Below are positions 1-41,315 of a DNA stretch of 41,315 nucleotides, piece by piece. Under the pieces are notes generated by a model. That model worked only from the letters and a program-made list of their open reading frames with translations, had not been told where the DNA came from and made no database searches. Positions within the stretch are counted from its first letter, which is position 1, and the number at the start of each line of letters is the position of its first letter. The position numbers were made by a program, and so were the translations under genes. This stretch comes from a virus (lineage: Duplodnaviria > Caudoviricetes), in IMG/VR virus record IMGVR_UViG_3300030433_002981, positions 1-41,315 of that record; one strand, given 5' to 3'.

Positions 1-131
1 TAGGCGATCACGGTGATTACGAAGCCGCTGATGCTACTGCGGAGGACTTAGGACTAGATGTTGTTTGGCTAGTCTGTGGTGATGACGCAGCGCAGTGGGC
101 TAACACCATCAATTCAAAACTTATTCGATAA
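1..131 (+). CDS. 3' end of a hypothetical phage protein, truncated by the window edge
   Basis: Frame 3 is open from the edge (GDHGDYEAADATAEDLGLDVVWLVCGDDAAQWANTINSKLIR) to TAA at 129-131 and is followed by a terminator. Confidence 0.6.
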   Translation, partial: GDHGDYEAADATAEDLGLDVVWLVCGDDAAQWANTINSKLIR

Positions 132-141
132 CAAACCAATC

Positions 142-165
142 GGGGGCTGCGGCCCCCATTTTTTT
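142..165 (+). terminator. Rho-independent terminator
   Basis: GGGGGC-tgcg-GCCCCC hairpin followed by ATTTTTTT, just after the stop at 131. Confidence 0.8.
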
Positions 166-208
166 GCGCGGATCCGATTGGCCTGGCACCGACCTGACCG
201 GATCAGGC

Positions 209-338
209 AGGCCGCAGGCGCCCAAGGTCGCAAGCAAATATATATAGATGGCCAAAGGCCGCAAGCCTGCGAGGCCGCAGGCATTGCGAGCAAAACATAT
301 ATAAAACGCACAAGGCCGCAAGCTTAGCAGGCCGCAAG
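209..338 (+). repeat. Cluster 1 of AGGCCGCA(A/G)G direct repeats (6 copies in three pairs)
   Basis: Copies start at 209, 225 (AGGTCGCAAG), 256, 272, 313 and 329; the starts within each pair are 16 nt apart; ATATA tracts lie between pairs. Confidence 0.85.
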
Positions 339-374
339 GTAGGCTCGAAGCAAACACCAAGCAACCAAAAAAGT

Positions 375-404
375 GTGCAAACACCTAGCAAAATTTGTTA
401 AAAT
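375..404 (+). promoter_or_regulatory. Putative sigma70 early promoter (extended -10)
   Basis: TGtTAAAAT at 396-404 and a weak -35 (GTGCAA/TGCAAA), upstream of the ATG at 450. Confidence 0.5.
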
Positions 405-449
405 ATAGCGACCGGCGAAGCAATACGTCGGCAACAAAAGGGACACAAT

Positions 450-1064
450 ATGAAAGTATCAGAAGCGCGCGCCGCTGTAGGCGGGCTATCACAAACCAGC
501 AAAATGCCTTGCAAATCCTGGGGCATAAGCGCCAAAGCATGCAAGACCGGCGGCAAGCTCGCCAAAGTAGAGGGCACAGTTTGCCATGGATGCTATGCAC
601 TCAAGGGAGCATATGTTTGGCCGGTAGTGGAAAAGGCCCACGCCAAACGGCTAGACGCAATCTATACCGCTGGTTGGGTCGATGCCATGGTGACCGCTAT
701 CAATGGCAACGAGTATTTTCGTTGGTTTGATAGTGGCGATTTGCAAAGTGATGAAATGCTTGCGGACATTGTGCGCATCGCACTCGCCACGCCTAACACC
801 AAGCACTGGTTGCCCACCAAAGAATACCTGATGGTTTCGCGATTCATGCGCAAGCACGGAAGCTTTCCAAAGAATCTAATAGTGCGCGTATCGTCACCCA
901 AAATCGACCAAGCGCCTATCAAACACTACCAAAACACAAGCACGGTCCACACCGGCAAACCATTTGGGCGCGAGTGCATCGCATACAAACAAAACAACGA
1001 ATGCAAAGAGTGCCGCGCATGCTGGAATCCGCGCATCAAAAACATTAGCTACAAATACCACTAA
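450..1064 (+). CDS. GP88-family phage protein (Cys-rich, radical-SAM-like Fe-S candidate)
   Basis: Motifs SKMPCKSWGI, C-x13-CHGCYA, FRWFDSGD, HWLPT and C-terminal CxxCRACW are typical of the GP88 family. Confidence 0.75.
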   Translation: MKVSEARAAVGGLSQTSKMPCKSWGISAKACKTGGKLAKVEGTVCHGCYALKGAYVWPVVEKAHAKRLDAIYTAGWVDAMVTAINGNEYFRWFDSGDLQSDEMLADIVRIALATPNTKHWLPTKEYLMVSRFMRKHGSFPKNLIVRVSSPKIDQAPIKHYQNTSTVHTGKPFGRECIAYKQNNECKECRACWNPRIKNISYKYH

Positions 1065-1077
1065 GGAGACAAAGACC

Positions 1078-1467
1078 ATGGCTATATGCTGGAAAAACTA
1101 CATACATGCGGAAGCAATTTTTACTTTCGCAAACCACGAGCAAGAAATCGGAGAGCAGAATTTCAAGCTTGACGTGACCGAGTCAGAGGACAAGGTTATC
1201 TCTGAACTAATTCTGTCAATGTTCGATATGGACAACGAGGAAGAACGCGAACTAGTGAGCGATATCGTCAAGGTATCGTTCTGTCTTTCCAACCTCCAAC
1301 ACCCTCACAAGATGACCGACAAAGAAGCCGAGCAATTGTGGAAGCTCCCCGTGATGAAAGCTTTCCTTGCACGCAATGGCAAGTACTACTTTGATGAGGA
1401 ACAACGCGACGAGGTCGAAACATCCATCAAAGAACTGATTGACTGCTGGAAGGAGGAAATAGTTTGA
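1078..1467 (+). CDS. Hypothetical acidic early protein
   Basis: AAGGAG RBS before ATG at 1078 (in frame with track ORF 964..1467). Confidence 0.7.
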   Translation: MAICWKNYIHAEAIFTFANHEQEIGEQNFKLDVTESEDKVISELILSMFDMDNEEERELVSDIVKVSFCLSNLQHPHKMTDKEAEQLWKLPVMKAFLARNGKYYFDEEQRDEVETSIKELIDCWKEEIV

Positions 1468-1685
1468 AAACCTACTTCGTTTCAGTAGAAATCAAAGAGG
1501 TTCACACCTACGAGGTGAAAGCCAATAGCGAGGAAGAAGCATACCACCTGATAGACGATGCGAGCCTGGAAGAACCGACCAAGCCGGTAGGCTTCAACAC
1601 TGGCGAGCCGATACCTGGCGTCGAGTACGGCGACTGCATGGTCCGAGACATCTACACATACACGGACATCGAGGCGGGGGAGTAA
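1464..1685 (+). CDS. Small acidic hypothetical protein (KTYxV...YEVKAxSEEEA type)
   Basis: AGGAGG RBS, overlap with the upstream stop; common small phage early-protein pattern. Confidence 0.7.
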   Translation: MKTYFVSVEIKEVHTYEVKANSEEEAYHLIDDASLEEPTKPVGFNTGEPIPGVEYGDCMVRDIYTYTDIEAGE

Positions 1686-1730
1686 TCCCCCAGCCCTCTG
1701 GACCCGCCGCCGTGATCCGCGGATCGACTA

Positions 1731-1860
1731 AGGCCGCAAGCCGCAAGTATATATATTCGATCAAGGCCGCAAGCCCGCAAGCATGCGTAAAAAAAAATCA
1801 CAAAAGGCCGCAAGCTCTCAGGCGCACGCACGGGATCATACAAGGCCGCAAGGCCGCAAG
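1731..1860 (+). repeat. Cluster 2 of AGGCCGCAAG direct repeats
   Basis: Full copies at 1731, 1764, 1805, 1843 and 1851 plus partial CCGCAAG copies at about 1741 and 1775; preceded by the palindrome GATCCGCGGATC. Confidence 0.85.
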
Positions 1861-1996
1861 CCTGCCTCCACCCCTAGGAGGGCGGAAAAAGCCCTCAAAT
1901 CAAACGCTAGACCCCTTGTGGGAGGGGGCGGGAGCGACTCCACCCCCACAAATCCCCACATTTTGGAACATTTTTGTCGATACCTATAATTTTGTA

Positions 1997-2024
1997 TTGA
2001 CAGTGAACGCCAAAGCATTAATAT
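1997..2024 (+). promoter_or_regulatory. Putative sigma70 promoter
   Basis: TTGACA (1997-2002), 16 nt, TAATAT (2019-2024), upstream of the AAGGAG RBS and ATG at 2058. Confidence 0.6.
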
Positions 2025-2057
2025 CGAACGCGCATAGCAAACAAAAGGAGAAAGCAT

Positions 2058-2735
2058 ATGCCACGCAACAAGAGACCGTTCCAACCCAAAGACCTTGACC
2101 CTACGCTTGCAGCGATAGAACCGCGCTCTGCCATGGAACTCAAGAACCTTAGCCTCAACACAAGTATGTCTGAAGAGACACACTGCTTCCGAGCATCTGT
2201 CTACATCAACGGCAAGCGCATGTTCGCTGTATCCAACCGTGGGTGCGGTGGAGCAAACGAATACTCATCACTAGGCCATCGTGGCGAACTCTCGGACAAC
2301 CTCAGTTATTTACCCGAAAGAAGAGAGTTGTGGATTAAAAAAGATAAAGAGGCCTTTGAAGAAGCCATGACAATCGCTCGTGAGGAAGCTAGGCAGTACA
2401 CGCTCAAGAAGATTGAGTTAGGCGAGGACCTGCAGTGGGCGATAGATGATGAGCGACTCAAGGACGAACTGATCGACTGGCTGATCGCGGATCTGATCAA
2501 CGAACAACTGACGCTCAAAGAGATGCGCAAGACCATGAAAAAGAAAGTCATAGTCTATGACCCAAAAAGCAATGACATCTTGCACCTTGGCAAAGACAAG
2601 CCCACCGATGAGATCTTGGAGAAGTATAAGAATCACTTCGCCACAAAAAGCGACGAAAAGAATGTCAAAGATTGGGTATGGCTCAACACGATCCCAGAGG
2701 CGGAAGCTTACAAATACTGGAGGACAGCATCGTGA
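2058..2735 (+). CDS. Hypothetical early phage protein (SEETxCFxAxxYxNGK...NxGxGG family)
   Basis: 225-aa ORF with strong RBS; the N-terminal motif is recurrent in phage early proteins. Confidence 0.75.
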   Translation: MPRNKRPFQPKDLDPTLAAIEPRSAMELKNLSLNTSMSEETHCFRASVYINGKRMFAVSNRGCGGANEYSSLGHRGELSDNLSYLPERRELWIKKDKEAFEEAMTIAREEARQYTLKKIELGEDLQWAIDDERLKDELIDWLIADLINEQLTLKEMRKTMKKKVIVYDPKSNDILHLGKDKPTDEILEKYKNHFATKSDEKNVKDWVWLNTIPEAEAYKYWRTAS

Positions 2736-3049
2736 GTGAAGGCATCTTCTTCCCCTGCGACGAGTGCGGCACCATGACTGCTGATCACATGCTTGCATCA
2801 ATCAACACTGACACGGGCATGCGTAACTGCTGCCCGATGTGCTACAGCGAATGCTACGAAGACCCTCGTGGTGTTCCGACTGAGTACACCATCAACTACC
2901 TTGAAGTAATCAAGCACGAAGTGAAGGTCACGGCCATGAGCCGTGCCCAAGCGGAGCGCATCACATTGTCTGGCAACAAGGCGTTTGCTTTACGCACAAC
3001 CCGACTGCCTCAGACCATTGGCAAGTCGATTCATCGGGAGGAGCCATAA
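2732..3049 (+). CDS. Hypothetical protein with CxxC...CCxxC Zn-binding motif
   Basis: GTG start overlapping the upstream TGA; CDEC and CCPMC motifs. Confidence 0.65.
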   Translation: MSEGIFFPCDECGTMTADHMLASINTDTGMRNCCPMCYSECYEDPRGVPTEYTINYLEVIKHEVKVTAMSRAQAERITLSGNKAFALRTTRLPQTIGKSIHREEP

Positions 3050-3264
3050 TGATCTTGCGCGCACCAGAGATAATCCCAACGTGGTACAGGTATTGGGTTG
3101 AGTTCATCGATGAAGACGATGTTCAAAAATCGATGTACTTGTACGGCCAGAGCGTGGAGGAAATCAAAGTGATCATGAATGAATACAAAATTGTTGTAAT
3201 CGATAACACAGAAGTTGCAGAGCAACCGTATTGGAGATGGAGAGAAGTCGATGTTAAATCTTAG
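3049..3264 (+). CDS. Hypothetical protein
   Basis: TAATG coupling and GGAGG RBS. Confidence 0.65.
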   Translation: MILRAPEIIPTWYRYWVEFIDEDDVQKSMYLYGQSVEEIKVIMNEYKIVVIDNTEVAEQPYWRWREVDVKS

Positions 3265-3436
3265 AATTCGTTTTGTGGACAGCAGAGAAGACTTAGTTGT
3301 CCCATGCCCAATCAACTACGGAAACTACTGGAACATGTTCCAGTATCTATCTGAGTTGTTACGCACCAGATGCATTCATGAAGATGAGATCAAGGACGTA
3401 AACACCACTGAGCTTCCGCTTACTGAGGTCGCATAG
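3251..3436 (+). CDS. Hypothetical protein
   Basis: ATG at 3251 in frame with track ORF 3215..3436; fills the operon. Confidence 0.5.
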   Translation: MLNLRIRFVDSREDLVVPCPINYGNYWNMFQYLSELLRTRCIHEDEIKDVNTTELPLTEVA

Positions 3437-3438
3437 TC

Positions 3439-3747
3439 ATGGACGATCTAATCTCATCAACAGACCCCTACGAGAAGGAAACTCGTGGGGGCATGAGAGA
3501 AAACTCATCGACCATGCACTTGCACAAAAAAGAACGCGAGTTCACCTGCTTGTGGTGTGGTGTGAAGTTCAAAAGCACGCAGGCATCAGCCAAGTACTGT
3601 AGCCAAGCGCATCGAAGCAAGGCCTTTCGTGCGGTGAATCGGATTGGTAAGCCAAAGCGGATCACTCAGCTGATGCGTAGAGGCAAAGGTTTCAGACCAC
3701 CAATTGCGTTGGTTCGTCATCATGCTTCCTCATCTTCAAAATCATAA
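3439..3747 (+). CDS. Small basic Zn-finger protein (CxxCG...YCS..H)
   Basis: FTCLWCGVKF...AKYCSQAHR motif; GAGG RBS. Confidence 0.65.
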   Translation: MDDLISSTDPYEKETRGGMRENSSTMHLHKKEREFTCLWCGVKFKSTQASAKYCSQAHRSKAFRAVNRIGKPKRITQLMRRGKGFRPPIALVRHHASSSSKS

Positions 3748-4343
3748 TCTTCACCATCGAGGGGCTCGGCTGCGGGCTCCTCGAACTCTGCTTCCTCAAC
3801 ATCCTCCACATCCATCACGCTGTCATCTACCACTGCAGCCCGCAAGCCAGGGATTAACTGGTTCTTATCGAGCAATGCGTTGAGCCTGGCTTCAACTTCT
3901 GATCGATCCATTTGGTCGATACGACCAAGCTTGATCTCCTTCTTTTCAATCATCAAGCCCGCAAGCTTTGCTCTACCTAACTCTGCTGTAACAGCTGCAC
4001 CATATGAGCCATCTTCAACTGCCCTGTCTCTGATCATCTGCAAGTCACGCGCAACCTTCTCAAACGTGATCTCATACTTCTTCTGCTGCGCTTCCTGGAG
4101 CTCGCGAATCTTCATCTGCACGTTCATGTATCTGGGATCATTCAAAAGCACATACGCAATCTGCCGTGGGTTTGAGTAACCCGCTCGATGGGCAGCCTCT
4201 GTGTTTGTCAGATCGTGATACACATAGTGCTGAATAAACGCCTGCTGCTTCTTCGTGAACGGCTTCTCCTTGTGCCGCTCTGGCAGACTACGCTTTGGAT
4301 TATTCAACATATCGACAGCTTGATTCTTTGCCATGTCTTCCAT
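3720..4343 (-). CDS. terS: Terminase small subunit
   Basis: FTKKQQAFIQHY...TEAAHRAGYS HTH typical of TerS, followed by ...AAVTAELGRAKLAGL oligomerisation helix and an acidic tail. Confidence 0.8.
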   Translation of the reverse strand: MEDMAKNQAVDMLNNPKRSLPERHKEKPFTKKQQAFIQHYVYHDLTNTEAAHRAGYSNPRQIAYVLLNDPRYMNVQMKIRELQEAQQKKYEITFEKVARDLQMIRDRAVEDGSYGAAVTAELGRAKLAGLMIEKKEIKLGRIDQMDRSEVEARLNALLDKNQLIPGLRAAVVDDSVMDVEDVEEAEFEEPAAEPLDGEDYDFEDEEA

Positions 4344-4443
4344 CCTACAAAAAAATTTTTTTCTTTTCTTCCCCCTTCCTCAAAGAGGGGAGATCGGGTT
4401 ATCCCGAAGGGGAGATATTTTATATATCTCTCCCCCTCTTTAG

Positions 4444-4624
4444 AGGTGCACCTATGCACCTATGCACCTACCCTTATAAATCAATAACTTACGAGCCGTA
4501 GGTGCATAGGTGCAGGTAGGTGCAGTCTGCACCTATGCACCTACCTGCACCTACTATATAAATCAACAACTTACAGACTTATCCACAGGGGTAGGTGCAA
4601 TCTGAAAAAAGGCCGTTGCACCTA
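4444..4624. promoter_or_regulatory. Iteron-rich cis element (replication origin or packaging site) with IHF sites and a DnaA box
   Basis: 11 copies of TGCACCTA/TAGGTGCA in alternating orientation; WATCAANNNNTTR matches at 4479-4491 and 4561-4573; TTATCCACA at 4579-4587. Confidence 0.75.
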
Positions 4625-4668
4625 CGCTTTTTGGGTAAAACGACTGTTCCGCGAACCTCGAAACTACT

Positions 4669-4830
4669 TTAACTTTCACTTGTAAGTTTATTCCTTGTGA
4701 TCTTCTTGGGCGACCTATTATCCGTGATCAGCAGGGCATCTCGACCACAGTTTCTGCACCCTTTTCTGGGGTAGTCGGCGGTGTAGTATTGGGCCTCGCA
4801 GACAAGGCATTCGATGTGCCAGGACTCCAT
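4669..4830 (-). CDS. Small Zn-ribbon protein (53 aa, not in the ORF track)
   Basis: MESWHIECLVCEAQYYTADYPRKGCRNCGRDALLITDNRSPKKITRNKLTSES; two CxxC motifs; start overlaps the upstream stop. Confidence 0.65.
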   Translation of the reverse strand: MESWHIECLVCEAQYYTADYPRKGCRNCGRDALLITDNRSPKKITRNKLTSES

Positions 4831-5099
4831 CATAACAGTCCCTTGATCCGTATCGCTTTGCCCCCGCCGCCTGACCCTTTGGTTGTTTCTATGCGATACA
4901 TTCGAGTGACCTGGTAGACTTCATCTGATGTGAGCCCTAGTGTCTTTGCGATCTCTGCTCGCCTAAACCCTTGCTGCATGAGGCTGACAATCTTCCGCTC
5001 GCGTTCTTCTTGATCTATCTGTTCGCTCTTTTCTTTCATGCGCATCCGAATCCTTATTGAATTTCCCATTCGTTGCTCGCCGCCCTTTACATTCTTCAT
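4830..5099 (-). CDS. Small HTH DNA-binding protein
   Basis: IVSLMQQGFRRAEIAKTLGLTSDEVYQV helix-turn-helix; the true start may be a downstream ATG. Confidence 0.7.
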   Translation of the reverse strand: MKNVKGGEQRMGNSIRIRMRMKEKSEQIDQEERERKIVSLMQQGFRRAEIAKTLGLTSDEVYQVTRMYRIETTKGSGGGGKAIRIKGLL

Positions 5100-5195
5100 T
5101 CTCTGCCGTATCTTCCGCTCGACACGATGTCTCCTTAACAGAGTGTTAGCCCCGCTTGGCGTCTTTATTCCTTTTGTTCGTCTTGCGGGGCTTTT

Positions 5196-5651
5196 TTATG
5201 CCTCCCATTTGAGTTTCTGTTGCAGCGGATGAGTGTCCACCCTGGGCCGACTAGGTGTATTCCACCCTCGATTTGCAGTGCTTGTCTGGCCAACACACCG
5301 CCATCCTGCGCCTCGTAGACTAGCACCGCCCTCTGACTCTAGCGTGTAGGTAATCAGGCTTGTGTATCCCATAGCTCGCGCAGCTTTCCACGCTGTTGCG
5401 TAAAGCATCGAGCAAGCGTTTCTTGTGCCGTCTGTGCAGCACCGATTGACCTCAAGCGTCCAGCCATTATCAAGATGCCGGGCCACAGGCCTGCCGACTA
5501 TAACTACGCCTCGCACCACATCTTCCTCTGACACAGCTACACAGAACTTTGCGCCCGGCACTGGCTTGTGATGCCGATGATGCTCAGCCACAAAAGCATT
5601 TGCCTCATCCAAGTTGATGGGGGTGACAGCCATCTTGCTCACACTCCACAC
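5196..5651 (-). CDS. XF1762-family (Mom-like, GNAT-fold) protein
   Basis: ANAFVAEHHRHH, VGRPVAR, LEVNRCCTDGTRNACSMLY, ITYTLESEGGASLRGAGW motifs; start may be 5633. Confidence 0.75.
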   Translation of the reverse strand: MWSVSKMAVTPINLDEANAFVAEHHRHHKPVPGAKFCVAVSEEDVVRGVVIVGRPVARHLDNGWTLEVNRCCTDGTRNACSMLYATAWKAARAMGYTSLITYTLESEGGASLRGAGWRCVGQTSTANRGWNTPSRPRVDTHPLQQKLKWEA

Positions 5652-6442
5652 ATCCCATCACACTCGTCACCAAAGTCCATCACAATCTGATCCGCTGCCG
5701 GGTCAGCCAGGTCTGCTTCATCAAGCGGCACAAGTGATCGGTGTATGTAGATCTTGCTTGTTGTGCCACGAAAGTCATCGCGTATGTGTTTGTCCACAGC
5801 AACCGCTTGCTCCCATGACTTGGGATCATTGGCCTTCATCTCACGCCATGTTTTGTTGTCATGGTAGGGGCAGAATGTGCACGCGCTTTTGCGCGGCAGT
5901 TCGTTGTATCCGTTGTCACGCATCCAGCGCAGGCAATGCCACCGTGACATATGCCTTTCAATCAAGGGCCATCGGTTGTTGCACCATTTCTCTGGCGCGT
6001 CTTTCATCCGCTGTATCTCATCGGTGCTGATACCTATCCACTGCTCGACTGTGTCTGCCGGGATACGCTGGCGCGGTTTGTATCCTGCCAGTTCGCGTAG
6101 CTTGCGTTGGATCGGCGTGATCTTGTAGTCGCGGGTACACTGACGCATGAGTATGCCTTCGCCGACCCCGCTTGGTGATGCAGTGAAGAACGGCGGTGAT
6201 GCGCTACGGTCCTCTGGGTTCATGATGTCATCGAGCAGACTGCCTCGCGTCACACGCAGCACAGGGAACGGCAGCTGACTTTCTAGCCAGTCAAGCCATT
6301 CGTAGATGTGATCAGGTTCTGATTGTGTGTCTGCAAAGATCGCATAATCAGGCATGGGCGTGATCTCACCCTTCGCTGCCATCAATGCCATCACGCTCGA
6401 CTGTACACCTGCGCCCAAGCTAATTACTGTGAGCTTGCTCAT
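5639..6442 (-). CDS. PAPS-reductase-like PP-loop nucleotide-binding protein with Cys clusters
   Basis: N-terminal ISLGAGVQSS, FADT, RQCTRDYKI, IGISTDE, KSACTFCPY and terminal ECDGMCGV. Confidence 0.75.
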   Translation of the reverse strand: MSKLTVISLGAGVQSSVMALMAAKGEITPMPDYAIFADTQSEPDHIYEWLDWLESQLPFPVLRVTRGSLLDDIMNPEDRSASPPFFTASPSGVGEGILMRQCTRDYKITPIQRKLRELAGYKPRQRIPADTVEQWIGISTDEIQRMKDAPEKWCNNRWPLIERHMSRWHCLRWMRDNGYNELPRKSACTFCPYHDNKTWREMKANDPKSWEQAVAVDKHIRDDFRGTTSKIYIHRSLVPLDEADLADPAADQIVMDFGDECDGMCGV

Positions 6443-6443
6443 A

Positions 6444-8480
6444 TCACTCCCACGGCTTTGTCATTTCATTTGATTCCAGATAGTGCCACACGGCTGCGCC
6501 AGGGACGGCATGTGTCTTGACCACTGCCCCCTTATACTTTTGCACATAGGAAACAGCTTTCATTGCTGCTCTCTCACCGTTAGCTAATCCTGCATCACTG
6601 AGAGCCTCTCTCGCCAACATCTCAAGTTCTTTGCGCTTGTAAAACTTGGTGCTGCTCATCGCATCAACCACCACGCCTGCTATTTTGACCTCATCTTCTT
6701 CACTAAGCGGCGACTTCACATTGCGCGGGGTAAACTCGTTGACCTTCCACACACCATCATCGAAGTCGAAACTTGCTAGATGTTCTTTGGGCTCACGGGC
6801 GTTGCGCGCTTCATAAAAGACAGAGACATCAGGCTTCTCGCCGCTGAGCTTCACGCCACTATCGAACCAACCAGCGAACACACTGCCGCCTCGTGCCGAC
6901 ATGAATGACTTATCATCTGCCCGTTCTTTGCCTGTATGGTGAGCGATTATTACGCTGATACCGTGCATCTCTATCAGCATGTCAACACGATCCAAGAGTT
7001 TGCGTATCTCTGTGTTTGAGTTCTCCTCGCCATCGAAGAAGTTAATGATCGGATCGATCAGCACGATGTCGGGCTTGTGAAACGCTATCTCATCTGAAAA
7101 CGCTTGTATGTCTTGGTCTTTCATCAGGTTCTTGCGCAGCCTGCCACTGATGATCAGGTTGTTGTGCCCCATCGATATCAGATCTTGGTCAAACTCGAAG
7201 CGACGGTAGTAGGTGTCGATCCTACGCTTCAAAAACTCTGCGATGATCTCCGCTTGGAACCACATCACCTTCAATGGTTTGCTGAACTCTTCGCCCATGA
7301 AGTCGGTGCCAGTGGTTGCCCCAGCTGCGAAGGCGCCTAGCCAGTTGGATTTACCTATCTTTGGCTTACCAAGCAGCAACACCCGACTCTTTTGAAAGAT
7401 AAACGCATCGCCCCAGAACTGTTCGATACCATCGTCGGTCATGTCAGACCATGTGTCTGCACTAAACGGCTGTAGTCCTAGCGGCCCTGATTGTGCCTCT
7501 TCATCTCCCTCGCGCTTGAGTTCATCGAGCGGGTCTTCCTGTGACTGTATCTCTTTGAGATCTTCGTTGATCTCTGTCTGCCACTTCGATGTTTGCCATG
7601 CCATGATGCCTGCATCGACATCATCAGGGTGGCGCTTGATGTGGCCGTTTACGATACTGATGGTGGTACGAGTGACCTCGATCAGGTCCATCGGCGGCAC
7701 ACATGTCTGGTTCCAATCCTGCGCCTTGATCAACACTTCTCGCATACCCCAGCCTTCTTTGACCCACTTGCCGACCAGGCGCGCTAGTGTGTCGTTGCGA
7801 CTGCCTTGTTCTTTGGGCTCCTCTGTCAGCTTCTCGCGTATGCTTTCGACTTTGTTGCCGGTGTTGAACACATGCACTTGTTGGATATCGGCTTCGCCCA
7901 GCAGTGGCAGGTCATCCAGACTAGACACACCGTATGCTTGATCACACTTCATGTGATAGCCGACACTTGGTGCAACCATGATGTACCCACCATCGCCCCG
8001 GACATCCAGTTTGTTCTGGCCTACGCTGTTGCGGATCAGAGGGTTGGCACCACCGATGGAATAGAAGTAGTGCTTCCCTCCTTTAGGCGAGGTTTGTGTT
8101 AGTGGTGTTCGCGTAATGCCGCCTGCATCAATCCAGTTCACGGCATCGTCTGAGTCTGCATCGACCACGGCGAATGATATGCCGGTGATTGCAGCCCAGT
8201 TAGCACCAGGATACTGAGCGTGCCATTGAGCTATCTCATCCTGGGACGGCTGTATCTTTTGATAGTGTTGCCACTTGACCCTTGGTGTTTTGGCCCACTT
8301 GGCCTTGAGATCTTCTTCGGTATCAAACGGATGGCGTTGTCTGAAGTATTGTGGCACCACCTCGCTGGGCGAACCGCATGGGATGATGTGCATGCCGTGC
8401 TCCCACATGGTGTGCAGGAGTTCTTCTTTTGCTTCGGGTGACATGGGCCCGTCTGAGTCGGAGGATAAGAACGGCATCAT
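6444..8480 (-). CDS. Bifunctional primase-polymerase / PriCT / AAA_25 (RepA-like) helicase
   Basis: VVDADS, GKHYFY, LDVRGDGGYI (prim-pol); GSRNDTLAR (PriCT); Walker A GKPKIGKS, Walker B IVLIDP, IAHHTGK; ATG at 8480 is coupled to the upstream stop (track start 8501). Confidence 0.85.
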   Translation of the reverse strand: MMPFLSSDSDGPMSPEAKEELLHTMWEHGMHIIPCGSPSEVVPQYFRQRHPFDTEEDLKAKWAKTPRVKWQHYQKIQPSQDEIAQWHAQYPGANWAAITGISFAVVDADSDDAVNWIDAGGITRTPLTQTSPKGGKHYFYSIGGANPLIRNSVGQNKLDVRGDGGYIMVAPSVGYHMKCDQAYGVSSLDDLPLLGEADIQQVHVFNTGNKVESIREKLTEEPKEQGSRNDTLARLVGKWVKEGWGMREVLIKAQDWNQTCVPPMDLIEVTRTTISIVNGHIKRHPDDVDAGIMAWQTSKWQTEINEDLKEIQSQEDPLDELKREGDEEAQSGPLGLQPFSADTWSDMTDDGIEQFWGDAFIFQKSRVLLLGKPKIGKSNWLGAFAAGATTGTDFMGEEFSKPLKVMWFQAEIIAEFLKRRIDTYYRRFEFDQDLISMGHNNLIISGRLRKNLMKDQDIQAFSDEIAFHKPDIVLIDPIINFFDGEENSNTEIRKLLDRVDMLIEMHGISVIIAHHTGKERADDKSFMSARGGSVFAGWFDSGVKLSGEKPDVSVFYEARNAREPKEHLASFDFDDGVWKVNEFTPRNVKSPLSEEDEVKIAGVVVDAMSSTKFYKRKELEMLAREALSDAGLANGERAAMKAVSYVQKYKGAVVKTHAVPGAAVWHYLESNEMTKPWE

Positions 8481-8701
8481 TACTGTGTCCGTTGAATCCA
8501 ATAGAGTCCTTCACTGATCCGCCTTGATCTGATCTTCATGCCCAGCCTGTAGGCTGATGTCCTGATTCCTCTGACTTCCTCTTCGCTTTTCACCGTGACC
8601 GCATCGCCCACTGACATTTTCGCCAAAAGCTTTTGCCATTTGCCTGACCCTTTTGTAGGGTGTGGTGGGGCTGGGGAGTCCTTTTGAATCACATATTCCA
8701 T
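8480..8701 (-). CDS. Small putative DNA-binding regulator
   Basis: First gene of the leftward operon, AGGAG RBS; KW..L.KMSVGD...RR...WR-type basic phage protein. Confidence 0.65.
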   Translation of the reverse strand: MEYVIQKDSPAPPHPTKGSGKWQKLLAKMSVGDAVTVKSEEEVRGIRTSAYRLGMKIRSRRISEGLYWIQRTQ

Positions 8702-8783
8702 TACTTCTCCTTATGAAGCCCGCCTTTTGGCACACGGACGGGAACGTGTAGTATCGAGGGCTGGAGCCCCTCTGCCAGGCCTG

Positions 8784-8812
8784 ATATTAACCCTCCATAT
8801 TATTTAATACAA
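8784..8812 (-). promoter_or_regulatory. Leftward sigma70-like promoter
   Basis: On the minus strand: TTGTAT, 17 nt, TAATAT. Confidence 0.55.
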
Positions 8813-8830
8813 TTTTTTTTACAAAAGGTG

Positions 8831-8859
8831 TTGCACTTTTCTTTTGCCTAGGTCATTCT
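8831..8859 (+). promoter_or_regulatory. Rightward sigma70-like promoter of the recombination/Tas operon
   Basis: TTGCAC, 17 nt, CATTCT in an AT-rich divergent intergenic region. Confidence 0.55.
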
Positions 8860-8902
8860 CCGTTTCGTAGAGAGATGAGTTGAGTTAGAAAAGGAAAAGG
8901 AA

Positions 8903-9322
8903 ATGCAGGACGCTAACTGTTTGGCGCAGCAGATTGTCGGCGCAAAAAACAAAAAGGCAGAACTAGACAAGCTGATCAAAAAGCTTGAGCGAGATTTGCT
9001 CGATACCAAGTTAGTCAGTGCTCTACTGGCGACTATCCATAACGAAGGCGGCGAAACTACGGACGGTCCTTACACCGTCGAGATCCCAAGGACTCACATT
9101 TGGGATCAGTCCATGGTTGATGAAATCCTTGAGGGCATGCCCCCAAGCGAATGGCCCTCCTTTGTTACCCAGCAGACCATCTACAAAATCGATATGCGTA
9201 AGTTCAAGGACTATGCGGTCAACCATCCTAGTGAGGCTGGCCGATGGCACGCTGCGCATTCGATCAAGCTAGGTGAATCTAAAATCAAAAAAATCAACGC
9301 TGATAAATTAAAGGAGGACTAA
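8903..9322 (+). CDS. Hypothetical protein heading the recombination module
   Basis: 139 aa, AAGGA RBS, N-terminal coiled coil, coupled to the Sak4-like gene. Confidence 0.75.
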   Translation: MQDANCLAQQIVGAKNKKAELDKLIKKLERDLLDTKLVSALLATIHNEGGETTDGPYTVEIPRTHIWDQSMVDEILEGMPPSEWPSFVTQQTIYKIDMRKFKDYAVNHPSEAGRWHAAHSIKLGESKIKKINADKLKED

Positions 9323-10095
9323 TGTCTTTACTTCAGCAAATCACGAGCACCCGGCCTTCGGGTGGCCCGATACCTCCAGTGCGGATGAATATCCAGGGCA
9401 CTGACGGCATCGGCAAAAGCACCTTTGGTGCAGGGGCCATAGACCCTATCTTCATACAGGCGGAAGACGGTCTGTCTTTCATTGATGTGCCACGCTTCCC
9501 CCAGGCAAACACTTGGGGCGAGTTGCTACAGCAGATCAAGGCTTTGGTGGATGAGGAGCAGTCGTATAAGACTGTTGTGCTCGATACCACAGACGCTGCA
9601 GCTAAGCTTGGCGAAGAGTATGTCTGTGAGAAGAACGGCTGGTCATCAGCAGCTGATCCCAAAGCAGGCTACGGCGCGTTCTACGTTGCTGAAGAAAACG
9701 CTTGGGTGCATCTGTTGTCTGGGCTCAATGTTCTGCACACACAGAAAGGCATGAACGTCATTCTGCTAAGCCACGTTGCTTCCAAGGCATACAAAGATCC
9801 TGAACTGGAGCCGTATGACCGCTGGGAGATGCGCTGCAACAAGAAGGTCAACTCACTCATCAAGGACTGGGTAGACTTCAACTTGTTTGCAAACTACGAA
9901 ACGCAGTTGATCAAGGATGGCCAGAAGGCCAGAGGTGTCAGCTACGGCAACCGTGGTTTGTTCACGCAGTTCGCTGCAGCTTATGACGCTAAGTCTCGTT
10001 TGGCTTTGCCAAGCAAGCTCGAGTTTTCATGGAACGCTTTCATGGAAGCATACACCGCAGCACTCGCTGCAAACACCAACACTGAAGCCGCTTGA
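9322..10095 (+). CDS. Sak4-like AAA_24 ssDNA-annealing ATPase
   Basis: Walker A GTDGIGKST, EDG, Walker B TVVLDT, ILLSH, AKSR; next to an SSB. Confidence 0.85.
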   Translation: MSLLQQITSTRPSGGPIPPVRMNIQGTDGIGKSTFGAGAIDPIFIQAEDGLSFIDVPRFPQANTWGELLQQIKALVDEEQSYKTVVLDTTDAAAKLGEEYVCEKNGWSSAADPKAGYGAFYVAEENAWVHLLSGLNVLHTQKGMNVILLSHVASKAYKDPELEPYDRWEMRCNKKVNSLIKDWVDFNLFANYETQLIKDGQKARGVSYGNRGLFTQFAAAYDAKSRLALPSKLEFSWNAFMEAYTAALAANTNTEAA

Positions 10096-10108
10096 GAGGG
10101 GCAAAACT

Positions 10109-10594
10109 ATGGGTCTATTAGATCAAGGGATCGATGTCAGCAACATTCAAGTTGGCGGCACCGACAACACACCGTTCCCTGAAGGGGATTACACACTGGC
10201 TGCGGCGATGTACGAAGAGACAACGTCAAAGGCTGGCAACGAGATGATCAAGATCGAGTTTAACGTTGTCGGTCCTACGCATGCTGGTCGTAAGGTATGG
10301 GATTACTTCGTGCTGAATCAGCAGGTTGGTCTGTCCCGACTGAAGTCTTTCATCGGATCGACTGGCCAGGACGCATCGCACACTCTGAACACAGAGATGC
10401 TGCGAGCCGCGATGGGCAAGCAGTTTACTGCATCGATTAAGGTGGAGGCAGGCACGGGCCAGTATGCAGATAGCAACAAGATTGCCACCTATAAGAACGG
10501 CGCGGGTGCGCCACAACCACACGCTCAGACTGATCAGCCACAACAGGCACCGGCACAACCTGCCCCTGGCCTGAACACGGCAAGCTGGTCGTAG
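10109..10594 (+). CDS. DUF669-like single-stranded DNA-binding protein
   Basis: PEGDY...SKAGNEMIKIEF...GRKVWDYF pattern with a Q/P-rich tail ending in W; ATG at 10109. Confidence 0.8.
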   Translation: MGLLDQGIDVSNIQVGGTDNTPFPEGDYTLAAAMYEETTSKAGNEMIKIEFNVVGPTHAGRKVWDYFVLNQQVGLSRLKSFIGSTGQDASHTLNTEMLRAAMGKQFTASIKVEAGTGQYADSNKIATYKNGAGAPQPHAQTDQPQQAPAQPAPGLNTASWS

Positions 10595-10597
10595 CGA

Positions 10598-10690
10598 GTG
10601 CAGATAGATGACGATACGAAGAAGGGCATCATCATGGGCGTGTGCATCGCTGCATCGGTCTACGCTGCTGCCTTTCTTCTATCGTTGTGA
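10598..10690 (+). CDS. Putative 30-aa single-pass membrane peptide
   Basis: MQIDDDTKKGIIMGVCIAASVYAAAFLLSL; GTG start 3 nt after the SSB stop, no clear RBS. Confidence 0.4.
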   Translation: MQIDDDTKKGIIMGVCIAASVYAAAFLLSL

Positions 10691-10696
10691 TGAATT

Positions 10697-10846
10697 TGGC
10701 GGGGCATATCAGTCGGGTGAGTGGTGGCGTCCGACTGCTCCCAGCAAGGCTCCTACTGGCCTGCTTTAAAGAACAGATGAGATGAAGTGCGCTCCCGCCA
10801 CCCTTTCGAGGGGGGAATAGAAGGCGCCAATCTCATCAACCACCAC
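10697..10846 (+). ncRNA. Putative structured RNA (C4/CI-like antisense or leader element) with a downstream bipartite complementary site
   Basis: Closing stem TGGCGGG(10697-703)/CCCGCCA(10794-800); 10-bp hairpin 10710-737; hairpin 10743-765; loops GTGGTGG and GATGAGAT complementary to CCACCAC (10840-846) and ATCTCATC (10830-837). Confidence 0.55.
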
Positions 10847-10874
10847 ACTAACTATCATTACAAAAGGGATACTT

Positions 10875-11213
10875 ATGAACACCGAAACAAAACAAGAACT
10901 GCGCCAACAGATCGAAAGCCTGGAGAGCAGGATAGTTGAGTTGCAGGAGCAAAATCATCTGCGCCGTCCTAACACAATCGTCCTCACAAACGAGGAGGTT
11001 GCTCAGATCCTAGACCTGATTGGTAGAGCCAAAAGGGACGTTGGGGATGACATACATGAGCATGAAGTAGCTGACGATCTGAGCAGTAGTGCACAGATTG
11101 CTCTGTATCAACACGAATGTTCGTTGGAGTTGTTGTGCAAAACGATCACGAATCAGTGTGAATCTGAGTTTGCATTTAGAACTGAAACGCAGAAAGTTGA
11201 AGTAAGGATTTAG
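10875..11213 (+). CDS. Hypothetical coiled-coil protein immediately upstream of tas
   Basis: 112 aa, AAGGGA RBS, N-terminal heptad repeat. Confidence 0.75.
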   Translation: MNTETKQELRQQIESLESRIVELQEQNHLRRPNTIVLTNEEVAQILDLIGRAKRDVGDDIHEHEVADDLSSSAQIALYQHECSLELLCKTITNQCESEFAFRTETQKVEVRI

Positions 11214-11222
11214 GAGAACAAG

Positions 11223-12092
11223 GTGAAAGATCTATCAGTACAAAATGCGATGCTCAAGGCATCAGTGAACGGCTTCTACAGCATGCAGAAGACACGCATT
11301 CGGATCGGCAACAACATCGTTGCCAACTTCAAGATCAAGATCGGGCAGGAGCCTGGCAAGCCTGAAGAAACCTTGGATGCAGATGCAAAGATGCTGCTAT
11401 CTAACCTTCGTGTCAGCTACAAAAAGATCACCGATGGTGTTGCTGGCATGAACCCTCGCAAGTTCAAGGAAGATGGTTTGATCAGTGAGTACAGCGAGTT
11501 CTCTTTGGTCAAGCAGTACTTCGATCTGGTCGAGGCTGAAGAGAATGCGCTCAAGCAGATTACCTACAGCGTCAAGCAGTTCCCCATCTATCAAGCATTC
11601 CTAGAGGATGTGAAGGGTGTGGGCCCAACCATGGCTGCGGTGATCATCTCAGGCTTTGATATTCACAAGGCGCAATATGCGTCTTCTTTGTGGGCGTATG
11701 CCGGGCTTGATGTGGTTGGCGACAAGGGCAGGTCTAGGATCAAAGAGCACTTGGTTGATCAGACTTACATCGATGCTGAAGGTAAAGAGCAGACCAAGAA
11801 AGGTATCTCGTTCAATCCGTTCATGAAAACGAAGCTGATCGGCGTGCTTGGCTCGTCGTTTGTAAAGACCAACGGTAAGTACCGTGAGATCTACGACAAC
11901 TACAAGCATCGTATCACCCACATGCCTGCTCATGCTGAGAAGACCAAGGGGCACCTCAACAACATGGCGATACGCTACACGGTGAAGCGGTTCCTTGTGG
12001 ACTTGTACACCGCATGGCGCACGCTAGAGGGACTGCCGGTTGCGGATGAGTATTCCAAAGGCAAGCTTGGGATCAATCACAAGGTTGCTTGA
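11223..12092 (+). CDS. tasA: TIGR-associated (Tas) Nop-domain RNA-binding protein, nuclease-lacking (TasA-like); IS110 C-terminal domain homolog
   Basis: Coiled coil (YSMQKTRIRIGNNI) then LEDVKGVGPTMAAVII...SSLWAYAGL...FNPFMKT...HLNNMAIRYTVKRFL, the IS110/Nop fold; no N-terminal DEDD RuvC, no HNH, no IS110 'SG' serine loop; the stop codon abuts a 36-nt dual-repeat array; AGGAG RBS. Confidence 0.85.
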   Translation: MKDLSVQNAMLKASVNGFYSMQKTRIRIGNNIVANFKIKIGQEPGKPEETLDADAKMLLSNLRVSYKKITDGVAGMNPRKFKEDGLISEYSEFSLVKQYFDLVEAEENALKQITYSVKQFPIYQAFLEDVKGVGPTMAAVIISGFDIHKAQYASSLWAYAGLDVVGDKGRSRIKEHLVDQTYIDAEGKEQTKKGISFNPFMKTKLIGVLGSSFVKTNGKYREIYDNYKHRITHMPAHAEKTKGHLNNMAIRYTVKRFLVDLYTAWRTLEGLPVADEYSKGKLGINHKVA

Positions 12093-12816
12093 GCCATACC
12101 GTCTGAGAAAACCAAGATCAGTAAGCGAGCCAGACGAATGAAGAAACCCAAGGTGCAAGAGCGAGCCAAGTAATTTTAGAAAACCAGTGGCAGAAAGCGA
12201 GCCAAGCGCAGTGAGAAAACCATTAATACAGAGCGAGCCATTTCAGCGAAGACAACCAGCGAAGTCGAGCGAGCCAGAGATTTTGAGAAAATCAGCTCTC
12301 CGGAGCGAGCCAAGGATTTGTAGAAAACCAATCGAAAAAAGCGAGCCAGAGCGCGGGAGAAAACCATTTGTCGAGAGCGAGCCATTCGAATTTAGAAAAC
12401 CACCTAGATAAAGCGAGCCATAGACGCGAAGAAAACCAGGCTTACGAAGCGAGCCAGGAGTTTGTAGAAAACCATCGAAATGAAGCGAGCCAATAAGAGC
12501 AAGAAAACCAACCAAGTGGAGCGAGCCAGAGTTATAGAGAAAACCAGAGCCGAAAAGCGAGCCAGAAGGACATAGCAACCCGTCTTTACGAAGCGAGCCA
12601 CAGCGTAAAAGAAAACCAGTGACTAAGAGCGAGCCAAGTTGAAAGAGAAAACCTCAAGTCGTAAGCGAGCCATATCAGAAGAGAGAACCAAGAACCAAAA
12701 GCGCGTCATTATAGTAGAGCGGCCCAGGTCGAGTAAGCGAGCCAAGGATTTGTAGAAAACCAATCGAAAAAAGCGAGCCAATAGGGTGGAGACCCCCAAA
12801 AGGACATAGCGAATCA
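12088..12816 (+). repeat. TIGR array: 20 units of 36 nt (edge repeat AGCGAGCCA, 9-nt spacer A, loop repeat AGAAAACCA, 9-nt spacer B)
   Basis: Exact 36-nt period without indels from 12088 to the terminal edge repeat at 12808-12816; 18 of 21 edge repeats and 12 of 20 loop repeats are perfect; spacers vary except unit 7 = unit 19. Confidence 0.92.
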
Positions 12817-12827
12817 AACAAACAAGA

Positions 12828-13109
12828 GTGAAAGTTATGAAAGATGACTTTGAAATGGAAATGGAAGGCGGCAGTGAGGATCACGAGTACGCCATGGACT
12901 TGATCAGAAACTTGGTGAAGGTCAGCAAAGAAGAGCTAGACCCACGCATTCTGTTTGAAGTCATGATGGTCTATTCGCTGGGTTGGAACATGGCCCACGG
13001 CGACCATGACCTTATGACCAAGCTATTGCCAAATGTCTTGGACAGCATCAATGATGGTTCTTATGCCGATGTGGCAGAAATTATGGAGGAAGAAAGGATA
13101 TGTCACTAG
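12828..13109 (+). CDS. Hypothetical acidic protein
   Basis: 93-aa ORF directly after the array (start 12828 or 12837). Confidence 0.7.
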   Translation: MKVMKDDFEMEMEGGSEDHEYAMDLIRNLVKVSKEELDPRILFEVMMVYSLGWNMAHGDHDLMTKLLPNVLDSINDGSYADVAEIMEEERICH

Positions 13110-13258
13110 CAACAGAAGACTCATCTAAGTTCGCAGAACGTAAACGTGCCGTGCTGCGATGCATCTACAAGTCACCAGAAGACAGCTGGGCCAAGAACTA
13201 TTGGCGCAATACCTATCGAAAACTCATGGAAGAACGAAGAAAGCGCATATGGAACTAA
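13100..13258 (+). CDS. Small basic hypothetical protein (52 aa, not in the ORF track)
   Basis: MSLATEDSSKFAERKRAVLRCIYKSPEDSWAKNYWRNTYRKLMEERRKRIWN; AAGGA RBS; overlaps both neighbours. Confidence 0.6.
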   Translation: MSLATEDSSKFAERKRAVLRCIYKSPEDSWAKNYWRNTYRKLMEERRKRIWN

Positions 13259-14922
13259 GGTACTATCAGCGCGAGGCCGTTGATGCAGCGGTCCACTGGT
13301 TCAACACCCAGGACACGCATCCGCTCATCGTTCTACCGACAGGGGCTGGCAAGACAGTTGTCTTCGCCACACTGATCAAGGAGATCTTTGAGCGGGAGCC
13401 AGACTGCAGGATTCTGATCCTAGCTCACCGGCAAGAACTGGTCAGCCAGGCAGAAGATAAACTCAAGAAAGTATGGCCATGTGCGCCGTCAGGCATCCTG
13501 GCTGCGGGTTTGAATCAATACGAAGTCGATGGGCGTATCGTCATTGCCAGCCGAGATACCTTGGCTACGCCGACTAGACTCAACACCGTTGGCGACTTTG
13601 ACTATATCATCGTGGACGAGGCGCATCATGTTGCGCCAGATCCCAAGACCCGGTATCGCAAGATCTTTGATCACTTTGAATCATCTATCTGGAGGACGCC
13701 GCGCATACTGGGTGTGACCGCTACACCCTATCGTATGGGCCAGGGCTTCATATACGGCCTTGAGGAGCACTTCTTTTCAGGGGTTGCCTACCGTATAGGC
13801 ATACCTGAAATGATCCAACAGGGCTTCCTGTGCCGTCTGTCGGCCTTCAAGGTAAACGATGAGGCTGTGATCGATGCATCAACTGCGCGGGTCAAGTTCA
13901 AGGGCGGCGACTATCGCGAGTCGGACATCGAGAAGCTGGCCATGGAAGATCAAACCATGCTGGCCATCATCGATGATTGGGTAGAGAAGGCATACACCAA
14001 AGGCCGACTGAGCACAGTGTTCTTTTGTATCACGGTGGCTCATGCAGAAAAGATGTGCATGTATCTCAGGCGAGCAGGCATAGAGGCTGCAGTTGTGACC
14101 GGCGAGACTCCAAAGAGAGAACGCGAAGATATCTTGGAGCGTTTTGAAGACGGCCAGATCAACGCGCTGTGCAACGTTGCCGTGCTGACAGAGGGTTGGG
14201 ATGCGCCACGCACAGACTGTATCGCGCTGCTGCGTCCCACCAAGTCGCTAGGCTTGTACGTTCAGATTTGTGGACGAGGCATGCGCACCTGGGGTGACAA
14301 GAAAGACTGCATGCTTCTGGACTACGGCGAAAACATGGATAGGCATGGCTGCATAGACACTGCTCGTCCATCGATCCCAAGCAAAGAAGACAAAGAGAAA
14401 GAACAAGAAACCAAGATATGGATATGTGACTCGTGCTTGGGCGTCAACGATTCAGATCGTGACACATGCATTGAGTGCGGTGCCTTGAAGCCAGCGCCTA
14501 TCGAACAGCCAAAGCTATTTGAGCAAGACAAGGATGCGGCATCAACACGCATGGCTGCGAGCGGCTCTGTTTTATCTGATGAGCTTCAAGATCCCGTGCA
14601 GGTGCATGAGCGCATCAAGAACGTAGAGTGGGTTTCAGCTGAGTTAAAAACATCGAAGAATGGCAACGACTATCTCAATGTTATGTTTTTAAGTCCCGGC
14701 GACTATTGGCCACAAAACATGCCAATCATGATCGGCATGAAAGGTAAAGCTGGCACGATGGCAGAGAAAAAGTGGCGATCACTAACCAACGGCTTCCCGT
14801 GCCCAACTAACATTAATCACGCTGTTGATCTGGTGAAACATGTAAAGGTGATGAGCCACATCAAACAAATCACTGTAAGAAAAGAAGGAAGATACTGGAA
14901 TGTCGTTAGCGTCCATTTTTGA
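13249..14922 (+). CDS. Superfamily 2 DEAH helicase (RadD/YejH-like) with Zn finger
   Basis: LRYYQ Q-motif, PTGAGKT, DEAHH, TATP, LTEGWD, QICGRGMR, CxxC...CxxC; likely start MELRYYQ at 13249. Confidence 0.9.
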   Translation: MELRYYQREAVDAAVHWFNTQDTHPLIVLPTGAGKTVVFATLIKEIFEREPDCRILILAHRQELVSQAEDKLKKVWPCAPSGILAAGLNQYEVDGRIVIASRDTLATPTRLNTVGDFDYIIVDEAHHVAPDPKTRYRKIFDHFESSIWRTPRILGVTATPYRMGQGFIYGLEEHFFSGVAYRIGIPEMIQQGFLCRLSAFKVNDEAVIDASTARVKFKGGDYRESDIEKLAMEDQTMLAIIDDWVEKAYTKGRLSTVFFCITVAHAEKMCMYLRRAGIEAAVVTGETPKREREDILERFEDGQINALCNVAVLTEGWDAPRTDCIALLRPTKSLGLYVQICGRGMRTWGDKKDCMLLDYGENMDRHGCIDTARPSIPSKEDKEKEQETKIWICDSCLGVNDSDRDTCIECGALKPAPIEQPKLFEQDKDAASTRMAASGSVLSDELQDPVQVHERIKNVEWVSAELKTSKNGNDYLNVMFLSPGDYWPQNMPIMIGMKGKAGTMAEKKWRSLTNGFPCPTNINHAVDLVKHVKVMSHIKQITVRKEGRYWNVVSVHF

Positions 14923-15991
14923 TCGGATCGATGAGCAACTAGCGGAGAAAGAAAACCGCTTTCGTGGCCATCTTGGGTTCAGCGGCATTGGTGATGACGA
15001 TGAATACAAACTGTGGATGGGCTTCCGCTGGTGCTTACCGGCAAGCTTCAGCGGTAGGATGCTGCGGCTGTTTGATCTAGGCAACCGCATTGAGGACCAG
15101 GTGGTCGAGAACATTCGTAACACCGATGTTATCTCCATCGCCTCACATGACAAGGACGGCAACCAGTTTCGTGCATCGTTCTTTGGCGGGCACTTCGCAG
15201 GCTCTTGTGACGGCCTCCTCAAGGGCGTTCTGCCACCCCCTAGCGAAGAGGTGATCTTGCTGCTGGAAGTCAAGAGCGCCAACGACAAGCGGTTCAAAGA
15301 GCTCGTAAAGCTTGAAAGCTACGAAGCCTGGAGTGAAACCTATCGATGGCAGATCCATGCTTACATGGGTGCGCTTGGCCTGAACAAGTGCATGGTAGTT
15401 GTAGTCAACAAGAACGACAGCAGTGTGTACACAGAGATCATCGACTTCAATACACAGGTTTGGGAAAAGGCGCAAGCCAAGGCGCAGCGTATCATCTGCA
15501 GTGACGCACCTGACAAGAGCACGCGCATGTCAGAAAAAGACTGGCGCATGAAGAACGAGTCGGAGTTGTATCGCAACATCTACTTTGGTCGCCGCCTGCC
15601 TGAATCGGTCAACTGCAGGAACTGCAAGAACGTGAAGCCACTGACTGAATCAAACGGTGCCGTTTGGTACTGCTCACGAAGCAACAGAGCCATACCTCTT
15701 GAAGAGCAGAAACTGGGCTGCAAGGACCACCTGTGGATACCAGAGCTTGTGAATGCAAACCATCTGCCGGGCAAAAGCACAGAGGATTCTGTGGCTTATC
15801 AGGTTGGGATCATGGAGTTCTACAACTCAACGTCTGAAGTGACAGGTGAGTATCACTACAGCAGCGTAGAGATGCGTGAACTATCTAAGGCAGACTTTGA
15901 AGCGGGCTTAATGATGACCGGCGAGAGCGTGAGGCGTGAGTTTCCTGGCAGCTATCTTGAGAATGTTGACGAGCGCAAGATGCCGTTTTAG
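14900..15991 (+). CDS. Cas4-like / PD-(D/E)XK phage exonuclease
   Basis: HLGFSGIG, G...E, GSCDG, LLEVKS, QIHAYM, C-terminal NCRNC. Confidence 0.8.
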   Translation: MSLASIFDRIDEQLAEKENRFRGHLGFSGIGDDDEYKLWMGFRWCLPASFSGRMLRLFDLGNRIEDQVVENIRNTDVISIASHDKDGNQFRASFFGGHFAGSCDGLLKGVLPPPSEEVILLLEVKSANDKRFKELVKLESYEAWSETYRWQIHAYMGALGLNKCMVVVVNKNDSSVYTEIIDFNTQVWEKAQAKAQRIICSDAPDKSTRMSEKDWRMKNESELYRNIYFGRRLPESVNCRNCKNVKPLTESNGAVWYCSRSNRAIPLEEQKLGCKDHLWIPELVNANHLPGKSTEDSVAYQVGIMEFYNSTSEVTGEYHYSSVEMRELSKADFEAGLMMTGESVRREFPGSYLENVDERKMPF

Positions 15992-16353
15992 GCCCACTCT
16001 CGTGGGTCTTTGACGATCAGTATCTTGAGGCCAGGGTAGAGGGCTTCGACAAGCTTCTTCTTGAGCGTGAACACTTGAGTGATGATGCCCTTGGTGTCCT
16101 CTACCACCACCTCGCCATCGCGCTTGTATCGAAAGTCCGCAACGTATGAGCAGATCTTTTTGTCCTCACCCTCAACGGTGATCACGCACGGGAAGTCTAC
16201 CTGGACCTCAAGATCAGTGATCTCACCAGCTTCCTCATGACGCTTGAGTATCTTGTATCGAGCAGCCTCAAGCTTTGAGTCAAACACGATCCCATCGTAT
16301 TCAACTCTCTTTGCAAAGTACTTGCTCTTCTTCGGGGCTCGTTTGGGAATCAC
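15988..16353 (-). CDS. DUF1064-family PD-(D/E)XK endonuclease (putative resolvase)
   Basis: SKY.AKR.EYDGI.FDSKLEA, YVADF.Y, VEDTKG. Confidence 0.85.
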   Translation of the reverse strand: MIPKRAPKKSKYFAKRVEYDGIVFDSKLEAARYKILKRHEEAGEITDLEVQVDFPCVITVEGEDKKICSYVADFRYKRDGEVVVEDTKGIITQVFTLKKKLVEALYPGLKILIVKDPREWA

Positions 16354-16354
16354 G

Positions 16355-19300
16355 TTAGCTTCCGCCTAGTAGTTTCTCTTCTTCTTGTTGGCGTAAGAAT
16401 TGTACCGCCCTTTGAAACAAACTGAGATCCTGAGGAGCAGATGGTGGCGTAGGCGATGTGCTAGGCTGTGTAGGCGCTGTTTGAGGCGCAGGCTGTGGTG
16501 GTGGTGCAGGTTGCAAAGCCTCCGCTCTAGCGGCTTGTGCTTCTGCTTCAGCCTGTGGTCTAAATGGAGCACCCTGGAACTTTCCGAATTGTTCTCCAAG
16601 CGCACCAAAATCTAGTGGATTAGAGAGCTTATCTTCATTTCCTCTCAGAGCGAGCGATATAGTCTCTTTACTCGGAAAGAATGCGTTGAATCTGCCTGAC
16701 ATGACCATGCCAAGGTTTGGTGTTTTGGCTTCTCTTAAAGGTCTGATGATTTCATCTGTCGATAAACCAAGAGTCTTTGCATCTTCAATGGCCATATTTA
16801 AATCACGCAACGCCTTAAATCTCTGCTCGTTTGCAGTGATAAATGCTTTTGTTGTTGTTTCAGCGTCAACATTTCCACGTTGTTTCGCAACTTGATTGAA
16901 AATGCCAGCGGCATCACGCACGTTTCTCGCGGCTTCAAGGGCTCGATAATACAAAACTCTTTCAGTTCGCGGCTTGATACTTTTTACCCCGGTTAGAGCT
17001 TCTGTAAATTCTTGTGCTGGATCTAGTCGATAACCTTGCCTGTTCACGCCAAGCTTCTCGTTTCCTGTTACGACAGAGGCAACTGCTTTTGGTAAGTCTC
17101 TCATCCTAACGTCTAGATAACCCGGTGCTATTGAGTCTGCAGATGTGGTGACATCAACAGGAAGAAAGCCCGGTGTGATGCCGTCTGCAAGGTGAGCAAA
17201 ACTTTTACCAAGCTTCATGCCTAGCGGGTCAGTCTCATTGTAGATTGGACGATTAAAGGTGGTTCTGTTTCTGGTCAAGTCAAATAGCTTTTCTGTGATG
17301 ATCGACTCACTCATGAACGGTGAAAAGAACTCACCTGTTGATTCAGTCGCTGCATTCAAAGCTATCTTGCTGAGCTCCTCTTCTTTTGTGATGCCATTGT
17401 TCACTGCGTTGAACACCGCAGCAGCTGGTCGCCCCACATAATCATAAGGATTGGTGTAGGAGAAGTTGTAGAAGTCAGTGACCTTGCCATTTTTATCAGT
17501 GGCTAAAGGTATGAGCGTTGAGTTTCTATCCCACTCTGCAGCCATCGAGCGTTTGTAAGCATCAATCTGGTCTTGATTAGCGCCAGTCAACAACGTTCCT
17601 GCTGTGACCAGAGATGCTGGTATGGCCGCATTTACCGATATGATTCCAGTCAATCGCTTCATGCCTATCTCACGAAGCTCTGGCGATTCGCTACCAAGCT
17701 CTTTGATGCTGCGCCCAAGAATATTGCCTGTTGTTCTGATCATCTCAGCGGGGAAAGCAACGAAGTTACCAAAGGGTAATTGACGCAAACGCTTGATAGC
17801 TTCTGGAACACGAGCATAGTTAGGAACTGTATCCTTAACTATTTCAGCAGCTTCTCTCTTCATAGCGACTTGAAGTTGTTTTGGCGTTAGCTCAGATGGC
17901 CTTATGACTGGTCCAAACTCTGTGAAGTTTCTGGGATCAGAGACAGGAATCGCTACATTTGGATTTCTTTCAACTATGTTTTTTAAACGACCACGTTCCA
18001 TCTCGTAGCTGTATGTTTTCCACACATCATCAGAAGCTTGGTAGAGCTTTGCGGCAAAGCTGTTTTGTAAGCTTTGAGTTCTTTTAAACAGTCTTTTCCC
18101 TACACCAGATCCAAGGCCAGTTCCCTCTGCCGCATCATTGAGCAATGACTCAAACTCTCCAATCTTGGCGTTGGTATTGATTACGCCTAGGTCAACGAGT
18201 TCGTTGTAGTACTTTTGTCTTTCAGCCAACGTGGTGTTTGCTTTACCAGGGCCCGTTAGTCTCTGGTTAAGATTGCTGAATATGGTTGAAACGGAGTTAG
18301 CGAGCGACTTTCCACCACCCACGTTGCCATTTGCAAGAGCAAAGAAGCCAGCGGTTGTTGCGTTCCTGATCTGTGTGATTGGGCTGTAAACAGTTTTAGC
18401 TATTTGCGAAAGACCCTTGACTCCAAGGAATGTGGAGTAAAGAGGTATGCCGCCCTTGGAAAGATCAAATATATCAGCGCCGCCCTCTAGCGCAGCTTTG
18501 TATTCATTCTTTACATACTTGCCCGCGAGAGGCCCAAATCTAGCTTTTTGAGCATCTGTTATTTCGCCAAGAGGGTTGCCTGCTTCTGCACCTATTCTTG
18601 AATATTCGCCAAGGCGAGCGTTTGGTGGGATCGTATCAAGTATAAATTTTGCGTCATCTGAGAGCTTGTTGTTGTAACGCATTAAGTTTTTGTAGTATTC
18701 ATCCTTGGCAATGTGTTTTGACATGACATCAACTGTTTCAACCATCTTGGTTCGTAGACCAAGCTCTTGTTCTGCCACATCTCTAGTTCTTATCAAGCCA
18801 GGCTCAACACGGCCAATCACATCTTTTGCGCCTGTATATTCACCCAAGAAATCTCTAACAGCAGGAAGGTTGTCTAACCTTCTGTCTTTCAACATGCCTT
18901 GAGAAACACCTTTTAAGGTAGGTATGTCAGCAACGTCTTTAGGTCTCATTTGAGCGTTGTTGAAGTTACCTTGAATCATGCTGTTCAAAAGCTCTCTAGC
19001 TTCAGATTCATTTAACTTAGATGCTTGATCTAAACCTTCGCTGGATTTTACTAACTCTTTGACGGCAAGATCAGCTTGCTCTGCTGTAGGAGAATAGTTT
19101 GCGTCTTTCAGTGCGCGATAAAGACGCATGCCATAGAAAGTCTTGTTGTTACCTATAGTATCAACCAATGCCTTTTTTACTTTTTCGTCATGAAAACCAT
19201 CCTCTACTATTTTCCTTATAGAAACACTTAATCCATCGATTTGCTCTCGTAGATCACTTGCGCCATCAAACAAACTTAGGTCTTTTCTATTACCGAACAA

Positions 19301-20395
19301 AGTTTTAGGCGTGTTCTGAGCGATGATTTGATCTATTTCTTTTAGCTTCTTCTCTGCGTTGAGTTGAACCACTTCTCTTTTTACACCCGGTTTCATCCCA
19401 GTGGTGTTTGCAAATAGAAAATCATTCAACGTATCAAGCACTTGTGACTTGTCCTGATCGTTAAACAAGCCTTCGTTCTTGTTGACGAAGGTCAGCGCGT
19501 TTTCCATCTTTTCAACAGCTTGCCTAGCAGCAGAGTTTTGAGCAGATATTTGAGTTAAACGCATCTCGTCGTACTGTTTGGTAAACCTGTCAGGCAAACT
19601 ACCTTGTTGAGTTAAGAACCTGCGTCCCACCTTTCCTAAACGTTCTAAGTTTTTTTGTATGAACGTAGGGTCTTCAAGGTCAGGCTTTACACCGACTGAA
19701 CTAAACGGTGTCTCTGGATCACGAATGGCTCTTGCAGCCTCTTTGGCAAAGTCAGTTCTGCCTATGGCTTCAATGCCTGCGCCCACAGACTTAGCTCCAA
19801 GCTTAGCTATGGCGGGAACACCAAGGACGATAGCTGCACCTTCTGCACCTACACGCAGACGATTGGAGAGATTGGCTGCAGCCCGCTCAGCGCCGTCTAA
19901 ATCAGAGGTGTCTATTCTTTTGGTAGGACCAGCGTCAAAAAAGTCGCCAAGCGTTTCAACATCAGGCGTAGTCGCTGCTATGTCTGCAGCAACTGTGGCG
20001 GCTATTTTTCCTGGAGCAGTAAGTGCTTTTGCTGCTTTAACTGCTGCGCCGCCGGGAGCAGCAAACTGAGCGATAAATCTTGCCGCTTTGCCAAGCTCAG
20101 TTGATGTCTCAGGTTTATATTTAGCGAAGAAGTCTCGTATCTGCTGAGCATCTTCTTCAGATCCAGCAAGTTCAAAGGGTAACGTAGATATGCCCTCAGC
20201 TGCGCTGACAAGACCGGCACCCACTCCGCGAAGCACATCTCCTGTTGCAGATATGTCTTCTTCGCCTAGCTGTGCGCCACGCTCAATTGGTGGGTTCTCA
20301 GCAGCCCATTCAGCAGCTCTGCGTGCAGCATATTCTGGATCATTGGTGCGAACATTTACTGTTCTCCCGCTTCCATCGGGCACTGCCACTATCAT
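16355..20395 (-). CDS. Large internal virion / DNA ejection protein
   Basis: 1346 aa, largely helical, last of three large genes after the tail module as in podoviruses; the function is a positional inference. Confidence 0.65.
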   Translation of the reverse strand: MIVAVPDGSGRTVNVRTNDPEYAARRAAEWAAENPPIERGAQLGEEDISATGDVLRGVGAGLVSAAEGISTLPFELAGSEEDAQQIRDFFAKYKPETSTELGKAARFIAQFAAPGGAAVKAAKALTAPGKIAATVAADIAATTPDVETLGDFFDAGPTKRIDTSDLDGAERAAANLSNRLRVGAEGAAIVLGVPAIAKLGAKSVGAGIEAIGRTDFAKEAARAIRDPETPFSSVGVKPDLEDPTFIQKNLERLGKVGRRFLTQQGSLPDRFTKQYDEMRLTQISAQNSAARQAVEKMENALTFVNKNEGLFNDQDKSQVLDTLNDFLFANTTGMKPGVKREVVQLNAEKKLKEIDQIIAQNTPKTLFGNRKDLSLFDGASDLREQIDGLSVSIRKIVEDGFHDEKVKKALVDTIGNNKTFYGMRLYRALKDANYSPTAEQADLAVKELVKSSEGLDQASKLNESEARELLNSMIQGNFNNAQMRPKDVADIPTLKGVSQGMLKDRRLDNLPAVRDFLGEYTGAKDVIGRVEPGLIRTRDVAEQELGLRTKMVETVDVMSKHIAKDEYYKNLMRYNNKLSDDAKFILDTIPPNARLGEYSRIGAEAGNPLGEITDAQKARFGPLAGKYVKNEYKAALEGGADIFDLSKGGIPLYSTFLGVKGLSQIAKTVYSPITQIRNATTAGFFALANGNVGGGKSLANSVSTIFSNLNQRLTGPGKANTTLAERQKYYNELVDLGVINTNAKIGEFESLLNDAAEGTGLGSGVGKRLFKRTQSLQNSFAAKLYQASDDVWKTYSYEMERGRLKNIVERNPNVAIPVSDPRNFTEFGPVIRPSELTPKQLQVAMKREAAEIVKDTVPNYARVPEAIKRLRQLPFGNFVAFPAEMIRTTGNILGRSIKELGSESPELREIGMKRLTGIISVNAAIPASLVTAGTLLTGANQDQIDAYKRSMAAEWDRNSTLIPLATDKNGKVTDFYNFSYTNPYDYVGRPAAAVFNAVNNGITKEEELSKIALNAATESTGEFFSPFMSESIITEKLFDLTRNRTTFNRPIYNETDPLGMKLGKSFAHLADGITPGFLPVDVTTSADSIAPGYLDVRMRDLPKAVASVVTGNEKLGVNRQGYRLDPAQEFTEALTGVKSIKPRTERVLYYRALEAARNVRDAAGIFNQVAKQRGNVDAETTTKAFITANEQRFKALRDLNMAIEDAKTLGLSTDEIIRPLREAKTPNLGMVMSGRFNAFFPSKETISLALRGNEDKLSNPLDFGALGEQFGKFQGAPFRPQAEAEAQAARAEALQPAPPPQPAPQTAPTQPSTSPTPPSAPQDLSLFQRAVQFLRQQEEEKLLGGS

Positions 20396-21642
20396 TAGTC
20401 AAGATCGGCAGAAGGTTGCTGAGATTTATCAGTTATACCAAAAGTCTTCTTGTCCTCATCAGTTAATTCATAACCAGACAACGTAGCGAATCTTAGAATA
20501 TCTTCTGGGCTTGTCCTACCAGATGCTTGTCCCACCTGAAAGAGAGATATAAATTGCTCTCTAGGAGTTTCTCCACCAGACAATCTATCAATTATCTCTT
20601 TTGGAGATAGATCAGTGTTTTCTCTTAAAAATTCGTAATTACGCATTAACGCAGTATCGTCTTCTCTATCAGCCTCAAGAGTCTTGTATTGCTCTCTACC
20701 GATGATGAAATCACTCAAGGCGTTACGAGGCACGAATCCCTCTGTTGGTTGAGCGGCTACTGCAAGTCCGTACTGAGTCGCTGGATCAGAATAAAATTCA
20801 CGCAACCTTTCACCTGTATCGCGGAACATGTCTAAAAAGGTTCTTTCCTTTGTCCCGCCACCATCATCGCCTCCAGTTTCTTCAGGTCCAGGCTCAGTGA
20901 TTTGCTTGCCTTCTTCGTCTTCACCGATTAGCGCAGGTGTCCCAAGGCCTAATGCAGTTATTCCTGCGGCGGCAGATTTTTTAGGATTGCGCCTGATGGC
21001 AGAGGCCATTCGGCCACCCATGATTCCAGCGCCAGCCGCTGTTCCTGTAGCCGCTGCACCCGTAGCCGCTGCTGGGGCAGCAGGTATTCCAGGCAGGACC
21101 ATTTGAGCATCATCAGCTTTATCTGCCGTCTTTGCAGCTTTTGCAGCTTGAGACATTCTTCTTGCGGCCATCAGACCCCTAGCTGTAAAACCAAGCAGGC
21201 CAGCGCCAAGAGGCACAGTAAGAGCCATCAATGTGCTTTGAACTGGAGCATCTGTATCAAATAAAAGACCGCCTGGACCAAATAACTGATCGACAAGTTC
21301 TTCTTCGGTGCCTGTTGCAACAATCTCATCTTCATCATCATCTTGAGCGGCTTTTGATCGACCTCCAACAACGAGGTCACCTTCCGCATACCCACGAATA
21401 GGCGCAATGCCAGCCATGATGCCGCCACCCTCACGCATCTGTGGTGTTTGGAACATTGGCCTGTTCATGATTTCGTTATACATCATGCCACCTTGATTCA
21501 TCGCGTTTGCTTCTGACAGCGCAATCGCTATCGCTTGCTTTGGATTTGTTACCTTTCTACCCGAACCGCCAGACTTGAGAGTTCCTTCTTTGAACTCTCC
21601 CATCACCTTACTAATCTTTTTCTCACGCTTGGTTTTGCTCAC
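20395..21642 (-). CDS. Putative ejection protein with an N-terminal DUF6496-like basic segment
   Basis: KISKVMGEFKEGTLKSGGSGRKVTNPKQAIAIALSEA N-terminus; hydrophobic Gly/Ala stretches. Confidence 0.6.
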   Translation of the reverse strand: MSKTKREKKISKVMGEFKEGTLKSGGSGRKVTNPKQAIAIALSEANAMNQGGMMYNEIMNRPMFQTPQMREGGGIMAGIAPIRGYAEGDLVVGGRSKAAQDDDEDEIVATGTEEELVDQLFGPGGLLFDTDAPVQSTLMALTVPLGAGLLGFTARGLMAARRMSQAAKAAKTADKADDAQMVLPGIPAAPAAATGAAATGTAAGAGIMGGRMASAIRRNPKKSAAAGITALGLGTPALIGEDEEGKQITEPGPEETGGDDGGGTKERTFLDMFRDTGERLREFYSDPATQYGLAVAAQPTEGFVPRNALSDFIIGREQYKTLEADREDDTALMRNYEFLRENTDLSPKEIIDRLSGGETPREQFISLFQVGQASGRTSPEDILRFATLSGYELTDEDKKTFGITDKSQQPSADLD

Positions 21643-23297
21643 GATCCTCCACTCGTAAACGGCGTCAAGAAGCTAAGAGCAGCAGCACCTCTAGTAAATG
21701 CATTTGGTTTTTGATAAGCGCCTATGCCTTGTTGACCTGTTTGGAAGCCGCTAGAGAATGTAGGCATGAAAGGTTGACCTTGCCCAAGCACCTGGAATCC
21801 TCTTTGCAGTCTCATGAACGGCTCGTCTGCTTGTTGTGTTGCAGCTTGATACTCAGCGCCAAACGCTCGATCTTGTATTCCTCTACCAATTCCACCAAGG
21901 TCTGACAACGTGCCAATCTGATTTCTCAACATATCAAAGCCTTGTTGGCCTAATCCTGCGATGCCTGCTGCGCCTGCTCGCATTCCTTGTTGACCGGCTT
22001 GAAATGCGCTTAACGCATCACCCATGGCTCCACGAGTTAGTCTGTCCATCCCTCCAGCAGCGCCTTGCATACGAGCCATCTGGTCGCCAAATATGCCAGA
22101 ACCAAGCTGTTGAGCAGATTGAAAATCTCTACCTAAGCCCGCACCTATGTCAGCTTGTCGGCCTAAAAGAGAGCCGATACCTTGCAGACCAGACAATCCA
22201 AGCTGCCCACCTTCAAGTGCGCCACGCTGAGCTAGTTGTTCTGCGCTCAAGCCTAAATCAGCGGCTCTCCCAGCAGCAGTTATACCTGTTTGAGCGCCTG
22301 CTTGGCCAAGCTGACCTGTAAGCTGAGCAGCTTGCTGCCTGCGTGCCTGCGCTTGCTCAAACGCCTGTTGTGCGGCTTGTTGAGCCTGCTGAAACCCTTG
22401 TGATCTTAATTCTGCCCCAGTTCTAGCTTGTTGCTCTAACGTGTTTCTATCTATCTCTGCTTGAGCTATTGCTGCACGAGAGCCACCAAACGCGCCTGCT
22501 CCTATGGCTTGGTCGCCAGCAGCTAGTTTTTGTTTTTCACCAAGGCGGGCTATCTCCGCTTGCTGAGCATCGATAACATTTTGAGTGAACGGGTCCATGA
22601 AGCGGCTTACGCTTGATGGATCAAACTGCCTCCCTGTTCCTCGTAGTCGATCAATGCCCTGTCTTGCTGCACCTATACCCATTCTGCCAGCGCGACCAAG
22701 TGCTTGGCCTGCTTGACCAACTTGTCTTCTAGCGCGTCTGGTTGCTCCCATAGCGCCAGACTGAGCACCGCCAACCTGATCCATGATGCCACCTGCAGCA
22801 TCACCTATGCCGCCAGCAGCACCCATTTGCATAGCTCTGGCGCCTTGATCCATAAACTGCGAACCCATGCGCGGGTCATAAGCACCGATACTTTGTTCAT
22901 ACAATTGACGAGCTCTAGGGTCTGCAAACATACCTGCAGATCTTGGATCAAAACCCTGTGAAGCTTGCCGAAACATGTCTTGCGCTTCGGAAAGTTGTTG
23001 ACCAAAACCACCAAGGCCTTGACTCAAGTTGCGTGCTTGAACTTCTAGTGGCGAAAGACCAGCCACCTGGCGAACTGGTATTGGGATGGGCTGAGTTATC
23101 ATCCCTGTTTGAGGATTAAGATATAAATCCATCAAGTTTCGTGCAGCAAGCTCTGATGCTGGATCAGCAGAGGTAAACTGCATGCTTGGCTGAACTACCG
23201 GGACAGACTCATCGTATGTCTTGGTCTTGCTGCCTTTTGCAGCGCCAACCGCTTGAGCGCCCGCAGCTATGAATGGAAGTGCTGCAAAAATTGACAT
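21639..23297 (-). CDS. Gln/Gly/Ala-rich DNA pilot / ejection protein
   Basis: FMDPFTQNVID...AGAFGGSR motif and Q/A-rich helices typical of podovirus ejection proteins. Confidence 0.7.
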   Translation of the reverse strand: MSIFAALPFIAAGAQAVGAAKGSKTKTYDESVPVVQPSMQFTSADPASELAARNLMDLYLNPQTGMITQPIPIPVRQVAGLSPLEVQARNLSQGLGGFGQQLSEAQDMFRQASQGFDPRSAGMFADPRARQLYEQSIGAYDPRMGSQFMDQGARAMQMGAAGGIGDAAGGIMDQVGGAQSGAMGATRRARRQVGQAGQALGRAGRMGIGAARQGIDRLRGTGRQFDPSSVSRFMDPFTQNVIDAQQAEIARLGEKQKLAAGDQAIGAGAFGGSRAAIAQAEIDRNTLEQQARTGAELRSQGFQQAQQAAQQAFEQAQARRQQAAQLTGQLGQAGAQTGITAAGRAADLGLSAEQLAQRGALEGGQLGLSGLQGIGSLLGRQADIGAGLGRDFQSAQQLGSGIFGDQMARMQGAAGGMDRLTRGAMGDALSAFQAGQQGMRAGAAGIAGLGQQGFDMLRNQIGTLSDLGGIGRGIQDRAFGAEYQAATQQADEPFMRLQRGFQVLGQGQPFMPTFSSGFQTGQQGIGAYQKPNAFTRGAAALSFLTPFTSGGS

Positions 23298-24382
23298 TAC
23301 GCTTTCCTCATGGCTTGTTCGCCAGCGCGTTGTAACGCATACATCATGCGAGCACCTTCTTTGCGCTGCTCAGCTTTGGTCTTGCCAGCCCCTTTCAAGC
23401 GACCAATACCTCTGACCGCTTTTGCGTTAACAACAAACTCGCCATCACTAAGCATGGCAGGTATATCATCAGATGTTTCGGTACCTGGGCCAGAGATAGG
23501 GCCGTTCATGCGGGGGAAGTCAACGTTACCGCCTTCAGAAAACTCAGAAAACCCGCCATATTTGGGCTGAAAACCAGAGTCACCTTTTGGCTTTGTGCCC
23601 ATTCCAGAACTAGACTTGCCTTGAAGCATTTCTATAAGCTCAATTAACTCTTCACGAGTCATTGTCTTTGGATCTTTTTTCAGAAGATCTTTTTTTGTTT
23701 CTGCTTTTGCTTGATTGGCACGGTAATTTTCCATACCTTTTTCTAAAAACCCACCAATACCTTGAGCCGCACTTCTAATGCCAGAACCTATGCCGCTCGC
23801 TATGTTTCCTAGCGTTGACATGATGCCGCCTTCAGACATCATCATGGGATTTAAGGAGGCGATTCCCCCTCCGTACATTCCGATTGGGCCTATTTGATCA
23901 TTTATGTAATCTTCAAAGGTATCAAAAGGATCTAAACCCCTTTCCATCCTTTCGTTGTTTATTTCATCTAAAAATTCTTTCTGTCTTTTTTCAATATCAT
24001 CTGGGTCGTTTGGATCAAACTCATCAGTTTCTTCTTCAATTGTGTCTGGCACAGGGCTGCCGTCTGGGTAGACCCTTATGACCTCTGGCTGTGTGCCCTC
24101 TGGAACAAACCCAGCTGGTGGTTGAGGCTGAGTAAGTGGCCCTCCAATATTTGGTGCAGCCCTTTCATAATTGACATACTGAGCACCGGGAGTACGTTGT
24201 TGTTGAAAAGCGCCCGCATACGGATTTGGCACTCCAGTTGGAAGAAAGCTCGTAGCCCCTGCAAATCTAGGATCTAGTTGTTGAAGCTGGCTTTGAGGAA
24301 ACTGTGCAAACAGGTTAGGATTTTGTAAAACCTGCCTTGTTCTTGCCCTTAAATCTGAGCTTAACTGTTCTCGACTTACCAT
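23297..24382 (-). CDS. Internal virion protein with a GPGTxTSDxIPAxLSxGEFV motif
   Basis: The C-terminal motif is also common in tape-measure proteins; several xxGG motifs. Confidence 0.65.
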   Translation of the reverse strand: MVSREQLSSDLRARTRQVLQNPNLFAQFPQSQLQQLDPRFAGATSFLPTGVPNPYAGAFQQQRTPGAQYVNYERAAPNIGGPLTQPQPPAGFVPEGTQPEVIRVYPDGSPVPDTIEEETDEFDPNDPDDIEKRQKEFLDEINNERMERGLDPFDTFEDYINDQIGPIGMYGGGIASLNPMMMSEGGIMSTLGNIASGIGSGIRSAAQGIGGFLEKGMENYRANQAKAETKKDLLKKDPKTMTREELIELIEMLQGKSSSGMGTKPKGDSGFQPKYGGFSEFSEGGNVDFPRMNGPISGPGTETSDDIPAMLSDGEFVVNAKAVRGIGRLKGAGKTKAEQRKEGARMMYALQRAGEQAMRKA

Positions 24383-24709
24383 TTAACACTTCCACCTACG
24401 TCTAGCCTGTCGTAGCCTTGAGTTTGGATCTTTTGCAGCTTTGGGAAACTTCTTCATCTGCCCAGCAGATCGAGCACAAAACGACTTTCTACGCTTCGCA
24501 CGCTTCCCTTTGGGATTATCTTCCGTCACTGCTGTCTGGAGTTTACTACCAGGATTTGCCTTACGATAGGCCTTTACACCAGCTTCTGTCATGCCTGCGC
24601 CCTCTTTTGTAGGGCGAAAGTTCTTCTTGTTACGCTTCGGCATCTTGTCGCGCTTTCGTTTGCGCACTGCGCCACCGTTTGAAAACTCTTCGGCATAACG
24701 TTTAAACAT
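24383..24709 (-). CDS. Small basic protein (DUF6321-like)
   Basis: GMTEAGVKAYRKANPGSKL...RRKSFCARS...SRLRQARRRWKC. Confidence 0.7.
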   Translation of the reverse strand: MFKRYAEEFSNGGAVRKRKRDKMPKRNKKNFRPTKEGAGMTEAGVKAYRKANPGSKLQTAVTEDNPKGKRAKRRKSFCARSAGQMKKFPKAAKDPNSRLRQARRRWKC

Positions 24710-25050
24710 TACGAATACCTTGTTTTCTTGCGACGATCAGACATGACGGCACCACAGCCTCTATGGTTGCGACGAACTTCGCCTCCACTGGCTTTCTTAA
24801 TTATGGTTTTCACATTGGTGGGCTTACCACCTACACCTTGTGGCTTGGCACGTTTTCGGCGCACTGCGCTACGACGCTCACCCTCAGTCATCTGTTTTGC
24901 TTTTGCCCTGGGCACGCACTTAGGGTATTTGCGCTTTGATCCTTTTACTTTGGCACGGCCACAGGCTTGGAACTTACCGTCTTTTTTTGGTGCTCCAATA
25001 TCTACCCAGTCGCCCTTTGGGCCTTTGCCAAACCACTCTGTTAGACTCAT
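24709..25050 (-). CDS. Small basic phage protein (WF..WVDI...CGR...YPKCVP family)
   Basis: Lys/Arg-rich, coupled start/stop. Confidence 0.7.
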   Translation of the reverse strand: MSLTEWFGKGPKGDWVDIGAPKKDGKFQACGRAKVKGSKRKYPKCVPRAKAKQMTEGERRSAVRRKRAKPQGVGGKPTNVKTIIKKASGGEVRRNHRGCGAVMSDRRKKTRYS

Positions 25051-25253
25051 CGTTCTTTCAACAGCTTCTTATATTTGTGTACTCTGTTTCGCGCTCTTCT
25101 TTCTAAATCTTTGTCTTTCTCTCTCAAGGCCTTGCCTACATCGCGCCTAGCTTTCATAAGATTTTTGATAAGACTGTCTTTCTTTGGCCCCTCTGGCAAA
25201 GGAGAGGTCTTATATTTCTTGCCATCTACGACAATAAAACGATTGTTTCTCAT
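25047..25253 (-). CDS. Small basic hypothetical protein
   Basis: 68 aa, ATGA overlaps, LMKARRDV...AR.RVH motif. Confidence 0.65.
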   Translation of the reverse strand: MRNNRFIVVDGKKYKTSPLPEGPKKDSLIKNLMKARRDVGKALREKDKDLERRARNRVHKYKKLLKER

Positions 25254-25534
25254 TTCTTCTTCTGAGAGTCAATAAACTGTCTATATACTTTTGCTGCGCC
25301 AGTCTTTTTTGCCACCCTTGCTCTTTGTTCCATGGCAACCGCTGCCTGTATCTTGTGAGCGTGAGTGCGGCCAGATCTTCTTATCTTAGCGACACTTGCT
25401 TTGGCATCAGCTATGGTCGCAAACTTCAGACCAGTGATCGTTCCTTTTGGATTCTCATCGGTGTAAAGGTCGCTGTGTTTTCTGCTCTTGGCAGGCTGAC
25501 CTTTTTTCCTTGGTATCCTGGGGTTGCTTCTCAT
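25250..25534 (-). CDS. Small basic protein (DLYTDENPKGTI motif)
   Basis: 94 aa, ATGA overlaps. Confidence 0.65.
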   Translation of the reverse strand: MRSNPRIPRKKGQPAKSRKHSDLYTDENPKGTITGLKFATIADAKASVAKIRRSGRTHAHKIQAAVAMEQRARVAKKTGAAKVYRQFIDSQKKK

Positions 25535-25779
25535 CGATCTATCAGTCTAGCCCTTCTCGCTATAAAGCCCCCACCCCTCACGCTTCTAATCTTCTTCGCG
25601 GCAGAGGATGTGCCACTGCTTTTTGGCTTTGGTCCTTTGAAGTCTTTTCTTTTTACGCCAGACGGATCTTTGATCTTGCCTGCACAGATCTTGCTGGCAT
25701 AGGCATTTGCGTAAGCTGATGGATATACCTTGAACTTGCGCTTAGCTGCTGCTTTACCTCTAGGGCATAGTTTTGTCAT
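25531..25779 (-). CDS. Small basic protein (PSAYAN motif)
   Basis: 82 aa, ATGA overlaps. Confidence 0.65.
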   Translation of the reverse strand: MTKLCPRGKAAAKRKFKVYPSAYANAYASKICAGKIKDPSGVKRKDFKGPKPKSSGTSSAAKKIRSVRGGGFIARRARLIDR

Positions 25780-26120
25780 GAACCTACACTCACTACTATG
25801 TTTCCGTTAGTAATCACCTGAACTGATCCGACAATCGCAGTCGCTTCAAGCGGGTCAGTCGTAAATGGCAACTCTTTAGAAAGAGTAATCCAATTGTCGC
25901 CATCATACACCTGCAACACGTTTACTGATGTGTTCCAGATCAAGTCGCCTCTATTGAACTTCAACTCATCTCTTTGTTTTCTAGTAAACAAAGGTGTTGA
26001 ATCTGGGTCAAGAGAATCAAGACTTAGTTCTAAAAGCCTGACCGTTCTGTTAAAAGTTTGCCCGTCAACAGGGTTGTTGGCGTTTACGAATGGCAAACGA
26101 CCTTGTAATACTTTGCTCAT
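25776..26120 (-). CDS. Putative tail-associated structural protein
   Basis: GDLIWNT...LQVYDG..W motif seen in fibre/needle proteins; coupled to the nozzle gene. Confidence 0.55.
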   Translation of the reverse strand: MSKVLQGRLPFVNANNPVDGQTFNRTVRLLELSLDSLDPDSTPLFTRKQRDELKFNRGDLIWNTSVNVLQVYDGDNWITLSKELPFTTDPLEATAIVGSVQVITNGNIVVSVGS

Positions 26121-28012
26121 CGTCTGCCATTTGGCTGCACATCTATACGAGTGCCGCCAATTCTAAATCCAACGCCCAATCTAACACCTATTTCTCCATC
26201 ATCATCAGACTCAAAACGAACAACAGCCTGCCTGCCGCGAGCCCTTGTATCTATCTTTGTTGTACTCGCTGTAAAAGCGGTAGTCTGATCTGTAGTCAAA
26301 GAGTCACCAGGGAAGTTTCTTGCTTTAATCACAAAGTTCATGGCCTGAGTTGCACCACTGTCGCCCGTAAACTTAACGTCTGGTATGCACCTGCGTATGA
26401 ATTGAAACTGTTCTCCATCGCCTAGATCAAAGTCAGCGCTTTCGATAAACACGTTATCCATGGGGCTACCGTCATTGTCATGGCCCGTTTCATGTGAATA
26501 AATGTAGTTGGCATCGCCATCGTATCCAGCTGCTCGTGGAAAACTAACTAGCCCTTCATCAAGCCAAGCAGTTCTTGATAGATTACCTATGGCCCATGTT
26601 TGTTCGACGTAGTTGTAGGTGACATATCGATCAATTACGGTGTTTGTGCCAGAACAATAAAACCAACCAACCTCATCAAATTGTTTGTTTAGAAAACCAA
26701 ACACCTGAAACGCTTGGCCTTCATTGAAATCGTCAAACACATAAGATCTAACGCTGCAGGGAACCCCTTGAACTGCACCTTGATATGAGTAAAAACCTTT
26801 CTTGTCCATCCAGAATACACCGGCAGGTGTGTTCACCGGGGCGTTTGGACCAATCAAGCTAACGCCCTCGTTGATCAGATTAAGGCCAAACGTAAGAGGC
26901 GCCCCAATAAACTGTAGGCTATAAAGAGCAACATCAGTCCATATCAGAGTTTCTTGCCTGGCTCGCAAGCCACCGATAATTTGTGAGCCTGCGGAGCATC
27001 TAAGAGATCCTGCCGTATTTGTGGCAGTTGGAAACCACTCTGCGGGATTTTCTTGGTCAGAGAATGCAACTAGAAGGGGGTCAGAAGATCCTGTTCTAGC
27101 AGTTGCAGTGTCATTTATTGGGTCTGCTCCAAGAGCAATAACGTGTCGATCCACATCAGAAACAAGCACTTGCAATGCAACTGTTGGTGTAAAGTTTGCG
27201 CCAGATAACGAAGATATGTTTACGGCTCGATCAGTGCCTAATGTTTTTGCGCTCGTGTCCCAATAGTAGATACCACCTGCTCGCACGTTTGCTATCAAGT
27301 CCTCACCGAAGCTATCCATGGACCACAAGCGAAGTTGATTCAAGGCGCTCAAAGAACTTGATGAGCCCCATGTTCCTGCACCCCATGTGCCAGAACCCCA
27401 TCCTGTACCATCTACAAACACATCAAGGCCAACGTTAATTTGATATGCGCCTACTACAGAACTACCACCGTTGCCGCTATCACTGCTGTTGGCCGTGACA
27501 GTTGCGCCAGAAGTATCTTTTGCTGTGATCACATAGATATCAGTGCTTGTGATTGAATCAATCTCATATTCTTGATTCAGAACTGCTGCGGTGACATTGC
27601 CGCCTAAAGATGCTGCGCCACTAAAAGTAACAAAATCACCCTTTGCTGCGCCATGCGCGGTGTCTGTAACATTGATAGAGCTTGATCCGTTGGTCGCTCC
27701 AAAAGTTACATCGCCTGCAGATGTGGTAGACCTAACTGGCGTTATGTCGTTGTAATTAGAACCTAATTGAATGTATAGCTTTGTGCGAGTGCCAAGACCA
27801 AGAAGCTTTGTGCCAGCTAAAGATGTCCAGCCTAGTAGTTTTCTGCCTGTGCCATTGAAAGAAGAAGTAACATATTTGACCCAGCCACCTATCTTTTCAG
27901 GCAAACCTTTACGGAATCGAACAAGATTGCCATCAAACCATCCACCTTCTGCGGTGTAGTCGGTGCCCTCTTTGTTGATTCCAGGGTTGAATATGTATTT
28001 CTGCAAAGGCAT
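26117..28012 (-). CDS. Tail nozzle/hub protein (P22 gp10-like beta-propeller)
   Basis: 631 aa, beta-rich; PGINKEGT...VRFR.GLPEKIGGW N-terminus, FSDQEN, terminal GRR; position before the ejection proteins. Confidence 0.7.
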   Translation of the reverse strand: MPLQKYIFNPGINKEGTDYTAEGGWFDGNLVRFRKGLPEKIGGWVKYVTSSFNGTGRKLLGWTSLAGTKLLGLGTRTKLYIQLGSNYNDITPVRSTTSAGDVTFGATNGSSSINVTDTAHGAAKGDFVTFSGAASLGGNVTAAVLNQEYEIDSITSTDIYVITAKDTSGATVTANSSDSGNGGSSVVGAYQINVGLDVFVDGTGWGSGTWGAGTWGSSSSLSALNQLRLWSMDSFGEDLIANVRAGGIYYWDTSAKTLGTDRAVNISSLSGANFTPTVALQVLVSDVDRHVIALGADPINDTATARTGSSDPLLVAFSDQENPAEWFPTATNTAGSLRCSAGSQIIGGLRARQETLIWTDVALYSLQFIGAPLTFGLNLINEGVSLIGPNAPVNTPAGVFWMDKKGFYSYQGAVQGVPCSVRSYVFDDFNEGQAFQVFGFLNKQFDEVGWFYCSGTNTVIDRYVTYNYVEQTWAIGNLSRTAWLDEGLVSFPRAAGYDGDANYIYSHETGHDNDGSPMDNVFIESADFDLGDGEQFQFIRRCIPDVKFTGDSGATQAMNFVIKARNFPGDSLTTDQTTAFTASTTKIDTRARGRQAVVRFESDDDGEIGVRLGVGFRIGGTRIDVQPNGRR

Positions 28013-28431
28013 TACTGATACTCACCGTCGCGGATCATTTCGGTTACGCGAATCGCTCTCGTGCCAACTTGTTTCGCCCACTTGCTATCCATGAATTCAT
28101 CAGCTGCAACATCGAACTGTTCCCTGCTCATGGCAGTTAAAGCGTTAACAAATCCACGCAGTTTGGTAAGACCAAGATTAAAACAAATATCGACCATCGC
28201 ATCGCGTCTAGCCTCGTTAAGCCCACCGAACCAGAAGTAAGTGTCTTGTAGCTCCTCTGTCACTCGTTTGATATCGTTTTCAAGAAGATAATCTATCTCG
28301 TCATCAGACAACCCAAGGCCAGACTCTGAGATATTTCTGCCCACGCCTATCGTTTCGTAGCCAGCACTACACAGGTAAACCTTTGACTTCACACCCTCAT
28401 GGCGCTTGATCATTTCGACTAGCTTACTCAT
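28012..28431 (-). CDS. Endolysin, phage lysozyme (GH24 / T4-lysozyme-like)
   Basis: HEG...YLCSAGYETIGVGRN (E-x8-C-x5-T), FNLG, DSKWAKQVG.RA. Confidence 0.9.
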   Translation of the reverse strand: MSKLVEMIKRHEGVKSKVYLCSAGYETIGVGRNISESGLGLSDDEIDYLLENDIKRVTEELQDTYFWFGGLNEARRDAMVDICFNLGLTKLRGFVNALTAMSREQFDVAADEFMDSKWAKQVGTRAIRVTEMIRDGEYQ

Positions 28432-28814
28432 TATTTTTCTCGCGCTACCTTATTGACCTTCTCGTAGCTACGCATCGCACCAAGCCCTAACATACCCATC
28501 ATCACAGGAACCAGAAGCGTCGTATCCACTTCTGGTACTGCTACCCATATGCCTAATATGTTTACGATGATGGTGTTGTAGAGCAGCCCGAAGGCACATA
28601 TCCACCCTATACAGGGACGCCACCCCCCGATAAACAACGACCCTGTAGCAGCTTCCGCTTTGTTTATTTCTAACTGAGCCAACATCGCTTCTTGCGAATG
28701 TTTTTCGCTCATGGTTGCTATCTCATGAGCGAGCTTTGCCTTTTGGTCTTTGTCTTCTATGAACTTATCTAGCAGTCCCGTTACCGGCCCTACTAATGAA
28801 GCAACTATGCTCAT
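28431..28814 (-). CDS. Holin (3TM / GTA-type holin family)
   Basis: GWRPCIGW motif, TM segments, MLGLGAMRSYEK; adjacent to the lysozyme. Confidence 0.8.
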   Translation of the reverse strand: MSIVASLVGPVTGLLDKFIEDKDQKAKLAHEIATMSEKHSQEAMLAQLEINKAEAATGSLFIGGWRPCIGWICAFGLLYNTIIVNILGIWVAVPEVDTTLLVPVMMGMLGLGAMRSYEKVNKVAREK

Positions 28815-29155
28815 CTACCATTCCCTCTGTTTGACCATGCTTGCGCCCCGAAGAACGCAGCCAATATACCTGCGACTGAAACAAAGTAGACTGAGGCCAT
28901 ATCTCCCAGGATACTTGCTGCCTGCACCAGGCCAGCCCAACTGCTTACTACTACCAACGACGGATACAAGAGCATGCCCCATAAAGCAAACCAACTCATG
29001 CTACGCTGAGCCTGCGCTCTTTCGTTGCTGATCTTTAGTTCTTGCAGTTCCTTGCTAGTCTCTAGCTCGTCATCAGTAACAACACCATCACCATCGGTAT
29101 CATACTGATTGTAATCTGACCCAGGCTCTAGTTTCTTTGCTGCCATATCAGTCAT
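28811..29155 (-). CDS. Two-TM membrane protein with an EF-hand-like loop
   Basis: DTDGDGVVTDDE loop followed by two hydrophobic helices. Confidence 0.7.
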   Translation of the reverse strand: MTDMAAKKLEPGSDYNQYDTDGDGVVTDDELETSKELQELKISNERAQAQRSMSWFALWGMLLYPSLVVVSSWAGLVQAASILGDMASVYFVSVAGILAAFFGAQAWSNRGNGR

Positions 29156-29363
29156 AAAATGGTGTGTTTGGCGGTACTTTAACAGGGATACAATAGGCTG
29201 TAATGTTCTCTTGATTGTTCAAGCGCCTGCCTTCTATCGGCTTGATCGTTCCCTGTTCCAGCCAATAAGCAAACTGATTGCACCTGTGAATGTTGCGAAA
29301 GTGAAATTTACCTGCAACTTGCTCGCCTTCTACCAGCATGACAAGCAGAAACGCCATGATCAT
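29148..29363 (-). CDS. Hypothetical protein (hydrophobic N-terminus, two Cys)
   Basis: 71 aa, overlaps neighbours. Confidence 0.6.
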   Translation of the reverse strand: MIMAFLLVMLVEGEQVAGKFHFRNIHRCNQFAYWLEQGTIKPIEGRRLNNQENITAYCIPVKVPPNTPFYD

Positions 29364-29824
29364 CCGAAGGCTTTCAGGATCAACACAAAGATCAAAACTG
29401 CGATGCCGCCTCCAATAATAAGAGTCGTACCACCAACGAGAAGTTGTTGAATGAGGATTTGCTTTTCGCGCTTACGTTTTGCCATTAGCCTTGCGTGTGC
29501 CCTCCTGTCTTGTTCCTGCTGCCTAATTGCTTGGTCGTAGTCCTCTAGCAGTTTAGGGTCTGCAACCAGGAGCAAATCCCTCAGATCTTTTTGATATCTT
29601 TCCTGGTTCCTACGAAGCATTTGTAGCTTGAGGATGTCATTCTTTGAGAGCGCATTAAACGTCGAGCTTTTACGTTGTACCTCGAAGTTGTTAAGAGCTT
29701 CTCCGAAATCAGACACAAGAGCCATCGCTTGCTGCACGTTGGCTTTACCTTCATTGACATTTTGAATCACCGAATTGATCTGCTGAAGGAGCATCCCGGC
29801 GGCTGCAACAGACTCGATAATCAT
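29360..29824 (-). CDS. Coiled-coil protein with a C-terminal TM anchor
   Basis: 154 aa, hydrophobic C-terminus. Confidence 0.65.
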   Translation of the reverse strand: MIIESVAAAGMLLQQINSVIQNVNEGKANVQQAMALVSDFGEALNNFEVQRKSSTFNALSKNDILKLQMLRRNQERYQKDLRDLLLVADPKLLEDYDQAIRQQEQDRRAHARLMAKRKREKQILIQQLLVGGTTLIIGGGIAVLIFVLILKAFG

Positions 29825-29827
29825 GGT

Positions 29828-30016
29828 TTACCTCATAAAAAACTGAGGCAACGCAGCCGCTGCAATCAGCGCATACAATCCGTAGATAAGATGTTCTAGA
29901 TGTTTGAACTTAGCAGAGCCTTCTGCAAGTCGCTCTTCGATACGCTGATAACGCAAGGCGCATTCACGTTCATGCGCGTTGACTTCGTTCAATGCTTGCT
30001 CGCCTTTATCGCTCAT
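29828..30016 (-). CDS. Small coiled-coil + TM protein (HERECALRY motif)
   Basis: 62 aa, common lysis-region phage peptide pattern. Confidence 0.65.
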   Translation of the reverse strand: MSDKGEQALNEVNAHERECALRYQRIEERLAEGSAKFKHLEHLIYGLYALIAAAALPQFFMR

Positions 30017-30219
30017 ACCGTCACGTTTACTCTTTGTGTCGATGCTAACGGCTGCGTTTCTACTTTACTGCCCTCCTTCGTATAAAGTACGGGCATAACG
30101 GTTTCGACCATCTCTCGGACAGTCTCACCCTCGGCACCTGTGCGCAGGCGCTCTTGCTTCTGAACCGCAACCTGCTTCCAACTGATCTGAGCAGATTCGG
30201 ATACCGAACCTACATCCAT
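30013..30219 (-). CDS. Hypothetical protein
   Basis: 68 aa, ATGA overlap with the next gene. Confidence 0.55.
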   Translation of the reverse strand: MDVGSVSESAQISWKQVAVQKQERLRTGAEGETVREMVETVMPVLYTKEGSKVETQPLASTQRVNVTV

Positions 30220-30224
30220 AGTCG

Positions 30225-30443
30225 CTACTGTAGTTGTCCAGAGACAACAGGCTCTTCATCGAGTGTAGCCACATTGTCTTGAGCGGGGGCTTGCTCTTTG
30301 AGTTCCGCCATGAAGCGATCACGCATCGCACCCATCTGGCTCATAGCCTCGCCAGTGACCATGCCGTTCTTGGCGGCTGCGTCGATAAGATTCAGCACGT
30401 TAGCTAGATCGTGAAGTTGAATATGCTTCGTTTCCATTACCAC
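30225..30443 (-). CDS. Hypothetical protein (post-tail-fibre)
   Basis: 72 aa; the probable start is ATG at 30437, coupled to the upstream stop. Confidence 0.6.
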   Translation of the reverse strand: MVMETKHIQLHDLANVLNLIDAAAKNGMVTGEAMSQMGAMRDRFMAELKEQAPAQDNVATLDEEPVVSGQLQ

Positions 30444-30772
30444 GGTACTCCTGATGCGTCTACGGGTGTTGCTTTTTTGTTGATCTGACCTTGAAGTCCA
30501 GCTTCTTTGGCAGCGGCTGAGTCTTCATCCTCATCAGCATCGAGCGCAGCTTTGACCCAGGCAATCGCGTTGTCTTTCGTGACCTTGTCGTAGGCGATAA
30601 AGTCTGAGGAGCTTGGATCGCCAGACACGCCTTTTGTGCCATAGCACTCTGCTCGATACTCAGTGCCACTGATCGTTTCGACGGCTGTAAGCCGCCAGTG
30701 AATGTTGGTGATTAGCCCAGAGGAGACTTGCCTGTCCACCTGCGGGATGTCCCATGTGAATATTGCAGCCAC
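30437..30772 (-). CDS. Tail-fibre-associated protein
   Basis: FTWDI...IHWR...FIAYD..T...WV...GVPW pattern usually found after tail fibres. Confidence 0.65.
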   Translation of the reverse strand: MAAIFTWDIPQVDRQVSSGLITNIHWRLTAVETISGTEYRAECYGTKGVSGDPSSSDFIAYDKVTKDNAIAWVKAALDADEDEDSAAAKEAGLQGQINKKATPVDASGVPW

Positions 30773-33700
30773 TAGCTACCTCCTTTCAGCTTTTCGATTT
30801 CTGATTTTAACTCTTCTATTTGCTTTTGTTGATCTTGAATCGCACTCACAAGATACGGAACAAATGCAGCTTTATAAATTGTCCAAGGGTTTTTGCTCGG
30901 ATCATCGCCACCTTCACCAGCGCAATTTGGCAACACCTTCTTAACTTCTTGAGCAACAAAACCTATCTCTGTCTCGCCACTCTTCTTCCAGTCAAACTGA
31001 CGAACATCAAGATCAAGTATTTTGTCTAGCTGGCTAGGCGCATCTACGATGTTTTCTTTAAGCCTTTCATCTGAACCCGTGCCAAATTCTAAGCTGGTTG
31101 TTGAGGCCGACTGGATTGTACCTACCGTGCTGTTCTCGTCAGTAAAGATCATAAACCTTGAGCCATTTCCCAAACCAGTATCGTCTTGGAAAGACACTTC
31201 GATAATCGGCTGATCTGCACTTGTAACTGTGCCTTGGTGACAAATAAATTTAGCGCATACCTCATCTCCAGCTTGATGGGCTACAAATTGCGCTGTGCTA
31301 GAAAAGTTCGTGACGGGTGTTGTAGTTCCTACTAATAATGCATCCGTTGTAAAACGACCAATCTCTGCCGCACCTGTCGTAAATTGCAGCGAATCGTCAC
31401 TATGGTCATAACTGACCTTGCCTATATCGACATCATCTTTATCGCCAAGTTTGATAACGGAAACCGACGCTGTTCCGCCAATAATTGCAACACCTGCACC
31501 TTGTGCGCTATTGAAGTTACGTTGAAAAATGCCTACGTCACCGCCTGTAAAACTTGGCGTTCCCTCTGATGCGTCATGCACCAAATGTATGCCGCCACTA
31601 GAGCAGCCGGGAGAGCTTGTACCTACACCGATTTTATCGTTAGCGGCATCGACGAAAAACATATGACTTTTGTTGTCGGACTCAATGCGAAAGTCGATGT
31701 CAGCAGAGCCGTTATTAAAGACAGTTTCATTGTTAATACAGTCGATGCGATTTTGCAGACCTGCTGAGCCATCATTAGTGTTTATAACGAATCGACCTTG
31801 CTCTGAACCGCTAGTAACTCCTGGCGAAAATACTGCGATTTGAGCATATATATCTCTATTCCCATCGCTGTCATCTGCCTTGAAGTTGATAACCGCTATA
31901 TCATCCGCCGTCGAGGGAGAGGCTGAATCACGAATAAAATCCATGACCGGGCCATCCCCGTTATCATCGTCAGTACAGACGAGGGCAAGCTGTACGTTAT
32001 TGTCGTTTCTAGCTATGTTTACCTTAGCGCCATAATCGGTGGTGGTATTTATCAGCAGATCACCAGAGCTATTGATTCTCATACTCTCAGAGGTTGAGTT
32101 GCTACCATCAGGAGTAGTGGAAAATTCGATCCTTCCCGGTACGTCGTTTTCACCGGGAGTTCCATCTAAAGATCCTACGATTTTTGCTGCTTGATGACCA
32201 AAGTTAGTACCATCGGCAGCTACAAACGAAACTCGTCCAAGGGCATCGCCATCTTGAACAATGGTGAAATTATCCCCAACGCTAGTGGATCTAGATTTTG
32301 CAAAATTTAAATATGGCGCAGAATTGTTATTCGTGTAACGACTAATTGACATGCCAGCATTAGCATTGCTGTTGCCTTGTATTTGAAAGGTTGAATCGAC
32401 TGCAACGACGCTTACGGGGGCATTGTTACCTATTACAACTACGTTGTTGCCACCATCCACAAAAAACTTATTGGCTGCTCCATCGGTTTCAATACGGAAG
32501 TCGAGGTCTGCACTGTTATCATTAATTACCGTTTCTGTAGAATCCATCGTGATGCGTTCTTTATTTGCGCCACCAACTCTGGTTTCTATTCGTAAAATTC
32601 CATCTTCTGCTCCGTCTGTAGGATCTCCAATAAGACAATTAAAGAATGCGTAAGACGTTTCATTTCCGCCAGAATCGTCGCCCAAAAAACGCATTTGCCC
32701 TAGATTATCGTTAGCAGCGGGGCTTGAAGAATCTCTTAATAAATCAAAACGTGGACCAACTGATGCGTCTGCATCGGTAGATACTAGAGTTAACTGCGTA
32801 TTGTTATCTGCCGTAGCAATATTTACCTTACCGCCGTAATCCGTGGTGGTGTTTATTAAAAGATCGCCTTCCTCCGTTAGTCTCATCCGCTCCGTTTCAG
32901 TCGCGGCACCATCAGAAGTTGTGTGAAATTCCAAACGTCCGGGCGTATCATTTGAACCGGGGGTGCCGTCTACGGCAGACTGTATACGGGCTGCACGACT
33001 AGCCACATCACTGCCATCGTCAGCAACAAACTGTACTAGCCCAATAGTATCGCCAGACTGAACTACTGTTCCTCCCCCTGTTGCAATGGAACCGTTTCGG
33101 CTTTTTCCCAACACGAAACGAGAGCCGCCTGTATCGGCGGAGTATCGAACAGCACCAATACCAGAGCCTCCATTATCGGTTCCAACAACGCTCAAATGAG
33201 GATTAATTCCTCCTACCGCTATATTCGCGTTAAAACCTAGCGTCACTCGGTTGCTGCTTCCTTGGATAAACAGAGCATTCGCATCGGTATCTGTTTCGAC
33301 TCGGAAGTCGAGGTCTATACTTGCGTCATTGAATACAGTTTCTGTAGGGCTAAATTTTGCTCGACTTCTGGTTGAGCCATCCACCACCGTTGCGATAATG
33401 AGGTCTGCGTCTTCTGTGCCATCGCTTGCATCTTTGATCGTCGATCTAATTTGAGCATAAAGGATGTCCTCAGAAGCATCATTGCGTGCGTTAAAATTTA
33501 GTCGACCAATCAAATCATCATCTGCTGGAGAAGAGGATTCACGCTGAAAAACAATCAAAGGGCCGGCGCTTGCATCCGAATCTGTTGAGATAACCGTGAG
33601 CGCCGCATCATTGCCAGTTACCTCGCTAGTCAAGCCGTTGACATGCAGATTAGTAAACGCATCGACCATCTTACCGCCAGAGCCAGCGCCATCAGAATAA

Positions 33701-34083
33701 ATAGCTTTAACTTGACCGTTAGGCACGGTGACCGTAGCGCCAGAGCCTTGCTTGATAATGATGTTATACGGGCCAGACGAACCTGAATCTGTCGTTGCGT
33801 TTTCTATAAACCACAGTTTTGAGACTGTATTTGGCCCTATAGTGACGGTGCAATCGCTATCAAGAGCGCCAGTGTATTGCAAATAGATTGACCTGCCGGG
33901 ATCAGTAGAACCATCGGCAATAGTAGTAGTGTGGGTGTCAGCATTCGTCGTAATAGCTTCCGTACCAAAACTAAATGCCTCTGCAATTAATTCCAGGTTT
34001 GTATTCGTGCTGGTGCCCCAGGTGCCCGCTTCATCACCAGTAGCAATCTCTTTTAGGCGTAGATCATTAACGTAGGTTGCCAT
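30772..34083 (-). CDS. Tail fibre with internal repeats and a C-terminal peptidase S74 intramolecular chaperone
   Basis: N-terminal TGDEAGTWG..TNTNL anchor; three long repeats; SDERLKENI...GFVAQEV...coiled coil. Confidence 0.85.
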   Translation of the reverse strand: MATYVNDLRLKEIATGDEAGTWGTSTNTNLELIAEAFSFGTEAITTNADTHTTTIADGSTDPGRSIYLQYTGALDSDCTVTIGPNTVSKLWFIENATTDSGSSGPYNIIIKQGSGATVTVPNGQVKAIYSDGAGSGGKMVDAFTNLHVNGLTSEVTGNDAALTVISTDSDASAGPLIVFQRESSSPADDDLIGRLNFNARNDASEDILYAQIRSTIKDASDGTEDADLIIATVVDGSTRSRAKFSPTETVFNDASIDLDFRVETDTDANALFIQGSSNRVTLGFNANIAVGGINPHLSVVGTDNGGSGIGAVRYSADTGGSRFVLGKSRNGSIATGGGTVVQSGDTIGLVQFVADDGSDVASRAARIQSAVDGTPGSNDTPGRLEFHTTSDGAATETERMRLTEEGDLLINTTTDYGGKVNIATADNNTQLTLVSTDADASVGPRFDLLRDSSSPAANDNLGQMRFLGDDSGGNETSYAFFNCLIGDPTDGAEDGILRIETRVGGANKERITMDSTETVINDNSADLDFRIETDGAANKFFVDGGNNVVVIGNNAPVSVVAVDSTFQIQGNSNANAGMSISRYTNNNSAPYLNFAKSRSTSVGDNFTIVQDGDALGRVSFVAADGTNFGHQAAKIVGSLDGTPGENDVPGRIEFSTTPDGSNSTSESMRINSSGDLLINTTTDYGAKVNIARNDNNVQLALVCTDDDNGDGPVMDFIRDSASPSTADDIAVINFKADDSDGNRDIYAQIAVFSPGVTSGSEQGRFVINTNDGSAGLQNRIDCINNETVFNNGSADIDFRIESDNKSHMFFVDAANDKIGVGTSSPGCSSGGIHLVHDASEGTPSFTGGDVGIFQRNFNSAQGAGVAIIGGTASVSVIKLGDKDDVDIGKVSYDHSDDSLQFTTGAAEIGRFTTDALLVGTTTPVTNFSSTAQFVAHQAGDEVCAKFICHQGTVTSADQPIIEVSFQDDTGLGNGSRFMIFTDENSTVGTIQSASTTSLEFGTGSDERLKENIVDAPSQLDKILDLDVRQFDWKKSGETEIGFVAQEVKKVLPNCAGEGGDDPSKNPWTIYKAAFVPYLVSAIQDQQKQIEELKSEIEKLKGGS

Positions 34084-34221
34084 CTATCTTCTCCGACCTC
34101 TTGTCTTTTGCTTTGGCTTCTTCATCGAAGCAACATGTTTCTTCAAGACTGCTGCTTGTTTTTTATGGGCCTTAGATGCTTTCTCTAAGCTTTTAACTAT
34201 TTTTTTAACTTTGCGCACCAT
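34084..34221 (-). CDS. 45-aa Lys-rich peptide (not in the ORF track)
   Basis: MVRKVKKIVKSLEKASKAHKKQAAVLKKHVASMKKPKQKTRGRRR; exactly fills the gap, with TGATG coupling upstream and an abutting start downstream. Confidence 0.6.
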   Translation of the reverse strand: MVRKVKKIVKSLEKASKAHKKQAAVLKKHVASMKKPKQKTRGRRR

Positions 34222-34856
34222 CAAGCAACCTCTTCCCAGTTTGGAGTTTGACTGTCTGTTACATCAGTCCAACTCGGTGTTTGACTATCGTTAACAGCAC
34301 TCCAGCTTGGCGTTTGACTATCTGTTACAGAAGCCCAACTTGGTGTTTGACTGTCCGTGATTGCTGTCCAGTTTGGGTCTTGTCCGTCGTTTATAATACC
34401 GTAAACGTTGAAATATCCTATCGCACCCGTTGACGTAACGCCCGCAGGAGTTGCGTTAGCTGTTCCCGATACTGACGCAGATCCAATCTCTCCGTCACCC
34501 TGCACGCCAGTGACTGATGCATTAGCTGTGCCCGTGATCGCAACCGAACCAGCCGCTCCAGTGCCTGAAACGCCAGATACACTAACATTCGCATCTGCCG
34601 ATACAGTAACCGCTCCGACAGATCCAGTTCCTGCCACGCCTGCGACAGATACATCGACACCCGCCCCTTGGACGATTGTGACCGACCCGATTGACCCTGT
34701 GCCAGAAACGCCTGTGACAACGGCATCTGTGCTAAGGATGACCGTGACTGACCCAACAGAACCTGTTGCAGATACGCCACTAACTTCAATAGGCGCTTCT
34801 TCGCCCCAAGCGCCCTCACCCCAAGTGCCTCTGCCCCAACCCGTAACATTTGCCAT
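34221..34856 (-). CDS. Gly/Ser/Val-rich virion protein with C-terminal DSQTPSW repeats
   Basis: WGxGxWG N-terminus, VTGVSGTGSxGSV repeats, five 11-aa C-terminal repeats. Confidence 0.7.
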   Translation of the reverse strand: MANVTGWGRGTWGEGAWGEEAPIEVSGVSATGSVGSVTVILSTDAVVTGVSGTGSIGSVTIVQGAGVDVSVAGVAGTGSVGAVTVSADANVSVSGVSGTGAAGSVAITGTANASVTGVQGDGEIGSASVSGTANATPAGVTSTGAIGYFNVYGIINDGQDPNWTAITDSQTPSWASVTDSQTPSWSAVNDSQTPSWTDVTDSQTPNWEEVA

Positions 34857-34859
34857 GCT

Positions 34860-35291
34860 TTAGGCAATACGAATAATCGCATTCGATGCATCAGCTGCGG
34901 GAAACTGTATTGTAAAATCGCCAGAACTTGATGATTTATCTGCACCAAAATCTAAGGCACAAACTGAAGGATCACCAGAGGCGCTGTCATTAAATATCAA
35001 CGCCCCTCTTGCAGTGATGGTGCTAGAGCTAAAAGTTAGATCTGCAAAATCAGTAAGTGCAGTCGTTCCAGAAGTGCTTGGGTCAACGCGAGTTAGCGAA
35101 GAACCTTTTGCAGTATATCCAGTCCCTGACACTTCGTTAGATGTAGTGTACGCCGTGGTGCTTGCATCAAGGGAAGCTGAGCTTGTGTACAGCGCAAGAT
35201 TAAAAGTGCTGCCACCAGAATTCTTGAAGTTATGCACTGCCTCCATAAGTTCTTTTTTGAAAGATGTGCACATTGCAGTGGTGATGGACAT
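34860..35291 (-). CDS. Virion structural protein
   Basis: CTSFK.EL...LALYTS...NEVSGTGY..G...DFG.DK motifs typical of conserved tail/baseplate proteins. Confidence 0.7.
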   Translation of the reverse strand: MSITTAMCTSFKKELMEAVHNFKNSGGSTFNLALYTSSASLDASTTAYTTSNEVSGTGYTAKGSSLTRVDPSTSGTTALTDFADLTFSSSTITARGALIFNDSASGDPSVCALDFGADKSSSSGDFTIQFPAADASNAIIRIA

Positions 35292-35584
35292 TAGAGACTC
35301 CTAATTATATCTGCCATATCTTTATGGCCTTGCTTTTCAAGCTCTGCGATCAAGGTTGTTCTATCACTCTTTATCGCTTCTTTTATATAAAACTCTACCG
35401 TTGCCTCAACAGACCTTTTGAAGGCTTCTGCTTGATCGGCAATCAAAGGATGACAGTTGCCACCAACGCTTACAATTCTATCTGAAGCAGCTTTCGCCCA
35501 AAACTCTGGGCTGTGCCCCTTATCAACAGTTGTTTCAACCACTACACTGCCGACTTCAAGTTTAGACGCTTCAAAAAAAGACAA
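35291..35584 (-). CDS. Hypothetical protein
   Basis: 97 aa, coupled within the late operon. Confidence 0.65.
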   Translation of the reverse strand: MSFFEASKLEVGSVVVETTVDKGHSPEFWAKAASDRIVSVGGNCHPLIADQAEAFKRSVEATVEFYIKEAIKSDRTTLIAELEKQGHKDMADIIRSL

Positions 35585-35586
35585 CG

Positions 35587-36222
35587 TTAGGTGCTCGCTA
35601 TATCGTATCTGTACTCGTCCCTAGAGCCGTAACCTTCGCCTAACTTCTTCAGCGCAGCCAAGGCTAGATTGAACCTTTGTTCGTATTGACCAATCTCTTC
35701 AGGAATCTTGAGAAATGTCGCTGCCTCTACAAGTGTTCCGTACAACATAGCATCGGGGGCGTTGGTAGAAAGCCAGGTGGTGCCACTATCTGAGCCTGCA
35801 GTAAGGGACGCTGGTCTGTATTTGTAGTGAAGTTCAAACGAATAATCAGATGCAGGCGTAGGCGCCAAGATAAACGTGTTGTCATCAAAAAGAGCGTAAT
35901 ACTTTGTTTCGCCAGTTGTTGATGCGTTTGGCGTGTAATCTCTGATGAAAGAAACATGTTTCAGCAAAGGATATGTATAAACGCTGTTGATAATCAGCGC
36001 CAAACTATAAGAGGCTAAGAAGTCTGTAGGAGTTGATAGGTATTGAAAACCAGTTGTTGCATTACCTGTTACGTTTTTGCGAAACACAGGAAGAGAAACG
36101 TTTTTTAGTATGCGCTCTTCAGCTTCTTTGATAAACGTATCAAGCTCTGCAACAAACGTAGACTCTGATGTTTCGCAATAGTCTTGAACCGCAGATTTCA
36201 GTGTAGCTAATGTAAAGCTCAT
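35587..36222 (-). CDS. Head-tail adaptor-like protein
   Basis: FIKEAEERI, LAPTP...ELHY, TWLSTNAPDAMLYG.L.EA. Confidence 0.7.
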   Translation of the reverse strand: MSFTLATLKSAVQDYCETSESTFVAELDTFIKEAEERILKNVSLPVFRKNVTGNATTGFQYLSTPTDFLASYSLALIINSVYTYPLLKHVSFIRDYTPNASTTGETKYYALFDDNTFILAPTPASDYSFELHYKYRPASLTAGSDSGTTWLSTNAPDAMLYGTLVEAATFLKIPEEIGQYEQRFNLALAALKKLGEGYGSRDEYRYDIAST

Positions 36223-36560
36223 GTTATCACCACCGTTACCGTGCCAACGGACCCTGTTGCTCCATCTATACTAAACTCAGAACCTATCGGATCACCTGTA
36301 GTAGACATGACTTTATTGTCATCAATTGTTCTCACTACGCCTGCTCCAGCAACAACATCTGGTGAAAGATTAGGCCTGGGGAAGCGCAGCGCCTCTGGAT
36401 CAGTAACATTATGGATAGGTTCTAGCTGCGGGTGTTTCGGTTCGTAGCATTCAGGGCAAACACGAAAGCCAGTCCACTCTTTTTTTAGAGATAGATACTT
36501 GTATTGAAAGCCACATCTATCACATATGGCAATCGCATACTTGCCAGAAGCAAAAGCCAT
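36219..36560 (-). CDS. Zn-binding structural-region protein
   Basis: ICDRCGF...EWTG..VCPECYEPKHPQL. Confidence 0.65.
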   Translation of the reverse strand: MAFASGKYAIAICDRCGFQYKYLSLKKEWTGFRVCPECYEPKHPQLEPIHNVTDPEALRFPRPNLSPDVVAGAGVVRTIDDNKVMSTTGDPIGSEFSIDGATGSVGTVTVVIT

Positions 36561-37237
36561 TACGCTATCCGAGATCTCATGTTAGGAGCGACCATCAAAG
36601 AAGCTCTGCTTTGATCTTGGTCAGCGGCCCTAGCAAACTCCTCTTCGTAAAAACCTTTTAGCATTTGAACTCGGTCAGGCGCCTTCTTCAGCGCGACGTA
36701 ATAAGCCAACCCGGCAGCCAAGCAAGGATAGAACCTGAAAGGCACATCCACAGTGTTTACGCTTGCATCAGCGTCCTCGATGCGAACAAGGCGATTGATG
36801 ATCAATTGATCCGTTGCATTTTCTGAGGCTGGCCAAAAGAAAAGGCGAGGCGTTATCTGCTTATCAAGAAAGAACTGAGTTGGTCTTGCTTGGGTAGACT
36901 TGTTTGGAATGTTGTAATATTCAGATCGACCTATCTGCTCCATAGTGATATCTGTGGTTGTTGAGCCTTCAGTTCTTCTGATGACCACATCCAAAACATC
37001 AATAGTGCTTGCAGATAAATCAATGAACTCTGCGCCTAACGTCAACGTAGTTGCGCTATTAGTAACAGTCCATTGATTCAAACCTCTGTTTGCCCAGTCA
37101 GCAAACAAGAGGTTCAAAGATCTTCTTGCAGTTACGCCATCGTAGCCAGTGCGGAACTCAAGGCCACATCTTTCAAATGCTTCCTCAATATATTCCGCAA
37201 CGTCTGGCTCAAAGTCTCTGCTTCCAGAAGTGGCCAT
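36560..37237 (-). CDS. Head-tail connector/adaptor protein
   Basis: IEEAFERCG...ARRSLNLLFADWANRGLN.W; CL.AGLAYY. Confidence 0.7.
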   Translation of the reverse strand: MATSGSRDFEPDVAEYIEEAFERCGLEFRTGYDGVTARRSLNLLFADWANRGLNQWTVTNSATTLTLGAEFIDLSASTIDVLDVVIRRTEGSTTTDITMEQIGRSEYYNIPNKSTQARPTQFFLDKQITPRLFFWPASENATDQLIINRLVRIEDADASVNTVDVPFRFYPCLAAGLAYYVALKKAPDRVQMLKGFYEEEFARAADQDQSRASLMVAPNMRSRIA

Positions 37238-37638
37238 TAATAACTCTTTATAACCTCAAGGATTACGGTGTATGTATCGCCACTGCTTGCACCAATCGTG
37301 GTGAACTGAATGTCTCCAGTTTTACCTGATCCTGCGTTGTTAGGTATCCCAGAGAACGGCGTGTAATCGTGCATACCGTTTGAGTCTGGAGACAAGGCAA
37401 TGATCAAAGTGTCTGTGGTTGCGTCATTCAAAAGCTGAACGCCCATGCCAACACACTGCCACCAGATCTTTGATATCGCCACCTCTGTGCAGGAGTCACC
37501 TTTGCTGTTTGCCTGAAGAGCACTGACATCAATCTTGGTTACTGCGCTTTCGCCAGTACCATCACTGATGTTCGTAAACTTTAGAACAGCTTTACGATTG
37601 TCATCCTGAATTGTTTGTGATGTGACTGTATCAGCCAT
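37237..37638 (-). CDS. Virion structural protein
   Basis: 133 aa, beta-rich, AGGAG RBS, downstream of the capsid genes. Confidence 0.65.
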   Translation of the reverse strand: MADTVTSQTIQDDNRKAVLKFTNISDGTGESAVTKIDVSALQANSKGDSCTEVAISKIWWQCVGMGVQLLNDATTDTLIIALSPDSNGMHDYTPFSGIPNNAGSGKTGDIQFTTIGASSGDTYTVILEVIKSY

Positions 37639-37650
37639 CTCGCTCTCCTA

Positions 37651-38160
37651 TTACTGGTCAGCAAAAGCAGGCGCAGTAGTGCTCGTTACATTTCCAAAGA
37701 TCTGATAGTTAGTTGTATCTATGCCGATAATGGTTATTTCAAACCCAGCAGGAACGTTCAGCTGTATGCTGCTGTTGGAATTTCCATCAGAGAATACTGA
37801 GCTAACTTCGTTGCCGTCTGTATCTAAGAAAGTAACACCACCAATATAAAAATTAGTGTTGCCGGGAGTAACAATAATCGCGTCCGTAGCATCAGCAGCG
37901 CCACCAGCGTATACAAACTTGAAAACAGATCCAGCAACAGGAGCAGGAAGCGTATAAGTATTATCTTGGCCACCGTCTGGAACAAGAAGAATCCTTCCAC
38001 TGTGAGTTGCGTTGGTTAGGGTTACGTTGCCGTCTGAGAGGCTAACTGGAGCGCCACCGTAAGTTGTGATCTCGGTAATCGCACCGCTAGTTGCGTCTTT
38101 GCTGATGGACTTAAATCCATTCTCTGATCGGACTGGACCCGAAAAAGTCGTATTAGCCAT
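37651..38160 (-). CDS. Virion structural / head-fibre protein (MANTTFSGPVRS N-terminus)
   Basis: AGGAG RBS; first gene after the capsid terminator. Confidence 0.7.
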   Translation of the reverse strand: MANTTFSGPVRSENGFKSISKDATSGAITEITTYGGAPVSLSDGNVTLTNATHSGRILLVPDGGQDNTYTLPAPVAGSVFKFVYAGGAADATDAIIVTPGNTNFYIGGVTFLDTDGNEVSSVFSDGNSNSSIQLNVPAGFEITIIGIDTTNYQIFGNVTSTTAPAFADQ

Positions 38161-38230
38161 TGTTATCTCCTGTCGTGGCTAGTGTCAGGCACGGTATGCG
38201 CCTGTCAGGGATAGATTGTTTATACAGCAC

Positions 38231-38262
38231 AAAAAGAAAAGGGGCAACAAGTGCCCCTTTCT
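38231..38262 (-). terminator. Rho-independent terminator after the major capsid gene
   Basis: Minus strand AAAGGGGCA-cttgt-TGCCCCTTT followed by TCTTTTT. Confidence 0.8.
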
Positions 38263-38282
38263 CACTGTTCCATGTGGAACAG

Positions 38283-39191
38283 TTATGCGCCTTGTGATGC
38301 GAACACTGCGCGTGGATTACTAAAGCCGAAGCTATATCGCTCGCGGGCTTTGTAGCGCACGTTACCAGTGTTGAAATCACCTTCCATAGAGGTCGCAATC
38401 GGGCTGCGCTCAAAATGCTTGAAGCCATCTGGAACGTCAGTCAATACGAAGAACGCATCGGTGTCAGTCAAGAAATGGTTGACTGCGTAACCTTGAGGCA
38501 GCAGACCCATGTTCCTGATTGCGTTGATGTCGTTATCCGCAGTCTCGACGCGCCCTGGTGTTTCTAGCAAACGATCAGCTACGAATTGCAGTTGAGGCGG
38601 AACAATCAGCTTGGTTCCTTGCAGAGCCAAGATCATGTTTCGATCATCCACAAAAGTAGAAATGCTGATCAGCGCATTTTCCAGCGACGTTTCGTTCAGA
38701 TCTGAGAACGAAGAAGGACGATTTGAGAAGGTGCCACCACCAGCCAGGGGGTGATCGGTAGCCACAAGTGACTTGCCATCACCGCCAGTGAAAGAGCTAG
38801 AGAACGCATTGTTCAATACGTTTGCAGCTTTCACCTGCTTGGTGTGTGCCATGCTTCGTGCAAGAGCCTTCGTATAACGCGCACCAAGGCGGTCATACAA
38901 ATTATCTTCTACACTTTCCTCGGTTAGCGCGAACGCCAAAGCAACCGTTTCGTGCGTATAACGCGCAGTAAAACCTTCAGAAGCTTGGTCGTATGCAACG
39001 CCTTGCCCTTCAGATTTATCACGAGCGTTACCAAAGCCTACGATCAGCACCTCTTCTTCAAACGCTCGGTCTGAAGCCTCGGTTTCAAAGATCTCGGCGT
39101 GCTCGTTTTCATAACGAGCGTACTCCATGCCAAATAAAGCGTTGAGGCCAGGCTCTAGCTCTTTGGCTAATTGTGCTCTTGAAATAGCCAT
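38283..39191 (-). CDS. Major capsid protein
   Basis: 302 aa, MAISRAQLAKELEPGLNALFG...LIVPPQL...KARERYSFG; GGAGG RBS; followed by a terminator. Confidence 0.88.
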   Translation of the reverse strand: MAISRAQLAKELEPGLNALFGMEYARYENEHAEIFETEASDRAFEEEVLIVGFGNARDKSEGQGVAYDQASEGFTARYTHETVALAFALTEESVEDNLYDRLGARYTKALARSMAHTKQVKAANVLNNAFSSSFTGGDGKSLVATDHPLAGGGTFSNRPSSFSDLNETSLENALISISTFVDDRNMILALQGTKLIVPPQLQFVADRLLETPGRVETADNDINAIRNMGLLPQGYAVNHFLTDTDAFFVLTDVPDGFKHFERSPIATSMEGDFNTGNVRYKARERYSFGFSNPRAVFASQGA

Positions 39192-39202
39192 TAGTTAGCC
39201 TC

Positions 39203-39787
39203 CTATGCTAAGCCAGCGCCTTTCTGGCCGAAGATTGAGTTTTGAATCACAACGAGAACGTTGGTATTCGCCGTGGCGACATCTGAGTTTTCTGGGTCAG
39301 CAGAAATATCAATCGCCTTAATTGGCAAGCCAGCTGTGGTTGCACCCGTGGTTACGTCTAGCTCAGCGCCAGAGATACCTGTAACGGTGCTGCCAGAACT
39401 GGTGTACACGATATCGAAGTTACCGAACAAGTCAGCAACTGGGAACGTATCGTCAGCCTGGATTTCATACACAACATTCGGATCATCGATAACAAAAGCG
39501 ATGATGTCCGAAGCATTAGTGCTTGCAGGGTAGAAGTTGCTGAACTTCTGCTCACCCGTTGTTGGGTCAGTAAAAGAGCAACCGTTGAACACACCAACGA
39601 TAGGCACAGTGCCTCCGTCAGCGTGAACCTCTACCGTACCACCAGTAACCTGGGCAACCATATCTCCTTGGAAGATAGCAGTGCCATAGTTAGCGGCGAT
39701 TCGATATCGGCTTTGTCCGCCGGTGTAGGGTCCGCCCCCTATCATCCGAACTGGACGCATTCCAAAAGCGGCATCTTGATTAGCCAT
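39203..39787 (-). CDS. Capsid decoration / minor capsid protein
   Basis: MANQDAAFGMRP...IFQGD...GVFNGC...DDPN; directly upstream of the major capsid gene. Confidence 0.7.
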   Translation of the reverse strand: MANQDAAFGMRPVRMIGGGPYTGGQSRYRIAANYGTAIFQGDMVAQVTGGTVEVHADGGTVPIVGVFNGCSFTDPTTGEQKFSNFYPASTNASDIIAFVIDDPNVVYEIQADDTFPVADLFGNFDIVYTSSGSTVTGISGAELDVTTGATTAGLPIKAIDISADPENSDVATANTNVLVVIQNSIFGQKGAGLA

Positions 39788-39823
39788 TTTTGAATCTCCT
39801 AGTTAAACACAATCAAAATGAGG

Positions 39824-40303
39824 CTACGTTGACTTGTTGCCTCTACCAAAAGATACCTGCGTCTTTCTCTCTTTTGAGATTGGCATCGCAGGGTGTTCTT
39901 CGCGCATCAGGTCGTTATCCACAGCATTCATCTGTTGATCGGTCTGCTTTGCGAAGTAAGCATTTCGCTCTTCCACTGTCTCCGTAGGTATCTTGGCAAG
40001 CATCAATCCGCCGACACCGACTGTTCCTGCATGATTACCTTCATCGATAACCGGCAGGTCATAGCCTGAAACTTCGCTTGGATGTACAGGTTCGTACCCT
40101 TCGCGCAGTCTCATGTGTACATTCGTTTTGTCCGACTCACCCCGCACATGCGTTCTAATCCAACGATAGTGCATACCTTCAGGAGGCTCTGGAGTTTCCA
40201 ATACTTGAGGTGGAGTCCATGGTTTTCTTGCAGCCTTGGTAGACCGTGAAGAAGCGCCCCTTGGCGTTCTGTTAGAACCAGGTGTTGTCGTTTCTTCGCT
40301 CAT
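39824..40303 (-). CDS. Conserved head-module protein
   Basis: W.PP..L..P.PP.G..YRWIR...REGYEPV...VGGLMLAKIP. Confidence 0.7.
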   Translation of the reverse strand: MSEETTTPGSNRTPRGASSRSTKAARKPWTPPQVLETPEPPEGMHYRWIRTHVRGESDKTNVHMRLREGYEPVHPSEVSGYDLPVIDEGNHAGTVGVGGLMLAKIPTETVEERNAYFAKQTDQQMNAVDNDLMREEHPAMPISKERKTQVSFGRGNKST

Positions 40304-41315
40304 GAGCTCTGTAACCTCATCTTCTGTTTTGCGTATTCTTTGAACGGCACTCCAAGTTTCCTAGCTAGTTGCTGCTCCGTTGGCGTTAGTTCAACTGATC
40401 TACGAGAGTTTTGATTGCGTCCACTTCCAGTCGTGCGCGATCCAGAGACAACGGTTTGGACGTTTTGTTGGTTGTCTCTCGCGTTAGTTTGCTCACTAAA
40501 TTTATGCGGCAGTTCTTGCCTCATACGAGCATCAATTTGAGCGTAGTATTCATCAGATTCTAAGTCAATACCGCTCTGTATCAGATCGTTATGTATGGCA
40601 AAAGCCACATTAGTCATAATAGAATCTCTGCCAAACCATTCGTTGTTGTTAGCCCACTCTTGAGCTTTTGGCGATGGCTCTTGATATTCAGCCTCGCTTT
40701 GTCCACCGCCATAAGATGGGCGGGCTAGTCTTTGATCTCTTTGAAGCTCGCCAAAGCTTTCATCAACATCTTGTTCAGACTCTTGCTGTTCAAGCCAAGC
40801 AGCGTAATCAATCTTGTACTGCTCAAGGTCGCGTTGATACTGGGCTAGTGCATTACGATCAGCCTCTGCCTTTGCAAGCAACTGCTGAGCCTCTGCCATA
40901 GCTTCTGGGTCGCCAGACTCATACGCTGTCTTTAGATGCCTCTTTGCAGCTTCAGCTTGAGTTTCTACACGAGTAGCAAACTCATCACTGTACGTTTCTT
41001 GCATCTTGAGACTTTGCTCTGCAGTAGACGTTTGCGTTTGTTGTAGTTGCGAAGCTAGTTCTTCGTTCTTGGCTTGCAGTTCTTTTGCATACTGAAGCGC
41101 CTGTAACTCTCTGCGCTGATAGTCTTTTGCTTGCTTTACTGCTTGATTGATACGGTTCTGAGCAGTTCGTGCTCTGACCTCTGCCTCAGATAGTTCCTCT
41201 TCACCTTGTTGAAAGTCAGGTGTATCAAACTCTTCTTGAACAGAATCCTCTGTGACAGGAGATATCTCATCGATCTCTTCGTCAGAAAAATCGATAAACG
41301 TAGATTCTTCCTGAA
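40300..41315 (-). CDS. Capsid scaffolding-like coiled-coil protein, 5'-truncated
   Basis: The frame of track ORF 40300..41004 appears to stay open to the window edge; acidic coiled coil, WANNNEWFG, C-terminal LT..E..LARKLGV..KEYAK. Confidence 0.75.
   Translation of the reverse strand, partial: QEESTFIDFSDEEIDEISPVTEDSVQEEFDTPDFQQGEEELSEAEVRARTAQNRINQAVKQAKDYQRRELQALQYAKELQAKNEELASQLQQTQTSTAEQSLKMQETYSDEFATRVETQAEAAKRHLKTAYESGDPEAMAEAQQLLAKAEADRNALAQYQRDLEQYKIDYAAWLEQQESEQDVDESFGELQRDQRLARPSYGGGQSEAEYQEPSPKAQEWANNNEWFGRDSIMTNVAFAIHNDLIQSGIDLESDEYYAQIDARMRQELPHKFSEQTNARDNQQNVQTVVSGSRTTGSGRNQNSRRSVELTPTEQQLARKLGVPFKEYAKQKMRLQSS

Follow-up and report, generated by a model that had tools for sequence, protein, structure and literature searches.

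The TIGR-Tas family has been published, and 6,685 of its arrays are catalogued. As described, its proteins bind DNA as dimers, with each spacer of a guide on one strand and no requirement for a PAM (PMC12045711). Within this family, the system closest by description to the locus studied here is dual-repeat TIGR-TasA of the FpTasA type, in which a solo Nop protein accompanies a 36-nt dual-repeat array (Faure et al. 2025, PMC12045711). TasA has been reported to repress transcription in E. coli, including that of a chromosomal gene, the published repression data coming from stem-loop systems (bioRxiv 10.64898/2026.09.09.750476). Two nuclease-bearing relatives are also relevant: SpTIGR-TasH from Salicola phage CGphi29 (PDB 9W04, 21KL and others) and TaTasR (PDB 9MTY). 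SpTasH is reported to pair only 8 bases per spacer (bioRxiv 10.64898/2026.08.11.744272), and its residues Y289 and H296 to process the pre-tigRNA (PMC13421893). How TIGR arrays gain spacers, and what their natural targets are, are stated as open questions in two accounts of the family (PMC12045711; bioRxiv 10.64898/2026.09.09.750476).

In this study, we compared these systems with a cassette in a linear virus record of 41,315 bases, 77% complete, the whole of which is referred to as the window. On sequence and model comparison, the cassette is confirmed as a real, intact dual-repeat TIGR-TasA of the published family. Its features are as follows.

10109..14922, + strand: variable slot holding the cassette, from the DUF669/SSB gene to the helicase, in the replication module
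11223..12092, + strand: tasA, 289 aa, GTG start, a coiled-coil and Nop-domain protein without N-terminal nuclease (from the ORF, PDB sequence matches and model)
12051..12080, + strand: codons for Y277 and H286, which probably correspond to the SpTasH pair Y289/H296
12088..12816, + strand: dual-repeat TIGR array of 20 units, each consisting of edge AGCGAGCCA, spacer A (9 nt), loop AGAAAACCA and spacer B (9 nt)
12092..12811, + strand: 20 predicted mature 36-nt tigRNAs, cut in the edge between its 4th and 5th base on the model of SpTasH
12304..12339, + strand: unit 7, which has the same spacers as unit 19
12736..12771, + strand: unit 19, a duplicate of unit 7; in L019, a near-identical array, this position is taken by an unrelated unit

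The first-pass annotation had described an exact 36-nt period repeated 20 times from the TGA stop of a 289-aa protein. We found the register to be exact from 12088, and the edge of unit 1, which is truncated at its 5′ end, does overlap the stop codon; the repeat copies, however, are not all exact. The edge is exact in 18/20 units, with unit 1 differing at 3 positions and unit 18 at 2, while the loop is exact in 12/20 and shows at most 4 differences otherwise. The last edge (12808-12816) is truncated at its 3′ end. All 20 of the spacer pairs read at first pass match the sequence, and the count of 19 distinct guides holds because units 7 and 19 have identical spacers. Contigs of a public run (X1; seemingly independent, though possibly the source sample) cover the array with no differences and break at both unit 7 and unit 19, consistent with a real duplicate. 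When the edge 9-mer was sought with at most one mismatch on both strands of the 41 kb, 18 matches fell in the array at 36-nt steps and 5 were scattered elsewhere; Tandem Repeats Finder returned fragments of the array only. Spacer A of unit 14 (12556-12591) and spacer B of unit 20 (12772-12807) have 8/9 bases in common; the loops of both are degenerate, both belong to the units shared most widely, and by a rough estimate this likeness would arise by chance with a probability of about 0.08.

The edge repeat is identical to that of SpTIGR and the loop is one base apart (Faure et al., PMC12045711 supplements). Synthetic mature SpTasH tigRNAs, as given in Table S3 of the same source, begin and end inside this same edge repeat, and because the edge is shared with them we place the predicted guides at 12092-12811. 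A cut inside the edge would also explain why the truncated terminal edges keep exactly the halves that are needed. On the protein side, Y277 aligns with SpTasH Y289, and Y277 and H286 are each at least 90% conserved among 53 homologues; the two residues are likely to form a putative pre-tigRNA processing pair. We infer that H286 is the equivalent of SpTasH H296, with a Y-to-H spacing of 9 here compared to 7 in SpTasH.

As in the FpTasA type, the cassette is phage-borne and couples a solo Nop-domain protein to a 36-nt edge/A/loop/B array with truncated terminal edges and a box C of CCA. It differs from dual-repeat TIGR-TasA as published, to which it is likened by description, in having 20 units where 5-15 are typical, and in what follows the array: a terminator is typical there, if not obligatory, whereas a simple consensus scan of the + strand over 10400-13300 identified no terminator-like site. 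The next ORF starts at 12828. With no such site on the + strand, a longer operon transcript probably includes the array. Pieces of tasA and array from kin phages are present in RNA runs X19 and X20 as assembled contigs only, which is short of proof of transcription.

Repeat structure extends the comparison to the population of relatives. Each of the 804 units surveyed was identified by similarity to the consensus of its array, and related arrays count more than once. Edge positions 2-7 were paired in 752 (A-U 335, G-C 256, G-U 161) and edge positions 3-6 in 787. Loop positions 2-7 were paired in 762/804, but loop positions 3-6 in only 26/804. This pattern corresponds to the published distinction between edge and loop, namely a box C/D pair in both and an extra pair in the edge only (PMC12045711). 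Compensatory box C/D base pairing is thus kept in the repeats. Box D is AG in both repeats of the window, in contrast to UG in TaTasR.

To place the protein, sequence and structure were compared separately. The GVGP and LWAYAGL motifs named at first pass are present in the 289-aa protein. Sequence matches in the PDB were solely to TasR 9MTY (E 1.5e-13, the best) and TasH (E 4.9e-7). An AlphaFold model, calculated from the query and 53 of 120 homologues among the matches listed, had a pLDDT of 80 and begins with a coiled-coil helix (residues 4-39). With this model, the top ten Foldseek matches were all TasH or TasR (TM ~0.6), and VIA ranked TasH/TasR first (Z 18.7-20.4), followed by IS110 recombinases (Z 14.5-14.8) and Nop5/Prp31 (Z ~8), in line with the earlier claim of a Nop fold related to Tas, IS110 and Nop5. 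Among structures, SpTasH matched best (Z 20.4, rmsd 2.7 over 221 residues) at 23-27% identity, and TaTasR gave Z 19.3 with an rmsd of 1.9. Together with an edge repeat identical to that of SpTIGR, the Tas-only PDB matches and the TasH/TasR-first model uphold the assignment to a TIGR-Tas-type system.

What sets the protein apart is its N-terminus. The alignment of model residues 2-289 begins at residue 62 of TasH and at residue 110 of TasR, and against IS621 the whole model covers only residues 124-314 (Z 14.6), from which it follows that each N-terminal catalytic domain is missing: the HNH domain of SpTasH, the RuvC domain of TaTasR and the recombinase domain of IS110. No N-terminal HNH or RuvC nuclease was present in the model or in the Pfam search of the window protein. 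The 112-aa ORF upstream of tasA, which is missing from several tasA loci, had no nuclease Pfam match, and HNH and RuvC Pfam domains were likewise absent from five longer relatives, of which two have intein domains and three no domain. By sequence and predicted structure, the window protein is a nuclease-free TasA. Box C/D proteins Nop5/Prp31 share its coiled-coil and Nop RNA-binding fold, but have a fibrillarin-binding N-terminal domain that is lacking here, and the guides here come from a tandem array. As separate observations, the TasA relatives P0122 (763 aa) and P0125 (809 aa) have intein and LAGLIDADG Pfam domains; the insert of P0122 interrupts a conserved motif (SLWAYAGLDV in the window protein), placing an intein within an RNA-guided binder.

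The first-pass annotation had also expected standard pipelines to call the gene a transposase. They do: PHROG 4285, 'transposase', is matched at E 1.2e-31, and the same annotation is given to a relative (35%) in Ralstonia phage RSL1. An IS110-family transposase with a bridge-RNA-like repeat would be in keeping with that match, with the single Pfam match of the protein (C-terminal Transposase_20, 18.3 bits, below the cut-off of 21.3) and with the Z-score to IS621, since IS110 recombinases such as IS621 and ISCro4 have the coiled-coil and Nop RNA-binding fold in common with TasA. Nevertheless, as the alignment to IS621 starts only at residue 124, the N-terminal (DEDD/RuvC-like) recombinase domain is absent; moreover, the cassette keeps to one syntenic slot, and its RNA is a 20-unit dual-repeat array. 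The transposase is refuted by domain content, and we give this reading next to no credence.

The major capsid protein of the window is 70% identical to that of HTVC023P and 58-59% identical to those of CRP-901/902, and the phage resembles the described group formed by Pelagibacter phage HTVC023P and Roseobacter phages CRP-901/902 (PMC10149686). Early genes in the window are arranged as in CRP-901/902: primase-polymerase, small divergent gene, ATP-binding gene, DUF669, variable slot and helicase. By tblastn, the window primase had no match in CRP-901/902, and the cultured HTVC023P and CRP-901/902 are absent from the 7 records with a TasA match. Among 80 helicase-kin loci, 44 span the stretch from SSB to helicase; tasA and array occupy it in 3/44 and other genes in 41/44, and the cassette is therefore accessory. 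Among these loci, the cassette keeps to this one syntenic slot. Two genes downstream of the array lies a Cas4-domain exonuclease (14900-15991). Since 39/41 cassette-free kin loci carry it, it is a core phage gene and does not mark TIGR adaptation.

To follow the arrays themselves, 98 loci were parsed, comprising the window and its relatives and leaving out loci that repeat contigs already included. At least five dual-repeat units were found in 80/98, amounting to 862 distinct guides, or 716 after near-identical ones were collapsed. The close set comprises 308 guides (253 collapsed) from loci with TasA at least 77% identical. All 19 window guides are found in L019 (19/19), 9 in L002/L003 and 2-5 in other kin with 97-100% TasA identity; a conflict would be expected to produce such turnover, with guides differing widely among phages whose TasA is 97-100% identical. 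Units move as whole A+B pairs, and there are chimeric units, 10 spacer-A and 18 spacer-B sequences being joined to unrelated partners. In 11 arrays, unique units are spread evenly (0.40-0.55 per fifth), indicating no clear CRISPR-like leader polarity, and repeat mismatches climb from 5′ to 3′ (0.42 to 1.57 per unit); by this repeat decay the 3′ units look older. Array position and state vary among relatives: in L011 the array (5615-5920) is decayed and has indels, in L016 it is displaced by about 2.1 kb from tasA, and in 55-61% relatives (L079-L084, L086, L089, L108, L111, L114) it lies upstream of tasA, with nearly the same repeats.

The two spacers of a unit proved to be coupled. Among the 862 guides, mirror-image (A/B-swapped) pairs numbered 2, 3 and 8 at up to 1, 2 and 3 mismatches, compared to 0.01, 0.26 and 3.1 expected from 300 shuffles, and one such pair joins arrays with different loop repeats. 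In the three best mirror pairs, position 9 differs in 3/6 comparisons and positions 1-8 in 4/48. Spacers A and B end in complementary bases in 259/716 guides (164.5 expected; reached in 0/5000 shuffles) and in 87/253 guides of the close set (null 56), but between units the figure is 186/793 against 178 expected. As this complementarity holds within units and not across them, the two spacers behave as a single entity. In purine content, A and B are anticorrelated (r -0.16, n=253, p 0.004), which would be expected if the halves are read from opposite strands. Mirror pairs, end covariation and this anticorrelation are indirect support for spacers that would pair with opposite strands of one DNA site; the searches described below found no target. 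Position 9 seldom holds C (13/506 in the close set compared to 17% elsewhere). Position 9 of each spacer looks loosely specified, which fits the pairing of only 8 bases per spacer by SpTasH; here, position 9 varies freely, apart from the rarity of C, and covaries between A and B. This covariation could come from a shared central base pair, from a direct A9-B9 RNA pair or from an acquisition bias. The main account of the family reports no obvious A/B covariation and lists a 1-bp overlap substrate (Faure et al., PMC12045711). In our data, shifted overlaps between guides favoured no single geometry. Recognition probably involves an 8+8-base core, the centre of which is read loosely or shared, over a site of 16-18 bp.

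These patterns bear on whether the arrays are in use at all. A selfish or decaying repeat, whose spacers drift or recombine without current targets, would be compatible with the rise in repeat mismatches along arrays, the chimeric units, the decayed array of L011 and the absence of targets in our searches. It is countered by mirror guides in arrays with different repeats, by end covariation within units, by the compensatory pairing of the repeats and by a strongly conserved protein, and we judge it very improbable.

Targets were sought locally in 20 geometries. The window's 20 units matched the window itself with 2-3 mismatches at best, the same as control geometries. Matches remained at background for 250 guides in 282 kb of kin DNA, for guides in 919 kb of TasA-phage flanks and in 715 kb of T4-like loci (20 geometries each), and for the 308 close-clade guides both in 1.15 Mb of capsid-kin loci and whole genomes, including five near-complete TasA-phage genomes, and in 745 kb of helicase-kin loci, that is, kin replication modules. 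Guides had no exact match in other arrays. If the guides served superinfection exclusion against kin phages, or regulated the phage's own life cycle, the cassette-free kin loci (41/44) could be the victims; yet the window, the kin replication modules, the capsid neighbourhoods, the five genomes and the other arrays all gave the results above. Targeting of kin or self is already largely refuted for the DNA searched, and as a whole this explanation is improbable. The negative results weaken own- and kin-targeting for this DNA and favour neither rival elements nor host genes. A T4-like phage was also considered as target and rejected: the mirror-pair pattern occurred in one phage (2 contigs), with a second guide nearby at 2 mismatches, and 80 related loci were at background.

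Collection-wide scans were confined to three patterns in 17-18-bp geometries, and their matches looked like chance. In all viral contigs of IMG/VR, unit 2 gave 9 matches, with no exact 18-mer and no shared gene except in two redundant pairs, and a four-variant guide family gave 16 matches in viral contigs, unrelated apart from two pairs. In metagenomes, unit 2 had 104 matches (51 of 17 nt and 53 of 18 nt, including 8 exact 18-mers), the largest clusters numbering 5, 4, 3, 3, 3 and 3, with guide co-occurrence not above controls; in 401 genomes of the family of L035 it had 0. One 17-of-18 match to unit 2 lies within a gene of L302, the translation of which we take to resemble a restriction-modification enzyme. 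Another is found in L427 (G006, 10.9 kb), a temperate-like phage fragment with DnaB, along with seven weaker guide matches; the names we give its genes other than DnaB are presumptive, being read from sequence. As a target, L427, the strongest lead, was rejected: its 8 matches compare with 1-3 in other geometries, and the permutation gave 7 vs 3.4 (p 0.07) after ten loci had been examined. It occurs in four runs as short pieces only, mostly less than 90% alike.

The possible origin of spacers in coding sequence was assessed as well. A codon-phase test of spacers, based on the idea of synonymous variation, gave p 0.10, all-synonymous guide pairs numbered 4 vs 3.1 expected, and joined spacers had a coding-frame score of z 1.2 compared to about 6 in the positive control. 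These non-significant results speak against the view that every guide is an exact 18-bp fragment of the kind of gene that was modelled. Start-codon-like targets numbered 27 vs 17 of 716.

The same TIGR-TasA machine could instead direct its guides at host chromosomal genes, such as strain-variable defence genes, in the service of anti-defence or takeover. Such a role would agree with the lack of a viral target in the IMG/VR scans, with a spacer GC of 43%, with the position of the cassette in an early/replication operon with no + strand terminator-like site after the array, and with the match in L302. TasA-type repression of a chromosomal gene also works in E. coli (bioRxiv 10.64898/2026.09.09.750476). 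On the other hand, the 104 metagenome matches of one guide were scattered, no marine cluster dominated among them and co-occurring guides did not exceed controls, and the same guide had no match in the 401 genomes of one family. We consider host genes an unlikely target class, though one that deserves to be taken seriously.

Our preferred explanation, held with moderate confidence as a whole, is that the TIGR-TasA cassette silences foreign, non-kin mobile DNA in the infected cell. In this view tasA and array would be transcribed together, and, by analogy with characterised systems, the array RNA would be self-processed by the Y/H pair into 19 distinct 36-nt guides. A nuclease-free TasA dimer would then bind matching sites, spacers on opposite strands and with no PAM, and would likely silence them by transcriptional repression. 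The targets would be foreign DNA, most likely mobile elements, e.g. prophages or co-infecting phages; as no target was found in any search, this class was chosen by exclusion and analogy. More tentatively, the arrays may record an active, undescribed acquisition process that inserts whole two-part units, in either orientation and at any position, from a limited pool of sites in rival elements, with halves that share or loosely read a central pair and avoid C at position 9. This would amount to RNA-guided, non-cutting warfare by an abundant group of marine phages on co-resident phages, with L427 as a weak candidate for a relative of the target, and we put it forward as a possibility about which we remain doubtful.

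Since the type of system is already known, the value of this locus is carried by the population data on array turnover. Around one protein family, the clade provides 80 arrays and 862 guides, in which near-identical phages have mostly different guides. These data constrain models of acquisition to whole units, both orientations, no leader polarity and a constrained position 9. The protein is a compact, 289-aa, nuclease-free binder, and because its repeats match the validated SpTIGR scaffold the system is testable at once. A tractable natural system could be provided by Ralstonia phage RSL1 (L027, NC_010811.2), a cultured jumbo phage in which ORF034, the TasA relative annotated as transposase, is followed by a 1.4-kb gene-free gap with 4 parsed array-like units.

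Several further observations concern the records. Two close genome matches, L028 and L029, were discarded as host clues, being short contigs in metagenome bins of unrelated taxa, and no tRNA genes, sought for host inference, were found in 18 loci. The 20 listed runs come from 13 studies and represent marine, estuary, seawater or viral metagenomes. A 65-kb record (G001) has two distinct major capsid genes (4762-5661 and 58792-59694; 66% and 63% identical to that of the window), and for this reason may be a chimeric assembly. In the window, a Mom-like DNA modification gene stands beside a PAPS-reductase-family gene (5196-6442), a possible DNA-modification module, and a 33/66-bp tandem repeat (34236-34376) lies within the ORF at 34221-34856.

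Follow-up and report, generated by a model that had tools for sequence, protein, structure and literature searches.

A nuclease-less TasA protein and its TIGR array in a marine phage: a probable stand-alone RNA-guided roadblock

TasA, a solo Nop protein, is the commonest form of the Tas proteins (Faure et al., 2025, PMC12045711). What such a protein does when it has no domain for cutting DNA is the question raised by the open reading frame at 11223..12092 (+) of the window, that is, the whole stretch of 41,315 nucleotides analyzed here. A first-pass annotation had proposed either an RNA-guided repressor or roadblock, or an adaptor that recruits a partner in trans, and had considered the function of these proteins largely open. 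Part of the answer has been published: 36-nt guides were shown on FpTasA and a block of transcription or replication was proposed as the action of TasA (Faure et al., 2025, PMC12045711), and reversible, guide-specific repression together with DNA binding was reported for MbTasA, a stem-loop type (Xu et al., bioRxiv 10.64898/2026.09.09.750476). "Largely open" still applies to the natural role: Xu et al. describe both the natural targets and the spacer acquisition of TasA as unknown, and no target was found here. As the TasA class, its lack of a nuclease and repression have all been described, the observation itself is not surprising.

The window is a linear contig of a tailed phage, 41.3 kb long, with 48% G+C and an estimated completeness of 77%. 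Its capsid is 57-70% identical to the capsids of Pelagibacter phages HTVC023P and HTVC027P, of DSL-LC04 and of Roseobacter phages CRP-901/902, and the sequencing runs that contain the tas locus are marine. These nearest cultured capsids belong to phages of differing hosts, and the capsid gene was absent from all five genome bins tested. The genes on the + strand are ordered as a Sak4-like annealase, an SSB, a 112-aa ORF (10875..11213), tasA, the TIGR array (12090..12816), ORFs of 93 aa (12828..13109) and 52 aa (13100..13258), an SF2 helicase (13249-14922) and a Cas4-like exonuclease (14900-15991), the downstream neighbors together constituting a core replication module (12828..15991, +). No excess of sigma-70-like promoters was found. 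Contigs from two metatranscriptome runs extend over tasA and array pieces of relatives, although contigs cannot show transcription. Elsewhere in the window, a PAPS-reductase-like gene (5639-6442, -) lies directly after a primase-polymerase gene.

The tasA gene begins with GTG, 3' of a ribosome-binding-site-like AGGAG (11212..11216, +) with counterparts before the start in most relatives listed, and encodes 289 aa comprising only a coiled coil and a Nop domain. Sequence matches in the PDB were limited to TaTasR (E 1.5e-13) and SpTasH (E 4.9e-7), and with an AlphaFold model of the protein (mean pLDDT 78.6, from a 15-row alignment) TasH/TasR chains filled all top ten Foldseek rows. Model residues 1-286 superpose on residues 61-298 of SpTasH (PDB 9W04; Z 20.4, rmsd 3.0, 220 aligned), residues 5-275 on 110-303 of TaTasR (PDB 9MTY; Z 18.7) and residues 4-269 on 124-314 of the IS110 bridge recombinase IS621 (PDB 8WT6; Z 14.3). 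SpTasH and TaTasR, 27-29% identical to TasA, also come with dual-repeat arrays, but they cut DNA through an N-terminal HNH or RuvC domain. Residue 1 of the model pairs with TasH residue 61 and residue 5 with TasR residue 110; since the alignments begin past the nuclease domain in TasH, TasR and IS621 alike, TasA starts where the nuclease domains of these proteins end. Its first helix spans residues 2-39, and the region of residues 2-117 (11226..11573, +), with model helices 2-39 and 89-117 and alignment to TasH/TasR, is a predicted dimerization scaffold; judging from the TasR structure (PMC12045711), TasA would be a dimer.

A nuclease domain hidden upstream was also sought. Only three codons are open 5' of the tasA start. 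In 75 loci the 5' end is intact and the upstream sequence reaches 700 bases; there is room for an extension of at most 38 residues in 74 of them and of 67 residues in one. Besides the 112-aa ORF no long frame lies between SSB and tas, and the IS110 DEDD RuvC family PF01548 had no match at E<=1 in the contig (estimated 77% complete), while the control matched in 10/14 genomes. The claim that the protein starts directly with a coiled coil, without DEDD RuvC or HNH, was thus borne out, and the frameshifted RuvC that had been named as a sign of a broken IS110 was found neither upstream nor elsewhere in the contig. The searches returned 701 homologs. Of the best 120 of these, 115 have 278-301 aa and five are shorter; homologs of 302-506 aa, where TasR/TasH forms are expected, could sit among the 581 matches not listed. 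A search of proteins of >518 aa, in which the 7,999 best candidates were scored, gave 12 long TasA homologs that carry inteins or inserts and, by Pfam, neither RuvC nor HNH. With a coiled coil and Nop domain homologous to Tas proteins, and without the N-terminal RuvC or HNH nuclease domain of TasR/TasH, the ORF and its 20-unit array are a TIGR-TasA system, an already known class. Among cultured phages, homologs occur in phiRSL1 (NC_010811.2, 13234-14181; 35% identity over 97% of the length) and Microcystis phage Mvi-JY20 (21442-22026; 29% over 79%), one of them annotated as 'transposase'.

The same label was given to the protein by PHROG, and it brings up the possibility of a broken IS110 transposase, for which a weak PF02371 match (E 0.003, below the cut-off) and the IS621 fold match also speak. 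IS621 indeed shares a homologous RNA-binding fold (14% identity) and a YAGL-like motif with TasA, but TasA differs from it in having no DEDD RuvC, no PxxxxSG and a guide array instead of one bridge RNA, and no insertion-sequence ends were seen. Against 13 relatives of at least 90% identity, the dN/dS of tasA is 0.009-0.070 (synonymous sites saturate at 85-90%); together with the uniform length, this indicates at the sequence level that the gene is under purifying selection, intact and no relic. A TIGR array adjoins it, and no RuvC accompanies it. In L216, the TasA-less relative whose junction was inspected closely (3245-3345; compared with window 11170-11250 and 12790-12870), the 112-aa gene is joined to the last half unit of the array, consisting of the last spacer and the terminal repeat, and then comes the 93-aa gene. 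This junction looks like the scar of a cassette lost by deletion and not like the clean empty site of an insertion sequence. A broken transposase is, on this evidence, hardly credible.

The segment after YAGL had been described as an insertion in the place where IS110 has its PxxxxSG loop. The segment exists and the IS110 motif, read from a fetched IS110 (WLGLVPRQHSSGG), is absent, as is a PxxxxSG catalytic-serine loop after GL; the segment is nevertheless an ordinary Tas wedge loop (residues 163-197; 11709..11813, +; low pLDDT at 167-174), made up of a conserved G169-R170-S171 and a clade-specific beta-hairpin at 177-195. The statement that there is no catalytic serine loop is right with regard to the motif, but it overlooked the near-invariant S171, kept in 122 of the 127 homologs with a readable motif. 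G169 is preceded by Lys, Ala, Gln or Glu in 117/127 homologs and by Ser in 1/127, the IS110 column being matched by eye; an hhalign comparison with the IS110 fragment ended at L162, too weak to place the loop. In IS110 the serine is not known to act without the DEDD RuvC site. That site is absent from TasA. As the active nucleases TaTasR and SpTasH also lack the IS110 motif, only the extra hairpin of about 18 residues (strands 177-183 and 189-195 in the model) is special to the clade. In TasR the wedge loop parts the displaced DNA strand (PMC12045711).

Several long homologs vary around this loop. P0122, P0123, P0126, P0129 and P0131 carry large non-intein inserts, without Pfam match, in the wedge or later loops. 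A LAGLIDADG intein occupies one site, the YAGL motif with Cys at the Ala position, in 8 of the 12 long homologs (P0121, P0123, P0124, P0125, P0127, P0128, P0130 and P0132). The word 'intein' does not occur in the main text of two TIGR surveys, and no paper on inteins in Tas proteins was found in a literature search whose coverage mostly excluded subscription journals.

A second candidate catalytic element lies at the C-terminus, where a loop with Y277, K281 and H286 (12048..12089, +) holds a probable guide-RNA-processing pair. SpTasH uses Y289 and H296 to process its guide precursor, a reaction that needs no metal (PMC13421893). The three TasA residues are kept in at least 95% of 116 sequences and the Tyr/His motif is present in 111 of 115 full-length homologs. 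Y277 aligns with SpTasH Y289, while H286 is offset by two residues from H296, the Tyr-His spacing being 9 in TasA and 7 in SpTasH; with this alignment, it is probable that Y277/H286 cut the guide RNA of TasA itself. The strand-opening pair of SpTasH (W203/K211) is conserved in part: K215 is retained, but a conserved Gly207 stands in the place of the aromatic residue, and the DNA may thus be opened differently than in SpTasH. The presence of S171 and of Y277/H286 means that "no nuclease" is valid for DNA only. A cryptic DNase within the Nop protein itself, suggested by eight acidic residues conserved among the homologs and by S171, is very unlikely, given a model without a nuclease fold in which everything aligned to the non-nuclease part of TasH/TasR.

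The array (12090..12816, +) was parsed as 20 units of 36 nt with 19 distinct guides, the units at 12304 and 12736 being identical. Each unit consists of an edge repeat AGCGAGCCA, a 9-nt spacer A, a loop repeat AGAAAACCA and a 9-nt spacer B. The first edge is truncated and overlaps the tasA stop, and the last edge is degenerate. Across the window the edge 9-mer has 18 exact occurrences, all of them in phase, far beyond chance. Both repeats start with AG and finish with CCA in most units, corresponding to boxes D and C, which covary in the published model; with alternating edge and loop repeats, 9-nt spacers and a 36-nt period, the array is of the dual-repeat type. Arrays were parsed beside 79 of 105 Tas-bearing loci, not counting whole-genome pieces that repeat a locus; many of the others end at a contig edge or have repeats that the parser overlooked. 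About 300 bases interrupt the array in L005-L007 (L005:2821-3125), and in L001/L002 an extra stretch separates the array from the 93-aa gene.

The closest described system is that of FpTasA (PMC12045711), likewise a solo Nop protein in a phage host. The array downstream of it also has 36-nt units in which edge and loop repeats alternate, 9-nt spacers, a CCA box C and truncated end repeats. By comparison with its published description, box D is AG in both repeats here and UG there, covariation being described as usual; the wedge hairpin is longer here; and no terminator-like site was found after the array, the next ORF starting 11 nt past the last edge. MbTasA and PlTasA (Guan et al., 10.64898/2026.08.11.744272, for the PlTasA structure) also lack a nuclease domain, and guide-directed DNA binding has been reported for both and repression by the protein alone for MbTasA. 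As described, they have stem-loop guides, no Tyr/His loop and the aromatic, whereas the present protein has dual repeats, the Tyr/His motif and Gly207.

The adaptor branch of the earlier proposal had named the flanking small ORFs, the helicase and the nuclease as partners. The arrangement is suggestive, with the same strand, short gaps, no terminator-like site after the array, and both small ORFs, the helicase and the Cas4-like gene in 10/10 informative loci (Tas loci with 3.5 kb downstream, genes being sought within 6.5 kb) at TasA identities of at least 95%. All four were missing from the 43 informative loci below 95%, a split without exception, although the loci are not independent, as contigs recur in two collections and the phages are related. 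The 112-aa ORF was upstream in 2/10 loci at 95% identity or above and in 2/61 below (loci with 1.2 kb upstream). Among 57 Sak4-to-helicase loci, obtained from the best 80 of 164 Sak4 matches, only two carry tas; the other 55 module copies hold the helicase (55, by selection), the 93-aa ORF (29), the 52-aa ORF (41) or a homolog of the 112-aa ORF (11). The four near-complete TasA phages have virion genes in common with the window, but not replication genes. The cassette is therefore an accessory two-part module in a replication operon, with most copies of that module (55/57) doing without it, and the adaptor branch with the named neighbors did not hold up. The 112-aa ORF was rejected as a dedicated partner, being found in few loci and also in TasA-less copies, and so were the 93-aa and 52-aa ORFs, the helicase and the Cas4-like gene. 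That any of these acts in cis as effector or spacer-acquisition module is accordingly a very improbable reading.

The slot upstream of tas is variable, with 29 gene groups among 76 loci; the commonest, a family of 220-246 aa, fills it in 17 loci and was also seen in more than 30 loci without tas. A mosaic coiled-coil gene family (L009:9305-9988, L004:2402-3124, window 10875-11213) appears in this slot with and without tasA. Several of these genes have N-terminal residues in common, and the two tested had no Pfam match.

A partner could also be unlinked, with the wedge hairpin 177-195 or the G-R-S171 loop recruiting an enzyme of the host or one encoded elsewhere in the phage. Conservation is high in the hairpin and its flanks (of 116 sequences, at least 95% keep Y182, G187, K192, G194 and F197-F200), the HNH domain of SpTasH is recruited by a different hairpin (10.64898/2026.08.11.744272), and some TasA loci are described as operonic with ParB-like genes (PMC12045711). 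Set against this, no co-occurring gene family spanning the TasA clade was found, the wedge tolerates inserts of 100-200 residues (P0123, P0129, P0131), and stem-loop TasA represses in E. coli without a partner (bioRxiv 10.64898/2026.09.09.750476). Recruitment of an unlinked enzyme is unlikely on balance, although it retains some weight. The last of these reports, in which a stem-loop TasA alone repressed an E. coli reporter reversibly and guide-dependently, lends support to the repressor or roadblock branch of the first-pass annotation. As a counterpoint, it concerns the stem-loop type; for dual-repeat TasA, the published activity found comprises guide processing and weak activator fusions (10.64898/2026.07.30.739400).

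The guides of these loci turn over fast. The 79 arrays contain 63 distinct guide lists. Arrays beside tasA genes of 97-100% identity mostly have 0-9 of 12-21 units in common, often in different order, and the common units are spread along the array and not clustered at one end. Of the 225 guides that recur in at least two loci, 109 come with a loop that departs from the consensus; for 89 of the 109, this loop is identical in every copy (counting duplicate records). The window unit at 12124 is identical in L020 and L021, whose tasA genes are 87% (dS about 3) and 82% identical to that of the window. Reshuffled order, co-inherited odd loops and a unit common to diverged tasA genes point to an exchange of whole 36-nt units between arrays; for units common to diverged tasA, strong conservation of a few old units is an alternative. 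The degenerate repeats of the two most widely shared units (12556-12591 and 12700-12735) travel along with them across TasA proteins of 82-100% identity. Guide variant sets had been read by eye as synonymous changes in a coding target, a reading dropped after a null codon-frame test (26/50 pairs synonymous-like, null 25.9); with no synonymous-like pattern, drift or non-coding targets fit equally.

Targets were searched for as spacer A followed by the reverse complement of spacer B, a geometry derived from the published cut geometry. Against 1.19 Mb of Tas-bearing loci and genomes, 643 guides found nothing when up to one mismatch was allowed; at two mismatches there were 21 matches, compared with 25-31 in five control geometries. 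Similarly, a search of 1.53 Mb of kin loci with 400 close-clade guides gave 0 matches at 0-1 mismatch (controls 0-3) and 14 at two mismatches (controls 17-25), and no guide matched at 0-1 mismatch in the window or the four near-complete TasA phage genomes. As guides match neither the phage nor its kin, self and kin targeting is unlikely, and host or other non-kin DNA is left by exclusion. Self-regulation, in which guides would time the genes of the phage itself, was named as a possibility in the repression preprint (bioRxiv 10.64898/2026.09.09.750476), and the contig is only about 77% complete; against zero close matches, also in the kin loci, and near matches no commoner than in control geometries, it is highly improbable. 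Slightly better placed, though still quite unlikely, is an architectural role, in which a sharp DNA bend would aid recombination, replication or packaging at guide-chosen sites instead of silencing. It was proposed from a bend of roughly 180 degrees (PMC12045711) and suits the position amid Sak4, SSB, helicase and Cas4-like genes, but the guides do not match phage or kin, the position of the cassette is lineage-specific, and no integrase was found among the 26 window ORFs scanned.

Searches beyond the kin were equally sparse. Exact scans of IMG/VR with four guide patterns covering 11 variants gave 7, 2, 0 and 6 stretches; the viruses concerned are unrelated, and they are not enriched in matches to a second guide. 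As about one virus lineage was matched per variant, even for variants present in no array, these are read as chance. One weak lead is G006, a 56.8-kb phage (L025:10001, L288:97), in which the start codon of a head gene coincides with an exact match to a sister variant of the 12556 guide, and the window guide at 12484 also matches with two mismatches; this lies within chance, since a hand estimate for 400 guides predicts about one such second match. A single guide common to many arrays, at one mismatch or less, matched in 2 of 401 bacterial genomes (control 6 matches) and 5 of 68 (control 5), the 469 genomes belonging to groups chosen through genome bins with TasA contigs instead of through a known host. 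The complete chromosome of Sporomusa aerivorans contains, in a region resembling a prophage (L045:9326-10876), a TasA of 48% identity whose array of 14 units lies upstream and has an identical edge repeat; one guide pair had no match in the chromosome, and 14 guides had none within two mismatches in 260 kb surrounding the prophage. The literature search, whose coverage mostly excluded subscription journals, found no paper on natural TasA targets.

The reading we favor, and consider probable, is that of a roadblock on non-self DNA that is directed by guide RNAs, acts alone and probably processes its guides itself. By analogy with characterized relatives, tasA and the array would be co-transcribed; a TasA dimer would bind the CCA/AG boxes and cut the transcript in each edge repeat, probably through Y277/H286, to release 36-nt guides. 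Each guide would pair, without need of a PAM, with both strands of an 18-bp site, in which spacer A is followed by the reverse complement of spacer B. The displaced strand would be held by the wedge loop, and the bound, non-cutting complex would block RNA polymerase and possibly also replication. What is left by exclusion alone is that the targets would be genes of the host or other elements that share its cell, and that arrays may be refreshed by swapping whole 36-nt units between co-infecting phages. A bolder version, which is speculative and unlikely as a whole, would have the phages of this abundant marine group draw on a communal guide pool, silencing about 19 host or satellite sites simultaneously, swapping units in co-infection and recruiting a host enzyme through the hairpin. 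If true, such a pool would represent natural multiplex gene silencing without adaptation machinery.

What this locus adds to the known class is population evidence on array turnover and the ruling out of the proposed partners, although the locus tables of two TIGR surveys may already list the clade, its arrays or its inteins. TasA would be a compact, PAM-free putative binder of 289 aa, probably self-processing, of a dual-repeat type for which a published repression test was not found. The clade provides 63 distinct guide lists, near-identical proteins with mostly different arrays, units common to diverged genes and relatives that have apparently lost the cassette, and its member in Sporomusa aerivorans is a culturable system for target tests. 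These resources ease tests of the natural targets of TasA and of how arrays change without adaptation genes.

What the first reader, a model, noticed from the sequence alone, without database searches (positions are those of the whole stretch)
12088..12816. Variant guide grammar: both repeats read AG...CCA and spacer position 9 is never C
Seen: all 40 spacers are followed by AG, and nearly all are preceded by CCA (exceptions TCA, CCG, CCT), even where the repeat centre has diverged (AGCGGCCCA, AGACCCCCA, AGCGCGTCA). The last base is never C in 40 of 40 spacers, and it is a purine in 19 of 20 B spacers. As I recall, characterised tigRNAs have CCA and UG box motifs, so AG would be a variant box D with possibly co-evolved protein contacts. 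The position-9 bias suggests a structural or acquisition constraint at the A/B junction.
Basis: partly seen in the sequence, partly recalled or inferred. Interest (0 to 1): 0.7.

Follow-up and report, generated by a model that had tools for sequence, protein, structure and literature searches.

The report
Phage TIGR array, common AG grammar
A phage carries a known RNA-guided DNA-binding system (TIGR-TasA) whose 'AG' guide motif is a common, already published form; the last letter of each guide half avoids C in related arrays of both motif types, and one protein residue likely helps decide between the AG and UG forms.

Summary
In detail: 40 of 40 spacers are followed by AG, none ends in C, and 19 of 20 B spacers end in a purine. 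The 'variant grammar' reading fails. The founding Salicola phage TasH array has the same AGCGAGCCA edge, and the founding FpTasA array also uses AG. AG is the box D of 81 of 118 arrays found with that base left free. The 289-aa ORF upstream is a TasA of a cluster already in Faure 2025 Table S1.

The position-9 bias is real but family-wide: C is 4.5% in AG and 6.8% in UG arrays, against about 21% elsewhere. Many clades fix position 9, as SpTasH does (8-bp pairing). In the others A9 and B9 are complementary in excess, which suggests a shared central base pair; this scan noted that before on other DNA.

One residue (Ala150 here, Phe199 in TaTasR) tracks AG versus UG in 87 of 88 families and in 38 of 44 independent ones, but only two phylogenetically independent pairs support it. 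No natural target was found. Verdict: new member of a known kind.

The parts
11223..12092 (+). tasA gene, 289 aa, Nop-domain protein with no nuclease domain
   Evidence: phmmer to TaTasR 9MTY E 1.5e-13 and SpTasH E 4.9e-7; Foldseek top 10 rows are all TasH/TasR structures; near-identical proteins in Faure 2025 Table S1, node3727; Pfam shows no nuclease family
11670..11672 (+). Ala150 codon, in the DIHKA loop; the column that tracks AG versus UG box D (Phe199 in TaTasR, Ala166 in SpTasH)
   Evidence: pairwise alignments
12051..12080 (+). C-terminal Tyr277 ... His286, candidate RNA-processing dyad (His two residues later than in SpTasH Y289/H296)
   Evidence: both invariant in 25 of 25 homologues; alignment; dyad described in PMC13421893
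12091..12096 (+). 5'-truncated first edge repeat (GAGCCA), overlapping the tasA stop codon
   Evidence: sequence
12097..12816 (+). dual-repeat TIGR array, 20 units of 36 nt: spacer A, loop AGAAAACCA, spacer B, edge AGCGAGCCA
12313..12348 (+). unit 7, whose spacer pair is repeated exactly in unit 19 (12745-12780)
12808..12816 (+). last, degenerate edge repeat (AGCGAATCA)

Best explanation
This is an ordinary dual-repeat TIGR-TasA locus of a phage: the array likely yields 36-nt two-part guide RNAs that would steer a nuclease-free TasA dimer to DNA, AG is a common published box D, and the ninth spacer base is likely a hinge nucleotide that prefers a purine rather than a free guide letter. Steps. 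(1) Shown: architecture, protein family, and that AG is common. (2) From published work on relatives: cutting inside the edge repeat, dimer binding, and repression by binding. (3) Shown at sequence level: G of box D can pair with the first base of box C in all 40 repeats, while the A has no Watson-Crick partner. Inferred: the A is read by protein, and a small residue at position 150 makes room for it where Phe or Thr goes with U. (4) Shown: position 9 is C-poor and purine-rich in both AG and UG arrays, is fixed in whole clades, and A9/B9 are complementary in excess where it varies. Inferred: pairing at position 9 is optional (8 bp in SpTasH), a purine next to box D is favoured for stacking, and in a share of guides both ninth bases face one central base pair of a 17-bp site. 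In this clade a ninth base that would be a pyrimidine, above all C, is often replaced by A.
For:: SpTIGR has the same edge repeat and position 9 is A 14, G 2, T 1, C 0 in 17 slots; Faure counts its spacers as 16 nt in total. SpTasH heteroduplexes are 8 bp and its test target has 16 positions. (Tas-linked arrays): C at position 9 is 74 of 1650 in AG and 38 of 556 in UG arrays; below background in 46 of 51 and 25 of 26 families; at least 75% one base in 22 of 51 and 9 of 26 families. (independent collections): 54 of 1126 and 23 of 302. Complementary A9/B9: 166 vs 122.7 +/- 7.2 of 1001 AG units and 126 vs 80.1 +/- 6.1 of 366 TG units, with no excess across neighbouring units (67 vs 75; 41 vs 39.5); replicated as 64 vs 43.7 and 74 vs 48.7; 111 vs 83.3 of 317 in this clade. 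Residue: AG goes with A 47, C 7, S 3 and TG with F 24, T 6, C 1; independent set AG small 28 of 30, TG Phe 10 of 14, Fisher p 2e-5. The neighbouring TaTasR Arg198 is reported to hold the box-D uracil. TasR tolerates 1-2 bp gaps between half-sites.
Against: No natural target was found, so the 17-bp geometry is not shown for this clade: 0 of 317 units match exactly with a 1-bp gap in 3.68 Mb of related phage DNA. One-mismatch hits at that gap are raised (16 vs 7.7 +/- 2.9), but the centre base fits A9 or B9 in only 4 of 16 (control 3.6), and an unexpected 4-bp gap is raised too. Only 35% of units in this clade are complementary. Position 9 changes no faster than other positions among related units (11 of 130 differences), which does not fit a freely drifting unpaired base. 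TaTasR and PlTasA pair all 9 bases in their structures. The residue rule has exceptions (4 of 14 new TG arrays carry A or S, 1 AG array F, 1 H) and only 2 independent pairs on well-supported branches. Expression and processing were not shown (contigs only).
Confidence: 0.6

Rival explanations
1. Acquisition footprint: guides come from contiguous 18-bp DNA pieces split at the middle, and the unknown acquisition step prefers purine|pyrimidine or AA/TT centres and avoids pyrimidine|purine steps. Position 9 is then a fully paired guide base.
For: Read as an 18-bp site, both ninth bases are pyrimidines in only 4 of 317 units of this clade, against about 16 expected from the marginals (counts, hand calculation). 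Position 9 is not more variable than other positions. TaTasR and PlTasA pair 9 + 9.
Against: It does not explain clades in which position 9 is one fixed base (31 of 77 families) or the 8-bp pairing of SpTasH. G:C complementary pairs are also in excess (42 vs 30.9 and 42 vs 25.2), whereas GG/CC steps are not enriched inside spacers. No exact contiguous target above chance.
Confidence: 0.2
2. A9 and B9 pair with each other inside the figure-eight guide RNA (Watson-Crick or purine-purine), which stabilises the unloaded guide; the target plays no part in the covariation.
For: Complementary excess within units only; pyrimidine-pyrimidine pairs are nearly absent in this clade.
Against: None of the structure descriptions I read mentions such a pair, and a wedge loop is described as separating the two spacers. 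I could not inspect coordinates.
Confidence: 0.1
3. AG-specific avoidance of a false box C: a C before the A of box D makes an NCA that could be bound out of register.
For: C is slightly rarer in AG than in UG arrays (4.5% vs 6.8%, pooled Fisher p 0.03, not corrected for kinship). CC at positions 8-9 is 18 against about 24 expected.
Against: UG arrays, which cannot form NCA this way, are depleted almost as much (25 of 26 families). T is depleted too. C after A, G or T is as rare as after C.
Confidence: 0.05
4. Chance or base composition of this one array.
For: Spacers are C-poor (15%); the corrected p in the window is only 0.018.
Against: Replicated in two independent sets of arrays. CAG is not depleted in the window as a whole (1654 vs AAG 1800, GAG 1166, TAG 941).
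Confidence: 0.02

Closest known systems
FpTIGR-TasA of Flavonifractor plautii (Faure et al. 2025, PMC12045711)
   Same: Solo Nop TasA with a downstream dual-repeat array, 9-nt spacers and AG box D. Read by eye from Table S1, its protein shares the YAGLDV, YID.DGKEQ.KK and NPF.KTKL.GVLG motifs and has Lys-Ala at the 149-150 equivalent.
   Different: Its repeats differ (edge AGTGTACCN, loop AGTAACCCN, box C third base variable). C occurs at position 9 in about 2 of 20 spacers counted by eye in the visible part of the cell.
SpTIGR-TasH of Salicola phage CGphi29 (Faure 2025; PMC13421893; Guan 2026 preprint; PDB 9W03, 9W04)
   Same: Identical edge repeat AGCGAGCCA; loop AGACAACCA differs by one base; no C at position 9 (0 of 17); Ala at the 150 equivalent; Tyr of the processing dyad aligned.
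   Different: It has an HNH nuclease and 27% local identity. Position 9 is mostly A and counted as repeat (8-nt spacers, 16-bp target), whereas here it varies among A, G and T.
TaTIGR-TasR and ParTIGR-TasR (PDB 9MTY)
   Same: Same 36-nt unit, edge NGCGAGCCA, A-rich loop, box C CCA.
   Different: UG box D, RuvC nuclease, 9-bp heteroduplexes, Phe199 in TaTasR at the Ala150 column.
Tas cluster node3727 of Faure 2025 Table S1
   Same: Holds proteins almost identical to this one.
   Different: Listed as proteins with coordinates only in the part of the table I could read; not characterised there.

Membership tests
Dual-repeat TIGR-TasA | Adjacent gene for a Nop-domain Tas protein | tested here: met
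Dual-repeat TIGR-TasA | No N-terminal RuvC or HNH domain | tested here: met
   289 aa; the model is helical from residue 2; no nuclease family in Pfam or PHROGs
Dual-repeat TIGR-TasA | Two alternating 8-12-nt repeats with 9-nt spacers, 36-nt unit, truncated first edge | tested here: met
Dual-repeat TIGR-TasA | Box D and box C shared by edge and loop, with a C/D pair and an extra edge pair | tested here: met
   G2:C7 or G2:U7 in 40 of 40; C3:G6 in 19 of 20 edges. Which bases pair is inferred.
Dual-repeat TIGR-TasA | C-terminal Tyr/His processing dyad | tested here: inconclusive
   Tyr277 aligns with SpTasH Y289; His286 is invariant but two residues later than H296
Dual-repeat TIGR-TasA | Rho-independent terminator after the array (typical, not required) | tested here: not met
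   no + strand terminator-like site in 10500-13200; an ORF starts 12 nt after the array
Dual-repeat TIGR-TasA | Processing into 36-nt tigRNAs bound by the protein | not testable with these tools
   only assembled contigs were available
Dual-repeat TIGR-TasA | Tandem-spacer binding of both DNA strands | not testable with these tools
   no natural target found
Stem-loop TIGR | Palindromic stems in place of edge repeats | tested here: not met
   conserved 9-nt edge repeats on a fixed lattice
IS110 transposase with bridge RNA | DEDD RuvC-like catalytic domain | tested here: not met
   only a sub-threshold PF02371 hit at residues 126-165; IS621 ranks below Tas structures
CRISPR array | One 25-36-nt repeat with spacers of similar length | tested here: not met
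   two alternating 9-nt repeats; no Rfam CRISPR family

The most novel reading that the evidence does not exclude
TIGR guides follow a two-part code not found in the papers I could read. A single Nop-loop residue (small = A, Phe or Thr = U) sets the first base of box D and has switched several times, so AG and UG systems are orthogonal and interconvertible by one mutation. Position 9 is a hinge whose clade-specific mode (fixed, complementary or purine-filled) reports 16-, 17- or 18-bp targets, with this abundant phage clade reading 17-bp sites.
Probability: 0.35. Interest if true: 0.6.

Novelty: new member of a known kind. Interest (0 to 1): 0.33.

Why it matters
The headline claim is ordinary: AG is published and common. 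Two by-products could be useful. If Ala150/Phe199 sets box D specificity, orthogonal guide-protein pairs could be chosen or made for multiplexed TIGR tools. If position 9 is a hinge, searches for natural targets, named as an open problem in the Xu 2026 preprint, should use 8+1+8 and 8+8 geometries as well as 9+9, and synthetic guides should end in a purine.

Tried and rejected
Self-targeting: no 18-bp site with fewer than 3 mismatches in the window for any of 20 units, in the published geometry (both orientation labels describe the same site). Targets in all fetched loci (1936 units, 1.43 Mb): gap counts like the shuffles. Targets in related phages (317 units; 2.08 Mb, 3.68 Mb; 160 de-duplicated units): no exact match above chance; the one-mismatch excess at a 1-bp gap is matched by an excess at a 4-bp gap and the centre base does not fit, so it is not counted as support. 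Restriction-site avoidance: CAG is common in the window. AG-specific C depletion: suggested (5% vs 12%) but largely lost once non-TIGR tandem repeats were removed from the TG set by requiring a tas gene; still contain those repeats. A8/B8 adjacency (16-bp reading): correlation 0.93 with internal dinucleotide bias, but chi-square 13.5 and a control junction gave -0.83, so treated as noise. Faster drift at position 9: not seen. Expression: two RNA runs hold 0.08-0.15 of the words as contigs only; no conclusion. Promoter and terminator scan: nothing above shuffles. Yang et al. 2026 (Mol Cell) is not held.

Full report
Observation. The stretch 12091-12816 is an exact 18-nt lattice of 9-nt spacers between alternating repeats AGAAAACCA (loop) and AGCGAGCCA (edge), 20 units in all. 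With 15.3% C at positions 1-8 the chance of no C is 0.0013; the chance that some position lacks some base is 0.018. Repeat position 2 can pair with position 7 in all 40 repeats (G:C 37, G:U 3), and 3 with 6 in 19 of 20 edges.

The protein. ORF 11223-12092 (289 aa) ends on the first, truncated edge repeat. It matches TaTasR (E 1.5e-13) and SpTasH (E 4.9e-7) by sequence. Its model (mean pLDDT 76) has TasH and TasR structures as its ten best rows, and no nuclease domain is seen. Near-identical proteins stand in Table S1 of Faure 2025 under node3727. The host element is a tailed phage record of 41 kb whose major capsid protein is 70% identical to that of Pelagibacter phage HTVC023P; the host is not known.

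AG is not a new box D. The main text of Faure 2025 describes UG for TaTasR and adds that the motifs can diverge but covary between edge and loop. Its Table S1 prints four dual-repeat arrays: SpTIGR has edge AGCGAGCCA and loop AGACAACCA, FpTIGR also begins its repeats with AG, and TaTIGR and ParTIGR use TG. I confirmed SpTIGR on the phage record. Motif scans of viral contigs estimated about 560 stretches with the AG form and 121 with the TG form; the TG set includes unrelated tandem repeats. With the first base left free, 118 of 247 fetched genome and metagenome loci held a credible new array: AG 81, TG 29, CG 6, GG 2. The pattern was modelled on this edge type, so other edge types were not sampled. 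Beside homologues of this TasA, 66 of 102 loci (two overlapping sets) showed a repeat lattice, all AG; 36 showed none.

Position 9 is a family-wide rule. Among Tas-linked array families (78 AG and 40 TG; 77 and 62 families without a tas gene in the fetched DNA were dropped), C at position 9 is 74 of 1650 (4.5%) and 38 of 556 (6.8%), against 20-21% at positions 1-8. It is below background in 46 of 51 and 25 of 26 families with five or more units. The independent set gives 54 of 1126 and 23 of 302. The bias is therefore real but hardly depends on AG. In 22 of 51 AG and 9 of 26 TG families one base, mostly G, fills at least 75% of ninth positions, and this mode clusters on the Tas tree. SpTIGR is such a case (A 14, G 2, T 1 of 17). 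Faure counts 16 variable bases for it, and the Guan preprint reports 8-bp heteroduplexes for SpTasH against 9 bp for TaTasR and PlTasA. The extreme form of the bias is thus already implicit in print.

A9 and B9 covary. Within arrays, complementary A9/B9 pairs exceed permutation: 166 vs 122.7 +/- 7.2 of 1001 AG units and 126 vs 80.1 +/- 6.1 of 366 TG units, for both A:T and G:C, with no excess between neighbouring units (this set still held the unrelated TG repeats). Filtered and independent sets repeat it, and so does this clade (111 vs 83.3 +/- 5.4 of 317). In the window, all 5 distinct units with T at A9 have A at B9, against 6 of 14 others (p 0.04). In this clade the common pairs are TA 64, GA 60, AG 44, AA 43, AT 34 and GG 25. 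This fits a 17-bp site whose central pair is read by one or both halves, with A put in where a pyrimidine would stand. It also fits an 18-bp site with a biased centre. Faure states that A and B show no obvious covariation. I found the signal before reading the scan's notes; four earlier, mostly unchecked notes report the same overlap on other DNA, so it is not new to this scan, and those notes are not independent support.

Against the hinge reading. No target confirms it. No unit matches exactly at a 1-bp gap in 3.68 Mb of related phage DNA. One-mismatch hits at that gap are raised (16 vs 7.7 +/- 2.9, 1 of 60 shuffles, ten gaps tested), but the centre fits in only 4 of 16 and a 4-bp gap is raised too. 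Among related units position 9 carries 11 of 130 differences, no more than its share, 8 of them A/G.

A residue that tracks box D. One Tas per family was aligned (93 families, 5 dropped as gappy). The column of Ala150 separates AG (A 47, C 7, S 3) from TG (F 24, T 6, C 1), with 87 of 88 right in leave-one-out; the next best column reaches 85%. TG arrays nested in an AG clade carry Thr. In the independent set 73 loci had a tas gene; 23 lacked the column and 5 were seen before, leaving 45: AG with A 26, C 1, G 1, F 1, H 1; TG with F 10, A 2, S 2; one mixed TG-edge/AG-loop array with T (Fisher p 2e-5 on the 44 unmixed). The column is Phe199 in TaTasR and Ala166 in SpTasH. The Xu preprint says TaTasR Arg198 stabilises the box-D uracil, and PMC13421893 places SpTasH Lys167 near the guide ends, so the loop is in the right place. 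Against: on a tree built without these columns box D changes 8 times, but only 2 independent pairs rest on well-supported branches; both agree, and that cannot reach significance. The rule is a correlate, not a shown cause.

Mechanism. Most likely the array is transcribed with tasA and cut in each edge repeat into 36-nt guides (inferred from relatives; Tyr277 and His286 are invariant, the His offset by two). A TasA dimer would bind both strands of a 16-18-bp site and block transcription, as shown for other nuclease-free Tas proteins. The G of box D pairs with box C, the A is likely read by a pocket lined by Ala150, and position 9 is likely a purine-preferring hinge. Architecture, frequencies and covariations are shown; processing, binding, the pocket and the target length are inferred.

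What I saw of the literature. PMC12045711: outline, parts 1-3 of the text, sections 10, 24, 49, part 1 and searches of Table S1 (held cut), two rows of Table S3, part 1 of Data S1; the supplementary PDF with Figs S4, S5 and S8 could not be read and may show AG logos and position-9 bias. Preprint 10.64898/2026.09.09.750476: parts 1, 4, 5 of 7 and passages; its list of dual-repeat box motifs is missing from the held text and its supplements are closed. Preprint 10.64898/2026.08.11.744272: parts 1-3 of 5. PMC13421893: parts 2-3 of 5 and passages. Preprints 10.64898/2026.07.30.739390, 10.64898/2026.07.15.738680 and 10.64898/2026.09.22.753630: term searches only. Yang et al. 2026 (Mol Cell, SpTasH structures, one with a gapped target) was not available and may describe how the A of box D and position 9 are held. 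Searches found no statement of the residue rule or of a family-wide position-9 rule; given these gaps that is weak evidence of novelty.

Verdict. New member of a known kind; interest 0.33. The AG claim is already known. The position-9 rule is real and general. The residue correlate is the most useful testable lead.

Noticed in passing
L026:3155-3408 (Microcystis phage Mvi-JY20, PP438412.1): TIGR array beside a Tas gene with TG in the edge and CG in the loop repeats and A at position 9 in all 14 slots: box D differs between edge and loop.
   Followed up: no
L635 (Saccharibacteria genome bin): Array with TG edge and AG loop; its Tas has Thr at the Ala150 column.
   Followed up: partly
L025:2447-4850 (Ralstonia phage RSL1, NC_010811.2): The gene annotated as transposase is a TasA relative (35% identity) followed by a long, degenerate AG array.
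   Followed up: partly
window 13159-15991: A helicase and a Cas4-domain exonuclease lie just downstream of the array. They are common in phage replication modules; any role in guide acquisition is untested.
   Followed up: no
window 12565-12573 and 12799-12807: Spacer A of unit 14 and spacer B of unit 20 share 8 of 9 bases; the loops of units 14, 18 and 20 are degenerate, that of unit 18 edge-like.
   Followed up: no
L320-L398: 34 of 79 loci with a TasA homologue show no repeat lattice in the fetched DNA; some contigs are short, and degenerate arrays may have been missed.
   Followed up: no
window 38158-38210 (-): Mu-gpT-DE RNA (RF03012, 70.9 bits) just after the major capsid gene.
   Followed up: no
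window 5196-6442 (-): Mom-like DNA modification gene next to a PAPS-reductase-family gene.
   Followed up: no
window 34236-34376: 33-bp tandem repeat, about 3.4 copies, overlapping ORF 34221-34856.
   Followed up: no
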